Origin: an uncultured delta proteobacterium
GTDB taxonomy: Bacteria; Desulfobacterota; Binatia; Binatales; Binataceae
Assembly (NCBI GenBank): GCA_963842085.1
Contig: CAWJET010000001.1
Span: forward strand, 2,624,001 to 2,688,000
Length of the DNA stretch: 64,000 nucleotides
Direction of reading: 5' to 3'
Below, in pieces: positions 1 through 64,000 of the stretch. The stretch's first letter is position 1, and every line of letters starts with the position of its first letter. The translations under genes and the position numbers were made by a program. The notes below the pieces were generated by a model that saw only the letters and a program-made list of their open reading frames with translations, was not told the origin of the DNA and did not search any database.

Positions 1-737
1 CGCTCCGCGTCGGTCGCGTCGATAAATTTGCATTGAGTCTTCGGCGTCGCGACAACGCGAACCTCCTGCACCCACGTCGGCGAGCCCGCGAGTCCGAATT
101 CTTTCGCATCGGGACTGAGTTCCGCCGCGCGCAAGGATTGGATCGGCTTGGTCTGCGCTTCGTCGGAAGCGCCCGGCTTGACCTTGACGGGCTGCGCGAT
201 GCGCTCGGCGCAAGTGATCACCGCGGGCATCTGCGCCTCGACTTCATCGAATCCTTCGTCGCTCTCCCGCTCGGCGCGGAGCGTGCGGCCGTCGATGTCC
301 AGCTTGCGCGCGCCGGTTATCTGCGCGGCGCCGATCAATTCCGCGATTTCGGGGCCGACCTGCCCCGTCTCCGCGTCGAGGGAGTACTTGCCCAGCAAGA
401 TGAGATCGAAGTTTCCGCGCGCCAGCCAAATTGCGAGCGCACGCGCGGTCGCGAGCGTATCCGCTCCCGCGAACGCACGATCTTCCAGGTGGGTCGCGCG
501 GTCCATTCCCATCGCGAGCGCATCCACCAGCACGCCGCGCGCCTGCGGCGGTCCCATCGTGACCACGGTAGTCTCGGCGCCGTGGCGATTTTTCAGCTCG
601 ACGGCGAGCGAGATCGCGCGCAGGTCGAATGCGCTGATCACGTTGGGGCCGTCGCGCTTGATCGTTCTGGTCGCGGCGTCGAAGTTGGCTTCCTCGATCA
701 GCGGTATCTGCTTGATGCAAACGGCAATCTTGAGCAC
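1..737 (-). CDS. etfB: Electron transfer flavoprotein beta subunit (3' end beyond window; possibly fused to alpha)
   Basis: Not in ORF track. Manual translation from GTG at 737: MLKIAVCIKQIPLIEEANFD...VVTMGPPQA...ALAMGMDRA...FAGADTLATARALA...DAETGQVGPEIA; open to the window edge. Confidence 0.9.
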   Translation of the reverse strand, partial: MLKIAVCIKQIPLIEEANFDAATRTIKRDGPNVISAFDLRAISLAVELKNRHGAETTVVTMGPPQARGVLVDALAMGMDRATHLEDRAFAGADTLATARALAIWLARGNFDLILLGKYSLDAETGQVGPEIAELIGAAQITGARKLDIDGRTLRAERESDEGFDEVEAQMPAVITCAERIAQPVKVKPGASDEAQTKPIQSLRAAELSPDAKEFGLAGSPTWVQEVRVVATPKTQCKFIDATDAE

Positions 738-842
738 TGCGAGACTCCTCGTCCCGACGAGGCTAGTTGAGCGCGTCACGGGGATGCAACAAAGCGCGAG
801 CGTGCGCTTACGGGCGCCGGTGCGATCAGGTAGTTTCGCGAT

Positions 843-1712
843 GTGGGCTCGTATCGACTCGCGGCCGCCGCCGCGCTCTGCGTGTATGCAATCGCGCTCG
901 CTGCGCCGGCGGGTGCCGCTGCTCCGATGCGAATCGTATCGCTGGCGCCGAGTGTGACGGAGACCCTGTTTGCGCTCGGCGCGGGGCGCGAGGTCGTCGG
1001 CGTTTCACAGTATTGCGACTACCCGCCGCAAGCGCGCGCGCTGCCGCGAGTTGGTACCTTTCTCACGCCGAATCTCGAGGCGATCATCGCACTCCGGCCC
1101 ACGCTGGTGGTCGGGCTTGAACTCTCATCGGACGTGCGCCAGATTCGCGCGTTGAATTCGATGGGCTATCCGGTGCTGCTGGTCAGCGACGACTCTTTGC
1201 AACAAATCGAAACCAGTATCGAGACGGTCGGCGCGCGCATCGATCGCCAGGATGAGGCGCATCGGCTCGTCGCGCACATTCGGATGGAGATCGCCGCCGT
1301 TCGGGAACGCCTCGCAAACGTCAAGCCCGAGCGTGCGCTGATGCTGGTCGGTCATCAGCCGATCGTCGCGGTGGGCGCCGGCACTTATCTCGACGAGCTC
1401 ATGCGGCTCGCGCGCGCCGACAATATCGTCAGGGACGCCGGCGAGCAGTGGCCGCATCTGAGCATGGAGTTCATCATCGCGATGCGTCCCCAGGTTATCC
1501 TGGACGGTTCGATGGGTACCGATCCCTCGGCGTCGGACGATTTCTGGAAAGGGTATCCGCAGATTCCGGCGGTGCGCGACCATCGCGTGCTCGGCTATCC
1601 GCAGGATCTCATTCTCCATTCCGGCCCGCGCGTGGGGCAGTCGCTCGAGCTGATCGCGCGCATGATTCATCCCGAGGCATGGCCACGCGCCGCCGCCGGT
1701 GCCGGTAAGTGA
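843..1712 (+). CDS. BtuF-like cobalamin/heme/siderophore ABC substrate-binding protein
   Basis: Signal peptide; RIVSLAPSVTETLFALG, PNLEAIIALRP, GPRV motifs. Confidence 0.88.
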   Translation: MGSYRLAAAAALCVYAIALAAPAGAAAPMRIVSLAPSVTETLFALGAGREVVGVSQYCDYPPQARALPRVGTFLTPNLEAIIALRPTLVVGLELSSDVRQIRALNSMGYPVLLVSDDSLQQIETSIETVGARIDRQDEAHRLVAHIRMEIAAVRERLANVKPERALMLVGHQPIVAVGAGTYLDELMRLARADNIVRDAGEQWPHLSMEFIIAMRPQVILDGSMGTDPSASDDFWKGYPQIPAVRDHRVLGYPQDLILHSGPRVGQSLELIARMIHPEAWPRAAAGAGK

Positions 1713-2746
1713 ACGCGCCGGCGCGCAATCCGGTGGCGGCGGCGCACCTGACGCGCACCCGCTTGCTCTCGATACTGGCCGCGCTCGCAATTCTGCTGGT
1801 CGTTTGCGCGCTCGCCGGCGCGTTGTTTGGCAGCGCGCATATCAGCCTCACGCGCGCGTTTTCCGATCCCGACAGTCCCGATCACGCAATTTTCTTCGCC
1901 GCCCGTCTGCCGCGCGTCCTGATGGGTGTGATCGTTGGTGCGATACTGGCAGCGGTCGGAACGGCTCTGCAAGCGCTCGTGCGCAACCCGTTGGCCGAGG
2001 GCGGCATCCTCGGGATCTCCGGCGGCGGCGCGCTCGGCGCGATCCTCGCGCTCGTAATGTCCGCGAAACTCGGCGGCGGCGAGGCGGCCGTCCCGCTCTG
2101 CGCATTCGGCGCGGCGCTGCTCTCGACCGTCGCGGTTTACCGGCTCGCGATGGTTGACGGCCAGCTCGAGCCGTTCACGCTGCTGCTGGTCGGCGTGATC
2201 TTCAACGCGTTCTGGGGCGCGGCCATCATGCTCGTGAATAGTGTCGTCAACTTCTACTACGCGCACAGCATCCTGTTCTGGCTGATGGGCAGCCTCGAGG
2301 CGCCGACCTACGGCGAAGTTGCGATGGTCGCGATTTTGGGACTGGCGGGATTCGCAGTCCTGATGTATCGCGCGCGCGACCTCAACCTGCTGAGCCTCGG
2401 CGACGAGTCGGCGGCCGAACTTGGCGTCGACGTGGACCGCCTTCGGCGCATCATCTTCGTCGCGACTTCGGTCATGATCGGCGCCGCGGTCTCCGTCAGC
2501 GGAATCATTTCGTTCGTCGGACTAATCGTTCCGCATACCTTGCGCCTGGTGTTCGGCGCCGATCATCGGCTCCTGCTGCCCGCGTCGCTGATCGGCGGCG
2601 CCTCGTTCATGGTCGCAGCGGACTTGCTCGCGCGGGTCGCGATCGCGCCGGCCGAGATTCCCGTCGGCGCGATCACCGCGCTATGCGGCGGCCCGTTCTT
2701 CATCTACATGCTGCGCCGCGAAGGCCGGAGACCGCTTTCGCTATGA
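1709..2746 (+). CDS. FecCD/BtuC-family ABC permease
   Basis: RLPR, QALVRNPLA, GDESAAELGVD, ISFVGLIVPH, EIPVG motifs. Confidence 0.92.
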   Translation: MNAPARNPVAAAHLTRTRLLSILAALAILLVVCALAGALFGSAHISLTRAFSDPDSPDHAIFFAARLPRVLMGVIVGAILAAVGTALQALVRNPLAEGGILGISGGGALGAILALVMSAKLGGGEAAVPLCAFGAALLSTVAVYRLAMVDGQLEPFTLLLVGVIFNAFWGAAIMLVNSVVNFYYAHSILFWLMGSLEAPTYGEVAMVAILGLAGFAVLMYRARDLNLLSLGDESAAELGVDVDRLRRIIFVATSVMIGAAVSVSGIISFVGLIVPHTLRLVFGADHRLLLPASLIGGASFMVAADLLARVAIAPAEIPVGAITALCGGPFFIYMLRREGRRPLSL

Positions 2747-3561
2747 CGACACAATCGCGCGACACCGAGGCCGCCATGCGTGCGACCGCGATTCATGCCG
2801 GATATCCCGGGGTGCCCGTCCTGCACGGCGTCTCGATCGAAGTGGCGGCCGGCGAAATGCTTGCGATCGTGGGGCCCAACGGCGCCGGCAAGTCCACGTT
2901 GCTCAAGGTCATGGGCGGCTCGATTAAGCCGGGCGCGGGCAGCGTCGAACTGTTCGGCCGTTCGCTCGATTCGATCGATCGCCGCGAGTTCGCGCGAACT
3001 GTTGCATCCGTCGGCCAGGAAAACGCGGTCGCGTTCCGCTTCACGGTCCTTGAGATCGTGCTGATGGGACGCGCGCCGCATCTCGGCGCCTTCCGCTTCG
3101 AGAGTCCGCACGACCTGGAGATCGCGTCCGCTGCGCTTGCTCGCTTCGACCTGCTCGATCTCGCAGCCCGCCACGTGCAGGAGCTGTCTGGTGGCGAGCG
3201 CAAGCGCGTGTTCCTGGCCCGCGCGCTGGCACAGGAACCGAAGATTGCGCTGCTCGACGAGCCGACCGCGTTCCTCGACCTTAAGCACGTCGCCGAAATT
3301 TTCACGCGCTTTCGCGAGCTGTGCACCGAGCGCGGCATGGCCGTAATTGCGACGCTCCACGATCTCAATGCCGCCGCGCTTTATGCCGATCGCGTGTTGC
3401 TGCTCGCCGACGGCGCCGCGGTCGCGTATGGAACTCCCGCCGAAGTTCTGACCGTCGAGAATCTGCGCCGCGTTTACGAGACCGACGTGTACGTCGGCCG
3501 CAATCCCTCGACCGGTGCGCTGATAATTCTGCCCGCGGCACTTCCCAATGTTCGCGCCTAG
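2743..3561 (+). CDS. FecE/BtuD/HmuV-like ABC ATP-binding protein
   Basis: GPNGAGKST, LSGGE, LLDEPT, HDLN; ATGA overlap with the permease stop. Confidence 0.92.
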   Translation: MTTQSRDTEAAMRATAIHAGYPGVPVLHGVSIEVAAGEMLAIVGPNGAGKSTLLKVMGGSIKPGAGSVELFGRSLDSIDRREFARTVASVGQENAVAFRFTVLEIVLMGRAPHLGAFRFESPHDLEIASAALARFDLLDLAARHVQELSGGERKRVFLARALAQEPKIALLDEPTAFLDLKHVAEIFTRFRELCTERGMAVIATLHDLNAAALYADRVLLLADGAAVAYGTPAEVLTVENLRRVYETDVYVGRNPSTGALIILPAALPNVRA

Positions 3562-3585
3562 CCGCGCGATGCTAGTGTGCCTGAT

Positions 3586-3609
3586 TACGGCGTTGTACGG
3601 ACGCCGTAC
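3586..3609. promoter_or_regulatory. Putative antitoxin operator (nested inverted repeats)
   Basis: GTACGG-acg-CCGTAC (3595-3609) and TACGGCGT...ACGCCGTA (3586-3608) just upstream of an RHH antitoxin. Confidence 0.6.
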
Positions 3610-3657
3610 GTGCGCTAGATTCCAAGACCCCAACTAGGAGAAGAATGAGGCCGAGCG

Positions 3658-3930
3658 ATGGCAACCGCAGCTACTCGAAGCGATCGGATCGAACTACGCG
3701 CTACCCGCGAGGAAAAGCAGCTCATTTCTGAGGCAGCGGCGTGTGAGCAGCTCGACATCACGCGGTTCATTATGCGCAACGTCCTTCCGGTGGCGCGCGC
3801 CGTAGTGGAGCGATCCGAGCGCATCGTGCTTTCGGAGCGTGATTCGAAGCGCGTGCTCCAATTGTTGAAGAAACCACCGAAGCCCACGGCAGCGCTGATC
3901 GCCGCAGCCAGGCGGCTGGCGAAAGCGTGA
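3658..3930 (+). CDS. DUF1778-family (TacA/AtaR-like) antitoxin
   Basis: RIELRATREEKQLISEAAA...IVLSERD...LLKKPPKPTAAL; overlaps the GNAT gene. Confidence 0.88.
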   Translation: MATAATRSDRIELRATREEKQLISEAAACEQLDITRFIMRNVLPVARAVVERSERIVLSERDSKRVLQLLKKPPKPTAALIAAARRLAKA

Positions 3931-4451
3931 GCGGTAGAATCGTCTGGCGTGAGCAAGCAATCAGCCGCCGCCACGATCGCAGGAATTTCGATTGTGGCTC
4001 TCAGGAACTCAACGAGTATCTACGCCGCTACGCGCGGCAAAATCACGAATCCGGCGGCGCCAAGACTTTTGTGGCGGTGTCACCGGACGACGCTGTCCGC
4101 ATCCTTGGCTATTACACGATCAGTCCGGGCGCAATTGAATTTGCGAAGATGCCCGCCGCGATAACTCGACGACTCGGCCGGTACGAAGTGCCTGTGTTCC
4201 GTCTCGCGCGGCTAGCCGTAAACCTAACGAGTCAGGGCGGCGGACTAGGCGGCGAGATCTTGCTCGCTGCCGGCAGGCGCGCGCTCTCGGTCGCTGTCGA
4301 GGTGGGCGGGGTGGCGCTTGCAATTGACGCGAAGAGCGAACGCGCGGCCGAGTGGTACGAGCGCTTCGGTGCAGTGCGGCTGCTCGATGATCCTCTGAAA
4401 CTAGTCCTGCCATTGAAGACGATCGCTGATGCGCTCGCTTCTGCGCGGTAG
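3927..4451 (+). CDS. GNAT acetyltransferase toxin (TacT/AtaT-like)
   Basis: HDRRNFDCGSQELNEYL, ILGYYT, LARLAV..QGGGLG, IDAK...WYERFG. Confidence 0.88.
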   Translation: MSGRIVWREQAISRRHDRRNFDCGSQELNEYLRRYARQNHESGGAKTFVAVSPDDAVRILGYYTISPGAIEFAKMPAAITRRLGRYEVPVFRLARLAVNLTSQGGGLGGEILLAAGRRALSVAVEVGGVALAIDAKSERAAEWYERFGAVRLLDDPLKLVLPLKTIADALASAR

Positions 4452-4497
4452 CGGCTATTCCATCATAGAAACGGTCCCAAATCCGCCCGGATCATCC

Positions 4498-4521
4498 CTG
4501 GGTGCAGGGGTCATCCCTGCC
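4498..4521. repeat. Short palindromic repeat, family B (CTGGGTGCAGGGGTCAYCCCTGCC)
   Basis: Near-identical copies at 31202-31224 and 32776-32799. Confidence 0.75.
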
Positions 4522-4562
4522 CCGATTGCCTGCCTCGGCGCGCGCCGGTACTCTGTACACGG

Positions 4563-5267
4563 ATGTCTTCTTCTTCGACTGAGTCTTTGAATCTCGTCTT
4601 CGACGCCGACGACACGCTCTGGGATTCCAATATCCATTTTCTCGAGGCGTTTGATTTCTTCGCTGCGGCCGTCGGCGACGCCGCCCTCGGCATCTCGCGC
4701 GACGAGATTCACGCCGCCGTGCGCCGCGCCGAACTCCGGCTGATCAAAACACACGGCTACGGCCGCCGGCCGTACGTGATTGCGCTGCATCAGGCGGCTG
4801 CTGACCTGGCGCCCGCAGGTCACGACGGCTTGCGCGAGGAGATCGAGCGAATCGGTGCGCATCTGCTCGAGCGCGACTGCGCGCTGCTGCCCGACGTCGA
4901 GCCGACCCTGCACGAGCTTTCGCAGCGTCACCGGCTCCTGATCTTCACCAAGGGCCAGCGCGACGAACAGTTGCAAAAGCTCGCGCGTTCCGGACTCGGG
5001 CCACTGTTCGATCGTGTCGAGACGCCCCGCGAGAAGGACGTCGACGCCTATCGACGCCTGGTGCGCGACGCCGACCTCGATCCGTCGCTGACTTTCATGA
5101 TCGGGAACAGTCCGCGCTCGGACATCAATCCGGCCGTTGCCGCCGGTTTGCGCGCCGTTTTCATTCCGCATCCGCACACCTGGGAACTCGAGCACGAGGA
5201 AATCAATCAAGCCGGCGACCGGATTATCGAACTGACCTCCTTTCGCCGCCTGGTCGAAGTATTCTAG
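4563..5267 (+). CDS. HAD-superfamily hydrolase
   Basis: FDADDTLW motif I, TKG, MIGNSPRSDI. Confidence 0.88.
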   Translation: MSSSSTESLNLVFDADDTLWDSNIHFLEAFDFFAAAVGDAALGISRDEIHAAVRRAELRLIKTHGYGRRPYVIALHQAAADLAPAGHDGLREEIERIGAHLLERDCALLPDVEPTLHELSQRHRLLIFTKGQRDEQLQKLARSGLGPLFDRVETPREKDVDAYRRLVRDADLDPSLTFMIGNSPRSDINPAVAAGLRAVFIPHPHTWELEHEEINQAGDRIIELTSFRRLVEVF

Positions 5268-5280
5268 TATCCATATTCCG

Positions 5281-6273
5281 ATGCCCACTGCCGAATTAAT
5301 CGACGACTTGCCGCCGAGCAAGCCGCATGCTGCCGCCGCCGGCCGCGCCACGACCAAGCCTCCTCCCTTGGCGCTGCGCCCGCTGCATCGGATGTGGCGG
5401 CACACGATCGACGACATTCACGTGACCGAAGTCGATCTGCCGGTGCGCGGATTGCCCGATGCTTTGCGCGGACTCGTCGCCTGCCAGATAAGCGACTTCC
5501 ACGTCGATCGCGACGAGGATCTCGAACGCCTGGGGTTCGCCGTCGAAGCCATCAACCAACAGTCTCCCGACCTCGTCTTTCTTACCGGCGATTACTTTTC
5601 CGGCCCCGACACGATGCATCGTTATCTCGGCGCGTTTCGCGACGCGTTGAAAAACCTGCGCCCGCACGCTGGCCTGTTCGCGATCCTGGGTAATCACGAT
5701 CACTGGTCGTCGGCCGAGCGGATCACCGATTCGCTCAAGCGTGCCGGCGCCGACGTGCTCGCCAACGACAGCCGCCGCGTCATCGTTCGCAACGAGCAGC
5801 TCGTGGTCGTCGGCATTGACGATCTGTGGTCGCGCCGCGCCGAGCCTGCGCGCGCATTTGGCGACGTCAATCGCGACGACTGCACGATCGTCCTCGCGCA
5901 CAACCCCGACACTGCGCTCTACACGCGCCATCTGAAGCCGGGCGTGATGCTCTCCGGCCACACGCACGGCGGCGTCGTGCGAATTCCGTTTTACGGTTCG
6001 CCGCTCAAATCGATCCTGCGCATCGGCAAGGAATTTTACTCGGGCCTGAATCGTTACGAGGATTTTTACATCTATACCAATCGCGGCCTGGGCACGTTCT
6101 GGCTCCGCATCCGCATCAACTGCCCGCCCGAAGTCTCGCGCTTCTCGCTGACCCCGCTAATCGAAGCAGCTCCCGCCGAGAAACCAACTGCGAAACTGCA
6201 TCCGTTGAAGCGCGTCCGCCGGCGCCGCACCCAGCGTCCCGTCACTCATCGAACGCATCGCAAGCAACGCTAG
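5281..6273 (+). CDS. Calcineurin-like metallophosphoesterase (YkuE/YaeI type)
   Basis: SDFH, TGDY, GNHD, AHNPD, SGHTHGG, TNRGLG. Confidence 0.9.
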   Translation: MPTAELIDDLPPSKPHAAAAGRATTKPPPLALRPLHRMWRHTIDDIHVTEVDLPVRGLPDALRGLVACQISDFHVDRDEDLERLGFAVEAINQQSPDLVFLTGDYFSGPDTMHRYLGAFRDALKNLRPHAGLFAILGNHDHWSSAERITDSLKRAGADVLANDSRRVIVRNEQLVVVGIDDLWSRRAEPARAFGDVNRDDCTIVLAHNPDTALYTRHLKPGVMLSGHTHGGVVRIPFYGSPLKSILRIGKEFYSGLNRYEDFYIYTNRGLGTFWLRIRINCPPEVSRFSLTPLIEAAPAEKPTAKLHPLKRVRRRRTQRPVTHRTHRKQR

Positions 6274-6288
6274 TCCCGGGCCGCGACG

Positions 6289-7671
6289 GTGCTCGATCTC
6301 GCGATTGTCGGCGCAACCGTAGTAACGCCCTTCGGCGTGGCGCCCGCCGACGTTGGCGTGGTCGCCGGGAAGATCGCGCACGTCGCACCGCCGGCGGCGC
6401 TCCAATCAGCCCATCGCACCATCGACGCGCGCGGGATGCTCCTCATTCCGGGCGCCGTCGATCCGCATACGCATCTCGACGCCGAGATGTTCTCGATGCA
6501 CACCATCGACGACTTCGAGTCGGGCACCGCTGCCGCGGCCGCCGGCGGCGTTACGACCATCGTCGACTACGCATTCCAGGCGCAAGGCGGCTCGCTCGCC
6601 GACGCGATCAAAAAATGGAGCGCCAAGGCGCACGGTCGCGCGATTATCGACTACGGCTTCCACGTTGCGATTCTCGATCCGTCGCCCGAGGCGATCGCTG
6701 AAATTCCGCGCGTCGTCGATCGCGGCGTCACCAGCTTCAAGATCTTCATGATGCAAGGCTTCGAGGCCCGCGCGCGCGACTACTTGCGCGCGTTCGAGGT
6801 GGCAGGTGACAGCGGCGCGTTGTTGGCGATTCACGCCGAGGACGAGCACCTGATTGGATTCTGCACCGAACGTCTGCTCGCCGCCGGCAAGCATGACGTG
6901 ACGCACTTCGCCGCCAGCCGCCCCCCGCTGTCCGAGGCTGCCGCGGTCCGCCGCGCGCTCGCGATGACCGAGTTGTCCGCCGCCCCCGCCTACTTCGTGC
7001 ACTTGTCGAGCCGCGATGCGGTCGACGAAGTGCGCTGCGCGCGGGCCCGCGGTCGCACGGTGCTCGCCGAGACCCGGCCCATCTACCTGTATCTGACGGA
7101 AGAGCGGTTCCTCGAACCCAACGGCGCGAGATACGTGGGCTATCCTCCGCTGCGCAGCGCCGAACATCGCGACGCCCTTTGGCAGGCGCTCGCGGACGGT
7201 ACCGTGGACGTCGTCGCGACCGATCATTGCAGTTGGACTCTCGAGCGCAAAATTTCCGCCGATCGCTTCACCCGGATGCCGCCCGGGATGTCCAATCTCG
7301 AAACCCTCGTGCCGATGCTCTATTCCGAGGGCGTCGCGACGGGCCGCATCTCGATTTCGCGATGGGTCGATCTGACGGCGACCAACGCCGCGAAAATTTT
7401 CGGCATATATCCGCGCAAGGGCGCGATCGTCGAAGGCGCCGACGCTGACCTCGTGGTCTTCGATCCCCATCGCAGAGTCGTGATCAGCAGCCGCGAGATG
7501 CACTCGCGCTCCGACTACGACCCGTTCGAGGGATTTGAAGTCACCGGCTGGCCGAAGATGACAATCTCGCGCGGTGCGCCAATCGTCACCGATCGCAAGG
7601 TCGATGCGCCCGCCGGACGCGGCGAGTTCATCGCGCGCGAGCGGTTCTTCCCCGGCTGGCGAAGCCGATAG
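6289..7671 (+). CDS. hydA: Dihydropyrimidinase/hydantoinase
   Basis: PGAVDPHTH, GGVTTIVD, GVTSFKIFM, IHAE, VHLS, ATDHC, GADADLVVFDP. Confidence 0.85.
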   Translation: MLDLAIVGATVVTPFGVAPADVGVVAGKIAHVAPPAALQSAHRTIDARGMLLIPGAVDPHTHLDAEMFSMHTIDDFESGTAAAAAGGVTTIVDYAFQAQGGSLADAIKKWSAKAHGRAIIDYGFHVAILDPSPEAIAEIPRVVDRGVTSFKIFMMQGFEARARDYLRAFEVAGDSGALLAIHAEDEHLIGFCTERLLAAGKHDVTHFAASRPPLSEAAAVRRALAMTELSAAPAYFVHLSSRDAVDEVRCARARGRTVLAETRPIYLYLTEERFLEPNGARYVGYPPLRSAEHRDALWQALADGTVDVVATDHCSWTLERKISADRFTRMPPGMSNLETLVPMLYSEGVATGRISISRWVDLTATNAAKIFGIYPRKGAIVEGADADLVVFDPHRRVVISSREMHSRSDYDPFEGFEVTGWPKMTISRGAPIVTDRKVDAPAGRGEFIARERFFPGWRSR

Positions 7672-7703
7672 CCTCGGCGCGGATTCAAGCTCAGAATCAA
7701 TCG

Positions 7704-8618
7704 ATGGACGCAAAAATCGTCGCTCTCGCGGGCGGCTCCGGATTCATCGGTCGCGCGATCGCGCGGCGCCTGCTCGCTTCCGGTGCAACCAGGGTGCGCG
7801 TGCTCACGCGAAATCCCGACAAGGCGCGCGCGCAGCTCGACTTGCCCGGCATCGAGTTCGTTCTCGCCGATATCGGACAGCCAGCATCGCTTGCGGATGC
7901 GCTCCGGGGCGCAAGCACGATTGTCGATGCGATCCAGTTCGACGGTTATCCCGTCGAAAATCCGCGCCGCGGCCTCACCTTCGAGCGAGTCGACTACGGC
8001 GGTGCCGTCGCGCTAATCGACGCCGCGAAGCAGGCCGGCGTGCAGCACTTCATCTACATAAGCGGCGCTGCCGCCGACGAAAACAGCGCCCATCCCGGCT
8101 TTCGCGCCAAGGGCCGCGCCGAGCGCGCGCTGCGCGAGGCGGGATTGACATACACGATCTTCCGCCCGTCGCTGGTGTACGGGCCCGAGGACAAAGTCGT
8201 GAACGGACTCGCCCGCGCGCTCCGTTTCGCGCCGGTCTTCGGCGTGCCCGGCACGGGCCGGCAGAAAGTTCAGCCAGTGCTGGTCGACGATCTCGCCGCC
8301 TGCGTCATGCTCGCGGTGTCGGGGCGCGGCCGCAACGGCACTTACGAAATCGGCGGACCCGACCTGATGACGTTCGACGAAATGATGCGGATCATCATGG
8401 ATGCGAGCGGACGCCGCCGCACGCTGTTTCATATTCCGGAAGGCGTCATGCGCGCTGTCGGCGGCCTGCTCGAAAAGCTGCCGAAGCCCCTCCTGTCGCG
8501 TGACGCGGTCACGTTTGTCACGGCTGACAACGCGTGCAACATCAAGCCGCTGCTCGATGAGTTCGGAATAAATCTCACGCCGGCCCGCGTCGGGATGGCG
8601 TATCTCGCGAAAAAATAG
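7704..8618 (+). CDS. NAD(P)-binding atypical SDR (NDUFA9-like)
   Basis: GGSGFIG Rossmann motif, TIFRPSLVYG, QPVLVDDLA, YEIGGPD. Confidence 0.85.
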   Translation: MDAKIVALAGGSGFIGRAIARRLLASGATRVRVLTRNPDKARAQLDLPGIEFVLADIGQPASLADALRGASTIVDAIQFDGYPVENPRRGLTFERVDYGGAVALIDAAKQAGVQHFIYISGAAADENSAHPGFRAKGRAERALREAGLTYTIFRPSLVYGPEDKVVNGLARALRFAPVFGVPGTGRQKVQPVLVDDLAACVMLAVSGRGRNGTYEIGGPDLMTFDEMMRIIMDASGRRRTLFHIPEGVMRAVGGLLEKLPKPLLSRDAVTFVTADNACNIKPLLDEFGINLTPARVGMAYLAKK

Positions 8619-8630
8619 CTTTCGTTGCCG

Positions 8631-9554
8631 CTACAATCGCCGCCAGCCCGAGCCTTCGTGGCCGAAATGGAAAAGCTCCGGATGCGCTATCTCGGCGAGA
8701 ATTTCCAGCGACTCGGCGATTCGCGGGCCGGGACGGTTGAAATACTGATTGCCGTCGGCCATGAAGACACGCCGCTCGCGCACCGCCTTGAGCCCTTGCC
8801 ACTCCGCACGATTCGTCAGCGCGGGCAGGTCCTGCGCCGCGCGATCCATGCTGAAGCCGCAGGGCGAAATCAGGATCGCATCCGGATCCTTGGCAGCCAG
8901 CTCGTCGAATTTCATCCACGGCGAATGCTCGCCCGCGATGCCGAACAGATTTTCTCCGCCCGCCATCTCGACCAGCGTCGGCATCCAGTTTCCCGCCGCC
9001 ATCAGCGGCTCGATCCACTCAATCGTGGCGATGCGCGGTCGTTCCGACGCGCCGCGGGCCTTGTCCGCAATCCTGAAGAGTCGCGCACGCAGCCGCTCGA
9101 CCAGTTCGGTCCCGCGCGCTCCCGCATCGAGCGCATCCGCCACCCGCTGCATGTCGGTGAAGATGTCGTCGAGGCTGTACGGCGCAAGCGAAACGATCGT
9201 CGGCCGCGCGCCGAGCCACTCGGCGACCGCGGCCTCCACCTCGCGCGCGCTGACCGCGCACACCTCGCACTGCGATTGAGTGACGATCACGTCGGGCCGA
9301 AGTTCGCGCAGCCGGGCCGCATCGACGCGATAGACCGAGAGCGCCTCGCCGACGATTTTCTTCACGCGCTCATCGATCTCCGCGCTGCTGCCTTCGGGAT
9401 TGAACTTCGCTTCGGTCAACGCGGGTACGCGCGCGACCGAGCGCGGGAAGTCGCATTCGTGCGAGCGGCCGACCAATCGATCTTCGAAACCGAGCGCGCA
9501 AACGATCTCCGTAGCGCTCGGCAGCAGTGTTGCGATTCGCGGCACCCGGTTCAC
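8631..9554 (-). CDS. Cytoplasmic cobalamin-binding/ABC SBP-like protein
   Basis: RIATLLPSATEIVCALG, GRSHECDFP, TQSQCEVCAV, YFNRPGPRI; start approximate. Confidence 0.85.
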   Translation of the reverse strand: MNRVPRIATLLPSATEIVCALGFEDRLVGRSHECDFPRSVARVPALTEAKFNPEGSSAEIDERVKKIVGEALSVYRVDAARLRELRPDVIVTQSQCEVCAVSAREVEAAVAEWLGARPTIVSLAPYSLDDIFTDMQRVADALDAGARGTELVERLRARLFRIADKARGASERPRIATIEWIEPLMAAGNWMPTLVEMAGGENLFGIAGEHSPWMKFDELAAKDPDAILISPCGFSMDRAAQDLPALTNRAEWQGLKAVRERRVFMADGNQYFNRPGPRIAESLEILAEIAHPELFHFGHEGSGWRRL

Positions 9555-9976
9555 TGCTTGATTCCCTGGCGGCTGCATTCCTTGATTTCGTCCCTGGCCA
9601 CCGCGGTATTCATCAATTTGAATCGCACATGGGCGCCAACGCCGCTGGAATCGACGTCCTCCTTGATGAAGTATTGCTCGCCGGCGCGCGCGTCAAACTT
9701 TAACTCCGCCGAAGTGTCGGTGGCGGCCACGCAGGTCACCGGCCCGCTGTCCGCGACAAACTCGTAAAAGCCGGCCGTCTCCAATTCGATGCTCTCATGC
9801 CCGCAGGTGATCATTGGGTTCGCCTGCGAACTGAGCAGGCCGTACGGCCGGTAAATGTAGATGACGCTCTGCGATGCGGGAGTCGCCCTCAGCTGATACG
9901 CTTCGCCCTGCGCGCCGCATCCGGCGAGCGTCACGCAAATTGCTGCCGCAAGTATCGCAGTCCGCGTGCGAATCAT
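9551..9976 (-). CDS. Lipoprotein, DUF2846-like
   Basis: MIRTRTAILAAAICVTLAGC lipobox; SVIYIYRP; true start lies inside the longer tracked ORF. Confidence 0.7.
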   Translation of the reverse strand: MIRTRTAILAAAICVTLAGCGAQGEAYQLRATPASQSVIYIYRPYGLLSSQANPMITCGHESIELETAGFYEFVADSGPVTCVAATDTSAELKFDARAGEQYFIKEDVDSSGVGAHVRFKLMNTAVARDEIKECSRQGIKQ

Positions 9977-9983
9977 TCCTTGC

Positions 9984-10802
9984 TCACGACTTCGACGCGC
10001 GGACGTAGAGGAACAGCGCGATGTGATCGCGAAATTTGCGAAAAGCTTCCGGATGCAGCGCGCACGCGGACTCGGGCGCGCGCGGCTCGCAAATCTGCTC
10101 GAGCCGCAGACCCGCTGCGACGGTCGGGTTGATGTAGTCGGCAAGGGTGCGATCGAAACGCGGCACCGCGAACTCCTCAACCTGCGCCGCGTCGGGCGCG
10201 TGGCCGAACTTCCAGCGCTCGATCCACGCCTCGTCGTTGAAGTAATCAGCGACGGTGAATTTGATTGCGCGCCCGGAGTCATCCCGAATCCAGCCGAACC
10301 CCTTGGTCGAGAAACATGGATGCAGGATGCTGTACGCAAGCGTCCCGCCTGGACGCAGCACGCGCGCGATTTCCCGCATCGCGCCGGGAAAATCAGGGCC
10401 GTCCATCAGCGCCATCGTTGAGATGACCGCGTCGAATGATTCTGCGCCGAAGATCGCCAGGTCGGTGAAGGAAGCGCGCTCGTAGCGGATTCCCAGCGGT
10501 TCGCGGAGTTCCTCCGCGCGCGCAAACTCGATCATTTTAGCGGACAGGTCCACCCCCGTCATGCGAGCGCCGCGCCGCGCGAAGATCCTCGTGTTGTGGC
10601 CCTCGCCGCAGCCGGCATCGAGCACGGTCTTGCCGCTCAGATTGCCGGCGAATTCCAGGAAAGCGGGATTGTTCCAATGCTCGCGAAAGATGTCCCAGCG
10701 GTTGCGAACCTGGTCGGCCCACACGTCGGCATTACGATCCCATTGGGCGGCGACTTCGGACTCCGCGATCTTCGGCGGCACTGGTTTCTCTCCTTCGCGC
10801 AA
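9984..10802 (-). CDS. Class I SAM-dependent methyltransferase
   Basis: VLDAGCGEG, GVDLS, RVLRPGG, SILHPCF. Confidence 0.88.
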   Translation of the reverse strand: MREGEKPVPPKIAESEVAAQWDRNADVWADQVRNRWDIFREHWNNPAFLEFAGNLSGKTVLDAGCGEGHNTRIFARRGARMTGVDLSAKMIEFARAEELREPLGIRYERASFTDLAIFGAESFDAVISTMALMDGPDFPGAMREIARVLRPGGTLAYSILHPCFSTKGFGWIRDDSGRAIKFTVADYFNDEAWIERWKFGHAPDAAQVEEFAVPRFDRTLADYINPTVAAGLRLEQICEPRAPESACALHPEAFRKFRDHIALFLYVRASKS

Positions 10803-10968
10803 GTGCGATGCGCGGCAGAAAAAAATGCGGACGAGGTAATCTCGTCCGCTAAAGGACCGGGTTGTGGCGGATGAGCGGTCGCATCGCGATCGTCATCCTG
10901 AGGGTTTGGCGAGTATATGCGTGTTGCTCAACGTTGACAAGCGTGCGGCTCGCCTTGATCGTGAACGC

Positions 10969-12306
10969 ATGATGCAGGAACGCTCCAGCGCTTGCGCCGC
11001 GGCTAGAGTTGAGGCGGTCGGTCTCGATTTCGGCACCACCAACAGTGCTATCGCGATCGTCGGCGCAGACGGCTCGCCGCGCCTGGCGCGGTTCCCCGCC
11101 GCGGAGGGTGGCGATGCGTCCGACACCTTCCGCTCGATTCTGTTTTTCGAGGCGCCCGAGGAAACCGGCGGCACCGATTCGGCGGTCGCGGTCGGCAACG
11201 ACGCGATTCGGCGCTACCTTGCAGCCGCGGGCAACGGCCGGCTGGTGCAATCGCTCAAGTCGTTTCTGGCGGACAAGACGTTCGAATCGACCGACATCAT
11301 GGGCGAGACGTACACGCTCGGAGATCTGATCGCGCCGATCATCAGCGCCCTCCGCGACGCCGCGATTGCGCAGTTCGGCGAGTTGCCACCGCGAATCGTC
11401 GTCGGCCGCCCGGTTCATTTCGCCGCCGCCGGCAATCCGGACGAGGCGCTCGCGCGCAGCCGGCTGGATATCGCGATCCGGCGGGCAGGATGGACCGACG
11501 TGGTGTTCGAGTACGAGCCGGTTGGGGCCGCGTACGACTACGCGCTGCGAATCACGCGCGACGAAACAGTATTGATTGCGGACTTCGGCGGCGGCACCAG
11601 CGATTTCTCGGTGCTGCGATTGAAGCCGCGGGCGGCCGCGAAGCATGGCGTGGCGCGCTACGAGATTCTGGGCAACGACGGCGTCGGCATCGCAGGCGAC
11701 GCCTTCGACGGCCGCGTGATGCGCCATCTGGTCGCGCCCGCGCTGGGCCGCGGCACGAAATACCGTTCGCCGTATGGGATGGTGCTGCCGGCACCGACCT
11801 GGCCGTACACCAAGCTGGAGCGATGGCACCATCTGTCGTTCCTTAAGGCTCGCGCGACGATGCTCAGGTTCGAGGAACTGAAGCGCGAATCGTTCGAGCC
11901 TGAAAAGATCGCCGCGCTGATTCATATCGTGGAAAATGATCTCGGCTACTTTCTGTTTCGAGCGGTGGAGAAGACCAAGCTCGCGCTGTCCGAGCTGGAA
12001 GCGGCGCACTTCATGTTTTCCGATCCGCCGGTCTTGATCGAGAAGATAGTGGCGCGGCCGGATTTCGAGAATTGGATCGCACGCTATCTCGAACAAATCG
12101 CCGGATGCGTCGATCGGCTGATGAAGACGGTTGCGCTCAAGCCCGGGGCGATCGATAGCGTGTTCCTGACCGGGGGGTCGTCGTTCGTGCCCGCCGTCCG
12201 ACGGATCTTCATCGATCGCTTCGGCGCCGATCGAATCCGAATGGGCGGCGAGTTCACCTCCGTCGCGCGCGGCCTGGCATTGCGCGCGCTCGACGCAAGC
12301 GAATGA
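10969..12306 (+). CDS. Hsp70-family protein (YegD-like)
   Basis: GLDFGTTNS, IVVGRPVHF, EYEPVGAA, DFGGGTSDFS, FLTGGSS. Confidence 0.9.
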   Translation: MMQERSSACAAARVEAVGLDFGTTNSAIAIVGADGSPRLARFPAAEGGDASDTFRSILFFEAPEETGGTDSAVAVGNDAIRRYLAAAGNGRLVQSLKSFLADKTFESTDIMGETYTLGDLIAPIISALRDAAIAQFGELPPRIVVGRPVHFAAAGNPDEALARSRLDIAIRRAGWTDVVFEYEPVGAAYDYALRITRDETVLIADFGGGTSDFSVLRLKPRAAAKHGVARYEILGNDGVGIAGDAFDGRVMRHLVAPALGRGTKYRSPYGMVLPAPTWPYTKLERWHHLSFLKARATMLRFEELKRESFEPEKIAALIHIVENDLGYFLFRAVEKTKLALSELEAAHFMFSDPPVLIEKIVARPDFENWIARYLEQIAGCVDRLMKTVALKPGAIDSVFLTGGSSFVPAVRRIFIDRFGADRIRMGGEFTSVARGLALRALDASE

Positions 12307-12364
12307 CGGCGGCAAGGACCCACGGCTTCTGAATGATGGCCCGCACAATGGCGCTTTAGATTTC

Positions 12365-13219
12365 TCACGCGAGCGAGACGAAGTAGCGCTCTCTCAGGCT
12401 GGCGATGTGTTCGATTAGCCAGCTTGGAACTTCAACCTGCGACGCCCAGGAGTCCCACAATTCCGGATAACTCATGGAAATGAATTGAGGAAAGCTGCCG
12501 TTGACCATCTTCTGAAATCGGCGGATTTCGTCTCGATGCTGCTCAAAAATAGGGAACTCGAAGGCATTCGCGGGCTCCCAGAACACGTATAGCAGGATGG
12601 TAGGAATTCCTTTGAAGCATCGGGCCAAACCGAAGGCATGTTTTATCAACTGGGGCACGTCTAAGTGCAGAAACTCGGAGTTCCCACTGATGATTGACTC
12701 CATTGAGGCAAACCAAGGACCGTCGCGGCGCTCGTCATGAATTTGTGCCGAGTATGCGGGGCTAAAGCGCCGCGATACTTTTACGCCAAAGTATTCAGTG
12801 CATTTTGACTCCATGGCAACGACTGTTGTCTGGCCTTCGCTGACCAGGTCTAAATTGGGCGCTGTACCACCTCGCAGCCCGGGTGGACACTTCCTCTCAA
12901 ATGTAACGGCGTTGAATCCCACGGTTCCCGCAAGGGCCAGTTCTCGCGCACGCTTTCCGATCTTAAACGGCGCGAAACAATTTACTACCAACGCGGAGGA
13001 GGAGTGTGCCGCTAGGAATTTCGACTCTAGTTCGTTGCCATCTCCTTTTCTCAGCTCGGTTTCGAACTGAGCCCGCGACACTCCAGGAAGGAGATTATCC
13101 TCGATACAGCCGACGTAGCCGATGTCCGAAATTTTTGCAGTCGGCTTCGCGAGAGAAAAGCCCTTCGCTAACGCTCGGCAGGCGATCGCTTGCAATCCAG
13201 TTTTCAGTGAGATCGGCAC
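12365..13219 (-). CDS. Putative PD-(D/E)xK restriction endonuclease-like protein (PGN_0703-like)
   Basis: HSSSALVVNCF, PNLDLV...ESKCTE, QLIKHAFGL; visibly AT-richer than flanks; GTG start at 13219 inferred. Confidence 0.65.
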   Translation of the reverse strand: MPISLKTGLQAIACRALAKGFSLAKPTAKISDIGYVGCIEDNLLPGVSRAQFETELRKGDGNELESKFLAAHSSSALVVNCFAPFKIGKRARELALAGTVGFNAVTFERKCPPGLRGGTAPNLDLVSEGQTTVVAMESKCTEYFGVKVSRRFSPAYSAQIHDERRDGPWFASMESIISGNSEFLHLDVPQLIKHAFGLARCFKGIPTILLYVFWEPANAFEFPIFEQHRDEIRRFQKMVNGSFPQFISMSYPELWDSWASQVEVPSWLIEHIASLRERYFVSLA

Positions 13220-13224
13220 TTCTG

Positions 13225-13983
13225 TCAGGCGAGGGCGTGGGGGTAGGTGGTTGTTAGTGCTGGCATTTCCAGGCCTAGCTGCTCGCAGCGGCGGGCCAGC
13301 ATCGTGACGTACAGCTCGGCGAGTTCTTCGTTGTCGCGGGATTTCAGGCCGTAGCGGAGGCAGTCGTAGGTGAAGCCGGTGCCGGGCGGGCCGAAGAAGT
13401 TCACGGCGCGCGGGAGCCATCGGCGCAGCGCGGTGTTGACCGACTTGACGCCGAAGCGCTCGACGGCGTTGCCGAGCTGGCGCGAGGCGAAGATTTCGTG
13501 GTCGGCTTCCTCGTCGAGAATTATTTCGGCGGCGCGCGCATGCGGCGCGTAGCTCGACTCGCGGTAGTTCTCGCCGATCATGATGAGGCCGGTGGTGTCG
13601 AGGCTCAGCGACGCCATCATGAGGTCGAGCTCGCCTTCGGCCCTGGAGGCAAAGTAGCTAGGCGCGTCGAAGGAGGGCGCCTTGAGCACGGCGATCATCG
13701 AGCGGTCGGCGGCCTGCTGGGTGACGCCGAGTTCTTCGAGCGCATCGTAGATGAGCCGCGCGTGTTTTTTTTCTTCGGCGAAGTTCTTCTCGACGATTGG
13801 CCGCAGCTCGGGATTGTCGAGCGTCGCGAGCGCGCGCTGATAGCCGAGCGCCGTGAGCTTCTCGGCCATCGCGTGCGCCGCGAGCAGGCGCAGCAACACC
13901 TTGGTGTAGTGCGAATCGACGCGACCCTCGTTGAGCGCGGCGGCGTCCAGCGATCGCGGCGGGAACTCGCGCCGGATCGGCAT
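13225..13983 (-). CDS. Ferritin-like di-iron protein (PaaA/PaaC-like)
   Basis: Two ExxH motifs (EEKKH, EEADH); SSYAPHARA, RWLPRAVNFFG. Confidence 0.72.
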   Translation of the reverse strand: MPIRREFPPRSLDAAALNEGRVDSHYTKVLLRLLAAHAMAEKLTALGYQRALATLDNPELRPIVEKNFAEEKKHARLIYDALEELGVTQQAADRSMIAVLKAPSFDAPSYFASRAEGELDLMMASLSLDTTGLIMIGENYRESSYAPHARAAEIILDEEADHEIFASRQLGNAVERFGVKSVNTALRRWLPRAVNFFGPPGTGFTYDCLRYGLKSRDNEELAELYVTMLARRCEQLGLEMPALTTTYPHALA

Positions 13984-14002
13984 CGCGGGTTACCTCATTG
14001 CC

Positions 14003-14443
14003 TCACTGGCTCGCGGCGCGCGAGGGCAGGATCACGGTGGCGGAGCCCGGCGTGGTCTTTTCGCCCTTGGCGTTCTCGAGCCAGATTTCGCAATCGACCA
14101 GGTGGTGGCCGCCATCGGTGTATTTTTTGGAGACCTTGCCGCGCGCGACCACCTTGGTCCCGGGCTGATCCATCCCGCGGTACTGGACGCCGAGCTTGCG
14201 CAGCCATCCCAGCTCGCCGGCGAAGTCGGTCATCAGGTGGCCGAGGAACGCATTCTTCAACGCGCCGTGCAGGATTACGCCGGGGAGGCCGTTGCCGAGC
14301 GCGAAGTCCTTGTCGTAGTGGATTTGATAGAAGTCGCCCGACGCGCCGGCGTACCTGACGAGCTGCTGGGTGGTCGGATTCTTTTCGAGCGGGCCGATCT
14401 CGGTGCCGACTTCGACATCTTCGAAATAGATTTGCCTGGCCAT
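14003..14443 (-). CDS. MaoC-family (R)-hydratase, catalytic subunit
   Basis: YAGASGDFYQIHYD, LPGVILHG. Confidence 0.88.
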   Translation of the reverse strand: MARQIYFEDVEVGTEIGPLEKNPTTQQLVRYAGASGDFYQIHYDKDFALGNGLPGVILHGALKNAFLGHLMTDFAGELGWLRKLGVQYRGMDQPGTKVVARGKVSKKYTDGGHHLVDCEIWLENAKGEKTTPGSATVILPSRAASQ

Positions 14444-14466
14444 CGTGGATATCCCCTTCAGTGACT

Positions 14467-14916
14467 CTAGTAGCGGATTCCGGTCGAGCGTTGAATGACG
14501 CAGACCTCGCCGAACTGGTTGGTGTAAGTGGTCTCGACCACGGTGAAGACCATCGGGCCGAGGCGGCCGGCGGCCTCGCGCAGATCGACGAGTCTGGACT
14601 GCACGGTGATGCGGTCGCCGGGGCGAATCGGGACGAAGTACTCCCAGTCCGAGCCGCCGTCGAGGCCGCGGAAGGTGGGCATGTCGAGCCTGATGTCTGG
14701 AATCGGCGAGCCCATCGAGCGGCAGAACGTCGGTGGTGCGATCATGCCGCCGAAGCGGGTCTGGCGCGCGTCGCGCTCGCTGTTGAAGAGCGGATTGCGA
14801 TCCTCGATCGCCTCGGCGAAGCGGCGGATCGCGCCGCGCTCGACGTCGTAAGTCCGCGGTTCGGAGACCTTGCCGATTTGCTTGCGCGCTTCGTCAGTGA
14901 CGTATTTGTTCGCCAT
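14467..14916 (-). CDS. MaoC N-terminal/FAS1-like dehydratase subunit
   Basis: VERGAIRRFAEAI.DRNPL, IAPPTF, TYTNQFGE. Confidence 0.85.
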   Translation of the reverse strand: MANKYVTDEARKQIGKVSEPRTYDVERGAIRRFAEAIEDRNPLFNSERDARQTRFGGMIAPPTFCRSMGSPIPDIRLDMPTFRGLDGGSDWEYFVPIRPGDRITVQSRLVDLREAAGRLGPMVFTVVETTYTNQFGEVCVIQRSTGIRY

Positions 14917-15060
14917 CGTCTTTTGGTTGTTCCCTCATTGGATTACGGGTGCATCGGCGATCTATTACCACAGCCGCGCGCGACGGTATAACGCCGCGTC
15001 ATTTGCGCTTGGGATGCGCGGGACTAGGATGGGGACGGGCCGCAATCGGAGGATACACAA

Positions 15061-15354
15061 ATGGCGAAGCTCAGCGCGGAGCAGATAGCGGAGAAGCTGA
15101 AGGCGTTGCCAGGATGGGAGTACAAGGACAACGCCATCAGCAAAATGTTCAAGTTCAAGGAGTACCTGCACGGCATCGAGTTCGTGCAGAAGGTCGCCGA
15201 GATTGCCGAGGCCGCCGACCATCATCCGGACATTACGATCAACTACACGCGTGTGACGTTCTCATGCTCGACGCATAGCGAGAGCGGGGTGACCGACAAG
15301 GACTTCAAGCTGGCGGACAATATTGAGATCGCTTTCAACGATCGCGACACGTAG
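15061..15354 (+). CDS. phhB: Pterin-4a-carbinolamine dehydratase
   Basis: AEAADHHPDI, STHSESGVTDKDFKLA; GGAGG RBS. Confidence 0.9.
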   Translation: MAKLSAEQIAEKLKALPGWEYKDNAISKMFKFKEYLHGIEFVQKVAEIAEAADHHPDITINYTRVTFSCSTHSESGVTDKDFKLADNIEIAFNDRDT

Positions 15355-15357
15355 CGC

Positions 15358-15687
15358 TCAGCCGGCGAGCGTGATCCAGGCTGCCGCCGCGGCGGTTTTC
15401 GGCGCCGCCTGGATTTCGCCGACCAGTTCGCGTAGCGCGGACAGTGCGACGCGCTCGACCGCTTTCAGAGCGTTGGGCACGACGCGCGCGCTTTCTGCGG
15501 CCGCCAGCTCCGGCTCGGCGTGATACGGCTGATAGGACTCGGGAATCGCAGGATCGAACAGTTGCAAGCTCCTGCGCGAGAGCACGCGAGGTGCAGTCGC
15601 CGGTCCGGCCATCACGACCGCGGTCGCACGGCCGGTCTTGACGCGAAAGCCGATCGCGAGCTGCGGTAATTTGTCTTTCGACACCAT
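15358..15687 (-). CDS. Hypothetical protein, possibly internally deleted
   Basis: GFRVKTGRATAVV...QPYH N-terminus joined abruptly to a KTAAAAAWITL C-terminus. Confidence 0.55.
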   Translation of the reverse strand: MVSKDKLPQLAIGFRVKTGRATAVVMAGPATAPRVLSRRSLQLFDPAIPESYQPYHAEPELAAAESARVVPNALKAVERVALSALRELVGEIQAAPKTAAAAAWITLAG

Positions 15688-15704
15688 CGCCTTGGGTCAA
15701 AACA

Positions 15705-16166
15705 TCAGCGGGATTTCCAAATCGAATACTTCGGCGGCCAGGAGCCGTGGCCGCCCGGGTATTTCGCGTGCATCACGCTTTCGATGCCGAACTCGAATGG
15801 AAGATCGTCGTGGGTGCTGGTCATGCCGCGGTCGACGCAGTCGGTGCGGACTTTGTCGGCGATGGCGCCGCTGTCGATGAACATCGCGCGGCCCATCAGG
15901 AGGAACTCGTCGTCAACGTTGACCGGCGGAAAGGTGTGCAGCGCGTAGCGGCCGTCGCGGCGGAGGTCGGCGCGCTTGGGCGACGGACCAATGAGCGCAT
16001 AGAGGTGGCCGCCCACGATGGTGGGGCAAATGGGATGCAGGCGCGGTGCGCCGTCTTTGCGCAGGGTCGCCAGGAAGGCCAGGCCAACTCCGAACTGGTA
16101 GAGCAACTGTTTTCCGGCCGCCGCGATATCGGGCGCGTCGTTCTCGAGTTCACTCCAGGTCGCCAT
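15705..16166 (-). CDS. Pyridoxamine 5'-phosphate oxidase-like (split-barrel) protein
   Basis: FLATLRKDGAPRLHPI, SPKRADLRRDGRYALH; AGGAGGAG RBS before ATG at 16166. Confidence 0.85.
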   Translation of the reverse strand: MATWSELENDAPDIAAAGKQLLYQFGVGLAFLATLRKDGAPRLHPICPTIVGGHLYALIGPSPKRADLRRDGRYALHTFPPVNVDDEFLLMGRAMFIDSGAIADKVRTDCVDRGMTSTHDDLPFEFGIESVMHAKYPGGHGSWPPKYSIWKSR

Positions 16167-16531
16167 GGGATTTCTCCTCCTTGGAGCGACTATTTTCGTC
16201 ATTTGTTCGCCTTAGGTCAAGGGTGAGTTGTGGAGGATCAATTCGTGCCCAACTGCTCAAATTAGGCGGGACTGGTGCGATTTCCGACTGACCGAAAATG
16301 GTTGGGAGGAGGCAACTCATACCATGTGTAGTGGTTCCGCGCCGGTGCCCTACCGTCGGTGGGTTCGTTCCGTCAAAAATTGTTTCAGCCGCGAGCCGAT
16401 GTCGCCCGATCTCAGCCGAGCCGAACAAGTGGAGAGTATCGTGATGGGTGTCCATACCACAGTAGTAGCACAGATACGCCGGCGGGGTCAGGCTGAATAG
16501 TTCCCGGCCTGAAGACAAGATTGGACGCGGA

Positions 16532-16939
16532 GACTCGAAACCGGAACCGGCTTCGCTGGCGCGAAGCTGTCCGAGATCCTTTCTCGGCTCGCGTTGCTCG
16601 CGTCGTCAGGATGACAGATGGCCGCTCGCGTCGTCAGGATGACGGGATAGGAGGCAGCGACTCGAAACCGGAACCGGCTTCGCTGGCGCGAAGCTGTCCG
16701 AGATCCTTCCTTGGCTCGCGTTGCTCGCGTCGTCAGGATGACACAGAGACTGCGCTCGCGTCGTCAGGATGACAGGATAGGAGGCAAAGACTCGAAACCG
16801 GAACCGGCTTCGCTGGCGCGAAGCTGTCCGAGATCCTTCCCTGCGCTCGCGCTGCTCGCTTCGTTCAGGATGACAAAGAGACTGCACTCGCTTCGGGCGG
16901 GATGACAAAGAGACTGCGCTCGCTTCGGGCAGGATGACA
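16532..16939. repeat. Tandem array of REP-like palindromic units, family A (3 x ~128 bp)
   Basis: Units start at 16532, 16659 and 16789 with GACTCGAAACCGGAACCGGCTTCGCTGGCGCGAAGCTGTCCGAGATCCTT; seven GGATGAC termini. Confidence 0.92.
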
Positions 16940-16949
16940 AACAACGCCC

Positions 16950-17588
16950 TCAATTCTTGCGGGGGACGAAGTACTGGGTACCGGGGCCGGCGTGGTCGAT
17001 TTCGCGAATCAACTGGACGAGGTCGTCGCGATTGGCGACGAAGTCGATAGCCGAGGTATCGACGACCAGCAGCGGGGCCTCGTCGTAGTAGAAAAAGAAG
17101 TCGCGGTAGGCTGACGACACGCGCTCGAGGTAGTCGAAGCTGATGTGGCGCTCGAAATCGCGATTGCGCTTGCGCAGGCGCTCGGCCAGCACCTCGATCG
17201 TCGCGCGCACGTAGACGACGAGGTCGGGCCGGGCCATCTCGGCGTCGAGCAGCTTGTACACGTTGTCGTAGAGCTTGAGCTCGTCGGGTGCGAGGTTCAT
17301 CGCGGCGAAGATTTTATCCTTGGCGAAGAGATAGTCGGCGACGGTGGCCTGGGCAAAGAGGTCCTGCTGCTTGAGCTCGCGCTGCTGGTTGTGGCGGGTG
17401 AGCAGAAAATAGAGCTGAGCGGGAAACGCGTACTTGTCGGGGTCCTGGTAGAAGCGGGGCAGGAACGGGTTGTTGTCGGCGTCCTCGAGGATGAGGCGCG
17501 CACCCAGCTCGCGGGCGAGCGCCTGCGCGAGGCTGGTTTTGCCGACCCCGATGGGGCCTTCGACCGCGATATAGCCGCGCCGGCGCAT
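16950..17588 (-). CDS. Deoxynucleoside kinase
   Basis: IAVEGPIGVGKTSLA, NPFLPRFY, QLYFLLTR, DYLFAKD, PDLVVY. Confidence 0.92.
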   Translation of the reverse strand: MRRRGYIAVEGPIGVGKTSLAQALARELGARLILEDADNNPFLPRFYQDPDKYAFPAQLYFLLTRHNQQRELKQQDLFAQATVADYLFAKDKIFAAMNLAPDELKLYDNVYKLLDAEMARPDLVVYVRATIEVLAERLRKRNRDFERHISFDYLERVSSAYRDFFFYYDEAPLLVVDTSAIDFVANRDDLVQLIREIDHAGPGTQYFVPRKN

Positions 17589-17646
17589 CGGGCCTCGATT
17601 GTGGCACTAGCTCATCGCAGTCGCGAGCGTGGAGCGCCGACGCCGG

Positions 17647-18504
17647 TCACTTGCGATGCTTCTTGGCCAGGTCGCGGAGTTTGCGAACCTGGTCGTCGGG
17701 CGCGCCGCCGCGCTCTTCGAGGTCGGCGGCGGTGTCATAGTCGGGCGGAGTCCGGCTGAGATAGATCTGAGCCAATTCGAGGTTGGCGACCTTGTTGTCG
17801 GGATAATCGCCGATCACGTCATTGAGCAGCTTGAAGTTCGCGTCAGGCGTGCCGGCGTCCTTGGCGGCCTCGTTGATCTTGTGCATCATCGGGTCGGCTT
17901 CGGGCCCGAGCGTGTCCATCTTGTGCGCTCTGGCGAGCAGCATCGCGGCGCGGATGCCTTGTTCGTAGCTATCGATGGCGTCGTGGTACTTCTTGTCCTG
18001 CATCTGCTGGTCGCCGACTCTTTCTATGATCGGGATCGCATCGGAGAGCGCGTTGACCGCTTTCTGACGCGCCGCCGGTATCTTGGTCGTGAAGATGATT
18101 TCCTTCAGCCTGCCGACACCGTCATCGACCTTGCCCGCCTTGATGTCGTCGAGCGCCTGGCCCGAAGAGTTCGCCAGGTCCTCGAGCTGCTTGTAGAGCC
18201 GGGCCTTGTCGAGCAGTTTCTGATCGGTGGGATCGAGTGCCGAGGCTGCCATGTATTCCTTGGCGGCGCCTTCCTGGTCGCCGAGCGCTTCATCGATATT
18301 GGCGAGCGCTTTGTGCGCGTCGAGGCTGGAGGGGTCGTCCTTTATGGACAGCTCGAGCTCTTTCTTGGCGCCGTCGAGGTCGCGCTTTTCGAACAGATCT
18401 TCAGCTTTGTACAGATGCTTCTTCGCCTCGGACTGGCATCCGCTGACGAACGGTATTGCCAGCAGGACCGGCAGTATCAGCGCGCGCGCGATAACTGTTC
18501 GCAT
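17647..18504 (-). CDS. TPR-repeat lipoprotein
   Basis: VSGC lipobox; helical TPR-like repeats. Confidence 0.7.
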   Translation of the reverse strand: MRTVIARALILPVLLAIPFVSGCQSEAKKHLYKAEDLFEKRDLDGAKKELELSIKDDPSSLDAHKALANIDEALGDQEGAAKEYMAASALDPTDQKLLDKARLYKQLEDLANSSGQALDDIKAGKVDDGVGRLKEIIFTTKIPAARQKAVNALSDAIPIIERVGDQQMQDKKYHDAIDSYEQGIRAAMLLARAHKMDTLGPEADPMMHKINEAAKDAGTPDANFKLLNDVIGDYPDNKVANLELAQIYLSRTPPDYDTAADLEERGGAPDDQVRKLRDLAKKHRK

Positions 18505-18627
18505 CGGAATGTTCCTCTCGGGGTTAGGCGAAATCCGGATGAGTCTGCAAGCAATGGCGCGGAATTGTCAAGTTGAAACGCGACCCGCGCGGCGTGCGCG
18601 CATACTTTGCGAAGATCGCGGCGCGGC

Positions 18628-19569
18628 TCAGTCCGCAGGCATCGGGAGCGGGAAATGCACGCGCTCCTTGGCGACGCTGAGCAGCTCGACCTCGGCGCCG
18701 GCGCGGGCGAACGCTCCGATAATTTCCTCGACCAGCCATTCGGGCGACGACGCGCTCGCAGTCAAGCCGAGCGCGCGCACACCGTCGAGCATCGCCGGCT
18801 CGACGTCGGCGATCGAATCGACCAGGAACGCGCGCGCGCCGCGCATCCGCGCAACCTCGACCAGCCGGTTGGCGTTCGAGCTTTGCTTCGAGCCGACGAC
18901 CAGCACGGCGTCGCTGACCTGCACCAGTTCCTTGACGGCGTTCTGGCGGTTTTGGGTGGCGTAGCAGATGTCGTCGGTCTTCGGCGCCTGCATCGAGGGG
19001 AAACGCTGCTTGAGCGTCTCCATGATGTCGCGCGTGTCATCGACGCTGAGCGTGGTCTGCGTGACGGCGGCGATGCGCGCGGAATTCTCGACCGGCACCG
19101 TGCGCGCCTCGGCGACAGTGCCGACCAGCACCACCTTGCCGGGCGCGACCCCGAGAGTGCCCTTCACTTCCTCGTGGCCGGCGTGACCGATGAGAATCAC
19201 GGTGCGGCCCTCGTCGTCGTACTTTTTGACTTCGAGATGGACCTTGGTGACGAGCGGGCAGGTGGCGTCGATGACGCGCAGTGAGCGATCCTTGGCGCGG
19301 TCCCATTCGCTGGGCGCTACTCCGTGGGCGCTGAAGATGACGCGCTGGCCGGTCGGCACCTCGTCCAGGCTCTCGACAAAAATCGCGCCTTCGCGTTCCA
19401 GCGCTTCGAGGACGAAGCGGTTGTGGACGATCTGATGGCGCACGTAGAGCGGGCGGCCGTATGACCGCAGCGCGCTGCGGACGGCCTCGACCGCGCGATC
19501 GACGCCGGCGCAAAAGCCGCGCGGCTCAGCCAGGATGATTTTTTCAACCGATGTTTCGCCCAACGCCAT
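18628..19569 (-). CDS. ispH: 4-hydroxy-3-methylbut-2-enyl diphosphate reductase
   Basis: PRGFCAGVDRA, IVHN, SAHGV, DATCPLVTKVH, QTTLS, ICYATQNRQ. Confidence 0.96.
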   Translation of the reverse strand: MALGETSVEKIILAEPRGFCAGVDRAVEAVRSALRSYGRPLYVRHQIVHNRFVLEALEREGAIFVESLDEVPTGQRVIFSAHGVAPSEWDRAKDRSLRVIDATCPLVTKVHLEVKKYDDEGRTVILIGHAGHEEVKGTLGVAPGKVVLVGTVAEARTVPVENSARIAAVTQTTLSVDDTRDIMETLKQRFPSMQAPKTDDICYATQNRQNAVKELVQVSDAVLVVGSKQSSNANRLVEVARMRGARAFLVDSIADVEPAMLDGVRALGLTASASSPEWLVEEIIGAFARAGAEVELLSVAKERVHFPLPMPAD

Positions 19570-19675
19570 GCTTCATTTGTAACTGGTAACTGTCCGGGCG
19601 GTCAATGATGCTCTGGTCCTCGGCCCGTTATTTCACGGCAGAGGTCAGATGAGGGTTCTGTGGCGTGGCAATGTT

Positions 19676-20389
19676 CTATTTGAGCGCAGGCGGATGCGAC
19701 GTCTGGCAGCCGATCCAGACTTCACCGCCTTCGAAATGCTCCTTCTTCCAAATCGGTACGATTTCCTTCAGCCGATCGATTGCGAACCGGCACGCCTCGA
19801 ATGCCTCTGCGCGATGCGGCGCCGAGACCGCGATCGCCACCGAAGTCTCGCCAATCTCGACTAGGCCGACGCGATGCGCGATCGCGATGCGCGTGATTTT
19901 CCATCGCGCTCCCGCCTCGACTGCAAGCTTGCGCATCTCGGACAGCGCCATCGGCTCGTAGGCCTCATACTCGAGGCGAATCACGACGCGGCCCGCGTTG
20001 TCGCGCCGAGTCGTGCCGGTGAACGATACGATCGCACCGGCGGCAGGGTCGGCAACTTCGCGCTCGAGAGCGGCAACGTCGACAGGATTGCGGCCAATCG
20101 TGATCTTGCCGACGTAAGAAGGCATCTCAGCACCGCTGTCGGCACCGCCGCTGACGGGAGGGATGAAGGCGATCTCGTCGCCGCTCCGCGGCTTGAAGCT
20201 GCCCTCGACGTATTCCTGGTTGACGGCGAAACCCACCGAATCGTGATGTCCGCGAAGCTCGGGAAACTCGACGACCATCTGCCGCCAGATGTCGGCGACA
20301 GTGGTGCCGTCGGGAAACTCGCGGGTCAGTTCGGCCGCATGCGCGCGCTCGCGCAGCGTGGCGAACAGCTTGATCGTGAAGCGATTCAT
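19676..20389 (-). CDS. moaE: Fused molybdopterin synthase MoaD-MoaE
   Basis: MoaD part ending IPPVSGG, short linker, then MoaE (LEYEAY, HRVG, PIWKKE). Confidence 0.9.
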   Translation of the reverse strand: MNRFTIKLFATLRERAHAAELTREFPDGTTVADIWRQMVVEFPELRGHHDSVGFAVNQEYVEGSFKPRSGDEIAFIPPVSGGADSGAEMPSYVGKITIGRNPVDVAALEREVADPAAGAIVSFTGTTRRDNAGRVVIRLEYEAYEPMALSEMRKLAVEAGARWKITRIAIAHRVGLVEIGETSVAIAVSAPHRAEAFEACRFAIDRLKEIVPIWKKEHFEGGEVWIGCQTSHPPALK

Positions 20390-20883
20390 TTGCTCAGCAG
20401 ATAAGTGATGTGCCCGAGCTGCGGGATTAGCAGCTTCTCCATCGCGAGCCGGCACGCGTCGGGCGAGCCGGGAAGCGCGGCGACGAACTTGCCATGGCGC
20501 ACACCGGCGACCGCGCGGCTCATCATCGCGGCCGCGCCGATTTCCTGATACGAAAGCATCCGGAACAATTCGCCGAAGCCTTCGAGCTCCTTATCGATTA
20601 CCGATTTCACAACTTCGGTGGTTTCGTCGCGCGCGGTGATGCCGGTGCCGCCGTTGACGATGATGGCGTCGAGATTCTCCAGATTATTGACGAGCGCGGC
20701 GGAAATCTTCTCGCGGTCGTCGGGCAGGATCTCGTAGTAGTCGACGCGGTGGCCGGCGGCCTCGAGCATGGTGCGGATGAGCTTGCCGCTCTCGTCGGTC
20801 TCCGGGGTGCGCGAATCGCTGGCGGTGATTACGCCGACTTTGAGGCTGGTGCGCGCGTGTTTTTCGTGCTCGTGGACCGACAT
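20386..20883 (-). CDS. moaB: Molybdopterin adenylyltransferase, MoaB/MogA family
   Basis: DESG, GGTGITARD, GFGELFR, AMMSRA, LPGS. Confidence 0.9.
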   Translation of the reverse strand: MSVHEHEKHARTSLKVGVITASDSRTPETDESGKLIRTMLEAAGHRVDYYEILPDDREKISAALVNNLENLDAIIVNGGTGITARDETTEVVKSVIDKELEGFGELFRMLSYQEIGAAAMMSRAVAGVRHGKFVAALPGSPDACRLAMEKLLIPQLGHITYLLSK

Positions 20884-20995
20884 GCAGATTAGAATTACAC
20901 AATCCAGGGTGGCATTATAAGCAGTCCACGTACGCGATGCCGGCGGCGGAAAATAAACCGCCCGCGCCGCGAGTTGCAAGTCCCGGAACCTCGAG

Positions 20996-21706
20996 ATGAC
21001 CACCGCATCCAGCCGAGCCGCCAGGTTTTTTCGGCCAAAAATTCTGCTCTTCGCGCTGGCCGCAATCGCGATCCTCTACGGTGCGCATCGCGTCGGCGCC
21101 GGGCCGTGGCTGGCCAACGCGCTCGACTGGATTCGCGGGCTGGGCGCGCTGGCGCCGGTCGTGTTCATCGCGATTTACATCGTGGCGTGCGTAGCGTTTG
21201 TTCCCGGCTCGATTCTGACGATAGGCGCGGGGGTGATTTTCGGAGTCGTGCGCGGCTCGATCTACGTTTCGATCGGCGCGACGCTCGGCGCCACCGCGGC
21301 ATTTGTCGTGGGCCGCTACCTTGCGCGCGATTGGGTGAGCGAAAGGCTCCAGGGCAACGCGAAGTTCAGGGCGCTCGACGAAGCGGTCGGCAGAGAAGGC
21401 TGGAAGATGGTTTTCCTCACGCGGCTGTCCCCGGTGATTCCATTCAGCCTGCTCAACTACGGGTTCGGGCTGACGCGCGTGACTCTGCGCGACTATTTTT
21501 TCGCGTCGTGGATCGGGATGATTCCGGCCACGATTCTCTACGTGTATATCGGCTCGCTCAGCGGCGACCTCGCGCGCGCAGCCGGGGGCGGCGCCCGGCG
21601 GACGCCCCTTGAATGGGCGCTTACCGCGGTTGGATTCGTCGCGACGGTCGCGGTGGTCGTGTACGCAACCCGAATCGGCGCGCGGGCGCTGCGCCAAGAG
21701 ACCTAG
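20996..21706 (+). CDS. TVP38/TMEM64 (VTT/DedA) membrane protein
   Basis: PGSILTIGAG, GATLGA, RLSPVIPFSLLNY, GMIPAT. Confidence 0.9.
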   Translation: MTTASSRAARFFRPKILLFALAAIAILYGAHRVGAGPWLANALDWIRGLGALAPVVFIAIYIVACVAFVPGSILTIGAGVIFGVVRGSIYVSIGATLGATAAFVVGRYLARDWVSERLQGNAKFRALDEAVGREGWKMVFLTRLSPVIPFSLLNYGFGLTRVTLRDYFFASWIGMIPATILYVYIGSLSGDLARAAGGGARRTPLEWALTAVGFVATVAVVVYATRIGARALRQET

Positions 21707-21720
21707 CCGGGCGACACGTC

Positions 21721-23244
21721 ATGGGATCGCACGCGCTGAAGCATGAGCCGCTCGACGCTTACAACCTCGCGCTCACGGAGAATCTGCATCCCGCCGGATG
21801 GATCAACCCCGAGCCTGCCGACCGCTACAACCTGGTGGTGATCGGCGCCGGCACCGCGGGCCTCGTGACGGCGGCGGGCGCGGCGATTCTTGGTGCGAAG
21901 GTCGCGCTGGTCGAGCGCGACCTGATGGGCGGCGATTGTCTGAACTTCGGATGCGTGCCTTCGAAGGCGCTCATCCGCTCGGCGCGCGCCGCCGCTGCGG
22001 TCCGCGACGCGGGCCACTTCGGCGTTGAGGTGCCGCCGGGTGCGCGCCTGAATTTTCCGGCCGTGATGGAACGGATGCGCAAGCTGCGCGCCGGGCTCAG
22101 CCCGACCGACTCCGCCAATCGATTTCGCGGCCTTGGCGTCGACGTCTTCATCGGAGACGGACGCTTCGTTGCGCCCGACTGCGTCGAGGTCGACGGCAGG
22201 CGACTGAAATTCAAGAAGGCCGCGATCGCTACCGGGGCGCGCGCCGCGGCGCTGCCGATCCCAGGTCTTGCCGAGGCCGGCTATCTGACCAACGAGACGG
22301 TTTTTTCGCTGACCGAAATGCCGCGGCGAATCGCGGTAATTGGCGCCGGACCGATCGGATGCGAACTAGCGCAGACTTTCGCGCGATTCGGCGCGCAGGT
22401 CACGCTGCTCGAAGTCGCACCGCAAATCCTGATACGCGAGGATCGCGACGCCGCTGAGCGAGTCGAGCGCGCAATCGTCGGCGACGGCGTGGAAATCATC
22501 ACCGGCTGCAAAATTTCCGGGGTCGAGTTGCGCGGCAATGAAAAAATGATCACCACCGAGCGCGACGGCGTCCGCCGCGAAATTGCCGCCGACGAAATAT
22601 TGATCGGCGTCGGCCGCGTCCCTGCGGTCGAGGGGCTGAACCTCGAAGCCGCGATGATCGAATACGACAGGCAAAACGGCGTGAAGGTCGACGACCACCT
22701 GCGCACGACGAATCCGCTGGTGTACGCCGGCGGCGACGTCGCGTCGCCATACAAGTTTACTCACCTGGCCGACGCCCACGCGCGCATCATCATCCGCAAC
22801 GCGCTGTTCTTCGGGCGCCAGCGCGCGAGCCAACTGACTATTCCATGGTGTACCTACACCGATCCGGAAATCGCGCACGTCGGACTCTACCAAGCCGAGG
22901 CGAAGGAGCGCGGAATCTCAGTCGCGACCTATACGCAGGAACTGGCCGAGGTCGATCGTGCCGTGCTGGACGGCGAGACCGACGGCTTTGTGAAGGTGCA
23001 CGTCCGCGAGGGGAGCGATCGGATCGTCGGCGCGACCGTGGTCGCGAGCCACGCCGGCGAGATCATCTCGGAACTCACGACCGCGATCAAAGCTGGAGTG
23101 GGACTGGGCAGCCTCGGCGACGTGATCCATCCATACCCGACGCAGGCCGACGCGATTCGCCGCGCCGCCGGCCTCTACGCGCGCACGCGGCTCACGCCGT
23201 TCGTCGCGGGTCTGATGAAGCGATGGTTCGCGTTCACGCGATGA
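21721..23244 (+). CDS. MerA-like pyridine nucleotide-disulfide oxidoreductase
   Basis: GAGTAG, GGDCLNFGCVPSK, IHPYPT; no C-terminal Cys-Cys pair. Confidence 0.88.
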   Translation: MGSHALKHEPLDAYNLALTENLHPAGWINPEPADRYNLVVIGAGTAGLVTAAGAAILGAKVALVERDLMGGDCLNFGCVPSKALIRSARAAAAVRDAGHFGVEVPPGARLNFPAVMERMRKLRAGLSPTDSANRFRGLGVDVFIGDGRFVAPDCVEVDGRRLKFKKAAIATGARAAALPIPGLAEAGYLTNETVFSLTEMPRRIAVIGAGPIGCELAQTFARFGAQVTLLEVAPQILIREDRDAAERVERAIVGDGVEIITGCKISGVELRGNEKMITTERDGVRREIAADEILIGVGRVPAVEGLNLEAAMIEYDRQNGVKVDDHLRTTNPLVYAGGDVASPYKFTHLADAHARIIIRNALFFGRQRASQLTIPWCTYTDPEIAHVGLYQAEAKERGISVATYTQELAEVDRAVLDGETDGFVKVHVREGSDRIVGATVVASHAGEIISELTTAIKAGVGLGSLGDVIHPYPTQADAIRRAAGLYARTRLTPFVAGLMKRWFAFTR

Positions 23245-23262
23245 AGAAAATAACTCGCGGAG

Positions 23263-23487
23263 TCAACGCAGGCGCAGGTTGAATGCCTGTCGCCCTTTCT
23301 CACCCGACCGCACGTCGAACTGAACTTCGTTGCCTTCGCGGAGGTCGTCGAAATAAACCTTGGGCGACAGCGCCGAGCGATGAAAGAAGACTTCGTCGCC
23401 GCCGTCGTCCGCGATGATGAAGCCGAAGCCCTTGTCCTTGACTATCTTCTTGATTGTGCCAAACACGCGATCCTCCGCCGATGACAT
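23263..23487 (-). CDS. Cold-shock domain protein
   Basis: KGFGFI (RNP1), VFFH (RNP2). Confidence 0.9.
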   Translation of the reverse strand: MSSAEDRVFGTIKKIVKDKGFGFIIADDGGDEVFFHRSALSPKVYFDDLREGNEVQFDVRSGEKGRQAFNLRLR

Positions 23488-23558
23488 TGCCCGGCGTCTT
23501 GAGCTTACGACGCTGGCAATTTAAGTAAAGACGTACTCATCGAAAACACGAGGCGCGC

Positions 23559-23792
23559 ATGCTCAAGGCCGTGACGCTGAAGGAAATCGAGAGAATCTTC
23601 GCGGTGATCGAGCCGATGGGCATTTCGCGCGAGGCGGTCGTGATTCCGCTGCGCACCGAGCATCCGGGACGCGTCTCGATTTTGAAAAACGGCAAGCTGG
23701 AGATAGTCGTCGAGCGCGACGGCGATTTCGAGGATTGGATCACTCGACTCGAGGCGCAGATTCGCGAGCTGATGCATCCGGCGGCGGACTGA
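23559..23792 (+). CDS. Small hypothetical protein
   Basis: GAGG RBS and host-like codon usage; 3' end overlaps the convergent BCCP gene. Confidence 0.65.
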   Translation: MLKAVTLKEIERIFAVIEPMGISREAVVIPLRTEHPGRVSILKNGKLEIVVERDGDFEDWITRLEAQIRELMHPAAD

Positions 23793-24270
23793 GCTCGATC
23801 AGCACCGCGCCGTGATCGACAGTCTGACCCTCCTCGACGCGGACATGCTTCACCGTCGCGGCGCTCTCGGCGGCGAGCGTCGTTTCCATTTTCATCGCCT
23901 CGATCACGACCAGCGGCTGCCCGGCCTCGACCAGGTCGCCGTCGCGCACCATCACCAGCAGCACCTTGCCGGGCATCGGCGCGGTGATTTCCGGCGCCGC
24001 CAGCCCGCGTGCGCGGCGGCGCGCAGCCGCTTCGGCAGGCTTGAACTCGAACGACGCCGGCCCGACTGAAACGAGGATCGAATCCTTGCGCCGCGCGCCG
24101 AAAACCGGGTAACGCCGCCCGTCGATCGCGAGAACCCCGCCGCCGTCCGCATTCGGCGTAAACTCCGCGGCGATCTCCCGGTCTCCGATGCGGACGCGAA
24201 TCGTGCCGCCGTCGCGCGCGACCACTTCGGCGTCGTATTCGCGCGAGTCACCGGCGCGCGTGAGCTTCAT
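23740..24270 (-). CDS. Biotin carboxyl carrier protein (BT + biotinyl domain)
   Basis: APMPGKV, EAMKME biotinylation motif. Confidence 0.9.
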   Translation of the reverse strand: MKLTRAGDSREYDAEVVARDGGTIRVRIGDREIAAEFTPNADGGGVLAIDGRRYPVFGARRKDSILVSVGPASFEFKPAEAAARRRARGLAAPEITAPMPGKVLLVMVRDGDLVEAGQPLVVIEAMKMETTLAAESAATVKHVRVEEGQTVDHGAVLIELSPPPDASARESAPRVE

Positions 24271-25760
24271 CGCCGCCCTCTCCACAACTCGAAGTTGCTC
24301 AGGAGGTCCCACGGCGAACGCCGCTCGTTATTGTTTCGCGGCGATGCGTCATTTTCCATTTGCGGATCGCCCGCGGCGATGGCGGCCGCGACGATCGCCG
24401 CATCGATTTCCGCGGGATCGATCTTCCACTCGGGGAAAAATTCATCGATAAAGCGGGTCGAGAGCCGCGCGTTGCGAAACTGCTCGCTCGCCACGATGTC
24501 GCGCAGGTAGGCGGCGTTGTTCGTCACGCCGAGCAGAGCGAATTCGCCCAGCGCGTTGAACAGCCGGCCGCGCGCCTCCTCGCGATTTGCGCCGTAACAG
24601 ATGAGCTTGCCGAGCAGGCCGTCGTACCACGGCGTCACTTCGGCGCCGCGCGCCAGATGCGAGTCGAAACGCACGCCTGGACCGCCGGGAACGCTCAGAT
24701 GAAGCACGGTCCCGGTTGCCGGACGGAAGTCATGCTCGGGATCCTCGGCGTTGATTCGGCATTCGATTGCCGCGCCGCGCGGGGCCGCGGGCTCCGAGAC
24801 CTTGCCGCCCGCCGCGATCCGCAATTGCTCGCACACCAGGTCGCATCCGAACCGCATCTCGGTGACCGGATGCTCGACCTGCAGCCGCGCGTTGACTTCG
24901 AGAAAGTAGAAATTATCGCCCTCGAGAAGAAACTCCACGGTGCCGGCGTTGGTGTAATGCGCCGCGCGGACGAGCTTCAGCGCCGCATCGATCATTTTCG
25001 CGCGCATCGCGGCGGAAAGTCCCGGCGCCGGCGACTCCTCGATGATCTTCTGATGCCGGCGCTGCACCGAGCAATCACGCTCGCCGAGCGCGACTACGGC
25101 GCCATGTTCGTCGCCAAGAATTTGTATTTCGACGTGCCGCGGATGCGCGAGGTATTTTTCGATGAAGATACGCCCGTCGCCGAACGCCGCCGCCGCTTCA
25201 CGCGCAGCCGCATCCAGAGCGCTCTCCAGTTGCGCGGCTTCGGCGACCACGCGCATCCCGCGTCCGCCGCCGCCGGCGGCAGCCTTGACCAGAATCGGAT
25301 AGCCGGCGTGCGCGGCGAATTCGCGCGCCGCGGAAATTTCCGCGGCGTCGATTCCCGGCACGACCGGAACCCCTGCCGCAGCCGCGATTCGCCGCGCCGC
25401 GACCTTGTCGCCCAGCGCAGCCATCACGTCCGGCCGCGGCCCGACAAAAGTGATCTGGGCTTCGGCCGCAGACCGCGCGAACTCGGGCCGCTCGGAGAGA
25501 AATCCGTAACCCGGATGAATCGCGTCAGCACCGGATTGTTTTGCGGCCACGATTATCGCCGCGATGTCGAGGTAGCTCTTCGCAGCCTCGGCCGGGCCGA
25601 TCGCAATCGCCTGGTCAGCCGCGCCGACGTGCGCGCTGTTCGCGTCCGCGGCCGAATACACGGCGACAGTCTTGAGGCCGAACAGCCGCGCACTGCGGAT
25701 GATCCGAAGCGCGATCTCGCCGCGATTTGCGACGAGCAGTTTTGTGAGCTGGCGTGCCAT
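24267..25760 (-). CDS. Biotin carboxylase subunit of an acyl-CoA carboxylase
   Basis: ANRGEIA, IHPGYGFLSE, GGGGRGMR, RDCSVQRRHQK, RLQVEHPVTE. Confidence 0.95.
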   Translation of the reverse strand: MARQLTKLLVANRGEIALRIIRSARLFGLKTVAVYSAADANSAHVGAADQAIAIGPAEAAKSYLDIAAIIVAAKQSGADAIHPGYGFLSERPEFARSAAEAQITFVGPRPDVMAALGDKVAARRIAAAAGVPVVPGIDAAEISAAREFAAHAGYPILVKAAAGGGGRGMRVVAEAAQLESALDAAAREAAAAFGDGRIFIEKYLAHPRHVEIQILGDEHGAVVALGERDCSVQRRHQKIIEESPAPGLSAAMRAKMIDAALKLVRAAHYTNAGTVEFLLEGDNFYFLEVNARLQVEHPVTEMRFGCDLVCEQLRIAAGGKVSEPAAPRGAAIECRINAEDPEHDFRPATGTVLHLSVPGGPGVRFDSHLARGAEVTPWYDGLLGKLICYGANREEARGRLFNALGEFALLGVTNNAAYLRDIVASEQFRNARLSTRFIDEFFPEWKIDPAEIDAAIVAAAIAAGDPQMENDASPRNNNERRSPWDLLSNFELWRGRR

Positions 25761-25818
25761 CGATTCGTCGAAACTAGCACATCAATTGCAACCGGCGCGC
25801 CCGTCGTATAATTCCCGG

Positions 25819-26292
25819 ATGGACGCGCCCGCGCATCGCAATCGCATGAACCGCTACTTCGAGGATTTCACCGCCGGCCAGACTTTCAAGCACTGGCCCG
25901 GCCGCACGATCACCGAGTTCGACAACACCTGGTTCACGCTCATGACGATGAACACCAACCCGCTGCACTTCGACGCCGCCTACGCTGCCACCACCCAGCA
26001 CGGGCGGCCGCTCGTCAACGGACTGCTGGTAATGGCGAGGGTGGTCGGCATGAGCGTGAAGGACGTGAGCGAGAATGCGATCGCCAATCTCGAATACGAA
26101 TCGGTGCGTCACAACGGGCCGACGTTCGCGGGAGATACACTGTACGCCGAGACGACGGTGCTTGAGACGACCGCGTCGAAGTCGAGAAGCGATCGCGGCG
26201 TCCTCTATCTCGAAACGCGCGGCCTTAATCAACGCGGCGAACAGATAATGATCCTGCGCCGCAAAGTCCTGGTCCCGCGCCGGCCCGTCTGA
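25819..26292 (+). CDS. MaoC-family dehydratase
   Basis: YFEDFTAGQTFKHWPGRTITE, NTNPLHFD, GDTLYAET. Confidence 0.88.
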   Translation: MDAPAHRNRMNRYFEDFTAGQTFKHWPGRTITEFDNTWFTLMTMNTNPLHFDAAYAATTQHGRPLVNGLLVMARVVGMSVKDVSENAIANLEYESVRHNGPTFAGDTLYAETTVLETTASKSRSDRGVLYLETRGLNQRGEQIMILRRKVLVPRRPV

Positions 26293-26303
26293 GCCGCGTC
26301 CTT

Positions 26304-29085
26304 ATGGATCAACTCTACTTCGTCGTTCACACGCATTGGGATCGCGAATGGTATCAGCCGTTTCAGCAGATGCGCGCGCGCCTGGTCGCGATGGCCGATC
26401 GCATGATCCCGCTGGTCGAGCGCGGCGCGATTCCCTCGTTTTATTTCGACGGCCAGACGATCGTGCTCGACGACTATCTCGAGATGCGCCCGCGCGCCGA
26501 GCCGCGGCTGCGCAATCTGATTCGCGCGGGCAAAATCCAGGTCGGGCCGTGGTACGTGCTCGCCGACAGTTTCCTGGTGAGCGGCGAGTCGCTGATTCGC
26601 AATCTCGAAATCGGCATGGCGATCGCGCGACGCTTCGGCCGGCCGCTCGACGTCGGCTACATCCCCGATCAGTTCGGACACATCGCGCAGATGCCGCAGA
26701 TTCTCGCCGGCTTCGGCTTCACGACCGCGGTGCTGTGGCGCGGGGTCGGCGGCGACGTGAATCGCAATCGCTTCGTCTGGGAGGCGCTCGACGGCAGGTC
26801 CGTGCTGACGGTCTATCTGCCCAACGGATATTCGAACGGCGCCAATCTGCCGCTCGAATCGGTTGACAGCTTCGTCGCGCGTGCCGAACAAATCGTGCGC
26901 CGCGAGCGCGAGTTCGCCGGCGGTGCGCCCATCCTCGTGATGAATGAACCGACCACGCCGAGCCCGACGCGCGGCTCACCGCGCGGATCAACGAGGCGCG
27001 CGAGATTTCCGCGATGAGCTTTGAGATCGGCTCGCTCGAAACCTACGTGCGCCGCCTCGCCGAACTTCCGCTCGACGGCACGCCGCGGCATCGCGGCGAA
27101 CTGCGTTCGCCCTTGCGCGCGCATCTATTGCCCGGGGTTACCTCCGCGCGCACGTGGATCAAGCAGCGCGACTTCGAGAATTGCCGCGCGCTCGAGCGCT
27201 ATGCCGACCCGCTCGCGGCGCTTGCCAACGCGCTCGGGCGCGGCGCCGGGCTCGACGCGTTCCTCGAGATGGCCTGGCGAACCGAAATTCAGAACCATCC
27301 TCACGATTCGATTTGCGGATGCTCGGTCGACCAGGTGCATGTCGACATGCGCTATCGATTCGATCAGGCTGCGATGCTCGCCGAGACCGCGGTGCGCCGC
27401 GCCGCCGCCTCATGCCTCAACACCCGCGATGTCGACGCCTCCGAAATCGCCGTCTTCAACCCGTCGTTCGCCCAAGGAGCACTCGTGCGCGGCGAGGCCG
27501 AAGTCGCCGACCCGGGCGCGCACTACGCCGTCGAAACCGCTGATGGCCGCCGCATCCCGGTCGCGCTCGACGTCGCCCGCCAGCAGCGCGTGCTCGATTC
27601 CGACGTGCCGGCGGCGGAATTCAAATCGATCGTCGGCGGGTTGAGCCAACCGGCCGTGTTTGGGCGCACCGTCAATCGCTTCGAGATAACGACCGCGCCC
27701 CACGGCGGCCCGCAGGTGAACCTTTTCATGAGCCGGGCCCCGTTCAGCGGCCTCGATCTCGAGGAATTCCGGCACGCGATTCGCGCATCCCCGATTCGGG
27801 CTCGGTACGCATACATGCGACCAGCGCCGCCCGCTGCACGATCAGTTTCGTCGCCGACGATCTCGCGCAAACGGGATTCAGTTTCTATCGGTTGGTCCGC
27901 GACGACGCCGGCGTCTTCCCGGCGAATCCCGCCGAGGCGGTCGCGTCGATCGAGAACGAATTTTTCCGCCTGACTCCGACGCCGCGCGGCCTGGAGATTC
28001 GCGACCTCGCGCGCAACGCTGCGATGGAACTGTATTTCGAAGACGACGGCGATCGCGGCGACGAGTACAACTACGATCCCGTCGGCGACGGCGCGTCGAT
28101 CGCCAATCCCACCTCGCTCTCCGCGAGCGTTATCGACCACGGTCCGCTGCGACGGCGTATCAAGCTCTCGATGACGTTCGATATACCGGCTGCGCTCGCT
28201 GCCGACCGAAGCGCGCGCTCGCCGCAATTCGAGCAACTCGACGTGGCTCTGACCGCGACGCTCTACGCGGGTCTCGACCACGTCGATTTCATCGCCGACG
28301 TGAACAATCGCGCGCGCGACCATCGCATCCGCGCCGCCCTGCGCACACCGATCCTCGCCAGCGACGCGGTTCACGACACGAGTTTCGGCGTGCTCCGACG
28401 CCGGCTCGCGCCGTCGGAACCGCGCGGCACCGAGGACCTCTATCCCACCGTGCCTCATCGCACCTTCACCGCCGTCGAGGGGGCGGACTTCTCGGCCGCG
28501 CTTGCGAGCCGGGGCATCCTCGAGGTCGAGGCGCGGCCGGAACCCGGGGGTGGCACGACGATTCTGCTGACTCTGCTCCGATGCGTCGGATGGCTGTCGC
28601 GTTCCGACCTCGCGACGCGCCGCGGCGGGGCCGGCCCCGAGCTGGAAACACCCGGCGCCCAGGAACCGGGCGAGCATCGCTTCGAATTTGCGGTCGCGAC
28701 GTTCCGCGGTAGCTATCTCGACAGCGGCCTGCTGCAACGCGTCGAGGCGTACACCTCGCCGCCGCGCGTCTTTTCCGGCCGGCGCGACGATCGCGAGACC
28801 GCCGCCTCGTTGCTGGGCTGCAACAATCCCCGCGCAATTTTTTCCACGGCGCGTCCTCTAGCCCGCGCGAACTTTTACCAAGTGCGCGCATACAGCGCAT
28901 CGCCGAATCCCGAGGCCGTCCGTTTCACGTTCGCAGCCGGCGCGCGCGCGCGCCTGGTCGATCTCGCGGGGCGTCCCGTCAAACGCACCGGCCTCAAGCG
29001 CTCGCGCGACGGTGCGATCGCGCTGGAACTCAAGCCGTTCGAGCTGGTCACGTTCGAAGTGCGCCGGGGGCGTCGGGTGACATGA
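26304..29085 (+). pseudogene. GH38 alpha-mannosidase (MngB-like) split by two -1 frameshifts
   Basis: HTHWDREW, DGQT, GPWY, GESLIRNL, PDQFGH, HPHDSICGCS, DRGDEYN spread over three consecutive frames; single-base losses near 26946 and 27790. Confidence 0.85.
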
Positions 29086-29090
29086 AGATT

Positions 29091-29193
29091 TTTTTGAGTT
29101 GAGCGTCAAAAAGGATTGATCGACGCCGCAATTTCACTATCTTGTTTAATCCAAGTTTGGCTTCGGGCGCGCTTTTGCGAAGCCGAAGACTTG
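29091..29193 (+). promoter_or_regulatory. Operator-like inverted repeat, sigma70-like promoter and 5' hairpin
   Basis: TTTTTGA-N8-TCAAAAA (29091-29112); TTGATC-N16-TATCTT; hairpin 29152-29193. Confidence 0.45.
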
Positions 29194-29263
29194 AAACGAA
29201 AAAAGTCGCGATGCGTATCAAATGGCGGTGAGAGCAACTGACTCGAGGAGCGCTGGCGCAAGC

Positions 29264-29479
29264 ATGAGCGACAAAATCACGGTTCGCACCGTTTACGACT
29301 TCCCGGTTGCCGCGCATCTGTGCGACGACGGCACCGTGCGCTACATCAAACTGGTGCGTCGCAGCGGCCAACAGCCCGAAGGCACCTGCCAGCAGTGCAA
29401 GACCTCGTTTCAGTATCGCAAGCCCAAAGCCGCGAAAAACGCGCGCCATCCCGAGGGCGAGGGCATCGTCCACTTCTAG
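29264..29479 (+). CDS. Small putative Zn-binding protein (HxC...CxxC)
   Basis: MSDKITVRTVYDFPVAAHLCDDG...GTCQQCK; host-like codons. Confidence 0.65.
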   Translation: MSDKITVRTVYDFPVAAHLCDDGTVRYIKLVRRSGQQPEGTCQQCKTSFQYRKPKAAKNARHPEGEGIVHF

Positions 29480-29538
29480 CGATCGCATCCTCTCATCCGG
29501 TCCTCCTTTCGAGCGCGCGTTTTCCGAAATCAGTTCCG

Positions 29539-30345
29539 CTATTTTGCTCGACGATTGCCGTCCGCCGCATCGCGCCGCGTCTTCACCAGCATGATCAGCG
29601 GGCCCTTGTAGTAGCGCGCCGCCTCGTCGCCGACGAACGCCATTGCGTCATTCGGATCGAACCATGCGTGAAGCTTGGGCACGAAGGCGGCCACAATCAC
29701 GTTCAACCATCCAAAATCCGGGCGGATTTCGACGCGCAGCGCCTCGGCGCCATAGGCCGTCCACACCGCATTTCCGGGATCGACTTGCACGCTGATCGCA
29801 AATATCTTCGGGCTTGGCGCGCAGTTGAAGACGTGCAGCGGACGGCGCGCCTCCCTGGCGCCGGCGCGCAGAAAATCCTGGATCGGAATCACCACGCTCG
29901 CGCCCGCCCACGTGTCGTCCGGGATGCTGAGTACGGCGGACTCTACGCTCTTTTGTCCGCCGGAGTTGTCGATACAAGTCGCGGCGCCGGTTTTCAGATC
30001 GACGTGCGCGCGCTCAAGGATCGAGCCGTCGGCGTTGTAGAACGTGTGATCGAATTCGACCAGCCGCGGCGGCTCGCCGCCGGCCCCCAATTGCAGATGC
30101 GCGGTCTCGACGTCGGACTGATCGTCATAGTAGTTGTTCTGGCCGTGCAGCGTCGCGCCGTCGCGAGTGCTGTCTATACGGTAGCGGCTGCGCCCGATCG
30201 CGATACCGGTAGCGGGGTTCAGAATCGTAAAATCGGTCGGCGGAAAGCTGAGCGCATTCGCTGAAAACGCCGGCGCCGCGCACGCGATCGTCAGGACTAG
30301 CGTTAATGCCCCGGCGATCCATCGTCGTTCCCGTCTCCCGATCAT
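29539..30345 (-). CDS. Secreted hypothetical protein
   Basis: N-terminal signal peptide; long ORF with host-like codons. Confidence 0.65.
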   Translation of the reverse strand: MIGRRERRWIAGALTLVLTIACAAPAFSANALSFPPTDFTILNPATGIAIGRSRYRIDSTRDGATLHGQNNYYDDQSDVETAHLQLGAGGEPPRLVEFDHTFYNADGSILERAHVDLKTGAATCIDNSGGQKSVESAVLSIPDDTWAGASVVIPIQDFLRAGAREARRPLHVFNCAPSPKIFAISVQVDPGNAVWTAYGAEALRVEIRPDFGWLNVIVAAFVPKLHAWFDPNDAMAFVGDEAARYYKGPLIMLVKTRRDAADGNRRAK

Positions 30346-30438
30346 GCCCTTGCCAATGCGCCGCTCGTCTGGAACCTTGGTCGCGTCTCACGACGCTCCT
30401 TTTACAATTGTCATTGCGGCGATGGAGCAACACAACAG

Positions 30439-31053
30439 ATGCTGGATACGATTTTCGGCGCGAACCCCGACCTCAAGCGCATGCAATCGCGATGCGCCCG
30501 CGCGCTCTTCCGCCTCGGCATCAGCGCGAACGCCGCGACGATTCTGGCCGCGATCGCCGGCATCGCGTCGGGGATCGCGTTCGCGCGCGCCTACACGACG
30601 TGGGCGATCGCCACGCTCGCGCTCAGCGCCGCCTGCGACGCGCTCGACGGCACCATCGCCCGTGAATGCGCCGCGCCCAGCCCGCTCGGCGGCGTGCTCG
30701 ACCTGTCGGCCGATCGCGTCGTCGAGGCCTGCGTAATCGTCGGCATCGCGTGGCGCGATCCCGCCCTCTATTTCCCGGCGTTAGTCCTGGTCGCCACCTG
30801 GTACGTGAACATCACGATATTTCTCGCAGTAGGAGCCGCGCTGGAAGGCCCAGGCGCCAAGCTAATCGAGTACCCACCCGGAATCCTTGAGCGCACCGAA
30901 GCGATAATTTTTTTCGTCGTGCTGGGCCTGCTGGAAGCAACCGCAATCACCCGCCCAATAGGCCCAATACTCTGCTACGCGATGGCAGCGCTGGAAATAG
31001 CAACCGGCATCCAACGCCTGCTCTTCGGCCTGCGAAAGCTGCGGGCGGAGTGA
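30439..31053 (+). CDS. CDP-alcohol phosphatidyltransferase family protein
   Basis: DALDGTIAR...GGVLDLSADR signature; ERTE. Confidence 0.9.
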   Translation: MLDTIFGANPDLKRMQSRCARALFRLGISANAATILAAIAGIASGIAFARAYTTWAIATLALSAACDALDGTIARECAAPSPLGGVLDLSADRVVEACVIVGIAWRDPALYFPALVLVATWYVNITIFLAVGAALEGPGAKLIEYPPGILERTEAIIFFVVLGLLEATAITRPIGPILCYAMAALEIATGIQRLLFGLRKLRAE

Positions 31054-31080
31054 TCTCTGCTCATTGGATGCAGCAACGCA

Positions 31081-31161
31081 GAACCGGAACCGGCGGCGCT
31101 TACGCGCCGCTGTCCGAGATCCTTTCCTGCGCTCGCGTTGCTCGCTTCGGTCAGGATGACA
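31081..31161 (+). repeat. REP-like element, family A (single copy)
   Basis: Matches the 16532 unit; inner stem GCGGCGC-ttac-GCGCCGC. Confidence 0.88.
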
Positions 31162-31196
31162 AATCATCGTCTCCATGGCGGCGGTGCCGGTTTTCC

Positions 31197-31279
31197 TAAC
31201 ACTGGGTGCAGGGTCACCCCTGCCTACTCCACCGTCACCGACTTCGCCAGGTTGCGGGGCTGATCGACGTCGGTGCCGC
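31197..31279 (-). repeat. Diverged duplicate of the glmS 3' end plus a family B palindrome
   Basis: 31224-31279 encodes GTDVDQPRNLAKSVTVE* as in 33006-33061, with 4 synonymous differences. Confidence 0.92.
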
Positions 31280-31298
31280 ACTTCTAGTGCGCTGCTGC

Positions 31299-31841
31299 TC
31301 ATCCGACTGCGGACGGAATCTGCCCGCGCAGTTCCTTGACCACATCGTTCGCGACGCTGGCGAAGATCGTTTTCCATGCGCCGATCGTATAGGCCCCGCC
31401 GAACGACACGGTCCGATGCGCATCGACCGACCCGACCAGTTTTCCACTGACGCTCTCCTTCAACTCGCAATGCAGCGTGATGACTGTGCTGCCCCATCCG
31501 GGGAGCATCCACCGCTTGAAGGCGTTACCTTCGTCATACTCGATGATTTTGGTGGCGATGGTCAGATGGTTGCCCTGCTGACCTTGCGTCCATAGCAAGT
31601 TTTCGCTTTGCAATTGTTCACTGAGCGCATCGGTGAACATCTTTTGCAGATCGACGTCGAACGTCTTGCCGGTTTCATTGCTAACCGGGCCGACTTCGAT
31701 GCGGGTGTCTGCCTTGGGCACGAAGGTGGGTTCGAATTCCGCGCTGTGGCTCACTGAGCCGCATCCGGACCCCGCCATCGCCAAACTCCCGAGCAGACAC
31801 AGTATGACGAAGTTCTTCAGTAACCACGCGCGTCGAGCCAT
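31299..31841 (-). CDS. DUF4410-like lipoprotein
   Basis: AGSGC lipobox; YDEGNAFKRWMLPGWG. Confidence 0.7.
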   Translation of the reverse strand: MARRAWLLKNFVILCLLGSLAMAGSGCGSVSHSAEFEPTFVPKADTRIEVGPVSNETGKTFDVDLQKMFTDALSEQLQSENLLWTQGQQGNHLTIATKIIEYDEGNAFKRWMLPGWGSTVITLHCELKESVSGKLVGSVDAHRTVSFGGAYTIGAWKTIFASVANDVVKELRGQIPSAVG

Positions 31842-31869
31842 AGCGGGTTGTCCTCGAAGTTGAAGCACT

Positions 31870-32386
31870 CTAGTGTTCGGCCTTCTTCACCAATTGCGCT
31901 TGAAGCTCCATGGTCTTTTCACCCTTCGGGTCCAGCTCCTGCTTCCATTGCTCGTATCCGGGAGCGTCGACCGTAACCTGAAAATGGTTGTGGCGGTACC
32001 CTTCCTGCGGCGCCAGCGTCGTTTCCGAAGCGACCGGGATCGCGCTGAACGGGAGATAGACTCCCAGACTGATGATGGTGAGGAATACGGACAGGCCCGG
32101 TTGCGTCTCCCAGAGAGTGACGTTCTTGGTGTCGCGGGCGACTTGTTGTTCATACTCGAGCGGGAATGACACCGACGTTACGCCCACATAGCGATTGTCA
32201 ACGTTCACGCTGCCTGATGGAGTACTCTGCAAGCTGAGCTGGGTCTGCTCAGTCCGGAAGTACGAACCCTGCTCCGGAGGTTGGGTCGAGCAGGCGCTCA
32301 AAAGTAGCAGCATGCTGATGACACCTGCCCGGGCCGCGCGTAGCCGTCAAAGTGACACGACTAACAGGCTGAGCGTGAATTCGCAT
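31870..32386 (-). CDS. PEGA-like lipoprotein, likely frameshifted in its signal peptide
   Basis: LSAC lipobox; STPSGSVNVDNRYVGVT, APGYEQW; ATG at 32386 is one base out of frame with the 32313 ORF. Confidence 0.6.
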
Positions 32387-32770
32387 TGATTTCTCTACCT
32401 GAGCCGGTGCGATTGGCAGGGTTGCGCTTTCACCTTGCGGCGACCGGGTTCCCGCCTGGGCCGTTTAGCTGCTCCGTGCTAGCCATCGGTTTACCCGCGA
32501 AAAATAACACGAAAGCCACCTCTCAACTACATGTTGGCTTTTGTCCGACGCGTGAACTGATACGAAATAGACCAAAGCGCCGACTCTAACATCGCGATTC
32601 CTTCGCCTCGAATCGCGTGGTTACCCTCGAGCACGATGGAATCTGCTACTCGATGAGCTGAGCGCGAAGCAGCGGCCGCACTTGACGCAGCAACCAGCGC
32701 GACTGTTCCTTAACCCACTTCTAACAGGACCCTACGAGTGCTCAGGGTAAACTCCGCCCGCATCATGTTT

Positions 32771-32958
32771 TAACACTGGGTGCAGGGGTCACCCCTGCCC
32801 AGGGATGCGCGAAACCCACGGCGGGTTTCGCAGGCAGAAAAAATCGGGTTCCTTCGCTGCGCTCTGGATGACACAAAGTAAGCAGGCCGGCTTTTGTGGC
32901 GTTGCCAGGGTGAGGCTGCGGAAAGATCCGGGGTCCCTCCGCTACGGTCGGGATGACG
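32771..32958. repeat. Cluster of palindromes (family B at 32776-32799; family A termini at 32846-32873 and 32930-32958)
   Basis: GGGTTCCTTCGCTGCGCTCTGGATGACA; GGTCCCTCCGCTACGGTCGGGATGACG; hairpin GCGAAACCC-acggc-GGGTTTCGC. Confidence 0.78.
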
Positions 32959-33005
32959 GAAGGGGAACGGCATCATGCGTCACCTGCTCCGTCACCTACC
33001 CCTGC

Positions 33006-34835
33006 CTACTCGACCGTGACCGACTTGGCGAGGTTGCGGGGCTGATCGACGTCGGTGCCGCGTTCCGACGCGATGTGATAGGCGAGCAACTGGAGCGGTA
33101 CCGTCATCAGCACCGGCGTCAGCATCCGGTTCGTCTCCGGGACCTCGATAATTTCCCCGACGCTTTTCAGCTCGGCAGTCGCGTGATTAGTCACCGCGAT
33201 AATCCGGCCGTTGCGCGATTCGACTTCCTTGAGATTCGACATCGTCTTTTCGAACAGATCGTCATTGGGAATTATCACCACCACCGGCATCTTGTCGTCG
33301 ATAAGCGCGATCGGCCCGTGCTTCATCTCGCCCGCGGAATAACCCTCGGCGTGGATGTAGGAAATTTCCTTGAGTTTGAGCGCGCCCTCCAGCGCGATCG
33401 GGTAGTTGATGCCGCGGCCAAGGAACAGGAAGTCCTTGGCCGGCGCGTACTTGCGCGCGATATTCTGAATATTCGGCTCGCTCTCGAATATCGTTTTGAT
33501 CTGTCCGGGGATCGCGAACGCCGGCTTTAACAACTGGGCGGAGTCCGCGTCGGACAGGCGTCCCATCCGCGCCGCCAGGTGAATCGCGAACAGGTAGTAA
33601 GCCTCGAGCTGAGTGAGAAAGCATTTGGTGGTGGTGACGCTCGTCTCGGGACCGCATCGCGTGTACAACTGCGCGTCGGCCTTGCGCGCGATCGACGAGT
33701 CCACGGTGTTGGTGATTGCCAGCAGATGCGCGCCGTGCGCGCGTCCTTCTTCCATCGCGGCGATCGTGTCGGCGGTCTCGCCCGACTGCGACACGGCGAT
33801 GATCATCGTGCGGTCGTCGATCGGCGGCCGCCGATAGCGGAACTCGGATGAGTAATCGACCTCGACTGGAATCCCGGCGAGTTCCTCGATCATGAACTTG
33901 GCCACCTGCGCCGTGATCCACGACGCGCCCGCACCCAGCATCACGATTCGCCCGATCGCCGCAGGCCCGCCCGCCGGCAGCAATTCGCCTTCGAAGCGCA
34001 CCGTGGGTGAGCCTGCGTCCGCTCGCCCCGCCATCGTGTCGATCCATGCCTGCGGCTGGTCGTTGATTTCCTTGCGCAGGTAATGGCGAAAGCCGCCCTT
34101 GGTCGCGCCGACGGCGTCCCATTCGACTTGACGGGGCGCGCGACTGACCGCGGTACCGTCGAACTTCATCAGCCGCGCGGCGGTGGCCGTGACCTCGGCC
34201 AGCTCGCCGTCCTCGAGCACTATCGCGCGGCGCGTGTGTTCTAGAATCGCGGGAATATCCGAAGCGATGAAGTTCTCGCCGTCGCCCAGCCCCAGCACCA
34301 ACGGCGTCGCGGTCTTGGCGGCGACCAGCGTGCCGGGCTCGGTTTCCGACAGCACGACGATCGAGAACGAACCGCGGAGTCGCAGGACGGCCTCGCGCAC
34401 GGCCTCGGTCAGCCCGCGACCGCCTTTGAGCTTCTCCTCGATCAGGTGCGAAATGAGCTCGGTATCGGTTTCGGAGCGCAGTTTGTGCCCGCGCGCGAGC
34501 AGCTCGGTGCGCAGCTCGATGAAATTCTCGACGATACCGTTGTGGATGACTGCGACCGGGCCGGCTTTGTGCGGATGCGCGTTTTCCTCGGACGGGCGGC
34601 CGTGCGTTGCCCATCGTGTGTGCCCGATTCCGATATGGCCGCGCAGGGGCGAGTCGGCCAGTAGCAGGCGCAGGTTTTCGAGCTTGCCCTTCGCGCGGCG
34701 AATTTCGAGCTTGCCGCTATCGACGATCGTTGCGATGCCGGCCGAATCGTAACCGCGGTACTCCAGGCGGCCCAGTCCTTCGAGCAGGATAGGGTAGGCC
34801 TCGCTCGGCCCGACGTAGCCGATTATTCCGCACAT
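33006..34835 (-). CDS. glmS: Glutamine--fructose-6-phosphate aminotransferase
   Basis: MCGIIG start, LEYRGYDSAG, GHTRWATHG, SQSGETADT, GEMKHGP, PRNLAKSVTVE. Confidence 0.98.
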   Translation of the reverse strand: MCGIIGYVGPSEAYPILLEGLGRLEYRGYDSAGIATIVDSGKLEIRRAKGKLENLRLLLADSPLRGHIGIGHTRWATHGRPSEENAHPHKAGPVAVIHNGIVENFIELRTELLARGHKLRSETDTELISHLIEEKLKGGRGLTEAVREAVLRLRGSFSIVVLSETEPGTLVAAKTATPLVLGLGDGENFIASDIPAILEHTRRAIVLEDGELAEVTATAARLMKFDGTAVSRAPRQVEWDAVGATKGGFRHYLRKEINDQPQAWIDTMAGRADAGSPTVRFEGELLPAGGPAAIGRIVMLGAGASWITAQVAKFMIEELAGIPVEVDYSSEFRYRRPPIDDRTMIIAVSQSGETADTIAAMEEGRAHGAHLLAITNTVDSSIARKADAQLYTRCGPETSVTTTKCFLTQLEAYYLFAIHLAARMGRLSDADSAQLLKPAFAIPGQIKTIFESEPNIQNIARKYAPAKDFLFLGRGINYPIALEGALKLKEISYIHAEGYSAGEMKHGPIALIDDKMPVVVIIPNDDLFEKTMSNLKEVESRNGRIIAVTNHATAELKSVGEIIEVPETNRMLTPVLMTVPLQLLAYHIASERGTDVDQPRNLAKSVTVE

Positions 34836-34965
34836 GATGGTTCGCTCCTTTCCCTGCAAACGCAGGGAAGGTTACAGAGTTGTTCCGACGCACACAGACG
34901 GAGCGAAACGATAGCCAAATGATTCTGTCAGGAGAGTTTAGAAAATCACGTCAGAGCAGGATGCT

Positions 34966-35120
34966 CTGCCACTGGAGGCGTTTTTTGTCGCGCGGTCGCC
35001 CGCACGGTTTGTTCACTACTCGCCTCTATCGACTGTGGAGCCGGGAAGCCATCCGCCGAATCTTTCGATACTGCTTCCACCTCGTCAACTCATGCGATGC
35101 GCATGAGTCCTGGCGCTACT
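34966..35120 (-). ncRNA. glmS ribozyme (GlcN6P-activated self-cleaving riboswitch)
   Basis: Minus strand reads UAGCGCCAGGACUCAUGCG-cau-CGCAUGAGUUGACGAGG...AUCGAA-aga-UUCGGCGGAU..CUUCCCGG; P4 GAGGCG/CGCCUC with a GCGA tetraloop stem; lies 5' of glmS. Confidence 0.95.
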
Positions 35121-35209
35121 CTCGATTGTCGTCTTCTATCGCTTCGACCGTCACCTCGTTCCGATGATTATTTCTTTTCAGGAGACTTGGTTCAAGCTAC
35201 GTGATGACA

Positions 35210-36631
35210 TCAATCATGCTTCTTGCGCCGCAGGTTGCCGTCGGGGCTGTCGTTGTGGCGCTTGCGCCAGGTTGCCATCCAGCCGGACTTTTCGCGCTGC
35301 GGGTGGTGCGACATCACGAGCGCGCCGTCGGGCACCTCGCGGACGATCGTCGTTCCTGACGCCACGTACACGTCGCTGCCGACTTTCACCGGCGCGACCA
35401 GTTGCGTATCGCATCCGACCATGCAGCGGTCGCCGATCTCCGTGTGATGCTTGTCGTAGCCGTCGTAGTTCACGGTTATGACGCCGCATCCGATGTTGGT
35501 GTCGGCGCCGATTGTGGCGTCGCCGAGGTAACTCAGATGGCTGGCCTTGGTGCCGCGTCCGATGCGCGCCTTCTTAGTCTCGACGAAATTGCCAATCCGG
35601 TTGTGGCCGGCGAGTTCGGTGCCGGCGCGCAGGTTGGCGAACGGGCCAATTTCGGAGTCCTCGCCGATCACGCAGTCCTCGGCGCGCACGCCCAGCTTCA
35701 GATGGCATCGCGGGCCAATCGTCACGTTGCTGAGCCATGCGGTGCCGTCGATTCGCACGCCCTCGCCGAGCTTGCACGCGCCGAGAATCTGGACGTTGGG
35801 GCCGATCACGCAGTCGCGCGCGATTTCCGCCTGCTCCGAGATGTAGGTGCATGCGGGATCGACGAGCGTCACGCCGGATTGCATCAGTTTTCGGTTAACG
35901 GCTGCACGAATTTCCGCTTCCATATTTGCCAGCTCCTCACGCGAGTTGATGCCGGCGAATTCCGCCGGGTCATCAGCAACCCACGTTTCAATTCTTTCGC
36001 TACGCGCGCGCGCGATCGCAACGATATCGGTCAAGTAATACTCATCCTGGGCGTTGCCCGGCTTCAGTTCCGCAATCGCGGACCGGAGCAGGGCGCAATC
36101 GACCAAATAGCAGCCGGTGTTGATTTCCTTGATGGCGCGCTCGGCGGGCGACGCGTCGCGGAACTCGACGATTTTCTCGACCTTGCCGCCGGCGTCGCGC
36201 ATCACGCGGCCATAGGCGGCGGGATCGTCGAGAATGATACTGATGAACGAGAGCTTTGCGCGGCGCTTTCGATGTGCGTCGAGGAAGGCGCGCAGGGTTG
36301 ACGACTTGATGGTGGGCATGTCGCCGTAGGTGATCAGCACGTCACCGGTGAAGTTGGCGGGGAGCCGATCGAGGGCGCATCGCGCGGCGTCGCCGGTGCC
36401 GCGCTGCGGCTCCTGGAGCGCGAATCGCGCGTTCGGGGAGTTTACAGCGGCTGCGACTTCGCGCGCCTGGTGGCCGACGACGACGATGATTGGATCGGCG
36501 TCGATCGCGGCGACGGCGCGAACTGCGCGCGCGATCATCGGTTCTCCGCCAAGCTCGTGCAGGACCTTGGCGCGCTTCGAGCGCATCCTGGTCCCTTTGC
36601 CCGCGGCAAGGACGATCGTGGCGACGCTCAT
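35210..36631 (-). CDS. glmU: Bifunctional UDP-GlcNAc pyrophosphorylase/GlcN-1-P acetyltransferase
   Basis: LAAGKGTRM, GTGDA, YGD, EINTG, EYYLTD, GNFVETK, HLSYLGDA, NYDG. Confidence 0.97.
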   Translation of the reverse strand: MSVATIVLAAGKGTRMRSKRAKVLHELGGEPMIARAVRAVAAIDADPIIVVVGHQAREVAAAVNSPNARFALQEPQRGTGDAARCALDRLPANFTGDVLITYGDMPTIKSSTLRAFLDAHRKRRAKLSFISIILDDPAAYGRVMRDAGGKVEKIVEFRDASPAERAIKEINTGCYLVDCALLRSAIAELKPGNAQDEYYLTDIVAIARARSERIETWVADDPAEFAGINSREELANMEAEIRAAVNRKLMQSGVTLVDPACTYISEQAEIARDCVIGPNVQILGACKLGEGVRIDGTAWLSNVTIGPRCHLKLGVRAEDCVIGEDSEIGPFANLRAGTELAGHNRIGNFVETKKARIGRGTKASHLSYLGDATIGADTNIGCGVITVNYDGYDKHHTEIGDRCMVGCDTQLVAPVKVGSDVYVASGTTIVREVPDGALVMSHHPQREKSGWMATWRKRHNDSPDGNLRRKKHD

Positions 36632-36643
36632 GATCGCTGCGCG

Positions 36644-37072
36644 CTATTCGTAGTCATCGAAGTTCGAGACTTTCCACGTGTCGCCAGCCTTGCGCGCCGT
36701 TATCATCCAGTTGCGATTGAAGGTGCCGCCGTCGGGCACGTCGATGGTCGCGCGAAACAGGAACTGGATGTGGTCGGGGGCGTCGCGCTCGGCGGTGAGT
36801 TTGTAATGCACGGTGGGCTTGCGGGTGTTGGCGTCGATTTTCTGATCGCCGATTAGCTGCATCTCGCGATGAAGCTTGTCGAGCGCCAGGCCGGTGCAGA
36901 ATGGCTCGGCCGCCTTCAGATCGATCGCCACGTAGTATTGGTCGATGAAGCGATCGGCGACGCCGCGCGCGCTATTGGCCGGATGGCATCCGGTGGCGGC
37001 GAGCGAAGCGAGGGCCGCGACGAAGAGAAGCTCGGCGCAGCGGTCACGAAGCAGGGTGCGGCGCGATGTCAT
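36644..37072 (-). CDS. Hypothetical lipoprotein
   Basis: LAATGC lipobox; start overlaps the upstream gene's stop. Confidence 0.65.
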   Translation of the reverse strand: MTSRRTLLRDRCAELLFVAALASLAATGCHPANSARGVADRFIDQYYVAIDLKAAEPFCTGLALDKLHREMQLIGDQKIDANTRKPTVHYKLTAERDAPDHIQFLFRATIDVPDGGTFNRNWMITARKAGDTWKVSNFDDYE

Positions 37073-37356
37073 GATTTTTTCTTGAAGAGAGCCTCCAGCT
37101 TGTCCTGCGCGCCAGATTTCGCGAGCGGCTTTGCGGCCGCGTCGCTCGGAAAAAAGTATTCGCAAAAATTAAATCGGTCCTTGTCCACCACCCGCTCCGC
37201 CATCGTCTCGCGGCAACTGTTGTTGTAGGCCGGATCGTAAAAGCCGCAGTTGCGGCATGCGTGGAGCGCGCGGCCGCATCCGGGACACTCGTCGCGAAAA
37301 CCGATGCGGTCGCCGGCGAGGACTTCGATTTTTCTGGTGCAATGCCAACAGTTCAT
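37069..37356 (-). CDS. Small Cys-rich Zn-binding protein
   Basis: MNCWHC...RDECPGC...LHACRNCGFYD...CRE...NFCEYF. Confidence 0.8.
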   Translation of the reverse strand: MNCWHCTRKIEVLAGDRIGFRDECPGCGRALHACRNCGFYDPAYNNSCRETMAERVVDKDRFNFCEYFFPSDAAAKPLAKSGAQDKLEALFKKKS

Positions 37357-37434
37357 AGCCAGGCGTAGAGTTCTGCGTGCGGTGGAAAGGCGCGCTTTTT
37401 CGGCCGAATCGCCGCTGATAGCATAACCACTCAG

Positions 37435-38364
37435 ATGGGTGCGCGCGAGATGATGGAAGCAGAGGTAGAAGCGTTTGCAGCGGCGCTCAGGAAGGCGTCG
37501 CGCGCGGCGGACAATACGGTGACGAACTATCGCCGCGACCTGCTCGCGTTCCGAAGTTTTTTGCTCGAGCGGGCGGCGCTGGTTGGCAGACGAGTCGATG
37601 AAATCGACGTCGCGAGTATCACGGCAGATCACATCCGCAGCTACCTGTCTGAACTGATGAAAAACAAAGCCGCACGCGCGACCGTCCAGCGCCGACTGAG
37701 CGCGATCAAGGCATTTTTCCGGTATCGCGAGACGACGATTGGCGCGGCAAGTCCGGCGCGATCGATTCGCTCGCCGAAAAACGAACGGCGCTTGCCGTCG
37801 ATACTACAGGAGGACGAGGTTCGCCGCCTGCTCGAGTTTTCGTTGTCGCCGGATGACTCGACGCCCGCGTCGATACGCGACCGCGCGATCTTTGAGACAC
37901 TCTACTCGTCGGGGCTCCGCGTGGGCGAGCTGGTCGGGCTTGACTGGCGCGATATCGACGAAGAGCTCGGAATGGTGATGGTGCGCGCGGGCAAGGGCAA
38001 CAAGGATCGGCTGGTGCCGCTGGGCGAGCCGGCGTTGGATGCGTTGCTCGCGTGGCGCCGCGCGATGCCGGTGGCGTGGGAGCACAATGGTCCCGTGATC
38101 ACAAATCTTCGCGGCGGCCGGCTGACGACGCGCAGCGTCGAGATGATTCTGCAGCGCAGAATCGAGGCGGCGGGCGTCACTGCGGGCGTCACGCCGCATG
38201 GGCTGCGTCACTCATTCGCAACGCATATGCTTGGCAATGGAGCCGATTTGCGGTCGATACAGGAGATGCTCGGCCATGCGAGCCTGGCAACGACGCAGCG
38301 CTATACTCATGTCAGCGTGAATCATTTGAAAGAGGTTTATCGACGTGCCTTCCCACGAGTCTGA
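37435..38364 (+). CDS. xerC: Tyrosine recombinase XerC
   Basis: [42 protein letters not shown]; directly upstream of hslV. Confidence 0.92.
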
Positions 38365-38917
38365 CCAGGGTATCGAGCCGGGCGCCGAAATTCGCCACAC
38401 GACCATTCTGAGCGTGCGCCACGAGGGCCACGTCGTAATGGCGGGTGACGGGCAGGTGAGCGTTGGGCAAACGATCATGAAGGCCAAGGCGAAGAAGGTG
38501 CGCCGGCTGCATCAGGATCGCGTGCTGGCGGGATTCGCAGGCTCGACCGCGGACGCGCTGACGCTGTTCGACAAGTTCGAATCGAAGCTGCAGGAATATA
38601 ACGGCGTGCTTCGGCGCGCGGCGGTCGAGCTGGCCAAGGATTGGCGCACGGATCGAATCCTGCGCCGGCTCGAGGCGATGCTGGTAGTCGCGGACAAGGA
38701 AAGCTCGCTGCTTATTTCGGGCGTCGGCGACGTGCTCGAGCCCGACGATGGAATCCTGGCGATCGGATCGGGCGGCAACTACGCGTTATCGGCGGCGCGC
38801 GCGCTGGTACGGCACGGCTCGGGGATGACGGCGCGACAGATCGCCGAAGGCGCGATGAAAATCGCCTCGGAGGTCTGCGTTTACACCAACGATCAATTCG
38901 TGTTCGAAGAGTTGTAG
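38345..38917 (+). CDS. hslV: ATP-dependent protease subunit HslV
   Basis: [35 protein letters not shown]. Confidence 0.97.
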
Positions 38918-38942
38918 CCACAGGATCCGGGAATCCAACGAG

Positions 38943-40313
<1,371 letters not shown>

Positions 40314-40368
40314 CTCCGGTCCACTCGTTGCAGTGGTATTAACCGCCGCACAGGCGATGGGTTGTGCC

Positions 40369-40448
40369 GCGGGCGCAATACTGTTTCTGATTTCCTTTTC
40401 TTGAGAAGGTTCACCCGCGCGTGAAAGTGGTCATCCAATCGAACCGCC
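40369..40448 (+). repeat. Decayed duplicate of the argB upstream region and first codons
   Basis: 18-bp identity GCGGGCGCAATACTGTTT with 42596-42613; alignable through GCGTGAAAG...CAATCGA. Confidence 0.85.
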
Positions 40449-40480
40449 CGGGGGCGTTTTAATCCGAAAATCGATTAAAC

Positions 40481-40663
40481 TTACAACTGCGGGTAAATCG
40501 GGATGCAGGCCAGGCGCAAATCGTGAAGCCTTATCGTTTGTGGAAGAGAGACCTTTTTCAGGATACGCTTAAACTCCGCGTCAATGCGTCTCGGCTCGAT
40601 AGGCGTCCCATTTCTCGTTGTGAAAGCGAGACCGTTATCCTTCAATTCTTCGCAATGACCCAA
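40481..40663 (-). pseudogene. Fragment of a phage/ICE-type tyrosine integrase catalytic domain
   Basis: GLAFTTRNGTPIEPRR...FKRILKK...IRLHDLR, then truncated; no LGH or catalytic Tyr. Confidence 0.75.
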
Positions 40664-40857
40664 AATGACCCAAAACCCGAAAACTCAACTTCCGGTTGGC
40701 TTGGTTTTGCGGAGCAGATCACAGGTCCAATCCCCCCGCTTTCAACTGTCCAGTTTTTGGGGTTCATTTCAGATTGGGCCAGACGATGAGAATCTGGAGC
40801 CATGGGCTGGCGCACCTGCCTATTGCCTTGACATGAACTAAGCGGAAGGAATGAACG

Positions 40858-41676
40858 ATGCAGCCAAAATGGGAGCTAACCCTTGGTGCGGTTAGGGGAT
40901 TCAATCTGCCGGAGAGGATTATTGCGGAAGAGCATCGCCTGAGGAGAGCACTTTCTGTGCACTGCAATGGACCTTATAACGAGGCCGGAACCAATCTCGG
41001 ATTGGCTCTTTATGTTGAAGGGGATAATCAGCCATTGGATTGCGGAGGGATAAAGATTGAGCCTTTCAAGAAGAACAATATCGGGGCTCGAATCTTTATT
41101 CGTAAGGCTGACTGGAGTGCCGACGCTCCAGCGTACCGGCGTTTCCTATGGAAGAACGTGGAAAGGGCCATTTGGGGTTGCGTGGAGACCTTGGACAAGA
41201 AACAAGTTTCGTTAGACGTGGATAGGCTTCGCCGCGATCTCTCTCTTGTCGAAGAGGCGTTTCTCGGGGTCGATCTGGAATCAAAGTCCAGATCGAATGC
41301 GCCTGAGCCTGCGGAGACCAAAGAGCAGGTGTCCTTCGACGAGACTTCCGAAGATGAAATGGATCGGATCGTCGTTCAATACCGGATCGAAGGCCATGGA
41401 AACGGGCAGGATCACGACAAGAGAGTCGCGGTCGAGAAAATTCTTGAGGAATGCCTGAGTGAAGGCGACTTGGGGAACTGTGATGGCGGGGACATCGGCA
41501 GCGGTACGATAAATGTCTTTTGCTTCGTCTCAGACGCTGAAAAGGCAAGGGAGCCTATCCTCCAAACTCTGCGCAACAACGGCTTTCTTGAAGGCGCAGT
41601 GATCCAGGAGACGGTGAAGGGCGAGGACAAAGTCGTGTGGCCTCCCGACTACGTAGGCGAGTTTAGCATCGTGTGA
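40858..41676 (+). CDS. Hypothetical two-domain protein (AT-richer than host)
   Basis: 272-aa ORF with AAGGA RBS; C-terminal CDGGDIGSGTINVFC domain. Confidence 0.7.
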   Translation: MQPKWELTLGAVRGFNLPERIIAEEHRLRRALSVHCNGPYNEAGTNLGLALYVEGDNQPLDCGGIKIEPFKKNNIGARIFIRKADWSADAPAYRRFLWKNVERAIWGCVETLDKKQVSLDVDRLRRDLSLVEEAFLGVDLESKSRSNAPEPAETKEQVSFDETSEDEMDRIVVQYRIEGHGNGQDHDKRVAVEKILEECLSEGDLGNCDGGDIGSGTINVFCFVSDAEKAREPILQTLRNNGFLEGAVIQETVKGEDKVVWPPDYVGEFSIV

Positions 41677-41789
41677 AGTAGTTCCCGCCTCTGTAGCTCT
41701 CTCGCCGCCTGAATTGATCTACGAAAGTACCGCTCGCAGTTGAAGCCGGTGCGAATTCCCGCTAATCACACTTCGCGGCACAGGATGTC

Positions 41790-41869
41790 TGTCATCCCGA
41801 CGACGGGAGCGAAGCGACGGGAGGAGGGACCTCGGACAGCTTCGCGTAAGCGAAGCCGGTACCGGTTCT
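41790..41869 (-). repeat. REP-like element, family A (inverted copy)
   Basis: TGTCATCCCGACGACGGGAGCGAAGCGAC...CTCGGACAGCTTCGCGTAAGCGAAGCCGGTACCGGTTCT. Confidence 0.88.
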
Positions 41870-41962
41870 TAGTTGCCCGTCTGGATTGAATTCATCCGCG
41901 ATGGTCTGATTTGAGAGTCTTTTACAGGCACCTTCGCCACCGGTTTTTCGCATGGAGCGCAC

Positions 41963-42076
41963 ATGAACGAGCAAGTCACCCGCCAGATCCTGTGGAACAT
42001 TCCGGTTCCGTTCATCGTGCTGATGTACGTTAAAAGCACCTCGACGACGGGGCCACCTATGCAGCCAATCGCCTGA
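41963..42076 (+). pseudogene. Orphan 5' gene fragment, resembling the N-terminus of a FadF/HdrD-like membrane Fe-S oxidoreductase
   Basis: GGAG RBS, then MNEQVTRQILWNIPVPFIVLMY in host-like codons, abruptly running into unrelated sequence. Confidence 0.5.
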
Positions 42077-42437
42077 TTATGAAAATGATCAGTAGCCCCA
42101 GTGGAACGGCGACGATGCCTTCAAATACAGGGGCAAAAATCAAACCCACGTAGCCAAATTCCTGCGGTGGATAAGCATAACTGACAAAAATGAGATACGC
42201 GTGGGTCAAGGAGAACAGGGCTCCGAACACGATTGGAGAGGTGTTGGACGAATCCTTACGAAACACGAAGAAGATGATCAGGAAGGGACTAAGAAGCGCG
42301 ACGAACATAGTGAGGTGATAAAAAACACTGAAAGAAGTGAGAGGTATACTGCGTACCGAGGGCACGATCATGATCGCCGACAACAGCAGTCCTGTTGCGA
42401 GTACGATGAAAATCGACGCAGAGCCTTTTCGGTTCAT
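42057..42437 (-). CDS. Small 4-TM membrane protein (AT-rich)
   Basis: Four hydrophobic stretches; foreign codon usage. Confidence 0.7.
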   Translation of the reverse strand: MNRKGSASIFIVLATGLLLSAIMIVPSVRSIPLTSFSVFYHLTMFVALLSPFLIIFFVFRKDSSNTSPIVFGALFSLTHAYLIFVSYAYPPQEFGYVGLIFAPVFEGIVAVPLGLLIIFIIRRLAA

Positions 42438-42645
42438 CTTCCCATTCTAGTCACAGATCAAAAGAAAAACGGCCAAGTCTCATTAATGATCTCGTCAAAA
42501 TTTTCCGCTACGAAAAGGCGTGCCGCTGAGCCAGGTTGAGGCCGCGGTGCGCTCGCGGGAGGATCCGGTGAGAGTTTCATGGGGGAGATTGCGCGGCGGG
42601 CGCAATACTGTTTTGATTTTCTTTTTTGGAGAGGTTCCTTAGGGC

Positions 42646-43590
42646 GTGAAAGAGGCCACCCACAATCGAGCCGACGTGCTCATCGAAGCGCTGCCGTACA
42701 TACGGCGCTTTCGCGGCAAAACGTTCGTCATCAAATACGGCGGGCACGCGATGCAGACCGAAGAGCTGCGCGAGAGCTTCGCTCGGGAAGTCGTGCTGCT
42801 CGACCTGGTCGGCATCAACCCGGTAATCGTGCACGGCGGCGGGCCGCAGATCACGGAACTGATCGGCAAGCTCGGGCTGAAATCGCGCTTCGTGCGCGGG
42901 ATGCGCGTGACCGATACGGCGACGATGGAAGCGGCCGAGATGGTGCTGCAGAGAATCAACAAGGACCTCGTCGCGACGATTTCGCGCATGGGCGGCCGCG
43001 CGGTTGGGCTCTCGGGCAAGGACGGCGACCTGATCAGGTCGCGTAAGATGCGGATGGTGGTCACCGATGACAACGGCAAGCGCTCGCGCGTCGATATCGG
43101 GCTGGTCGGCGAGGTCGATCGGGTAAATCCGGAACTGCTGCGCACGCTCGAGGCCAACAACTTCATCCCGGTGATCGCGCCGACCGGATTCGGCCGCGAC
43201 GGCCAGACTTACAACATCAACGCCGACGTCGCGGCGGGCGAGATCGCGGCGGCGCTCAAGGCGGAAAAATTGATCCTGCTGAGCGACGTCGAAGGCGTGA
43301 AGGATAAGGACGGTAAACTGCTCTCGACGCTGGACGCCGCGGAAGCAAAGCGGCTGATCGCGCGCGGGGTGATACAGGAAGGGATGATTCCGAAGGTCGA
43401 ATGTTGCATCGAGGCGCTGAACAAAGGCGTCGCGAAGACGCACATAATCGACGGCCGGAACAAGCACGCGGTGCTGCTCGAAATCTTCACCCGCTCGGGA
43501 ATCGGCACCGAAGTGGTGCAGCGCCGCGCCAAGGTGTCGGCGTTGAGCGACCCGGCGCGCAGCGCAGAGGGCGGCGGCAAAGCTCGATGA
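42646..43590 (+). CDS. argB: Acetylglutamate kinase
   Basis: [31 protein letters not shown]. Confidence 0.97.
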
Positions 43591-44786
43591 ACAGTGCAGA
43601 GATCATAGAACTCACGCATCGGCACATGGTCGATGTTTACGGATGCCTGCCGCTTGCGTTCGCGCGCGGGCATGGCGCGTATCTGTATGACGCCGATGGC
43701 AACCGCTATCTCGATTTTTTTTGCGGGTTGGCGGTCACCAGTCTTGGTCACGGAAACCCCCGCGTCGTGCGCGCGATCAAGGAGCAGGCGGAAAAGCTCA
43801 CGCACGTTTCCAACGTCTTTCATACGGAGCCGACGGCGCGACTGGTCGAGCGGCTGGCGAATCGTTTCGGCGACGGAAAAGTTTTCCTGGGCAATTCGGG
43901 CGCCGAAGCCAACGAGGCCGCGATCAAGCTTGCGCGGCGATGGGGCAGCAACGCAGGCGCCGGACGCTTCGAGATTTTGACGACGCTTGGCTCGTTCCAC
44001 GGTCGCACGCTCGCCACGCTCACCGCGACCGGCCAGGAACGGTACCATCAGGGGTTCCAACCGCTGATGCCGGGCTTCAGACTGGTGCCGTTCGACGATC
44101 TCGCGGCGCTTGATCGCGCGCGGCGCGACGAAACCGTCGGCGTGATGATCGAACCGATCCAGGGCGAGGGCGGCGTCGTGGTGCCGCGCGCGGACTACCT
44201 GAAGCGAGTGCGCGACTGGTGCGATCGCAACAAGATGCTGCTGCTGCTGGACGAAGTGCAAACCGGAATGGGGCGCACCGGACGCTTCTTCGCGTACGAG
44301 CACGCCGGCATCAAGCCCGACATCGTGACGCTGGCGAAGGCGCTCGGCGGCGGGCTTCCGATCGGTGCGATGATTGCGCGGGCCGAGATCGCGTCGAGCT
44401 TCACGCCCGGCAGCCACGGCAGCACGTTCGGTGGAAATCCGGTGGCCTGCGCGGCGGCGGTCGCCGTGATCGACGCGCTCGAGCAGGACGGCGCGCTGGA
44501 GAACGCGTCGAGCGTGGGCGGCTACATCCTCGAGCGGCTCGGCAAATTTGCGCGCTCGTGCGATCGAATCGTCGAAGTTCGCGGACTCGGGATGATCATC
44601 GGCGTGGTGCTCAAGCACGACGCGCGTCCGATCGTCGAGGAGTGTCTCAAGAATCGGCTGCTCGTCAACGGCACCGCGGGCAACGTGCTGCGGCTGTTGC
44701 CGCCGCTGAACCTCACGCGCGAGGAGGCTGACGCCGGTCTCGCGATTATCGAAAATGCGCTCGAGGGCGGGCCGATTCCGAAGTGA
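43587..44786 (+). CDS. argD: Acetylornithine aminotransferase
   Basis: [49 protein letters not shown]. Confidence 0.95.
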
Positions 44787-44805
44787 GCCGCGGCGCACAC
44801 GCAAG

Positions 44806-45747
44806 ATGAAACGCGATTTCCTCGACCTCAGCTCGCTCTCGACGGCTGAACTCAACGGACTGCTGGCGCTCGGCGCGCGGCTCAAGGCCGAGCTCAAGAT
44901 CGGACTCGAGCATCCGTACCTGCGGGGCCGGACGCTCGCGATGGTATTTCAGAAGCCGTCGCTGCGGACGCGAGTCACGTTCGAGACCGGCATGGCGCAG
45001 CTTGGCGGGCATGCGATTTATCTCGCGCCGAATGATATCGGTATTGGCGAGCGCGAATCGGTGAAGGACGTCGCGCGCAACATTTCGCGGGCCGTGGATT
45101 TGATCATGATTCGCACTTTCTCGCACGAGACCGCGGTCGAGCTTGCGCGCGAGGCCACGGTGCCGGTCATCAATGGGCTCACTGATTTGCTGCATCCGTG
45201 CCAGTTGCTCGCCGATCTGATGACGCTGCAGGAGCGCTTCGGGCGCGACCTCAGGAAAGTCCGCGTCGCGTTCGTGGGCGATGGCTTCAACCTGGCGCAG
45301 AGCTGGATCGAGGCGGCGTCGCTTGCGGGTTTTGAGCTGCGGCTGGCCTGCCCGAAAGGTTACGAGCCGGAGAAGGCGTACATGAATCGGATGCGCAACG
45401 AGGAAATCGGCACGCTGACCGACGATCCGGCCGAGGCGGTCAAGGACGCGGACGCCGTTTACACCGACACCTGGACTTCGATGGGGCGTGAGAAGGAAGC
45501 GGTGCAGCGACGTCGCGACTTCAAGGGGTTCCAGGTCAACGATGCGCTGCTGAAGAATGCGCGCAAGGGCGCGATTGTGATGCATTGCCTGCCGGCGCAT
45601 CGCGGGGAGGAAATTACCGACGAAGTGATCGACGGACCGCGTTCGGTGGTGCTCGATCAAGCAGAGAACCGGCTGCATGCGCAGAAAGCCGTGATGGTCT
45701 GGCTGATTCGGCCTGAAATTTTGCAGACTTCGCCGTCGCCGGGGTGA
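44806..45747 (+). CDS. argF: Ornithine carbamoyltransferase
   Basis: [33 protein letters not shown]. Confidence 0.95.
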
Positions 45748-45760
45748 CGGTCCAAAAATC

Positions 45761-46981
45761 GTGGCTACCGAGAAGATAAAAAAACTGGTGCTTGCCTATT
45801 CGGGCGGACTGGACACGTCGGTGATCCTGCGCTGGATCAAGGATCAGTTCGAATGCGAGGTGATCGCATACTGCGCCGACGTCGGCCAGGGCGACGAGAC
45901 CGAGGGCCTGGAAGAGAAGGCGCTCCAGACCGGCGCGAGCAAACTTTATGTCGTCGATCTGCGCGAGGAATTCGCGCGCGACTTCGTGTTCCCGATGATG
46001 CGCGCGAATGCCGTGTACGAGGGTTACTACCTGCTCGGCACGTCGATCGCGCGGCCGGTGATCGCCAAGAAGCTGGTCGAGATAGCCCGCGAGGAAGGTG
46101 CCGACGCTGTCGCTCACGGCTCGACCGGCAAAGGCAACGACCAGGTGCGATACGAGTTGACGATCGCGCGCCTCGCGCCGGATCTGAAAATCATCGCGCC
46201 GTGGCGCCGAACCGATTGGCCGTTCGTAGGCCGCGCGGACATGATCGCATACGCCAACGAGAAGAAAATTCCCGTGTCGGTTACCGCCGAGAAGCCGTAC
46301 TCGATGGATCGCAACCTGGTTCACGTCAGCTACGAGGGCGGTATCCTCGAGGACCCGTGGCGCGAGCCGTACAACGACATGTTCCGCCTCACTGTTTCCC
46401 CGGAAGACGCGCCCGACAAGGCGGAATACGTCGAGATTGAATACGCCGGCGGCAATCCGGTCGCCATTAACGGCGAGCGGCTCGCACCCGCGAGGATTAT
46501 CGAGCGCGCCAACCAAATCGCCGGACGCCATGGGATCGGCCGTGTCGATCTGGTGGAGAACCGCTACGTCGGGATTAAATCGCGCGGAGTCTACGAGACT
46601 CCCGGCGTGACGATCCTCTTCCACGGGCATCGCGCGGTTGAGCAGCTCACGCTTGATCGCGAGGTGATGCATCTGCGCGACTCGCTTATCTCGCGCTACG
46701 CGGAAATGGTGTATTACGGATACTGGTTTGCGCCCGAGCGTGAGGCGCTGCAGGCGCTGGTGGACGATACGCAGAAAAACGTGAGCGGAGTTGCGCGGCT
46801 GAAGCTCTTCAAGGGCGGAGTGTGGATCGCCGGACGCAAATCGCCCAACTCGCTGTATGATCCGAAGATCGCGAGCTTCGAGGAAGCGGGCGGGTACAAC
46901 CAGGCCGACGCCGACGGATTCATCAGGCTCGCGGGAGTGCGGCTGCGGGCGCTGGCGCGTGCGAGCACGAAGGGCGGATAG
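45761..46981 (+). CDS. argG: Argininosuccinate synthase
   Basis: [32 protein letters not shown]. Confidence 0.98.
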
Positions 46982-46983
46982 AG

Positions 46984-47160
46984 TTGGGCAAGGTCATCCA
47001 GTTCAAGCCGCCGCGAACACAGCCCAAGCTGGTGCCCCGTCAGCGCACGGGAGACTGCGCTCACTGCCATCACAAGATGGACGTCCACATCACCCATCCC
47101 GACGGCTCGATGAGTTGTGCGGCACGCGGATGTTCCTGCCAGTTGCGGCCGGTCAATTGA
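46984..47160 (+). CDS. Unannotated 58-aa Cys/His-rich protein
   Basis: TTG start 2 nt after the argG stop: MGKVIQFKPPRTQPKLVPRQRTGDCAHCHHKMDVHITHPDGSMSCAARGCSCQLRPVN. Confidence 0.72.
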   Translation: MGKVIQFKPPRTQPKLVPRQRTGDCAHCHHKMDVHITHPDGSMSCAARGCSCQLRPVN

Positions 47161-47202
47161 TTCGCGCGTCGCGAACTACTCCGCTCGCGGAACAGTGAAA
47201 AA

Positions 47203-48585
47203 GTGAAAGGGCGTCGCAGCCAGAAAAATCTCATACGCGGAAGATTTGCGCGCAGCCGCCCGCCCGAGGTCGAAGCCTTCACCGCGTCGTTGCCCTTCGA
47301 TCGGCGGCTCTTTCGCCATGACATTCGCGGGTCGATCGCGCATGCGCGGATGCTGGCGAAGGTTGGACTGCTCAAGGCGGGCGAGTTGCGTACGATCGTC
47401 GGCGGACTCGAGCGCATCGAGAGTGACATCGCTGATGGACGCTTTAAGTTCGATATAGCCGACGAAGACATCCACCTGGCGATCGAGCGCCGGCTGATTG
47501 CGCTGATTGGAGAGCCGGGGCGCAAGCTCCACACCGGGCGTTCGCGCAACGATCAGGTCGCGCTCGATATGCGGCTCTATCTTCGCGACGAGATTGCCGG
47601 CGTGATCGCGCTGGTCGCGGGGCTTCGCGCCGCGCTGATTCGGCTCGCGCAGCGCCACGTCGCCACCATCATGCCCGGCTACACGCATTTGCAGCGGGCG
47701 CAGCCGGTCACGCTTGCGCACCATCTGCTGGCCTACGTCGAGATGCTTGGCCGCGATCGCGAGCGTTTCGAGCAGGCTGCGGCGCGCACCGCGATCATGC
47801 CGCTCGGCGCGGGCGCTCTCGCGGGCACGACGCTGCCGCTGGATCGCCGGATGGTCGCGCGGGCGTTGGGGTTCAAGTCGATCACCGCCAACAGCATGGA
47901 TGCGGTGTCGGATCGCGACTTCGTGGTGGATTTTCTTTCGGCCGCCGCGCTCACGCAGGTGCATCTGTCGCGCATGAGCGAGGAAATCATTCTCTGGACA
48001 AGCACGGAGTTCGGCTTCGCGACGCTGCCCGATGAATTTTCGACCGGCAGCTCGATGATGCCGCAGAAGAAGAATCCCGATCTGCTCGAACTGATCCGCG
48101 GCAAGACCGGCCGCGTGATTGGCGACCTGGTCGCGACGCTGACGGTGTTGAAGGGCCTGCCGCTGGCCTATAACTCGGACTTGCAAGAAGACAAGGAGCG
48201 TGTGTTCGACGCGCTCGACGCGCTCAAGCCCGCGCTCGATCTGCTGGCGAAACTTTGGCCGATGCTGCGGTTCGACGCGAAGCGCATGCGAGCGGCGGCG
48301 GGAGGATTTGCGCTGGCCACCGATCTCGCGGAATATCTGGTCGGTCGCGGCACGCCGTTTCGCCAGGCGCATGAAATCGTCGGCGCACTAGTCCGTGAGA
48401 CGGTCGAAGCGGGCAAGACGCTTGAGGACCTGGACCTCGGGGAGTTGCGACAGCACTCCAGCGCATTCGGCGCCGACGCGATCGCGATTCTTCGCGCCGA
48501 GAACTCGGTCGCCCGGCGCACGATCGAAGGCGGTCCGGCGCCGTCCGCAGTCAAGCGCCGCCTCAAGGAGCTGCGCCGTCGATGA
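47203..48585 (+). CDS. argH: Argininosuccinate lyase
   Basis: EDIH, HTGRSRNDQ, GYTHLQRAQP, GSSMMPQKKNPD, YNSDLQEDK. Confidence 0.98.
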   Translation: MKGRRSQKNLIRGRFARSRPPEVEAFTASLPFDRRLFRHDIRGSIAHARMLAKVGLLKAGELRTIVGGLERIESDIADGRFKFDIADEDIHLAIERRLIALIGEPGRKLHTGRSRNDQVALDMRLYLRDEIAGVIALVAGLRAALIRLAQRHVATIMPGYTHLQRAQPVTLAHHLLAYVEMLGRDRERFEQAAARTAIMPLGAGALAGTTLPLDRRMVARALGFKSITANSMDAVSDRDFVVDFLSAAALTQVHLSRMSEEIILWTSTEFGFATLPDEFSTGSSMMPQKKNPDLLELIRGKTGRVIGDLVATLTVLKGLPLAYNSDLQEDKERVFDALDALKPALDLLAKLWPMLRFDAKRMRAAAGGFALATDLAEYLVGRGTPFRQAHEIVGALVRETVEAGKTLEDLDLGELRQHSSAFGADAIAILRAENSVARRTIEGGPAPSAVKRRLKELRRR

Positions 48586-49088
48586 ATCGGGAAACCAACC
48601 GTGCCAGGTGCCTGACCTTAGTGCTCATGATTGCTGCGCTTGCAAACGTGGTGTTCCTCGGGTGCGGCGTGAAGTCATCGCCAATACCGCCGGAGGCGGC
48701 GCGTCCCGAGAAAATCCTCTCGCTTGAAGCGATGAATGTGAAAGATGGAATTCGGCTGACCTGGGATCGCCCCGAAACTTACGCCGGCGGCCAAAAGATG
48801 CGCGACCTGGGCAGCTTCTCAATCACGCGCGTCCGAGAGGGCCAGCCGGTCGAGAAGATCGCCGACATCGAGGTGCATGACGAAGGGCGCTTCCAGGTGC
48901 AACGCACCTTTGCGTTCATCGACGGCTCAACAATCATGGGCAAGACCTATCATTACCAAGTGACTTCCAGCACCACCGACGGCTACGTCAGCGAGCCGTC
49001 GAACGATGTGACGATCGTGCGCAGGTCTCCATCGGCCCCGCCGAACCCGGAAACCTTCGTAGTGCCGACGCCAGTACCGCTTCGATAA
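48582..49088 (+). CDS. Lipoprotein with FN3-like domain
   Basis: LGCGVKSSPIPP lipobox; LTW...YHYQV; lies between argH and lysA. Confidence 0.75.
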   Translation: MNRETNRARCLTLVLMIAALANVVFLGCGVKSSPIPPEAARPEKILSLEAMNVKDGIRLTWDRPETYAGGQKMRDLGSFSITRVREGQPVEKIADIEVHDEGRFQVQRTFAFIDGSTIMGKTYHYQVTSSTTDGYVSEPSNDVTIVRRSPSAPPNPETFVVPTPVPLR

Positions 49089-49221
49089 CCGCGGGGTAGC
49101 GAGCGGGTTTGCGGCGAGTGATCGTTTATTCGCCGGGCTCCGCTATGATAGAAACGAACCTTCGCCCAATTGCACCGCTGTCGAGTGGGTGAAGCAGCCG
49201 CGTGACCGACGCCACATCGCA

Positions 49222-50481
49222 ATGAACTACTTCGAATACCGCAACGATCAGCTTTATGCGGAGGACGTGCCGATCGCCGATTTGGCGCGGCGGATCAACA
49301 CGCCGCTTTTCGTCTACAGCGCGCGCACGCTCAGGCGCCATTTCCGGGTTTTCGACGAGGCTTTCGCCGGCACCGACCACCTAATCTGCTACGCGATGAA
49401 GGCGCTCTCCAATCTCAGCATCCTGAAGTTGTTCGCCTCGATGGGTGCGGGATTCGATATAGTCTCCGTCGGCGAGCTGATGCGAGGCCTGCGCATCGGT
49501 GCGGACCCTCGCAAGATCGTGTTCTCCGGCGTCGGCAAGACCGACGAGGAGATCGCGGCCGCGCTCGAAGCCGGCATCCTGATGATCAACGTCGAGTCGC
49601 GCCCGGAACTGCATCGCATAGCCGAGGTCGCGGGACGGATGAAGCGCCGCGCTCCGGTCAGCCTGCGCGTGAATCCCGATCTCGACCCGGGCACGCATCC
49701 ACACATTTCCACCGGCCATCGTGACAGCAAGTTTGGCGTACCGCTCTCGCAGGTCGACGAATATTACGCAGAAGCGAGCGCGCTGGCGCAGCTTGAAATC
49801 GTCGGTCTGAGCACGCATATCGGCTCGCAGATAACCGAGATGGCGCCGTTTGCCGAAGCAGGACAGAAAGTTGCGGCGATTGTCGGGCGGCTCCGCAGCG
49901 CGGGAATCGCGCTCAAGTACCTGGATCTCGGCGGCGGTCTCGGAATCCCCTACCAGGAGCAGCCGCCGCTACCCTCGGAATACGCGCGCGCTCTGCTGAA
50001 GCCGATCGCGGGTCTTGGGCTCAAGATAATCACCGAGCCGGGACGCGTGATCGTCGGCAACGCAGGCGTGCTGGTGACGCGAGTCCTCTATAACAAGCAA
50101 ACCGACGTGAAGCGCTTCGTCGTGATCGACGGCGCGATGAACGACTTGATTCGGCCCGTGCTTTACGAGGCCTATCACTCGATCGTTCCTGTCGACCGCC
50201 GCAAGCCCGGCAAGACCGTGACGGCGGATATCGTCGGTCCGGTTTGCGAAAGCGGCGATTTCTTTGCGCGCGAGCGCGAGATGGCTGAGCCCGCGGAGGG
50301 CGACCTGCTGGCGGTGATGAGCGCCGGCGCTTATGGGTTCGTCATGTCGTCGAACTACAATAGCCGGCCGCGCGCGCCCGAGATCCTGGTCGACGGCGCC
50401 GACGTGCACGTGATTCGCGAGCGCGAGAGTTTCGAGGATCTGGTCCGCGGCGAGCATATCGTTGAACTCAAGCCGGCGTGA
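49222..50481 (+). CDS. lysA: Diaminopimelate decarboxylase
   Basis: YAMKA, FSGVGK, SKFG, HIGSQI, EPGR, GPVCESGD, GAYG, YNSRPR. Confidence 0.97.
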   Translation: MNYFEYRNDQLYAEDVPIADLARRINTPLFVYSARTLRRHFRVFDEAFAGTDHLICYAMKALSNLSILKLFASMGAGFDIVSVGELMRGLRIGADPRKIVFSGVGKTDEEIAAALEAGILMINVESRPELHRIAEVAGRMKRRAPVSLRVNPDLDPGTHPHISTGHRDSKFGVPLSQVDEYYAEASALAQLEIVGLSTHIGSQITEMAPFAEAGQKVAAIVGRLRSAGIALKYLDLGGGLGIPYQEQPPLPSEYARALLKPIAGLGLKIITEPGRVIVGNAGVLVTRVLYNKQTDVKRFVVIDGAMNDLIRPVLYEAYHSIVPVDRRKPGKTVTADIVGPVCESGDFFAREREMAEPAEGDLLAVMSAGAYGFVMSSNYNSRPRAPEILVDGADVHVIRERESFEDLVRGEHIVELKPA

Positions 50482-50496
50482 GAGCGCGTAAACGCG

Positions 50497-51387
50497 ATGG
50501 CAACGCTCGAATTCACCAAGATGCACGGCTGCGGCAACGACTACATCTACATCGTCGCAATGCGCGCGCGTCCCGCCGATCCGTCCGCGCTCTCGGTCAG
50601 GCTATCCAACCGCCACTTTGGCGTAGGCGGCGACGGGCTGATCATGTTAGCGCCGTCACGCAACGCCGACATACGAATGGAGATGTACAATGCGGACGGC
50701 AGCCGCGGCGACATGTGCGGCAACGGAATCCGATGCCTGGCGCGGCTCGCCTTCGAGCGGGGTCTCGTGCGCGCGAATCCGATGGTGGTGGAGACTGACG
50801 CCGGGCTCAAGACGGTCGAGCTGCGGCTGGAAGGCCGCCGCGTGACCGGCGCGACGGTCGATATGGGCGAGCCGATTCTCGAAGGCCGCGACATCCCGGT
50901 CAATGCCGACGGCCGAATCATAGACTATCCGCTCGAGGTCGCAGGCAGGAGCGAGCCGATCACGGCGGTCTCGATGGGCAATCCGCATTGCGTTGTGTTC
51001 GTCGCCGATGATGGCGTATTCAAGATGCAGGATCGCGATTTCGCGGAGCTCGGCCGCCAGTTTGAGCATCATCCGTTCTTTCCCCGCCGGGTGAATACCG
51101 AGTTCATCCGAGCAGTCTCGCGGCGCAACCTCAAGATGCGGGTGTGGGAGCGCGGCTCGGGTGAGACCTGGGCTTGCGGCACCGGAGCGTGCGCGGCGCT
51201 GGTCGCCGCGGTGCTGACAGATCACACCGAGCGGACTGCGACGGTAGAGCTGCGCGGCGGCAATCTTGAAATCGAATGGCGCGCCGATGGAGCCGATGCG
51301 AATCACGTTTTCATGACGGGCAACGCAGTTGAGGTTTTTCGCGGCGAGATCGAGCTGGGCGCCGACGAGATGGTCCCGGTGAAATGA
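50497..51387 (+). CDS. dapF: Diaminopimelate epimerase
   Basis: KMHGCGND, MCGNGIRC, MGNPHCV, WERGSGETWACGTGA. Confidence 0.97.
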   Translation: MATLEFTKMHGCGNDYIYIVAMRARPADPSALSVRLSNRHFGVGGDGLIMLAPSRNADIRMEMYNADGSRGDMCGNGIRCLARLAFERGLVRANPMVVETDAGLKTVELRLEGRRVTGATVDMGEPILEGRDIPVNADGRIIDYPLEVAGRSEPITAVSMGNPHCVVFVADDGVFKMQDRDFAELGRQFEHHPFFPRRVNTEFIRAVSRRNLKMRVWERGSGETWACGTGACAALVAAVLTDHTERTATVELRGGNLEIEWRADGADANHVFMTGNAVEVFRGEIELGADEMVPVK

Positions 51388-51409
51388 ACAAGGCGGGAGG
51401 CTTCGGACG

Positions 51410-52282
51410 ATGTTCTCAGGTGCAATAACTGCTCTCGTCACGCCGTTTCGCGACGGCGAGGTGGACGCGCCGGCATTGCGCGACCTGATAGAATGGCAAA
51501 TTCAGAGCGGAATCGGCGGACTGGTCCCGTGCGGCTCGACCGGGGAATCCGCCACCCTCACGCACGCCGAGCACGACAGCGTGATCAAGCTCACAATCGA
51601 GCAGGTGCGCAAGCGCGTCCCGGTGATCGCGGGCACCGGCTCGAACTCGACCGCGGAAGCGATTCGGCTGACGGTGGCCGCGCGCGAGATGGGCGCGGAC
51701 GGCGCGCTGCTGCTTTCGCCCTACTACAACAAGCCCACCCAGGACGGCATCTACCGGCACTACAAGACGATCGCGGCCAGCGTGGATATCCCGCTGTTTG
51801 TGTACAACATCCCCGGCCGCACGGCCTCGAACATCGCGCCGGAAACGGTGGCCCGGCTCGCTGAAATCAAGAACATCGTCGGCATCAAGGAAGCGTCAGG
51901 CTCGATGGATCAGTCGTCGGACATCCTGAAGCTGTGCGGCGATCGGATAACGATTCTGTCCGGCGACGACGCGCTCACACTGCCGCTGATCGCGCTCGGT
52001 GCCAAGGGCGTGATCTCGACGTGCAGCAACGTAGTCCCGCGCGAGATGCACGATCTTGCGGCAGCCGCGCTAGCCGGGGATTTCGCCAAGGCGCGCGAGA
52101 TCCATTTCCGCTTGCTGCCGCTGATGCGCGCGTTGTTCGTCGAAACCAACCCGATTCCCGTCAAGCAGGCGCTCGCATTCATGGGCAAGTGCGCCAACGA
52201 GTTGCGGATGCCGCTGGTACCGATGACCGCAGGTCCCGCCGAGAAGCTGCGCATCGCGATGAAGGAACTCCGCCTCGTCTAA
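51410..52282 (+). CDS. dapA: 4-hydroxy-tetrahydrodipicolinate synthase
   Basis: GSTGESATL, PYYNKP, YNIPGRT, GIKEASG, SGDD, ETNPIPVK. Confidence 0.97.
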   Translation: MFSGAITALVTPFRDGEVDAPALRDLIEWQIQSGIGGLVPCGSTGESATLTHAEHDSVIKLTIEQVRKRVPVIAGTGSNSTAEAIRLTVAAREMGADGALLLSPYYNKPTQDGIYRHYKTIAASVDIPLFVYNIPGRTASNIAPETVARLAEIKNIVGIKEASGSMDQSSDILKLCGDRITILSGDDALTLPLIALGAKGVISTCSNVVPREMHDLAAAALAGDFAKAREIHFRLLPLMRALFVETNPIPVKQALAFMGKCANELRMPLVPMTAGPAEKLRIAMKELRLV

Positions 52283-52296
52283 TCGGTGATCGACTT

Positions 52297-53094
52297 ATGG
52301 CTGATCCCTACTACAAGCAGCACTGGGTCGATATCGACTCCGAGCGCCACAGTGCGTACGACAAGATCCTTGCGTTTCATCCCGCGATGGAACCGCTGCT
52401 GCGTCCGCTCGAGCTCAAAGCGGGTCTGCGCGTGCTCGATGTTGGCTCCGGACCCGGCCACACCACGCTCGAACTTGCGCGGCGCGTGACCCCCGGCGGC
52501 AAAGTGACCGGGGTGGATATCAACGGCGAGTTCGTCGAGCGATCCGGCGCTCGCGCGCGCGAGGCAAAGCTGGCTGCGGAGTTCGTGCAAAGCGCCTTTC
52601 CGCCGCTGCCGTTCCCGGACGCTTCGTTCGACCGCGTCTGGTGCAAAAATGTTCTTGAGTATGTCGATTCCGCCGCCGATACTGTGGCTGAAATGGCGCG
52701 GGTGGCTGCGCCGGGCGGCGTGGTTGTCGCGGTCGATAGCGACTGGGACATGCTCGCGCTCGACATTGGTTCCGCGGCGCGCGAACGCAGCGACCGAATC
52801 CTCGCGGCGTCGAACGCAATAGCGATCAGGGAGCCGCAGATTGGACGCCAGCTCTATCGGCTGTTCCGCGCGGCGGGGCTTGGCGATGTAAAAGTCGAGA
52901 TTCACTCCCGCGCGGACACGGCCGGGCGCTCGCTGCCTATGCTGAAGGCCAGCTTCGCGCGGTATGCGCGCGACTCCGGCAAGATCGCGGATGCCGAGGT
53001 CGAGCGATGGTTCGGCGACATCGATCGCGCCGTCGCGAGCGGGTCGTTTCTGTTCGTCTTGCCGCAGTTCGTGGCGCGCGGAATCAGGAACTAA
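52297..53094 (+). CDS. Class I SAM-dependent methyltransferase
   Basis: VLDVGSGPG, GVDIN, LPFPDASFD, DSDW. Confidence 0.88.
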   Translation: MADPYYKQHWVDIDSERHSAYDKILAFHPAMEPLLRPLELKAGLRVLDVGSGPGHTTLELARRVTPGGKVTGVDINGEFVERSGARAREAKLAAEFVQSAFPPLPFPDASFDRVWCKNVLEYVDSAADTVAEMARVAAPGGVVVAVDSDWDMLALDIGSAARERSDRILAASNAIAIREPQIGRQLYRLFRAAGLGDVKVEIHSRADTAGRSLPMLKASFARYARDSGKIADAEVERWFGDIDRAVASGSFLFVLPQFVARGIRN

Positions 53095-53134
53095 ATCCGG
53101 GTGCGAGCGTGCGCATCTTACGGGAGAAAACTGG

Positions 53135-53896
53135 ATGATTTTTGCATGGCTCGCATTCTTCGATGCACTGTTGGCGATCGCGATGATTGCGGCGGGAATT
53201 GTGGGCGCGCACTTCTACCTGACTGCGCCGTTCATGGGGTTCCAGCTGTTCGCACTCGGGTTTCTGCTGAGCATCCTGGGTTCGTTCGTGGGCTTCCTCG
53301 CAATTTTCCTGACGCGCAAGCCTCAACTCGCAGCCGGGCGCATTCGCGCATTGGTGGGCACGGTGATTTGCGTGCTTATCGCGCTGCCGTTGATCGTGAC
53401 GGTGCTGCGCAGTTCCAAGTATCCGCCCATCAACGACATTACCACCGATTTCGACAATCCGCCCGAGTTTATCTTTGCGCAGAAGCTGCAGCATGAACCG
53501 AACCGCGACATGAAGTACAACAAGGCGAAGTACGCCGACCGGCAACTGGCCGGTTATGGCCCGATCGGCCCGATCAAGGAACGCCTTTCACCGGCCGACG
53601 CGTTCGCGCGCGTAACCGAGGTCGCGAAGGCTTCGCCGACGTGGACGATTACCTATTCGGATCCGGCCACGAACACGCTCGAGGCGGTCGCGACTTCCAA
53701 GCTGTTCCATTTCCATGACGATGTCGTGATCCAGATCCGGGCGACGCCCGACGGCGCCAGCCTGATCGAGATGCGATCGAAATCGCGCGACGGGATCGGC
53801 GATTTTGGCGTCAATGCGAGGCGTATCCGGCACTTCTTCGATCGCGTGGCACTGGCTCGCGATGCCAACGATCAGACCGCCGGCGATCAGGAATAA
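53135..53896 (+). CDS. DUF1499-family membrane protein
   Basis: 3 TM helices, PPINDITTD..NPPEF, FHFHDDVVI, MRSKSRDGIGDFGVNARRI. Confidence 0.88.
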   Translation: MIFAWLAFFDALLAIAMIAAGIVGAHFYLTAPFMGFQLFALGFLLSILGSFVGFLAIFLTRKPQLAAGRIRALVGTVICVLIALPLIVTVLRSSKYPPINDITTDFDNPPEFIFAQKLQHEPNRDMKYNKAKYADRQLAGYGPIGPIKERLSPADAFARVTEVAKASPTWTITYSDPATNTLEAVATSKLFHFHDDVVIQIRATPDGASLIEMRSKSRDGIGDFGVNARRIRHFFDRVALARDANDQTAGDQE

Positions 53897-53916
53897 CAGC
53901 CTAAGGGCGTAATGCT

Positions 53917-54855
53917 CTATTGCTTGAGCGCGCGAATCGTCCTCATCACGGCGGCGTTGCGATCTTCGTTGACCGGATTCGTGAACACGCTCGCGGTGCC
54001 GATTCCCGGCGCGCATAACTCCTGCAGGCGCTCGCGCACGCGCGACTCCGAGCCGACCAGCAGGGTCGCGTCGATGAGCTCGTTGCTGACCGCCTTGATG
54101 GCTGCGTCGGCGTCGCGCCCCGCCGCGCGAATAGCCGCGATTTCCCGCTCGAACCCCGAACGCGCCATCATGTTGCCGTAGAACTTCAGCGCGCCGTAGC
54201 GCGACAGGAGCTTGCGCGCGGGTCGGCGCGCGGCTTCGAGGTCATCGGAAATAAACGCGGTCGCAAAGAGAGTCGCCTCGATCTGTTTGACGTCGCGCCC
54301 GGCGACCTTCGCGCCCTCGGCCAACTCGCCGAGGGCTTCCTTCACTCGCGCCGGTGGAAAGAAGTTGAAGATGACGCCGTCACCGATTTCGCCGGCCAGC
54401 TTCACCATCGGGCGCGACACGCCCGCCAGGTAAAGTGGCAGCTTGACGCTGACGCGCGGCCCGGTCTTGCCGCCTTCGAGCGCGGCGCGGAGCGTCTTCA
54501 CCGTTTCGCGCATCCGGGCCAGCGGCACGCCCATGTCGATTCCGAGGGCGGAATTGCCCTCGCGATGGCCCGTGCCGAGGCCCAGGATGAATCTGCCGCC
54601 GGTAAACTCCTGGACTGCCGCGGCTTCATTGGCAAGCAGATTCGGATGGCGCAGATAAATGTTCGTAATCGCGGTGCCGAGTTTGATGCGCTTGGTGTGT
54701 AGTCCGAGCGCGAGCGAGCATGCCAGCGAATCGTTATTTGCCTCGGTCATGAAGACGCCGGAAAAGCCCGCGTCCTCGGCCGCTCGTGCCCATTCGATCA
54801 GGCGCGCCGGCGGGCTATCGGGAAGTATCGTGCAGGCAAGAGCAATTTTGGCCAT
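53917..54855 (-). CDS. LLM-class flavin/F420-dependent oxidoreductase
   Basis: AEDAGF, TKRIKLGTAI, RHP, GRFILGLGTG, LAGEIGDG. Confidence 0.88.
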   Translation of the reverse strand: MAKIALACTILPDSPPARLIEWARAAEDAGFSGVFMTEANNDSLACSLALGLHTKRIKLGTAITNIYLRHPNLLANEAAAVQEFTGGRFILGLGTGHREGNSALGIDMGVPLARMRETVKTLRAALEGGKTGPRVSVKLPLYLAGVSRPMVKLAGEIGDGVIFNFFPPARVKEALGELAEGAKVAGRDVKQIEATLFATAFISDDLEAARRPARKLLSRYGALKFYGNMMARSGFEREIAAIRAAGRDADAAIKAVSNELIDATLLVGSESRVRERLQELCAPGIGTASVFTNPVNEDRNAAVMRTIRALKQ

Positions 54856-55051
54856 GAGAAAAATTCCTTTCGTACGATTTGAGGCGACACTTTCATCCAG
54901 CGGCGGTTTCCGTCAAGCCGTATGGCGCTGGAAACGGACCGGCCGCGGTCGCTGGACATTTTTGACTATCAAATCTACAGATAAAACATCGCTAACGATG
55001 GGGCCGTTTTCCCTTTTCACAGGGTCACATCTCAACCTGGAGGACGAGTCG

Positions 55052-55465
55052 ATGAAACGAATTGCAGTGGCATTGCTCACGACAAGTATGCTGATGAGCG
55101 CGGCAAGTGCGGGATTTGCTCTATCAACGGCCGGTCTCGAAGAGGCATTCGTGGACGCCGTCGGAACCTGCGGTCCTTCGAGCAAGATCGCGGGCTTACT
55201 TGGCGAGAGCAACGATCCTGCGGTGAAGATCGCGCTTCGCAATGCTCTGATTATTGAGGCTGCCGACGATGCTGCCGTTGTCGCGGGTTCCAGCAAGGAG
55301 CACAGCGACTGCATCAGGAAGGAACTAAAGGCGCGCGGATATTCTGACAACGATCTGGAAGCGCTGCCCTATTGCGTTAAGAACGATTGGCCGAGTCCAT
55401 TCACGAGCCTCGGCGTGTGCGTACAGAGTCACAGCCGTCTTGAGGGCGCGATGAAGAAAAAATAG
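55052..55465 (+). CDS. Secreted hypothetical protein (4 Cys)
   Basis: GGAGG RBS; MKRIAVALL signal peptide. Confidence 0.7.
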   Translation: MKRIAVALLTTSMLMSAASAGFALSTAGLEEAFVDAVGTCGPSSKIAGLLGESNDPAVKIALRNALIIEAADDAAVVAGSSKEHSDCIRKELKARGYSDNDLEALPYCVKNDWPSPFTSLGVCVQSHSRLEGAMKKK

Positions 55466-55486
55466 CCGCGCAGATCGCTTGTGGCA

Positions 55487-55527
55487 AAGGCCGGCGCGTT
55501 TCCTCCGGGGGAGCGCGCCGTGCTTTT
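55487..55527 (+). terminator. Probable intrinsic terminator
   Basis: GC-rich hairpin (GGCGCGTTTCC...GGGGAGCGCGCC) followed by TGCTTTT. Confidence 0.55.
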
Positions 55528-55590
55528 AGTCGGCTGCGCCTACCCTGCCGTTTTGCGGACGCGAGGACAACTGATAGTTGATTTTATGCG

Positions 55591-56295
55591 ATGTTTTCAG
55601 ATCGTTTTCTCAGACTTTTCGCGTTCCCGCTCGCGCTGGGCGGAATGCTGATTGTCGGGTTCGTCTCCCTTCTTATCGGCTGCGCGAGCGAAGTAAAAAA
55701 ATTGCCGATCACCTATATCCCACAGCAGAACGTGCAGGCGATTAAGGGCGCCGACGCTGTTCCGGTAGAAGTCACAGTTGAGGATCTACAGCCTGACGAA
55801 TACGGGTCGCCTTTGGAGTCGCTCAAATCGAACCAAACGCGTTTCCATGTGGAAGATGCGGCGGAAACCGTGAAAGAGGCAGCCGAGACCGAGTTGAAAG
55901 CGCGCCGGTTTAAGATCGCTAGCGGCGGCGCATTGGTCACTATCCAGCTCTATCGATTCGCGGGACAGAGCGAAATCGGCGGCGCGTTGGGACTCACCGT
56001 GACAGCGCGAGGCTATTTTTCGATGCGGGTTCAGGTTCAGCCGCAAAATGGCAAAGTTCTGTTTTCAAGAAACGTCGGAGCAGAAGCCGATCCAATTAGC
56101 GGAACGCCCTTTACTCTCGGGCGCCATCCTGTCACGCACCAGCTTCAGGAAACGCTCGCTGAAGCGCTCAGGGGACTATTTGCTGATCCTGCGTTCACGG
56201 CTGCGATCCTTGCTGCACGTCAGCCGCCTCCCGCGAAGCCGGCCGTCAGTCCAGTCCGTACCGCCGCCGCTTACGCCACAAGGTGGCGACGTTGA
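55591..56295 (+). CDS. YajG-like lipoprotein
   Basis: LIGC lipobox; VTVED, ETELKARRF; 3' end overlaps the convergent regulator. Confidence 0.65.
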   Translation: MFSDRFLRLFAFPLALGGMLIVGFVSLLIGCASEVKKLPITYIPQQNVQAIKGADAVPVEVTVEDLQPDEYGSPLESLKSNQTRFHVEDAAETVKEAAETELKARRFKIASGGALVTIQLYRFAGQSEIGGALGLTVTARGYFSMRVQVQPQNGKVLFSRNVGAEADPISGTPFTLGRHPVTHQLQETLAEALRGLFADPAFTAAILAARQPPPAKPAVSPVRTAAAYATRWRR

Positions 56296-57574
56296 TGCCG
56301 AGCATCTCGGCCGCCTCTTCCAGCGTCATCGCCTGCTCGAGCACCACTTCGATATGCCGGCGCTCCATCTGCTCCAGCGTATTGCTGTGATCGAGCTTGC
56401 CGGGCGAGGCGAGGATCTTGTCCGGCAGGTCGCTCAGGTTGATCGTCTCTCCGCGGCTCAGGATCACAGCGCGTTCCATCACGTTGCGCAGCTCGCGGAT
56501 ATTGCCCGGCCATGAGTAGGCGACCAGCGCTTCGCGCGCCTCGGGTGCGAGCGAATGAGCGGGCTTGTGATGCGTCTGGGCTGCTTGCGCCGCGAAGTGC
56601 TCCGCCAGCTTCAGGATTTCTCCCGGCCTGTCGCGCAAAGCCGGTACCTGCAATTCGATCACGTTGAGGCGGTAGTAGAGATCTTCGCGGAAGCGCTTTT
56701 CCTTGACCAATTGTTCGAGATGCTGATTGGTTGCCGCGATTATCCGCGCATTCACTTTGATCGTCTGCGCGCCGCCCACGCGCTCGAACGTCCGCTCCTG
56801 CAGGAAGCGCAGCAGCTTGGATTGAACCACCGGCGTCAGGTCGCCAATCTCGTCGAGCAAGACGGTTCCGCCTTCGGCCGCTTCCAGACGGCCGGGCTTG
56901 TCCTTGATCGCGCCCGTAAAGGAACCGCGCACGTGTCCAAAGAGTTCGCTCTCCAGCAGATGCTCGCTGAGCGTCGTGCACGCGACCTGTACAAACGGCC
57001 CGTCTTTGCGCGGGCTCAAGCGGTGGATGTACGACGCCAGCATGCTCTTGCCGGTGCCGCTTTCGCCGGTGATCAAAGCGGTTGCGTCGCTGTCGGCCAC
57101 CTGCGCCGCGGTCTCCGCGAGCTTTCGCGAATGCGGACTGTAGGTGAGGAACGGTTCGGGTTCGATCAGGCTCTCGATCCGATCGCGCAGCACCCTGTTC
57201 TCGGCGCGCAGTTCCTGCACTTCGAGAGCGCGCGCGACGACATGCACAATATGGTCGGCCGTGAACGGCTTGGTCACGTAGTCGTACGCCCCTTGGCGCA
57301 TCGCCTCGACCGCGTCGGGAATCGAGCCAAACGCCGTCATCATTACGACCGGAAGCGCAGGGTTGAGCCGCTTGATCGATTCGAGCAGCTTCAAACCGCC
57401 CATCCCTTCCATTCGGACATCGGAGACCACTACCGCAGGGGCCGATTGCCCGAGCAATTCCAGCGCGCGCTCCGCGCTTTCCGCCACGGTCACTTGATGA
57501 CTTGCGGATTCAAGGCTCGCCGCGAGAGTGCGGCGGATATTGCGGTCGTCATCGACGACAAGAATGTTAGCCAA
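56246..57574 (-). CDS. Sigma-54-dependent response regulator (NtrC/AlgB family)
   Basis: Receiver domain, GESGTGKS, ESELFGH, GSFTGA, FREDLYYRL, WPGNIREL, HTH. Confidence 0.95.
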   Translation of the reverse strand: MANILVVDDDRNIRRTLAASLESASHQVTVAESAERALELLGQSAPAVVVSDVRMEGMGGLKLLESIKRLNPALPVVMMTAFGSIPDAVEAMRQGAYDYVTKPFTADHIVHVVARALEVQELRAENRVLRDRIESLIEPEPFLTYSPHSRKLAETAAQVADSDATALITGESGTGKSMLASYIHRLSPRKDGPFVQVACTTLSEHLLESELFGHVRGSFTGAIKDKPGRLEAAEGGTVLLDEIGDLTPVVQSKLLRFLQERTFERVGGAQTIKVNARIIAATNQHLEQLVKEKRFREDLYYRLNVIELQVPALRDRPGEILKLAEHFAAQAAQTHHKPAHSLAPEAREALVAYSWPGNIRELRNVMERAVILSRGETINLSDLPDKILASPGKLDHSNTLEQMERRHIEVVLEQAMTLEEAAEMLGINVATLWRKRRRYGLD

Positions 57575-57815
57575 GCATTGCCCCGGTTAGATGGACGACT
57601 TTCATTCTACCGCTCGATAGGCAGGCCGCATCAAGAGTCAAGCGCGTTTCTTGTTATTGCAAATTGCATGACCGCATCCTCTCAAGCCATTGCGGTTAGC
57701 ACGTTAAAATTCATAAAGCTCACGCAGATGGCGCAAAATCATTGCGGTCTGCATCTTGCAGCTTGAAATGCCGCTTTCGCCGATGTTTTCGGCGTTGGCG
57801 TGGGAGATTTTATAC

Positions 57816-59858
57816 TTGGCAGCCACTCCAAAAGTCCTGGGCGCCGAGCGGTCTCAGCCGCAGGCGACCTTCGGCAAACAAACCAAAGCAATCGTAGTAA
57901 CCACCGGGATGCTCGCCTTTATCTCGTTCTGGCGAGCGTCGGCGGTAGTCCTGTGCGATCTTGCCTCGACAGCCTACTACATCGGCGGCATCGTCGAGCA
58001 GGCCTGCGGCCGCTCCGCCCCGTATTTCATTCTCGCCGTCATGCTGTTCTCGTACGCGGTGCGCGCTGTGTACGTAGAGTCGTGCTCGATGTTCACGCGC
58101 GGGGGTGTCTATCGCGTCGTCAAGGAAGCGATGGGCTCGACGCTGGCAAAGATCTCGGTGTCGGCGCTGATGTTCGACTACATCCTGACCGGGCCGATCA
58201 GCGGGGTCTCGGCCGGCCAATACCTGGTCGGTCTGATCAACGAACTGCTTAAGCTGGCGCACTTGAGCGTGGTTCTGCCGGCGGATTTCTCGGCCGCCTT
58301 CTTCGCCATTGCCGTGACCGCATATTTCTGGCGTCAGAACATTCTTGGCATTGAGGAATCGAGCGGCAAGGCGATGCGGATCATGCAGGTCACGACCGTG
58401 ATGGCCGTGCTGATGATTGTATGGTGCGGGCTGACGATTTACCTGCGCGGTGCGCATCTGCCGCCGTTGGAATTGAAGTTCACCGACGACTCGCTCGGAT
58501 GGCTGAAGCACTTTCCCGGCGCGCGCACCATCGGCGCGCTTGGCATCCTGATCGCGTTTGGTCATTCGGTCCTGGCGATGTCGGGTGAGGAATCTCTGGC
58601 ACAGATCAATCGCGAGATCGAGGCGCCCAAGCTCAAGAATCTCCTGCGCACCGGCCTGGTGATCTTCATTTACAGCCTGCTGCTGACCTCGCTGGTGTCG
58701 TTTTTCGCCGTCATGATCATCCCGGACAGCGCCCGCATGTCGAACTACGGCGACGATCTGATCGGCGGGCTCGCGATGTTCATGGTCGGGCCGCTGTGGG
58801 CGAGGATCGCGCTGCGCGCGTTTGTCGTGTTCGTCGGATTCCTGATTCTGGCCGGCGCCGTCAACACCGCGATCGTCGGCTCGACCGGCGTGCTGACCCG
58901 CGTCGCGGAAGACGGCGTGCTGCTCGACTGGTTCCGCCATCCGCACAAGAAATACGGCACCAATTATCGCATCGTGAATATGGTCGCGATGCTCCAAATC
59001 GCTACGATCGTGCTCTCGCGCGGCGACATGTTCGTGCTGGGCGAGGCGTACGCGTTCGGCGTCATCTGGAGCTTCGTATTCAAGACGCTCTCCGTGCTGA
59101 TTCTGCGCTACAAGGATCGGTACCATCGGTTGTGGAGGGTGCCGCTGAACCTGACCTGGTTCCGGCCCGGAGGCAAGGACTTTCCGCTGGGTCTCGCGTT
59201 GACGTTTACCGTTTTGTTTGCGACCGCAATCATCAACCTGTTCACCAAGCAGGTGGCGACGATCTCGGGCGTCGGCTTCACGCTTGCGCTGTTCCTGATC
59301 TTCGAGATCTCGGAAAAGATCAACGGCCAGGCCGAGCACGCCTACGGCGAGGAGCCCGAGAAGTTCAATCTGCAACTGGTCGAGGAGGACCAGATCGATC
59401 CGATTCACCTCGGCCTGTTCGCCACGGCGAAGAAACTGATTGCGATCCGCGATCCCAACAATCTCGCGCACCTGCATCGCTACCTGTCCGAGCGCGATGA
59501 CGCCGAGCTGATTGCGCTGACCGTGCGCACCGAGAAGGGACTTGCTTCCAGCGACGGCGGTCAAATCTTCAGCGACGCCGAAGGAAAGCTGTTCAGCAAG
59601 GTCGTCAAGGTATGCGAGGATCATGGCCGTGCGGTAACGCCGCTGGTGGTGGTTTCAAACGACCAGGTCTATGCGATCGCCCGCATGGCGTATCTTCTCG
59701 GCGTCGATGAAGTCGTGATGGGCGTGTCCGCGCGCTTCAACCCCGACGTCCAGCTCGAGAACTTCGCGATGCATTGGGGATCGCTCGGCGATTCCGACGA
59801 GCATCACGTCAACGTGCGCGTGCTCTCCGACCAGCAGGACATCCGCGCCGAAATCTGA
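57816..59858 (+). CDS. APC-family permease with C-terminal cytosolic domain (KimA/YdaO-like)
   Basis: ~12 TM helices; DLASTAYY, GGVYRV, DYILT, AMSGEES, YAFGV; TTG start after a GGGAG RBS. Confidence 0.82.
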   Translation: MAATPKVLGAERSQPQATFGKQTKAIVVTTGMLAFISFWRASAVVLCDLASTAYYIGGIVEQACGRSAPYFILAVMLFSYAVRAVYVESCSMFTRGGVYRVVKEAMGSTLAKISVSALMFDYILTGPISGVSAGQYLVGLINELLKLAHLSVVLPADFSAAFFAIAVTAYFWRQNILGIEESSGKAMRIMQVTTVMAVLMIVWCGLTIYLRGAHLPPLELKFTDDSLGWLKHFPGARTIGALGILIAFGHSVLAMSGEESLAQINREIEAPKLKNLLRTGLVIFIYSLLLTSLVSFFAVMIIPDSARMSNYGDDLIGGLAMFMVGPLWARIALRAFVVFVGFLILAGAVNTAIVGSTGVLTRVAEDGVLLDWFRHPHKKYGTNYRIVNMVAMLQIATIVLSRGDMFVLGEAYAFGVIWSFVFKTLSVLILRYKDRYHRLWRVPLNLTWFRPGGKDFPLGLALTFTVLFATAIINLFTKQVATISGVGFTLALFLIFEISEKINGQAEHAYGEEPEKFNLQLVEEDQIDPIHLGLFATAKKLIAIRDPNNLAHLHRYLSERDDAELIALTVRTEKGLASSDGGQIFSDAEGKLFSKVVKVCEDHGRAVTPLVVVSNDQVYAIARMAYLLGVDEVVMGVSARFNPDVQLENFAMHWGSLGDSDEHHVNVRVLSDQQDIRAEI

Positions 59859-59935
59859 CTCGCTATTCCGCCATCTTCCGGCCTGCCTTGGGTGGCGATG
59901 CGACACCGGCTATGATCGCTGTTCTGGATGGAGCG

Positions 59936-60556
59936 ATGATCGCAATCGTCGATTACAAGGCAGGCAACCTGACCAGCGTTCAGCGCGCGCTCGAATTCCT
60001 CGGTCATAAATCCGAGATAACCGACCGCGCCGAGCGCATCGCCGCCGCTGATCGCGTGATCCTGCCCGGGGTCGGAGCGGCCGGCGCCACGATGGAAAAT
60101 CTGCGCGCGCTCGGACTGGCCGAAGTTCTCCGCAATAACGTTGCCCGCGCCGGCAAACCGTTCCTGGGCATATGCATCGGTATCCAGGTCCTGCTCGATC
60201 GCAGCGAAGAGGACGGCGCCGATTGCCTCGGCATCATCGCCGGCCGTGTCGCGCGCTACCCGCGCTCGATCGACGGCCGGCCGCTCAAGGTCCCGCAAAT
60301 CGGATGGAACCGCGTGCGCCAGACCCGGCCGCATCGAGTCTTCGCCGGCGTGCCTGACAACACCCATTTCTATTTCGTCAATTCGTACTACCCGATTCCC
60401 GACGATCCTTCGCTCGCGATTGCAGTGTCCGACTACGGAATCGCGTTCACCGCGGCGTTCGCGCGCGACAACGTGCTCGCGACGCAATTCCATCTCGAAA
60501 AGAGCGGCGCCGCCGGCCTCAAGCTGCTGGACAACTTCTGCCGGCTGGGTTGCTGA
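59936..60556 (+). CDS. hisH: Imidazole glycerol phosphate synthase glutaminase subunit
   Basis: [37 protein letters not shown]. Confidence 0.93.
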
Positions 60557-60558
60557 CA

Positions 60559-61359
60559 ATGCTCGCGAAACGAATCATCCCGTGCCTAGACGTCCGCGAC
60601 GGCAAGGTCACCAAGGGCGTGCGCTTCCTTGAGAATGTCGACGTGGGCGATCCGGTGGCGATGGCGCGTTACTACTATAATGAAGGCGCCGACGAGATCG
60701 TCTTCTACGATATTACCGCATCCAACGAGCGCCGCGGCATCATGCTCGACGTGGTGCGGGCGGTCGCGTGCGAAATCTTCATACCCTTCAGCGTTGGCGG
60801 CGGAATTCGCACCCTCGAAGACATGCGCGCCGTGCTGCTCGCGGGCGCCGAGAAAGTCTCGATCGATTCCGGCGCGGTTCGCAATCCCGCGCTAATCTCC
60901 GAGGGCGCGCGCGCGTTCGGCAGCCAGTGCGTAGTGCTCTCGATGCAGGTGAAAAAAACCGGCGCCCGTCCCGAAGTGCCGACCGGTTACGAGGTCGTGA
61001 TCGACGGCGGCCGCCATCCCACCGGCCGCGACGCGCTGGCATGGTCGCTCGAGGGCGAGCGGCTCGGCGCCGGCGAGCTGTGCATCAACTCGATCGATCG
61101 CGACGGCACCAAGCTCGGTTACGATCTCGAGATCACGCGGCGTGTCAGCGAAGCCGTTTCGATCCCGGTGATCGCGTCCGGCGGCGCCGGCGAACCGGCG
61201 CATCTGCGCGACGCGTTCACCACCGGCCTGGCCGACGCCGCTATTGTCGCGTCCATCGTTCATTACGGAGAGCATCCGATACCCGCGCTGAAGTCATATC
61301 TCAAAAGCAACGGCGTCGAGATTCGCGACGCCGTCACCATCGACCTGGCGCCGCGGTGA
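60559..61359 (+). CDS. hisF: Imidazole glycerol phosphate synthase cyclase subunit
   Basis: [43 protein letters not shown]. Confidence 0.93.
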
Positions 61360-61769
61360 AAATCGCGTTCGTAGTTTCGGAGTTCAACTCCGAGGTGACC
61401 ACGCCGATGGAACAGGGGGCGCGCCGCCACGCCGAGTCGCTGGGAGTCGAGGTCGCGCGCGTGGTCCGCGTCCCCGGCGTCTACGACATGGGCCCGGTCG
61501 TAAAGGCTCTGCTGCAGCGCAAGGAAATCGAAGGCGTCGTGATGATCGGCGCGGTGATCAAGGGCGAGACCGGGCACGACGAGCTGATCTCGCACGCCAT
61601 CGCCGGCGCCGGCATCCGGCTCTCGATCGAATTCGACAAGCCGGTCGGCCTCGCCATCACCGGCCCCGGCATGACCGACGAGCAGGCCGTGGCGCGAATC
61701 GACAACGCCAAAAACGGCGTCGAGGCCGTCGTCCGTGTCGCGCGCGCGCTCAAGGAAATCCGCGGCTAG
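61356..61769 (+). CDS. ribH: 6,7-dimethyl-8-ribityllumazine synthase, archaeal-like
   Basis: [40 protein letters not shown]; GTGA overlap with hisF. Confidence 0.88.
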
Positions 61770-61850
61770 CTCACGGGCGCTCCACAGGTGTTGAGAAACC
61801 GCGCCGCCCCTCGTTGAGAGCATGCGCCCGACTGCTTATACTCCTCGACG

Positions 61851-62684
61851 TTGGTGGTGAAGATGTTAGAGGCGGGCGGCGGGGCCGAGACTTTTTCCAC
61901 GCGCACGGCGGCGAGAATTCTCGCGGTCACGCCTGAGCGCATTCGCTACTGGGTCAAGCGCAACCTTGTGCGTCCGCTCAATTCAGGCGGCCGCAAGTAT
62001 CGTTTCGCGTTCAACGATCTGCTCGAGATGCGCCTGGCCAAGGAGTTGCTCGGCACCCGCCAGCATATCGATCCGATCCAACGATGCCTCGAGCGGGTGC
62101 GCACGCTCGTCGATCCCGACCGCTCGGTCACCTCGCTGAAACTTGTCAACGACGAAGGCCGTATCGTCGTGCGCGACGGTCCGTCGCTGATCGAGGCCGA
62201 GACGGGACAGTTGATCTTCGACTTCGAGCGCAGCTATCAGCCCGGCAAGGTCGAGGACAGTTTCGGGCCCGCCCGCGTGCGCGAGCGTTTCGAGGAGGCG
62301 CGCCGAATTGCCGACGAGGATCCGCTCCGCGCGCTCACCATTTACAGCGAACTCGTCGGCCGCGAGCCCGGCAACTTCGGGGCGCATCTGCGCCTCGCCA
62401 CGCTGCTCGAGCGCGAGGGCGACCTGGCCGGCGCTCTGCGCCATCTGCTCGGCGCGGCGACGATTGTTCCCGCCAGCGCCGACGTGCATCTGAAGCTAGG
62501 CCTGCTCTACCGCAAGAAGGACGAGCATCAGAATGCGCTGCGAAGTTTTTTGCGCACGCTCGAATGCGACCCCGCCAACGTTGAGGCCCATCGCAACGCC
62601 GCCGAGATGTACGAGGCGATGGGCCGCAAACGCGACTCGCAGCGCCATCTGAGCGCCATTCATCGTCTGATCAAAGGCGACTGA
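61851..62684 (+). CDS. MerR-type HTH plus TPR protein
   Basis: AARILAVTPERIRYW...FAFNDL, ETGQLIFDF, C-terminal TPRs. Confidence 0.8.
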   Translation: MVVKMLEAGGGAETFSTRTAARILAVTPERIRYWVKRNLVRPLNSGGRKYRFAFNDLLEMRLAKELLGTRQHIDPIQRCLERVRTLVDPDRSVTSLKLVNDEGRIVVRDGPSLIEAETGQLIFDFERSYQPGKVEDSFGPARVRERFEEARRIADEDPLRALTIYSELVGREPGNFGAHLRLATLLEREGDLAGALRHLLGAATIVPASADVHLKLGLLYRKKDEHQNALRSFLRTLECDPANVEAHRNAAEMYEAMGRKRDSQRHLSAIHRLIKGD

Positions 62685-62721
62685 TCGCGCGCAGCGCCGC
62701 CGCGCTCGCGCCGCGTGTTGA

Positions 62722-63093
62722 ATGACCGCAACCCGCGGCGATAAGCTCGCTCGTATGCCCCGCGATTCGCTGAAACCGATCGACATCCTGCGCCACGAGT
62801 TGAAAGCGTTGCGCTTCATCCTGGACAACTATCACTCGGGCAAACTCGGCGCCGAGGGGCTTCCGCCGCGCGAGGATTTCCAGTCCGCGCAAGGCCGCGC
62901 GCTCTACGATTCGATCGTCAATTCTCCCGACCGCGATGCCGCCGAGCGTGCGATCGCGAAGCTCGAGCTGGACGACGTTGACCTCGATTCGTTCCTGCGC
63001 CTGAGCGGCGAGCACTACTACAGCTATCCAGCGCTTGTCCGCGAGCGCGCCGCTGCCATCCGCACGGGTAAGCTGACGGTCGAGGGCCCGTGA
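62722..63093 (+). CDS. Hypothetical protein
   Basis: Host-like codon usage; coupled to the next ORF. Confidence 0.65.
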   Translation: MTATRGDKLARMPRDSLKPIDILRHELKALRFILDNYHSGKLGAEGLPPREDFQSAQGRALYDSIVNSPDRDAAERAIAKLELDDVDLDSFLRLSGEHYYSYPALVRERAAAIRTGKLTVEGP

Positions 63094-63440
63094 GTCCCTC
63101 GATCCCCAACGAGTTCCACCTGCTCCTCGATTCCGCGGGCGCGCTGATCGTCTTTCAGGAAAAGGGCGCGTCCTGGGCCGGCCTGCTCGCCTTTTCGAGC
63201 GAGGATAAAGCGCGCGAGTTCTGCCGCGTAAGCAATCTCGACGCCGCTGAAGTTGCCGCCGTCGCGACCGACGATCCGCAGGCCGTCGCCGGCCTGATCG
63301 CCTCGATCAAGCGGCGCGCCATCCGCAACCTGCTCCTCGATCTCGACTACAAAACCGGCGCCTGCACGCAAATCGATTTTGAGGGCGACGCTTTGGGCAA
63401 CGCGACGCTGCGCCAATTCTCTCCGCCTGCTCATCGCTAG
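63090..63440 (+). CDS. Hypothetical protein
   Basis: GTGA overlap; LLAFSSEDKAREF motif. Confidence 0.65.
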   Translation: MSPSIPNEFHLLLDSAGALIVFQEKGASWAGLLAFSSEDKAREFCRVSNLDAAEVAAVATDDPQAVAGLIASIKRRAIRNLLLDLDYKTGACTQIDFEGDALGNATLRQFSPPAHR

Positions 63441-63448
63441 CTCTTACG

Positions 63449-64000
63449 ATGCCATCCGCACGATCGTCACTGCCGGAGCAAATCAAAGAGGCGCGCCACC
63501 GTCTCGCAGGCATCGTCAAGCCGACAACGCTTATGCGCAGTGCGACGCTCGAGCGAATCCTCGGCGCCGACGTGCGCATCAAGCCTGAAAATTTGCAGAA
63601 GACCGGCTCGTTCAAAATTCGCGGCGCCTACAACCGGCTCATGACGCTCACCGGCGAGCAAAAGTCGCGCGGCGTCGTCGCCGCGAGCGCCGGCAATCAC
63701 GGGCAGGCGCTCGCCTACGCCGCCACCCGAGCGGGCGTCACCGCCACCATCGTGATGCCGACCACGGCCGCGATTGCCAAAATCGACGCGACCCGCAGCT
63801 ACGGCCAGTCGGTCGTGCTTGAAGGTGTCGACTATCAGGAGGCGCGCGTGGCTGCGGCCAAGATATGCAGCGAACGCGGCGCGAGCTTCATCGACGCGTA
63901 CGACGACGTCGAAGTGATCGCGGGGCAGGGCACTGTCGGAATCGAAATCGCCGACGAAATTACCCCCGACTTCGTGTTTGTTCCGGTGGGCGGCGGCGGA
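63449..64000 (+). CDS. ilvA: Threonine ammonia-lyase (3' end beyond window)
   Basis: Not in ORF track. KPENLQKTGSFKIRGA, ASAGNHGQ, VIAGQGT, VPVGGG; could be the catabolic TdcB type. Confidence 0.88.
   Translation, partial: MPSARSSLPEQIKEARHRLAGIVKPTTLMRSATLERILGADVRIKPENLQKTGSFKIRGAYNRLMTLTGEQKSRGVVAASAGNHGQALAYAATRAGVTATIVMPTTAAIAKIDATRSYGQSVVLEGVDYQEARVAAAKICSERGASFIDAYDDVEVIAGQGTVGIEIADEITPDFVFVPVGGGG

Follow-up and report, generated by a model that had tools for sequence, protein, structure and literature searches.

A predicted glmS ribozyme-riboswitch with a putative promoter of its own in the glmU-glmS locus of Candidatus Binatus

The glmU-glmS locus and its host

The window, i.e., the whole stretch of 64 kb analysed here, carries glmU and glmS in this order on its minus strand, and the opposite strand carries xerC and hslU further upstream. 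Both minus-strand genes were identified by NCBIfam profiles: TIGR01173 matched GlmU with 525 bits (cut-off 367), and TIGR01135 matched GlmS with 773 bits (cut-off 418).

35210..36631, minus strand: glmU, 473 aa, bifunctional UDP-GlcNAc diphosphorylase / GlcN-1-P acetyltransferase (TIGR01173), with its stop codon TGA at 35212-35210
33006..34835, minus strand: glmS, 609 aa, glutamine--fructose-6-phosphate transaminase, with its ATG at 34835 (TIGR01135)

A first-pass annotation of this DNA had placed a complete glmS ribozyme between glmU (36631-35210) and glmS (34835-33006), and both gene assignments were confirmed by the profiles. The ribozyme match starts 82 nt past the glmU stop codon, and its end (34966) is separated from the glmS ATG (34835) by 130 nt. 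A downstream glmS was found in every ribozyme locus which had enough flanking sequence, with the single exception of a degenerate orphan copy, L121. The relatives of the GlmU protein, 85-96% identical to it, were deposited under the names Candidatus Binatus sp., Candidatus Binataceae bacterium and uncultured delta proteobacterium, and NCBI assigns Binatus to Candidatus Binatota. BamA (607 bits) and LpxC (244 bits) are both encoded in the genome, so the host is a diderm that makes lipid A. The earlier suggestion that the host is not a Firmicute was correct in this respect, as the organism is a Candidatus Binatus (Binataceae, Binatota). The description of the glmU-glmS order as proteobacterial, on the other hand, had to be given up: the order is not specific to proteobacteria but ancestral within the class of the host, and glmU adjoins glmS in three of five class outgroups. 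No match to GlmZ (RF00083) or GlmY (RF00128) was found anywhere in the 100%-complete genome.

Identity and structure of the ribozyme

The window was scanned with cmscan against all 4227 Rfam families, and the only match was RF00234 (glmS) at 35128-34966 on the minus strand. The match covered model positions 1-167 of 167 without truncation, and its score of 76.1 bits (gathering score 37; E 1.1e-15) is far beyond chance. The complete ribozyme proposed from the letters of the sequence was in this way recovered by the Rfam covariance model, and all the motifs named at that stage were found on the minus strand. The whole genome, 4.93 Mb in two contigs and 100% complete, contained exactly one RF00234 match (E 2e-17).

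34966..35128, minus strand: glmS ribozyme RF00234, comprising P1, P2, P2a, P3, P4, P4.1 and the conserved core (full-length model match, covariation)
35116..35117, minus strand: predicted scissile bond, A35117 (-1) / G35116 (+1) (Rfam alignment position)
35117-35106, minus strand: motif AGCGCCAGGACU (sequence)
35108-35100 / 35096-35088, minus strand: P1, ACUCAUGCG/CGCAUGAGU, perfect 9 bp (sequence)
35087-35080, minus strand: motif UGACGAGG (sequence)
35078-35073 / 35049-35044, minus strand: P2, GGAAGC/GCUUCC (sequence)
35068-35065 / 35059-35056, minus strand: P2a, UCGA/UCGG (sequence)
34999-34996, minus strand: P4.1 loop GCGA (sequence)
34969..34972, minus strand: 3' strand of the pseudoknot, GUGG, partner of CCAC in the P3 loop at 35038-35035 (pair counts)

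The scissile bond A35117/G35116 predicted before agrees with the position given by the Rfam alignment. The CCAC/GUGG pseudoknot is presumably the one called P3.1 in the literature. In the core, AGCGCC, GACGAGG, and UCGGCGGAUG agree fully with the Rfam consensus, and the cleavage-site context UAGCGCCAG was invariant in all 51 aligned rows from the family. The end at 34966 is right as far as the Rfam model is concerned, but the conserved RNA outruns the model on its 3' side, where it takes in a hairpin at 34968-34952 and, further on, a strand at 34937-34932 that would take part in pairing. On the 5' side of the model the conserved region reaches the putative promoter at 35195-35167.

Pairing was counted for the Rfam helices and the P3-loop pseudoknot in 71 aligned sequences, 56 of them distinct, from 12 genera. 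In the distinct sequences 99.2% of 2128 pair cells were paired, in an alignment which was fitted to the model and is hence biased towards pairing, and compensatory changes were seen in 16 of 38 pairs (81 cells). None of 500 shuffles matched the observed pairing and covariation, and when the partners were slid by 1-3 columns, pairing dropped to 29-40%. Both these controls and the number of different pair types speak against an artefact of the alignment. Among the 34 nested pairs there were 15 with compensatory changes, and each helix was 97.7-100% paired, P2a being invariant. All four pairs of the CCAC/GUGG pseudoknot were 100% paired, with one compensatory change from C-G to U-A. The P2.1 and P2.2 regions are invariant in sequence among the ribozymes of the family and therefore give no covariation signal. 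In addition, a covariance model built from 20 Binatus sequences matched 36 of 78 glmU-centred loci and all 20 loci taken from other genera. The orphan L121, with UAGGGCC in place of the normal core and no glmS beside it, was the only copy with a changed core. Judged from sequence and covariation, the RNA is a genuine, canonical glmS ribozyme under selection, for which self-cleavage is predicted.

Distribution of the ribozyme

In the genus of the host, RF00234 was found in 34 of 36 other genomes. In an even draw of the family it was present in 68 of 151 genomes, representing 12 of 30 genera, and the pattern was nearly all-or-none by genus, with 31/32, 11/11, 9/10, and 5/6 genomes carrying it in some genera, and 0/17, 0/13, 0/7, and 0/7 in others. 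These genus and family tallies include the unpublished genomes G018, G023, and G103. Twelve other families of the class gave no match in 24 genomes, and a draw of the GTDB phylum (own genome excluded) gave none in 150. Among the genomes searched, the ribozyme within its phylum is restricted to part of one family. Two other phyla were surveyed as well. The phylum of a Lachnospiraceae MAG had RF00234 in 60 of 101 genomes, and the phylum of an Acidimicrobiia MAG in 32 of 151, a tally that includes the unpublished G338, G355, G385, G457, and G485. The novelty of a ribozyme outside Firmicutes, put forward in the first-pass annotation, holds in so far as the lineage appears to be new, but the 32 occurrences in the Acidimicrobiia MAG's phylum mean that the ribozyme is not rare outside Firmicutes generally, and less weight should be put on this point. 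The alignments, models and trees contain no sequence from unpublished genomes; dropping these genomes would shift each count by a few genomes at most and leave the conclusions unchanged.

Origin of the ribozyme-glmS arrangement

The relation between the ribozyme and its gene was followed in two GlmS trees. The first, a quick LG+G4 tree of the family with 48 rows, is a gene tree and not a species tree; eight Binatus rows were kept in it, while L110 (a duplicate of L076) and L086 were omitted. It contained one clade of 16 rows wholly without ribozyme, and a second clade (SH-aLRT 98) with 23 of the 24 ribozyme-bearing rows plus three ribozyme-less ones, L064, L080, and L095. The remaining ribozyme-bearing row, L105, was unresolved at the base of the tree. 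At least four changes of gain or loss are needed on this tree. No RF00234 match was found in L064, L080, and L095 even at E<=1, and the glmU-glmS spacers of L080 and L095 are just 20 and 28 nt long, which points to a clean loss. In ribozyme-less Binataceae the spacer measures 20-150 nt, and their GlmS proteins are 72-80% identical to that of the window.

The wider tree was built from the first 400 residues of 75 GlmS rows, including 47 of 49 ribozyme-linked foreign proteins (two were too short in the locus). The Binataceae formed one split (SH-aLRT 100), and the Binataceae together with four of five ribozyme-less class relatives formed another (SH-aLRT 99). Both splits excluded all 47 ribozyme-linked GlmS of two other phyla, whose identity with the GlmS of the window is 38-51%. 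No N-terminal mosaic was seen in GlmS, the identity between ribozyme-bearing and ribozyme-less members being 0.73 in the first 50 residues and 0.69-0.92 elsewhere. Since GlmS groups with the class relatives to the exclusion of the foreign proteins, the glmS gene is native and vertically inherited, and this, taken together with the spacers of 20-150 nt in ribozyme-less relatives, makes it probable that the RNA entered a glmU-glmS pair which was there before it. A search for a donor with the Binatus model revealed no close relative among 19 ribozymes from the phylum of the Acidimicrobiia MAG, with scores of 47-78 bits there versus 121-204 within the family.

Most simply, the promoter and the ribozyme would have been gained within or at the base of Binataceae and lost a few times. 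It is possible, if rather unlikely, that the ribozyme instead goes back to the ancestor of Binataceae, or further, and was repeatedly lost. L105 at the base of the family tree would fit such a history, three losses inside the ribozyme-bearing clade are needed in any case, and L080 and L095 with their short spacers indicate that clean deletions occur; the sister clade, however, has no ribozyme in any of its 16 rows, and with 0/24 genomes in the twelve other families of the class and 0/150 in the draw of the phylum, an origin before the family would need many more losses.

Promoter and leader

Upstream of the ribozyme, two candidate elements of expression were recognised.

35167..35195, minus strand: putative sigma-70-type promoter, -35 TTGAAC (35195-35190), 17-nt spacer, -10 AATAAT (35172-35167) (consensus scan)
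35151..35157, minus strand: Shine-Dalgarno-like GAGGUGA, approximately 35-41 nt upstream of the cut site, of putative function

The promoter TTGAAC-17-AATAAT matches the consensus at 9 of 12 positions and begins 15 nt past the glmU stop codon, so that transcription would start near 35160. All 39 distinct Binatus upstream regions contained TTGnnn-17/18-nAnnnT with at least 8 of 12 positions, and 28 of them reached 9 of 12. The -10 AATAAT was present in 36 and the -35 TTGAAC in 29 of these 39 regions, the sequence of the spacer being free to vary, and in 35 of 39 the -10 ended 47-51 nt upstream of the cut site. Other genera had a comparable promoter match in 31 of 35 distinct regions. The promoter remains beside the ribozyme also where 0.8-2.9 kb intervene after glmU (L024, L034, L041, L042, L046, L047, L052, and L037), and in the group L112/L115/L116/L117/L120 no glmU was found within approximately 4 kb upstream of the ribozyme-glmS unit. 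As the promoter is conserved and travels with the ribozyme, the ribozyme-glmS unit most likely has its own promoter.

The first-pass annotation had suggested that cleavage could selectively destabilise the glmS half of a bicistronic glmU-glmS mRNA. As the main mode of action, with a stable glmU half left and a glmS half that is degraded, this we consider unlikely. The ribozyme is only 82 nt away from the glmU stop codon, glmU lies 0.1-3.7 kb upstream in most of the ribozyme-bearing genera, and a consensus scan for terminator-like sites gave none in the stretch from glmU to the ribozyme, so read-through from glmU is possible; against this stand the promoter in 39 of 39 Binatus regions, its persistence beside the ribozyme across 0.8-2.9 kb of intervening DNA, and the five loci of the L112 group without a nearby upstream glmU. 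The conserved promoter makes the splitting of a bicistronic message at best a secondary effect. In our reading of these sequence patterns the ribozyme-glmS unit is served by a dedicated promoter, and read-through from glmU, though possible, is not the conserved arrangement.

Within the leader, AACGAGGTGA is almost invariant in Binatus, and by eye a GGAGG-like purine run could be seen at the equivalent place in most other genera. Shine-Dalgarno-like elements stabilise mRNA 5' ends in Bacillus, and by analogy the GAGGUGA element could protect the 5' end of the uncut mRNA. A leader peptide (GUG...UAG, ending on the cut site) was considered and rejected: its Shine-Dalgarno-like motif overlaps the GUG, and indels of 2 nt break the frame in relatives.

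Structures flanking the ribozyme

Conserved structures were also found immediately outside the limits of the Rfam model and in front of the glmS start codon.

35118..35123, minus strand: 5' strand of the candidate helix P0, GAGAGU, positions -7..-2 (RNAalifold, 31 Binatus sequences)
34932..34937, minus strand: 3' strand of the candidate helix P0, ACUCUC, inside the invariant AAACUCUCC (RNAalifold, pair counts)
34952..34968, minus strand: hairpin CAGAGCA-UCC-UGCUCUG, directly after the pseudoknot strand and followed by ACGUGAUUUU
34847..34871, minus strand: hairpin CCUUCCCUGC-GUUU-GCAGGGAAAGG (single-sequence fold; conserved in 31 Binatus leaders)

The glmS ribozyme is not known to need more than one nucleotide 5' of the cut. 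The helix designated here as P0 would pair six nucleotides, -7..-2, with a site approximately 30 nt beyond the ribozyme. The partner was sought within 75 nt after the pseudoknot strand, and a perfect Watson-Crick complement of 6 bp to -7..-2 was present in 68 of 72 distinct family sequences, mostly at a distance of 28-34 nt, and at 55-62 nt in one group of genera. Three control hexamers further upstream had such a complement in 7, 7, and 19 of the 72 sequences, and shuffled downstream regions in 3.8% of trials. Two compensatory variants were observed, AAGAGU/ACUCUU in L103 and GAAAGU/ACUUUC in L122. The helix was imperfect in four cases, with a G-U wobble in L106 and one mismatch each in L014, L042, and the degenerate orphan L121. 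In the ribozymes of the other two phyla the complement of -7..-2 occurred in 0 of 19 and 3 of 30 (controls 0-3 per set), and their upstream hexamers were not conserved. Both strands of P0 are nearly invariant, and the support for a lineage-specific long-range helix is therefore real but thin. A conserved pairing just 5' of the cut site is unexpected, and would be a testable addition to the known architecture of this ribozyme.

The hairpin directly after the pseudoknot strand had compensatory changes in all six tested pairs among 51 sequences, with 97.4% of the cells paired. It may be a common feature beyond the Rfam model. Similar hairpins seemed, by eye, to follow the ribozymes of other phyla too. 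The consensus scan flagged the hairpin at 34968-34952 as terminator-like, but as an intrinsic terminator it is not canonical and this reading was discarded, since the stem has 6-7 bp and the run of U does not begin until 6 nt after it.

Single-sequence folds were compared for the uncut RNA (35160-34815) and the cut RNA (35116-34815). The strand ACUCUC was free after cleavage (probability of being unpaired 0.95). The ribosome-binding site GGAG (34848-34845) has its first two G in the 3' arm of the hairpin at 34847-34871, and this site was occupied by its own local hairpin to about the same degree in both states, with probabilities of being unpaired of 0.35 in the uncut and 0.41 in the cut RNA. 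Folding gave no support to an anti-Shine-Dalgarno release in which ACUCUC pairs with the ribosome-binding site, and the idea was abandoned. The same fate befell a second long-range duplex, GAAGCGAUAG (35145-35136) with CUAUCGUUUC (34914-34905), which appeared in the minimum-free-energy fold of the window's leader: by eye, variants in L038, L041, L036, L054, L023, and L028 break the pairing without compensation.

Proposed mechanism

In B. subtilis the 5'-OH cleavage product is degraded by RNase J1, as stated in PMC3997798 and PMC10099748. The first-pass annotation had pointed to RNase J as a gene to look for in this genome, and it was found: a frame of 566 aa on contig 2 (693370-694998) matched TIGR00649 with 464.2 bits (cut-off 400). 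The genome also encodes RNase Y (699 bits) and RNase E/G (497 bits). In the family, 145 of 151 genomes and 28 of 30 genera had RNase J, whether they carried the ribozyme or not, in a tally which also includes the unpublished G077, G101, G118, and G130. As it is equally present in ribozyme-less genera, its presence is permissive and not specific evidence, and the co-occurrence of the two is uninformative. RNase J is best seen as a pre-existing, permissive background, whose action on 5'-OH RNA in this organism is assumed by analogy.

Very probably, the RNA is a functional glmS ribozyme-riboswitch in the 5' leader of glmS, transcribed from its own promoter, feeding into RNase J decay and inserted into a native glmU-glmS pair. 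Transcription would start from the dedicated sigma-70-type promoter located 15 nt past glmU, perhaps with some read-through from glmU. When GlcN6P is abundant, the RNA would bind it and, as expected from its family membership, cut itself between A35117 and G35116. The cut would take off a leader of approximately 43 nt together with its triphosphate end and the Shine-Dalgarno-like element. The remaining glmS mRNA would have a 5'-OH end and, if RNase J acts as RNase J1 does in B. subtilis, could be degraded in the 5'-to-3' direction. In evolutionary terms, a module of promoter plus ribozyme would have been inserted at or near the base of a subclade of Binataceae, where native glmS was not replaced, and lost later in a few lineages. 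The helix P0 and the covarying hairpin after GUGG (34972-34969) would be lineage-specific additions.

That the conserved RNA no longer self-cleaves, or does so without consequence, and merely serves as a structured leader or as a riboswitch that senses the ligand, is very improbable: PMC10099748 reports no verified glmS ribozyme from Gram-negatives and two Fusobacterium candidates inactive in vitro, but here AGCGCC, GACGAGG, and UCGGCGGAUG fit the Rfam consensus, UAGCGCCAG is invariant in 51 rows, compensatory change has preserved all the helices in 12 genera, and a changed core (UAGGGCC) occurs only in L121, an orphan without glmS.

Going beyond a self-cleaving leader with RNase J decay, one can speculate, with considerable doubt, that the ribozymes of Binataceae have acquired an extra lineage-specific output module, i.e., an expression platform operated by cleavage, and, separately, that the riboswitch moved on its own. 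Were the former true, cutting would sever one side of P0, free the CU-rich strand ACUCUC and remove the ribosome-binding-site-like element of the leader. This could give a second outcome besides 5'-exonucleolytic decay, either refolding of the leader, with lower translation, or exposure of a single-stranded site at which RNase E or RNase Y could enter. Were the latter true, the entry of promoter and ribozyme, but not of the gene, into a native glmU-glmS pair would be one of the rare documented examples of a riboswitch that moved alone.

Comparison with known systems

The Binatus RNA shares the RF00234 family, the A|GCGCC context and the core motifs with the glmS ribozymes of B. subtilis, B. 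anthracis, and Thermoanaerobacter tengcongensis. The likeness to the B. subtilis type extends to P1-P4.1, the P3-loop pseudoknot, the position in the glmS 5' leader and the presence of an RNase J gene in the genome. Unlike Bacillus and Thermoanaerobacter, the host is a diderm from the candidate phylum Binatota. The ribozyme-glmS unit sits downstream of glmU, whereas in B. subtilis the glmS unit follows glmM. Two further differences lie in the flanks: six conserved nucleotides near the cut would pair approximately 30 nt past the ribozyme, which was the case in 3 of 49 ribozymes of two other phyla, and the leader lost on cleavage carries a conserved Shine-Dalgarno-like element. With the GlmY/GlmZ-RapZ system of Enterobacteria the locus has in common the order of glmU and then glmS, and a GlcN6P feedback, predicted here, on the glmS mRNA. 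Matches to GlmY and GlmZ are lacking in the genome, however, and control would be exerted in cis by the ribozyme.

The glmS ribozyme is described as a feature of many Gram-positive bacteria in PMC5473149. PMC10099748 counts five of more than 450 known glmS ribozymes in Gram-negatives, none of them verified as self-cleaving, and reports that the two Fusobacterium candidates showed no activity under its test conditions. Among the papers searched, none names both "Binatota" and "glmS". As far as its sequence can tell, this is a known RNA family in an apparently new lineage, where it has a putative promoter of its own and some additions at its periphery. The Binataceae, abundant in soil, are diderms which have RNase J, RNase Y, and RNase E/G together, and could serve as a natural test of the ribozyme-RNase J route outside Firmicutes. 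Moreover, their ribozyme-bearing and ribozyme-less members share a native glmU-glmS pair, and offer a comparative system for gain and loss of a cis-regulatory RNA independent of its gene.

Occurrence in environmental sequencing runs

Word shares of 0.06-0.10 were obtained for 24 sequencing runs from soil, rhizosphere, peat, and sediment, 23 of which are recorded as RNA. Runs X1, X2, X3, and X10 (88% likeness) yielded Logan contigs of 129-235 nt over 34932-35146, 90-95% alike to the window, and at this likeness the contigs come from relatives of the host species. Those from X1, X2, and X10 span the cut site; such contigs show neither ends, strand nor level, and the libraries may contain DNA. 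The contigs from X1 and X10 stop at 34949 and 34946, respectively, just beyond the hairpin, where the sequence is variable among strains.

glmS ribozymes in a second phylum

In the phylum of an Acidimicrobiia MAG, glmS ribozymes are far from rare; 32 of the 151 genomes drawn from it (G334 and 31 others) carried one. Three of these ribozyme loci, L134, L148 and L149, have UAGGGGA at about positions -13 to -7 relative to the cut site and UCCCCUA approximately 45-75 nt past the ribozyme. The pattern suggests that closing helices joining the two flanks originated independently in lineages other than Binataceae, in another register.

Variant and absent ribozymes in Binataceae

The loci concerned were as follows.

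L117 (G165:C3), 4062-4305, minus strand: enlarged ribozyme match
L121 (G157:C14), 333-490, plus strand: second, orphan ribozyme copy in a single Binataceae genome
L064, 4390-4922: glmU-glmS spacer of a ribozyme-less locus
L064, 4453-4824: possible 123-aa ORF within that spacer

An insertion of about 80 nt in the P1 loop extends the match in L117 to 234-244 nt; it nevertheless scored 87 bits with the Rfam model. L117 belongs to one genus group, together with L112, L115, L116 and L120, in which 266-356 nt separate the ribozyme from the start of glmS; the corresponding distance in Binatus is 115-125 nt. GC-rich hairpins take up this longer interval in the genus group, and no glmU was found in the roughly 4 kb upstream of its ribozymes.

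The orphan copy L121 scored 52 bits with the Rfam model and 90 bits with the model built from Binatus ribozymes. Its core is altered to UAGGGCC, as compared to UAGCGCC elsewhere, the -7 to -2 strand preceding the cut site contains a mismatch, and neither glmS nor glmU is present on its 5-kb contig. The copy is probably a decaying duplicate, or else a fragment of another strain.

Locus L064 is placed within the ribozyme-bearing clade of the GlmS tree; its spacer is 534 nt long and gave no RF00234 match, even at E<=1.

Promoter spacer and leader of the ribozyme unit

Several Binatus loci (L024, L034, L037, L041, L042, L046, L047 and L052) have 0.8-2.9 kb of intervening DNA separating glmU from the promoter-ribozyme-glmS unit. 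The 17 nt that separate the -35 and -10 elements are an inverted repeat (CGCTCG..CGAGCG) in many Binatus species.

L045, about 4440-4460: inverted-repeat promoter spacer, likewise in L033 and L031
Window, 35189-35173: equivalent promoter spacer, not an inverted repeat
Window, 34914-34886: variable leader hairpin of the CGCUC.../...GAGYG type

The repeat in the Binatus relatives could be a repressor operator or merely a mutable hairpin. The leader hairpin differs in sequence among Binatus species, with its pairing, as judged by eye, apparently retained.
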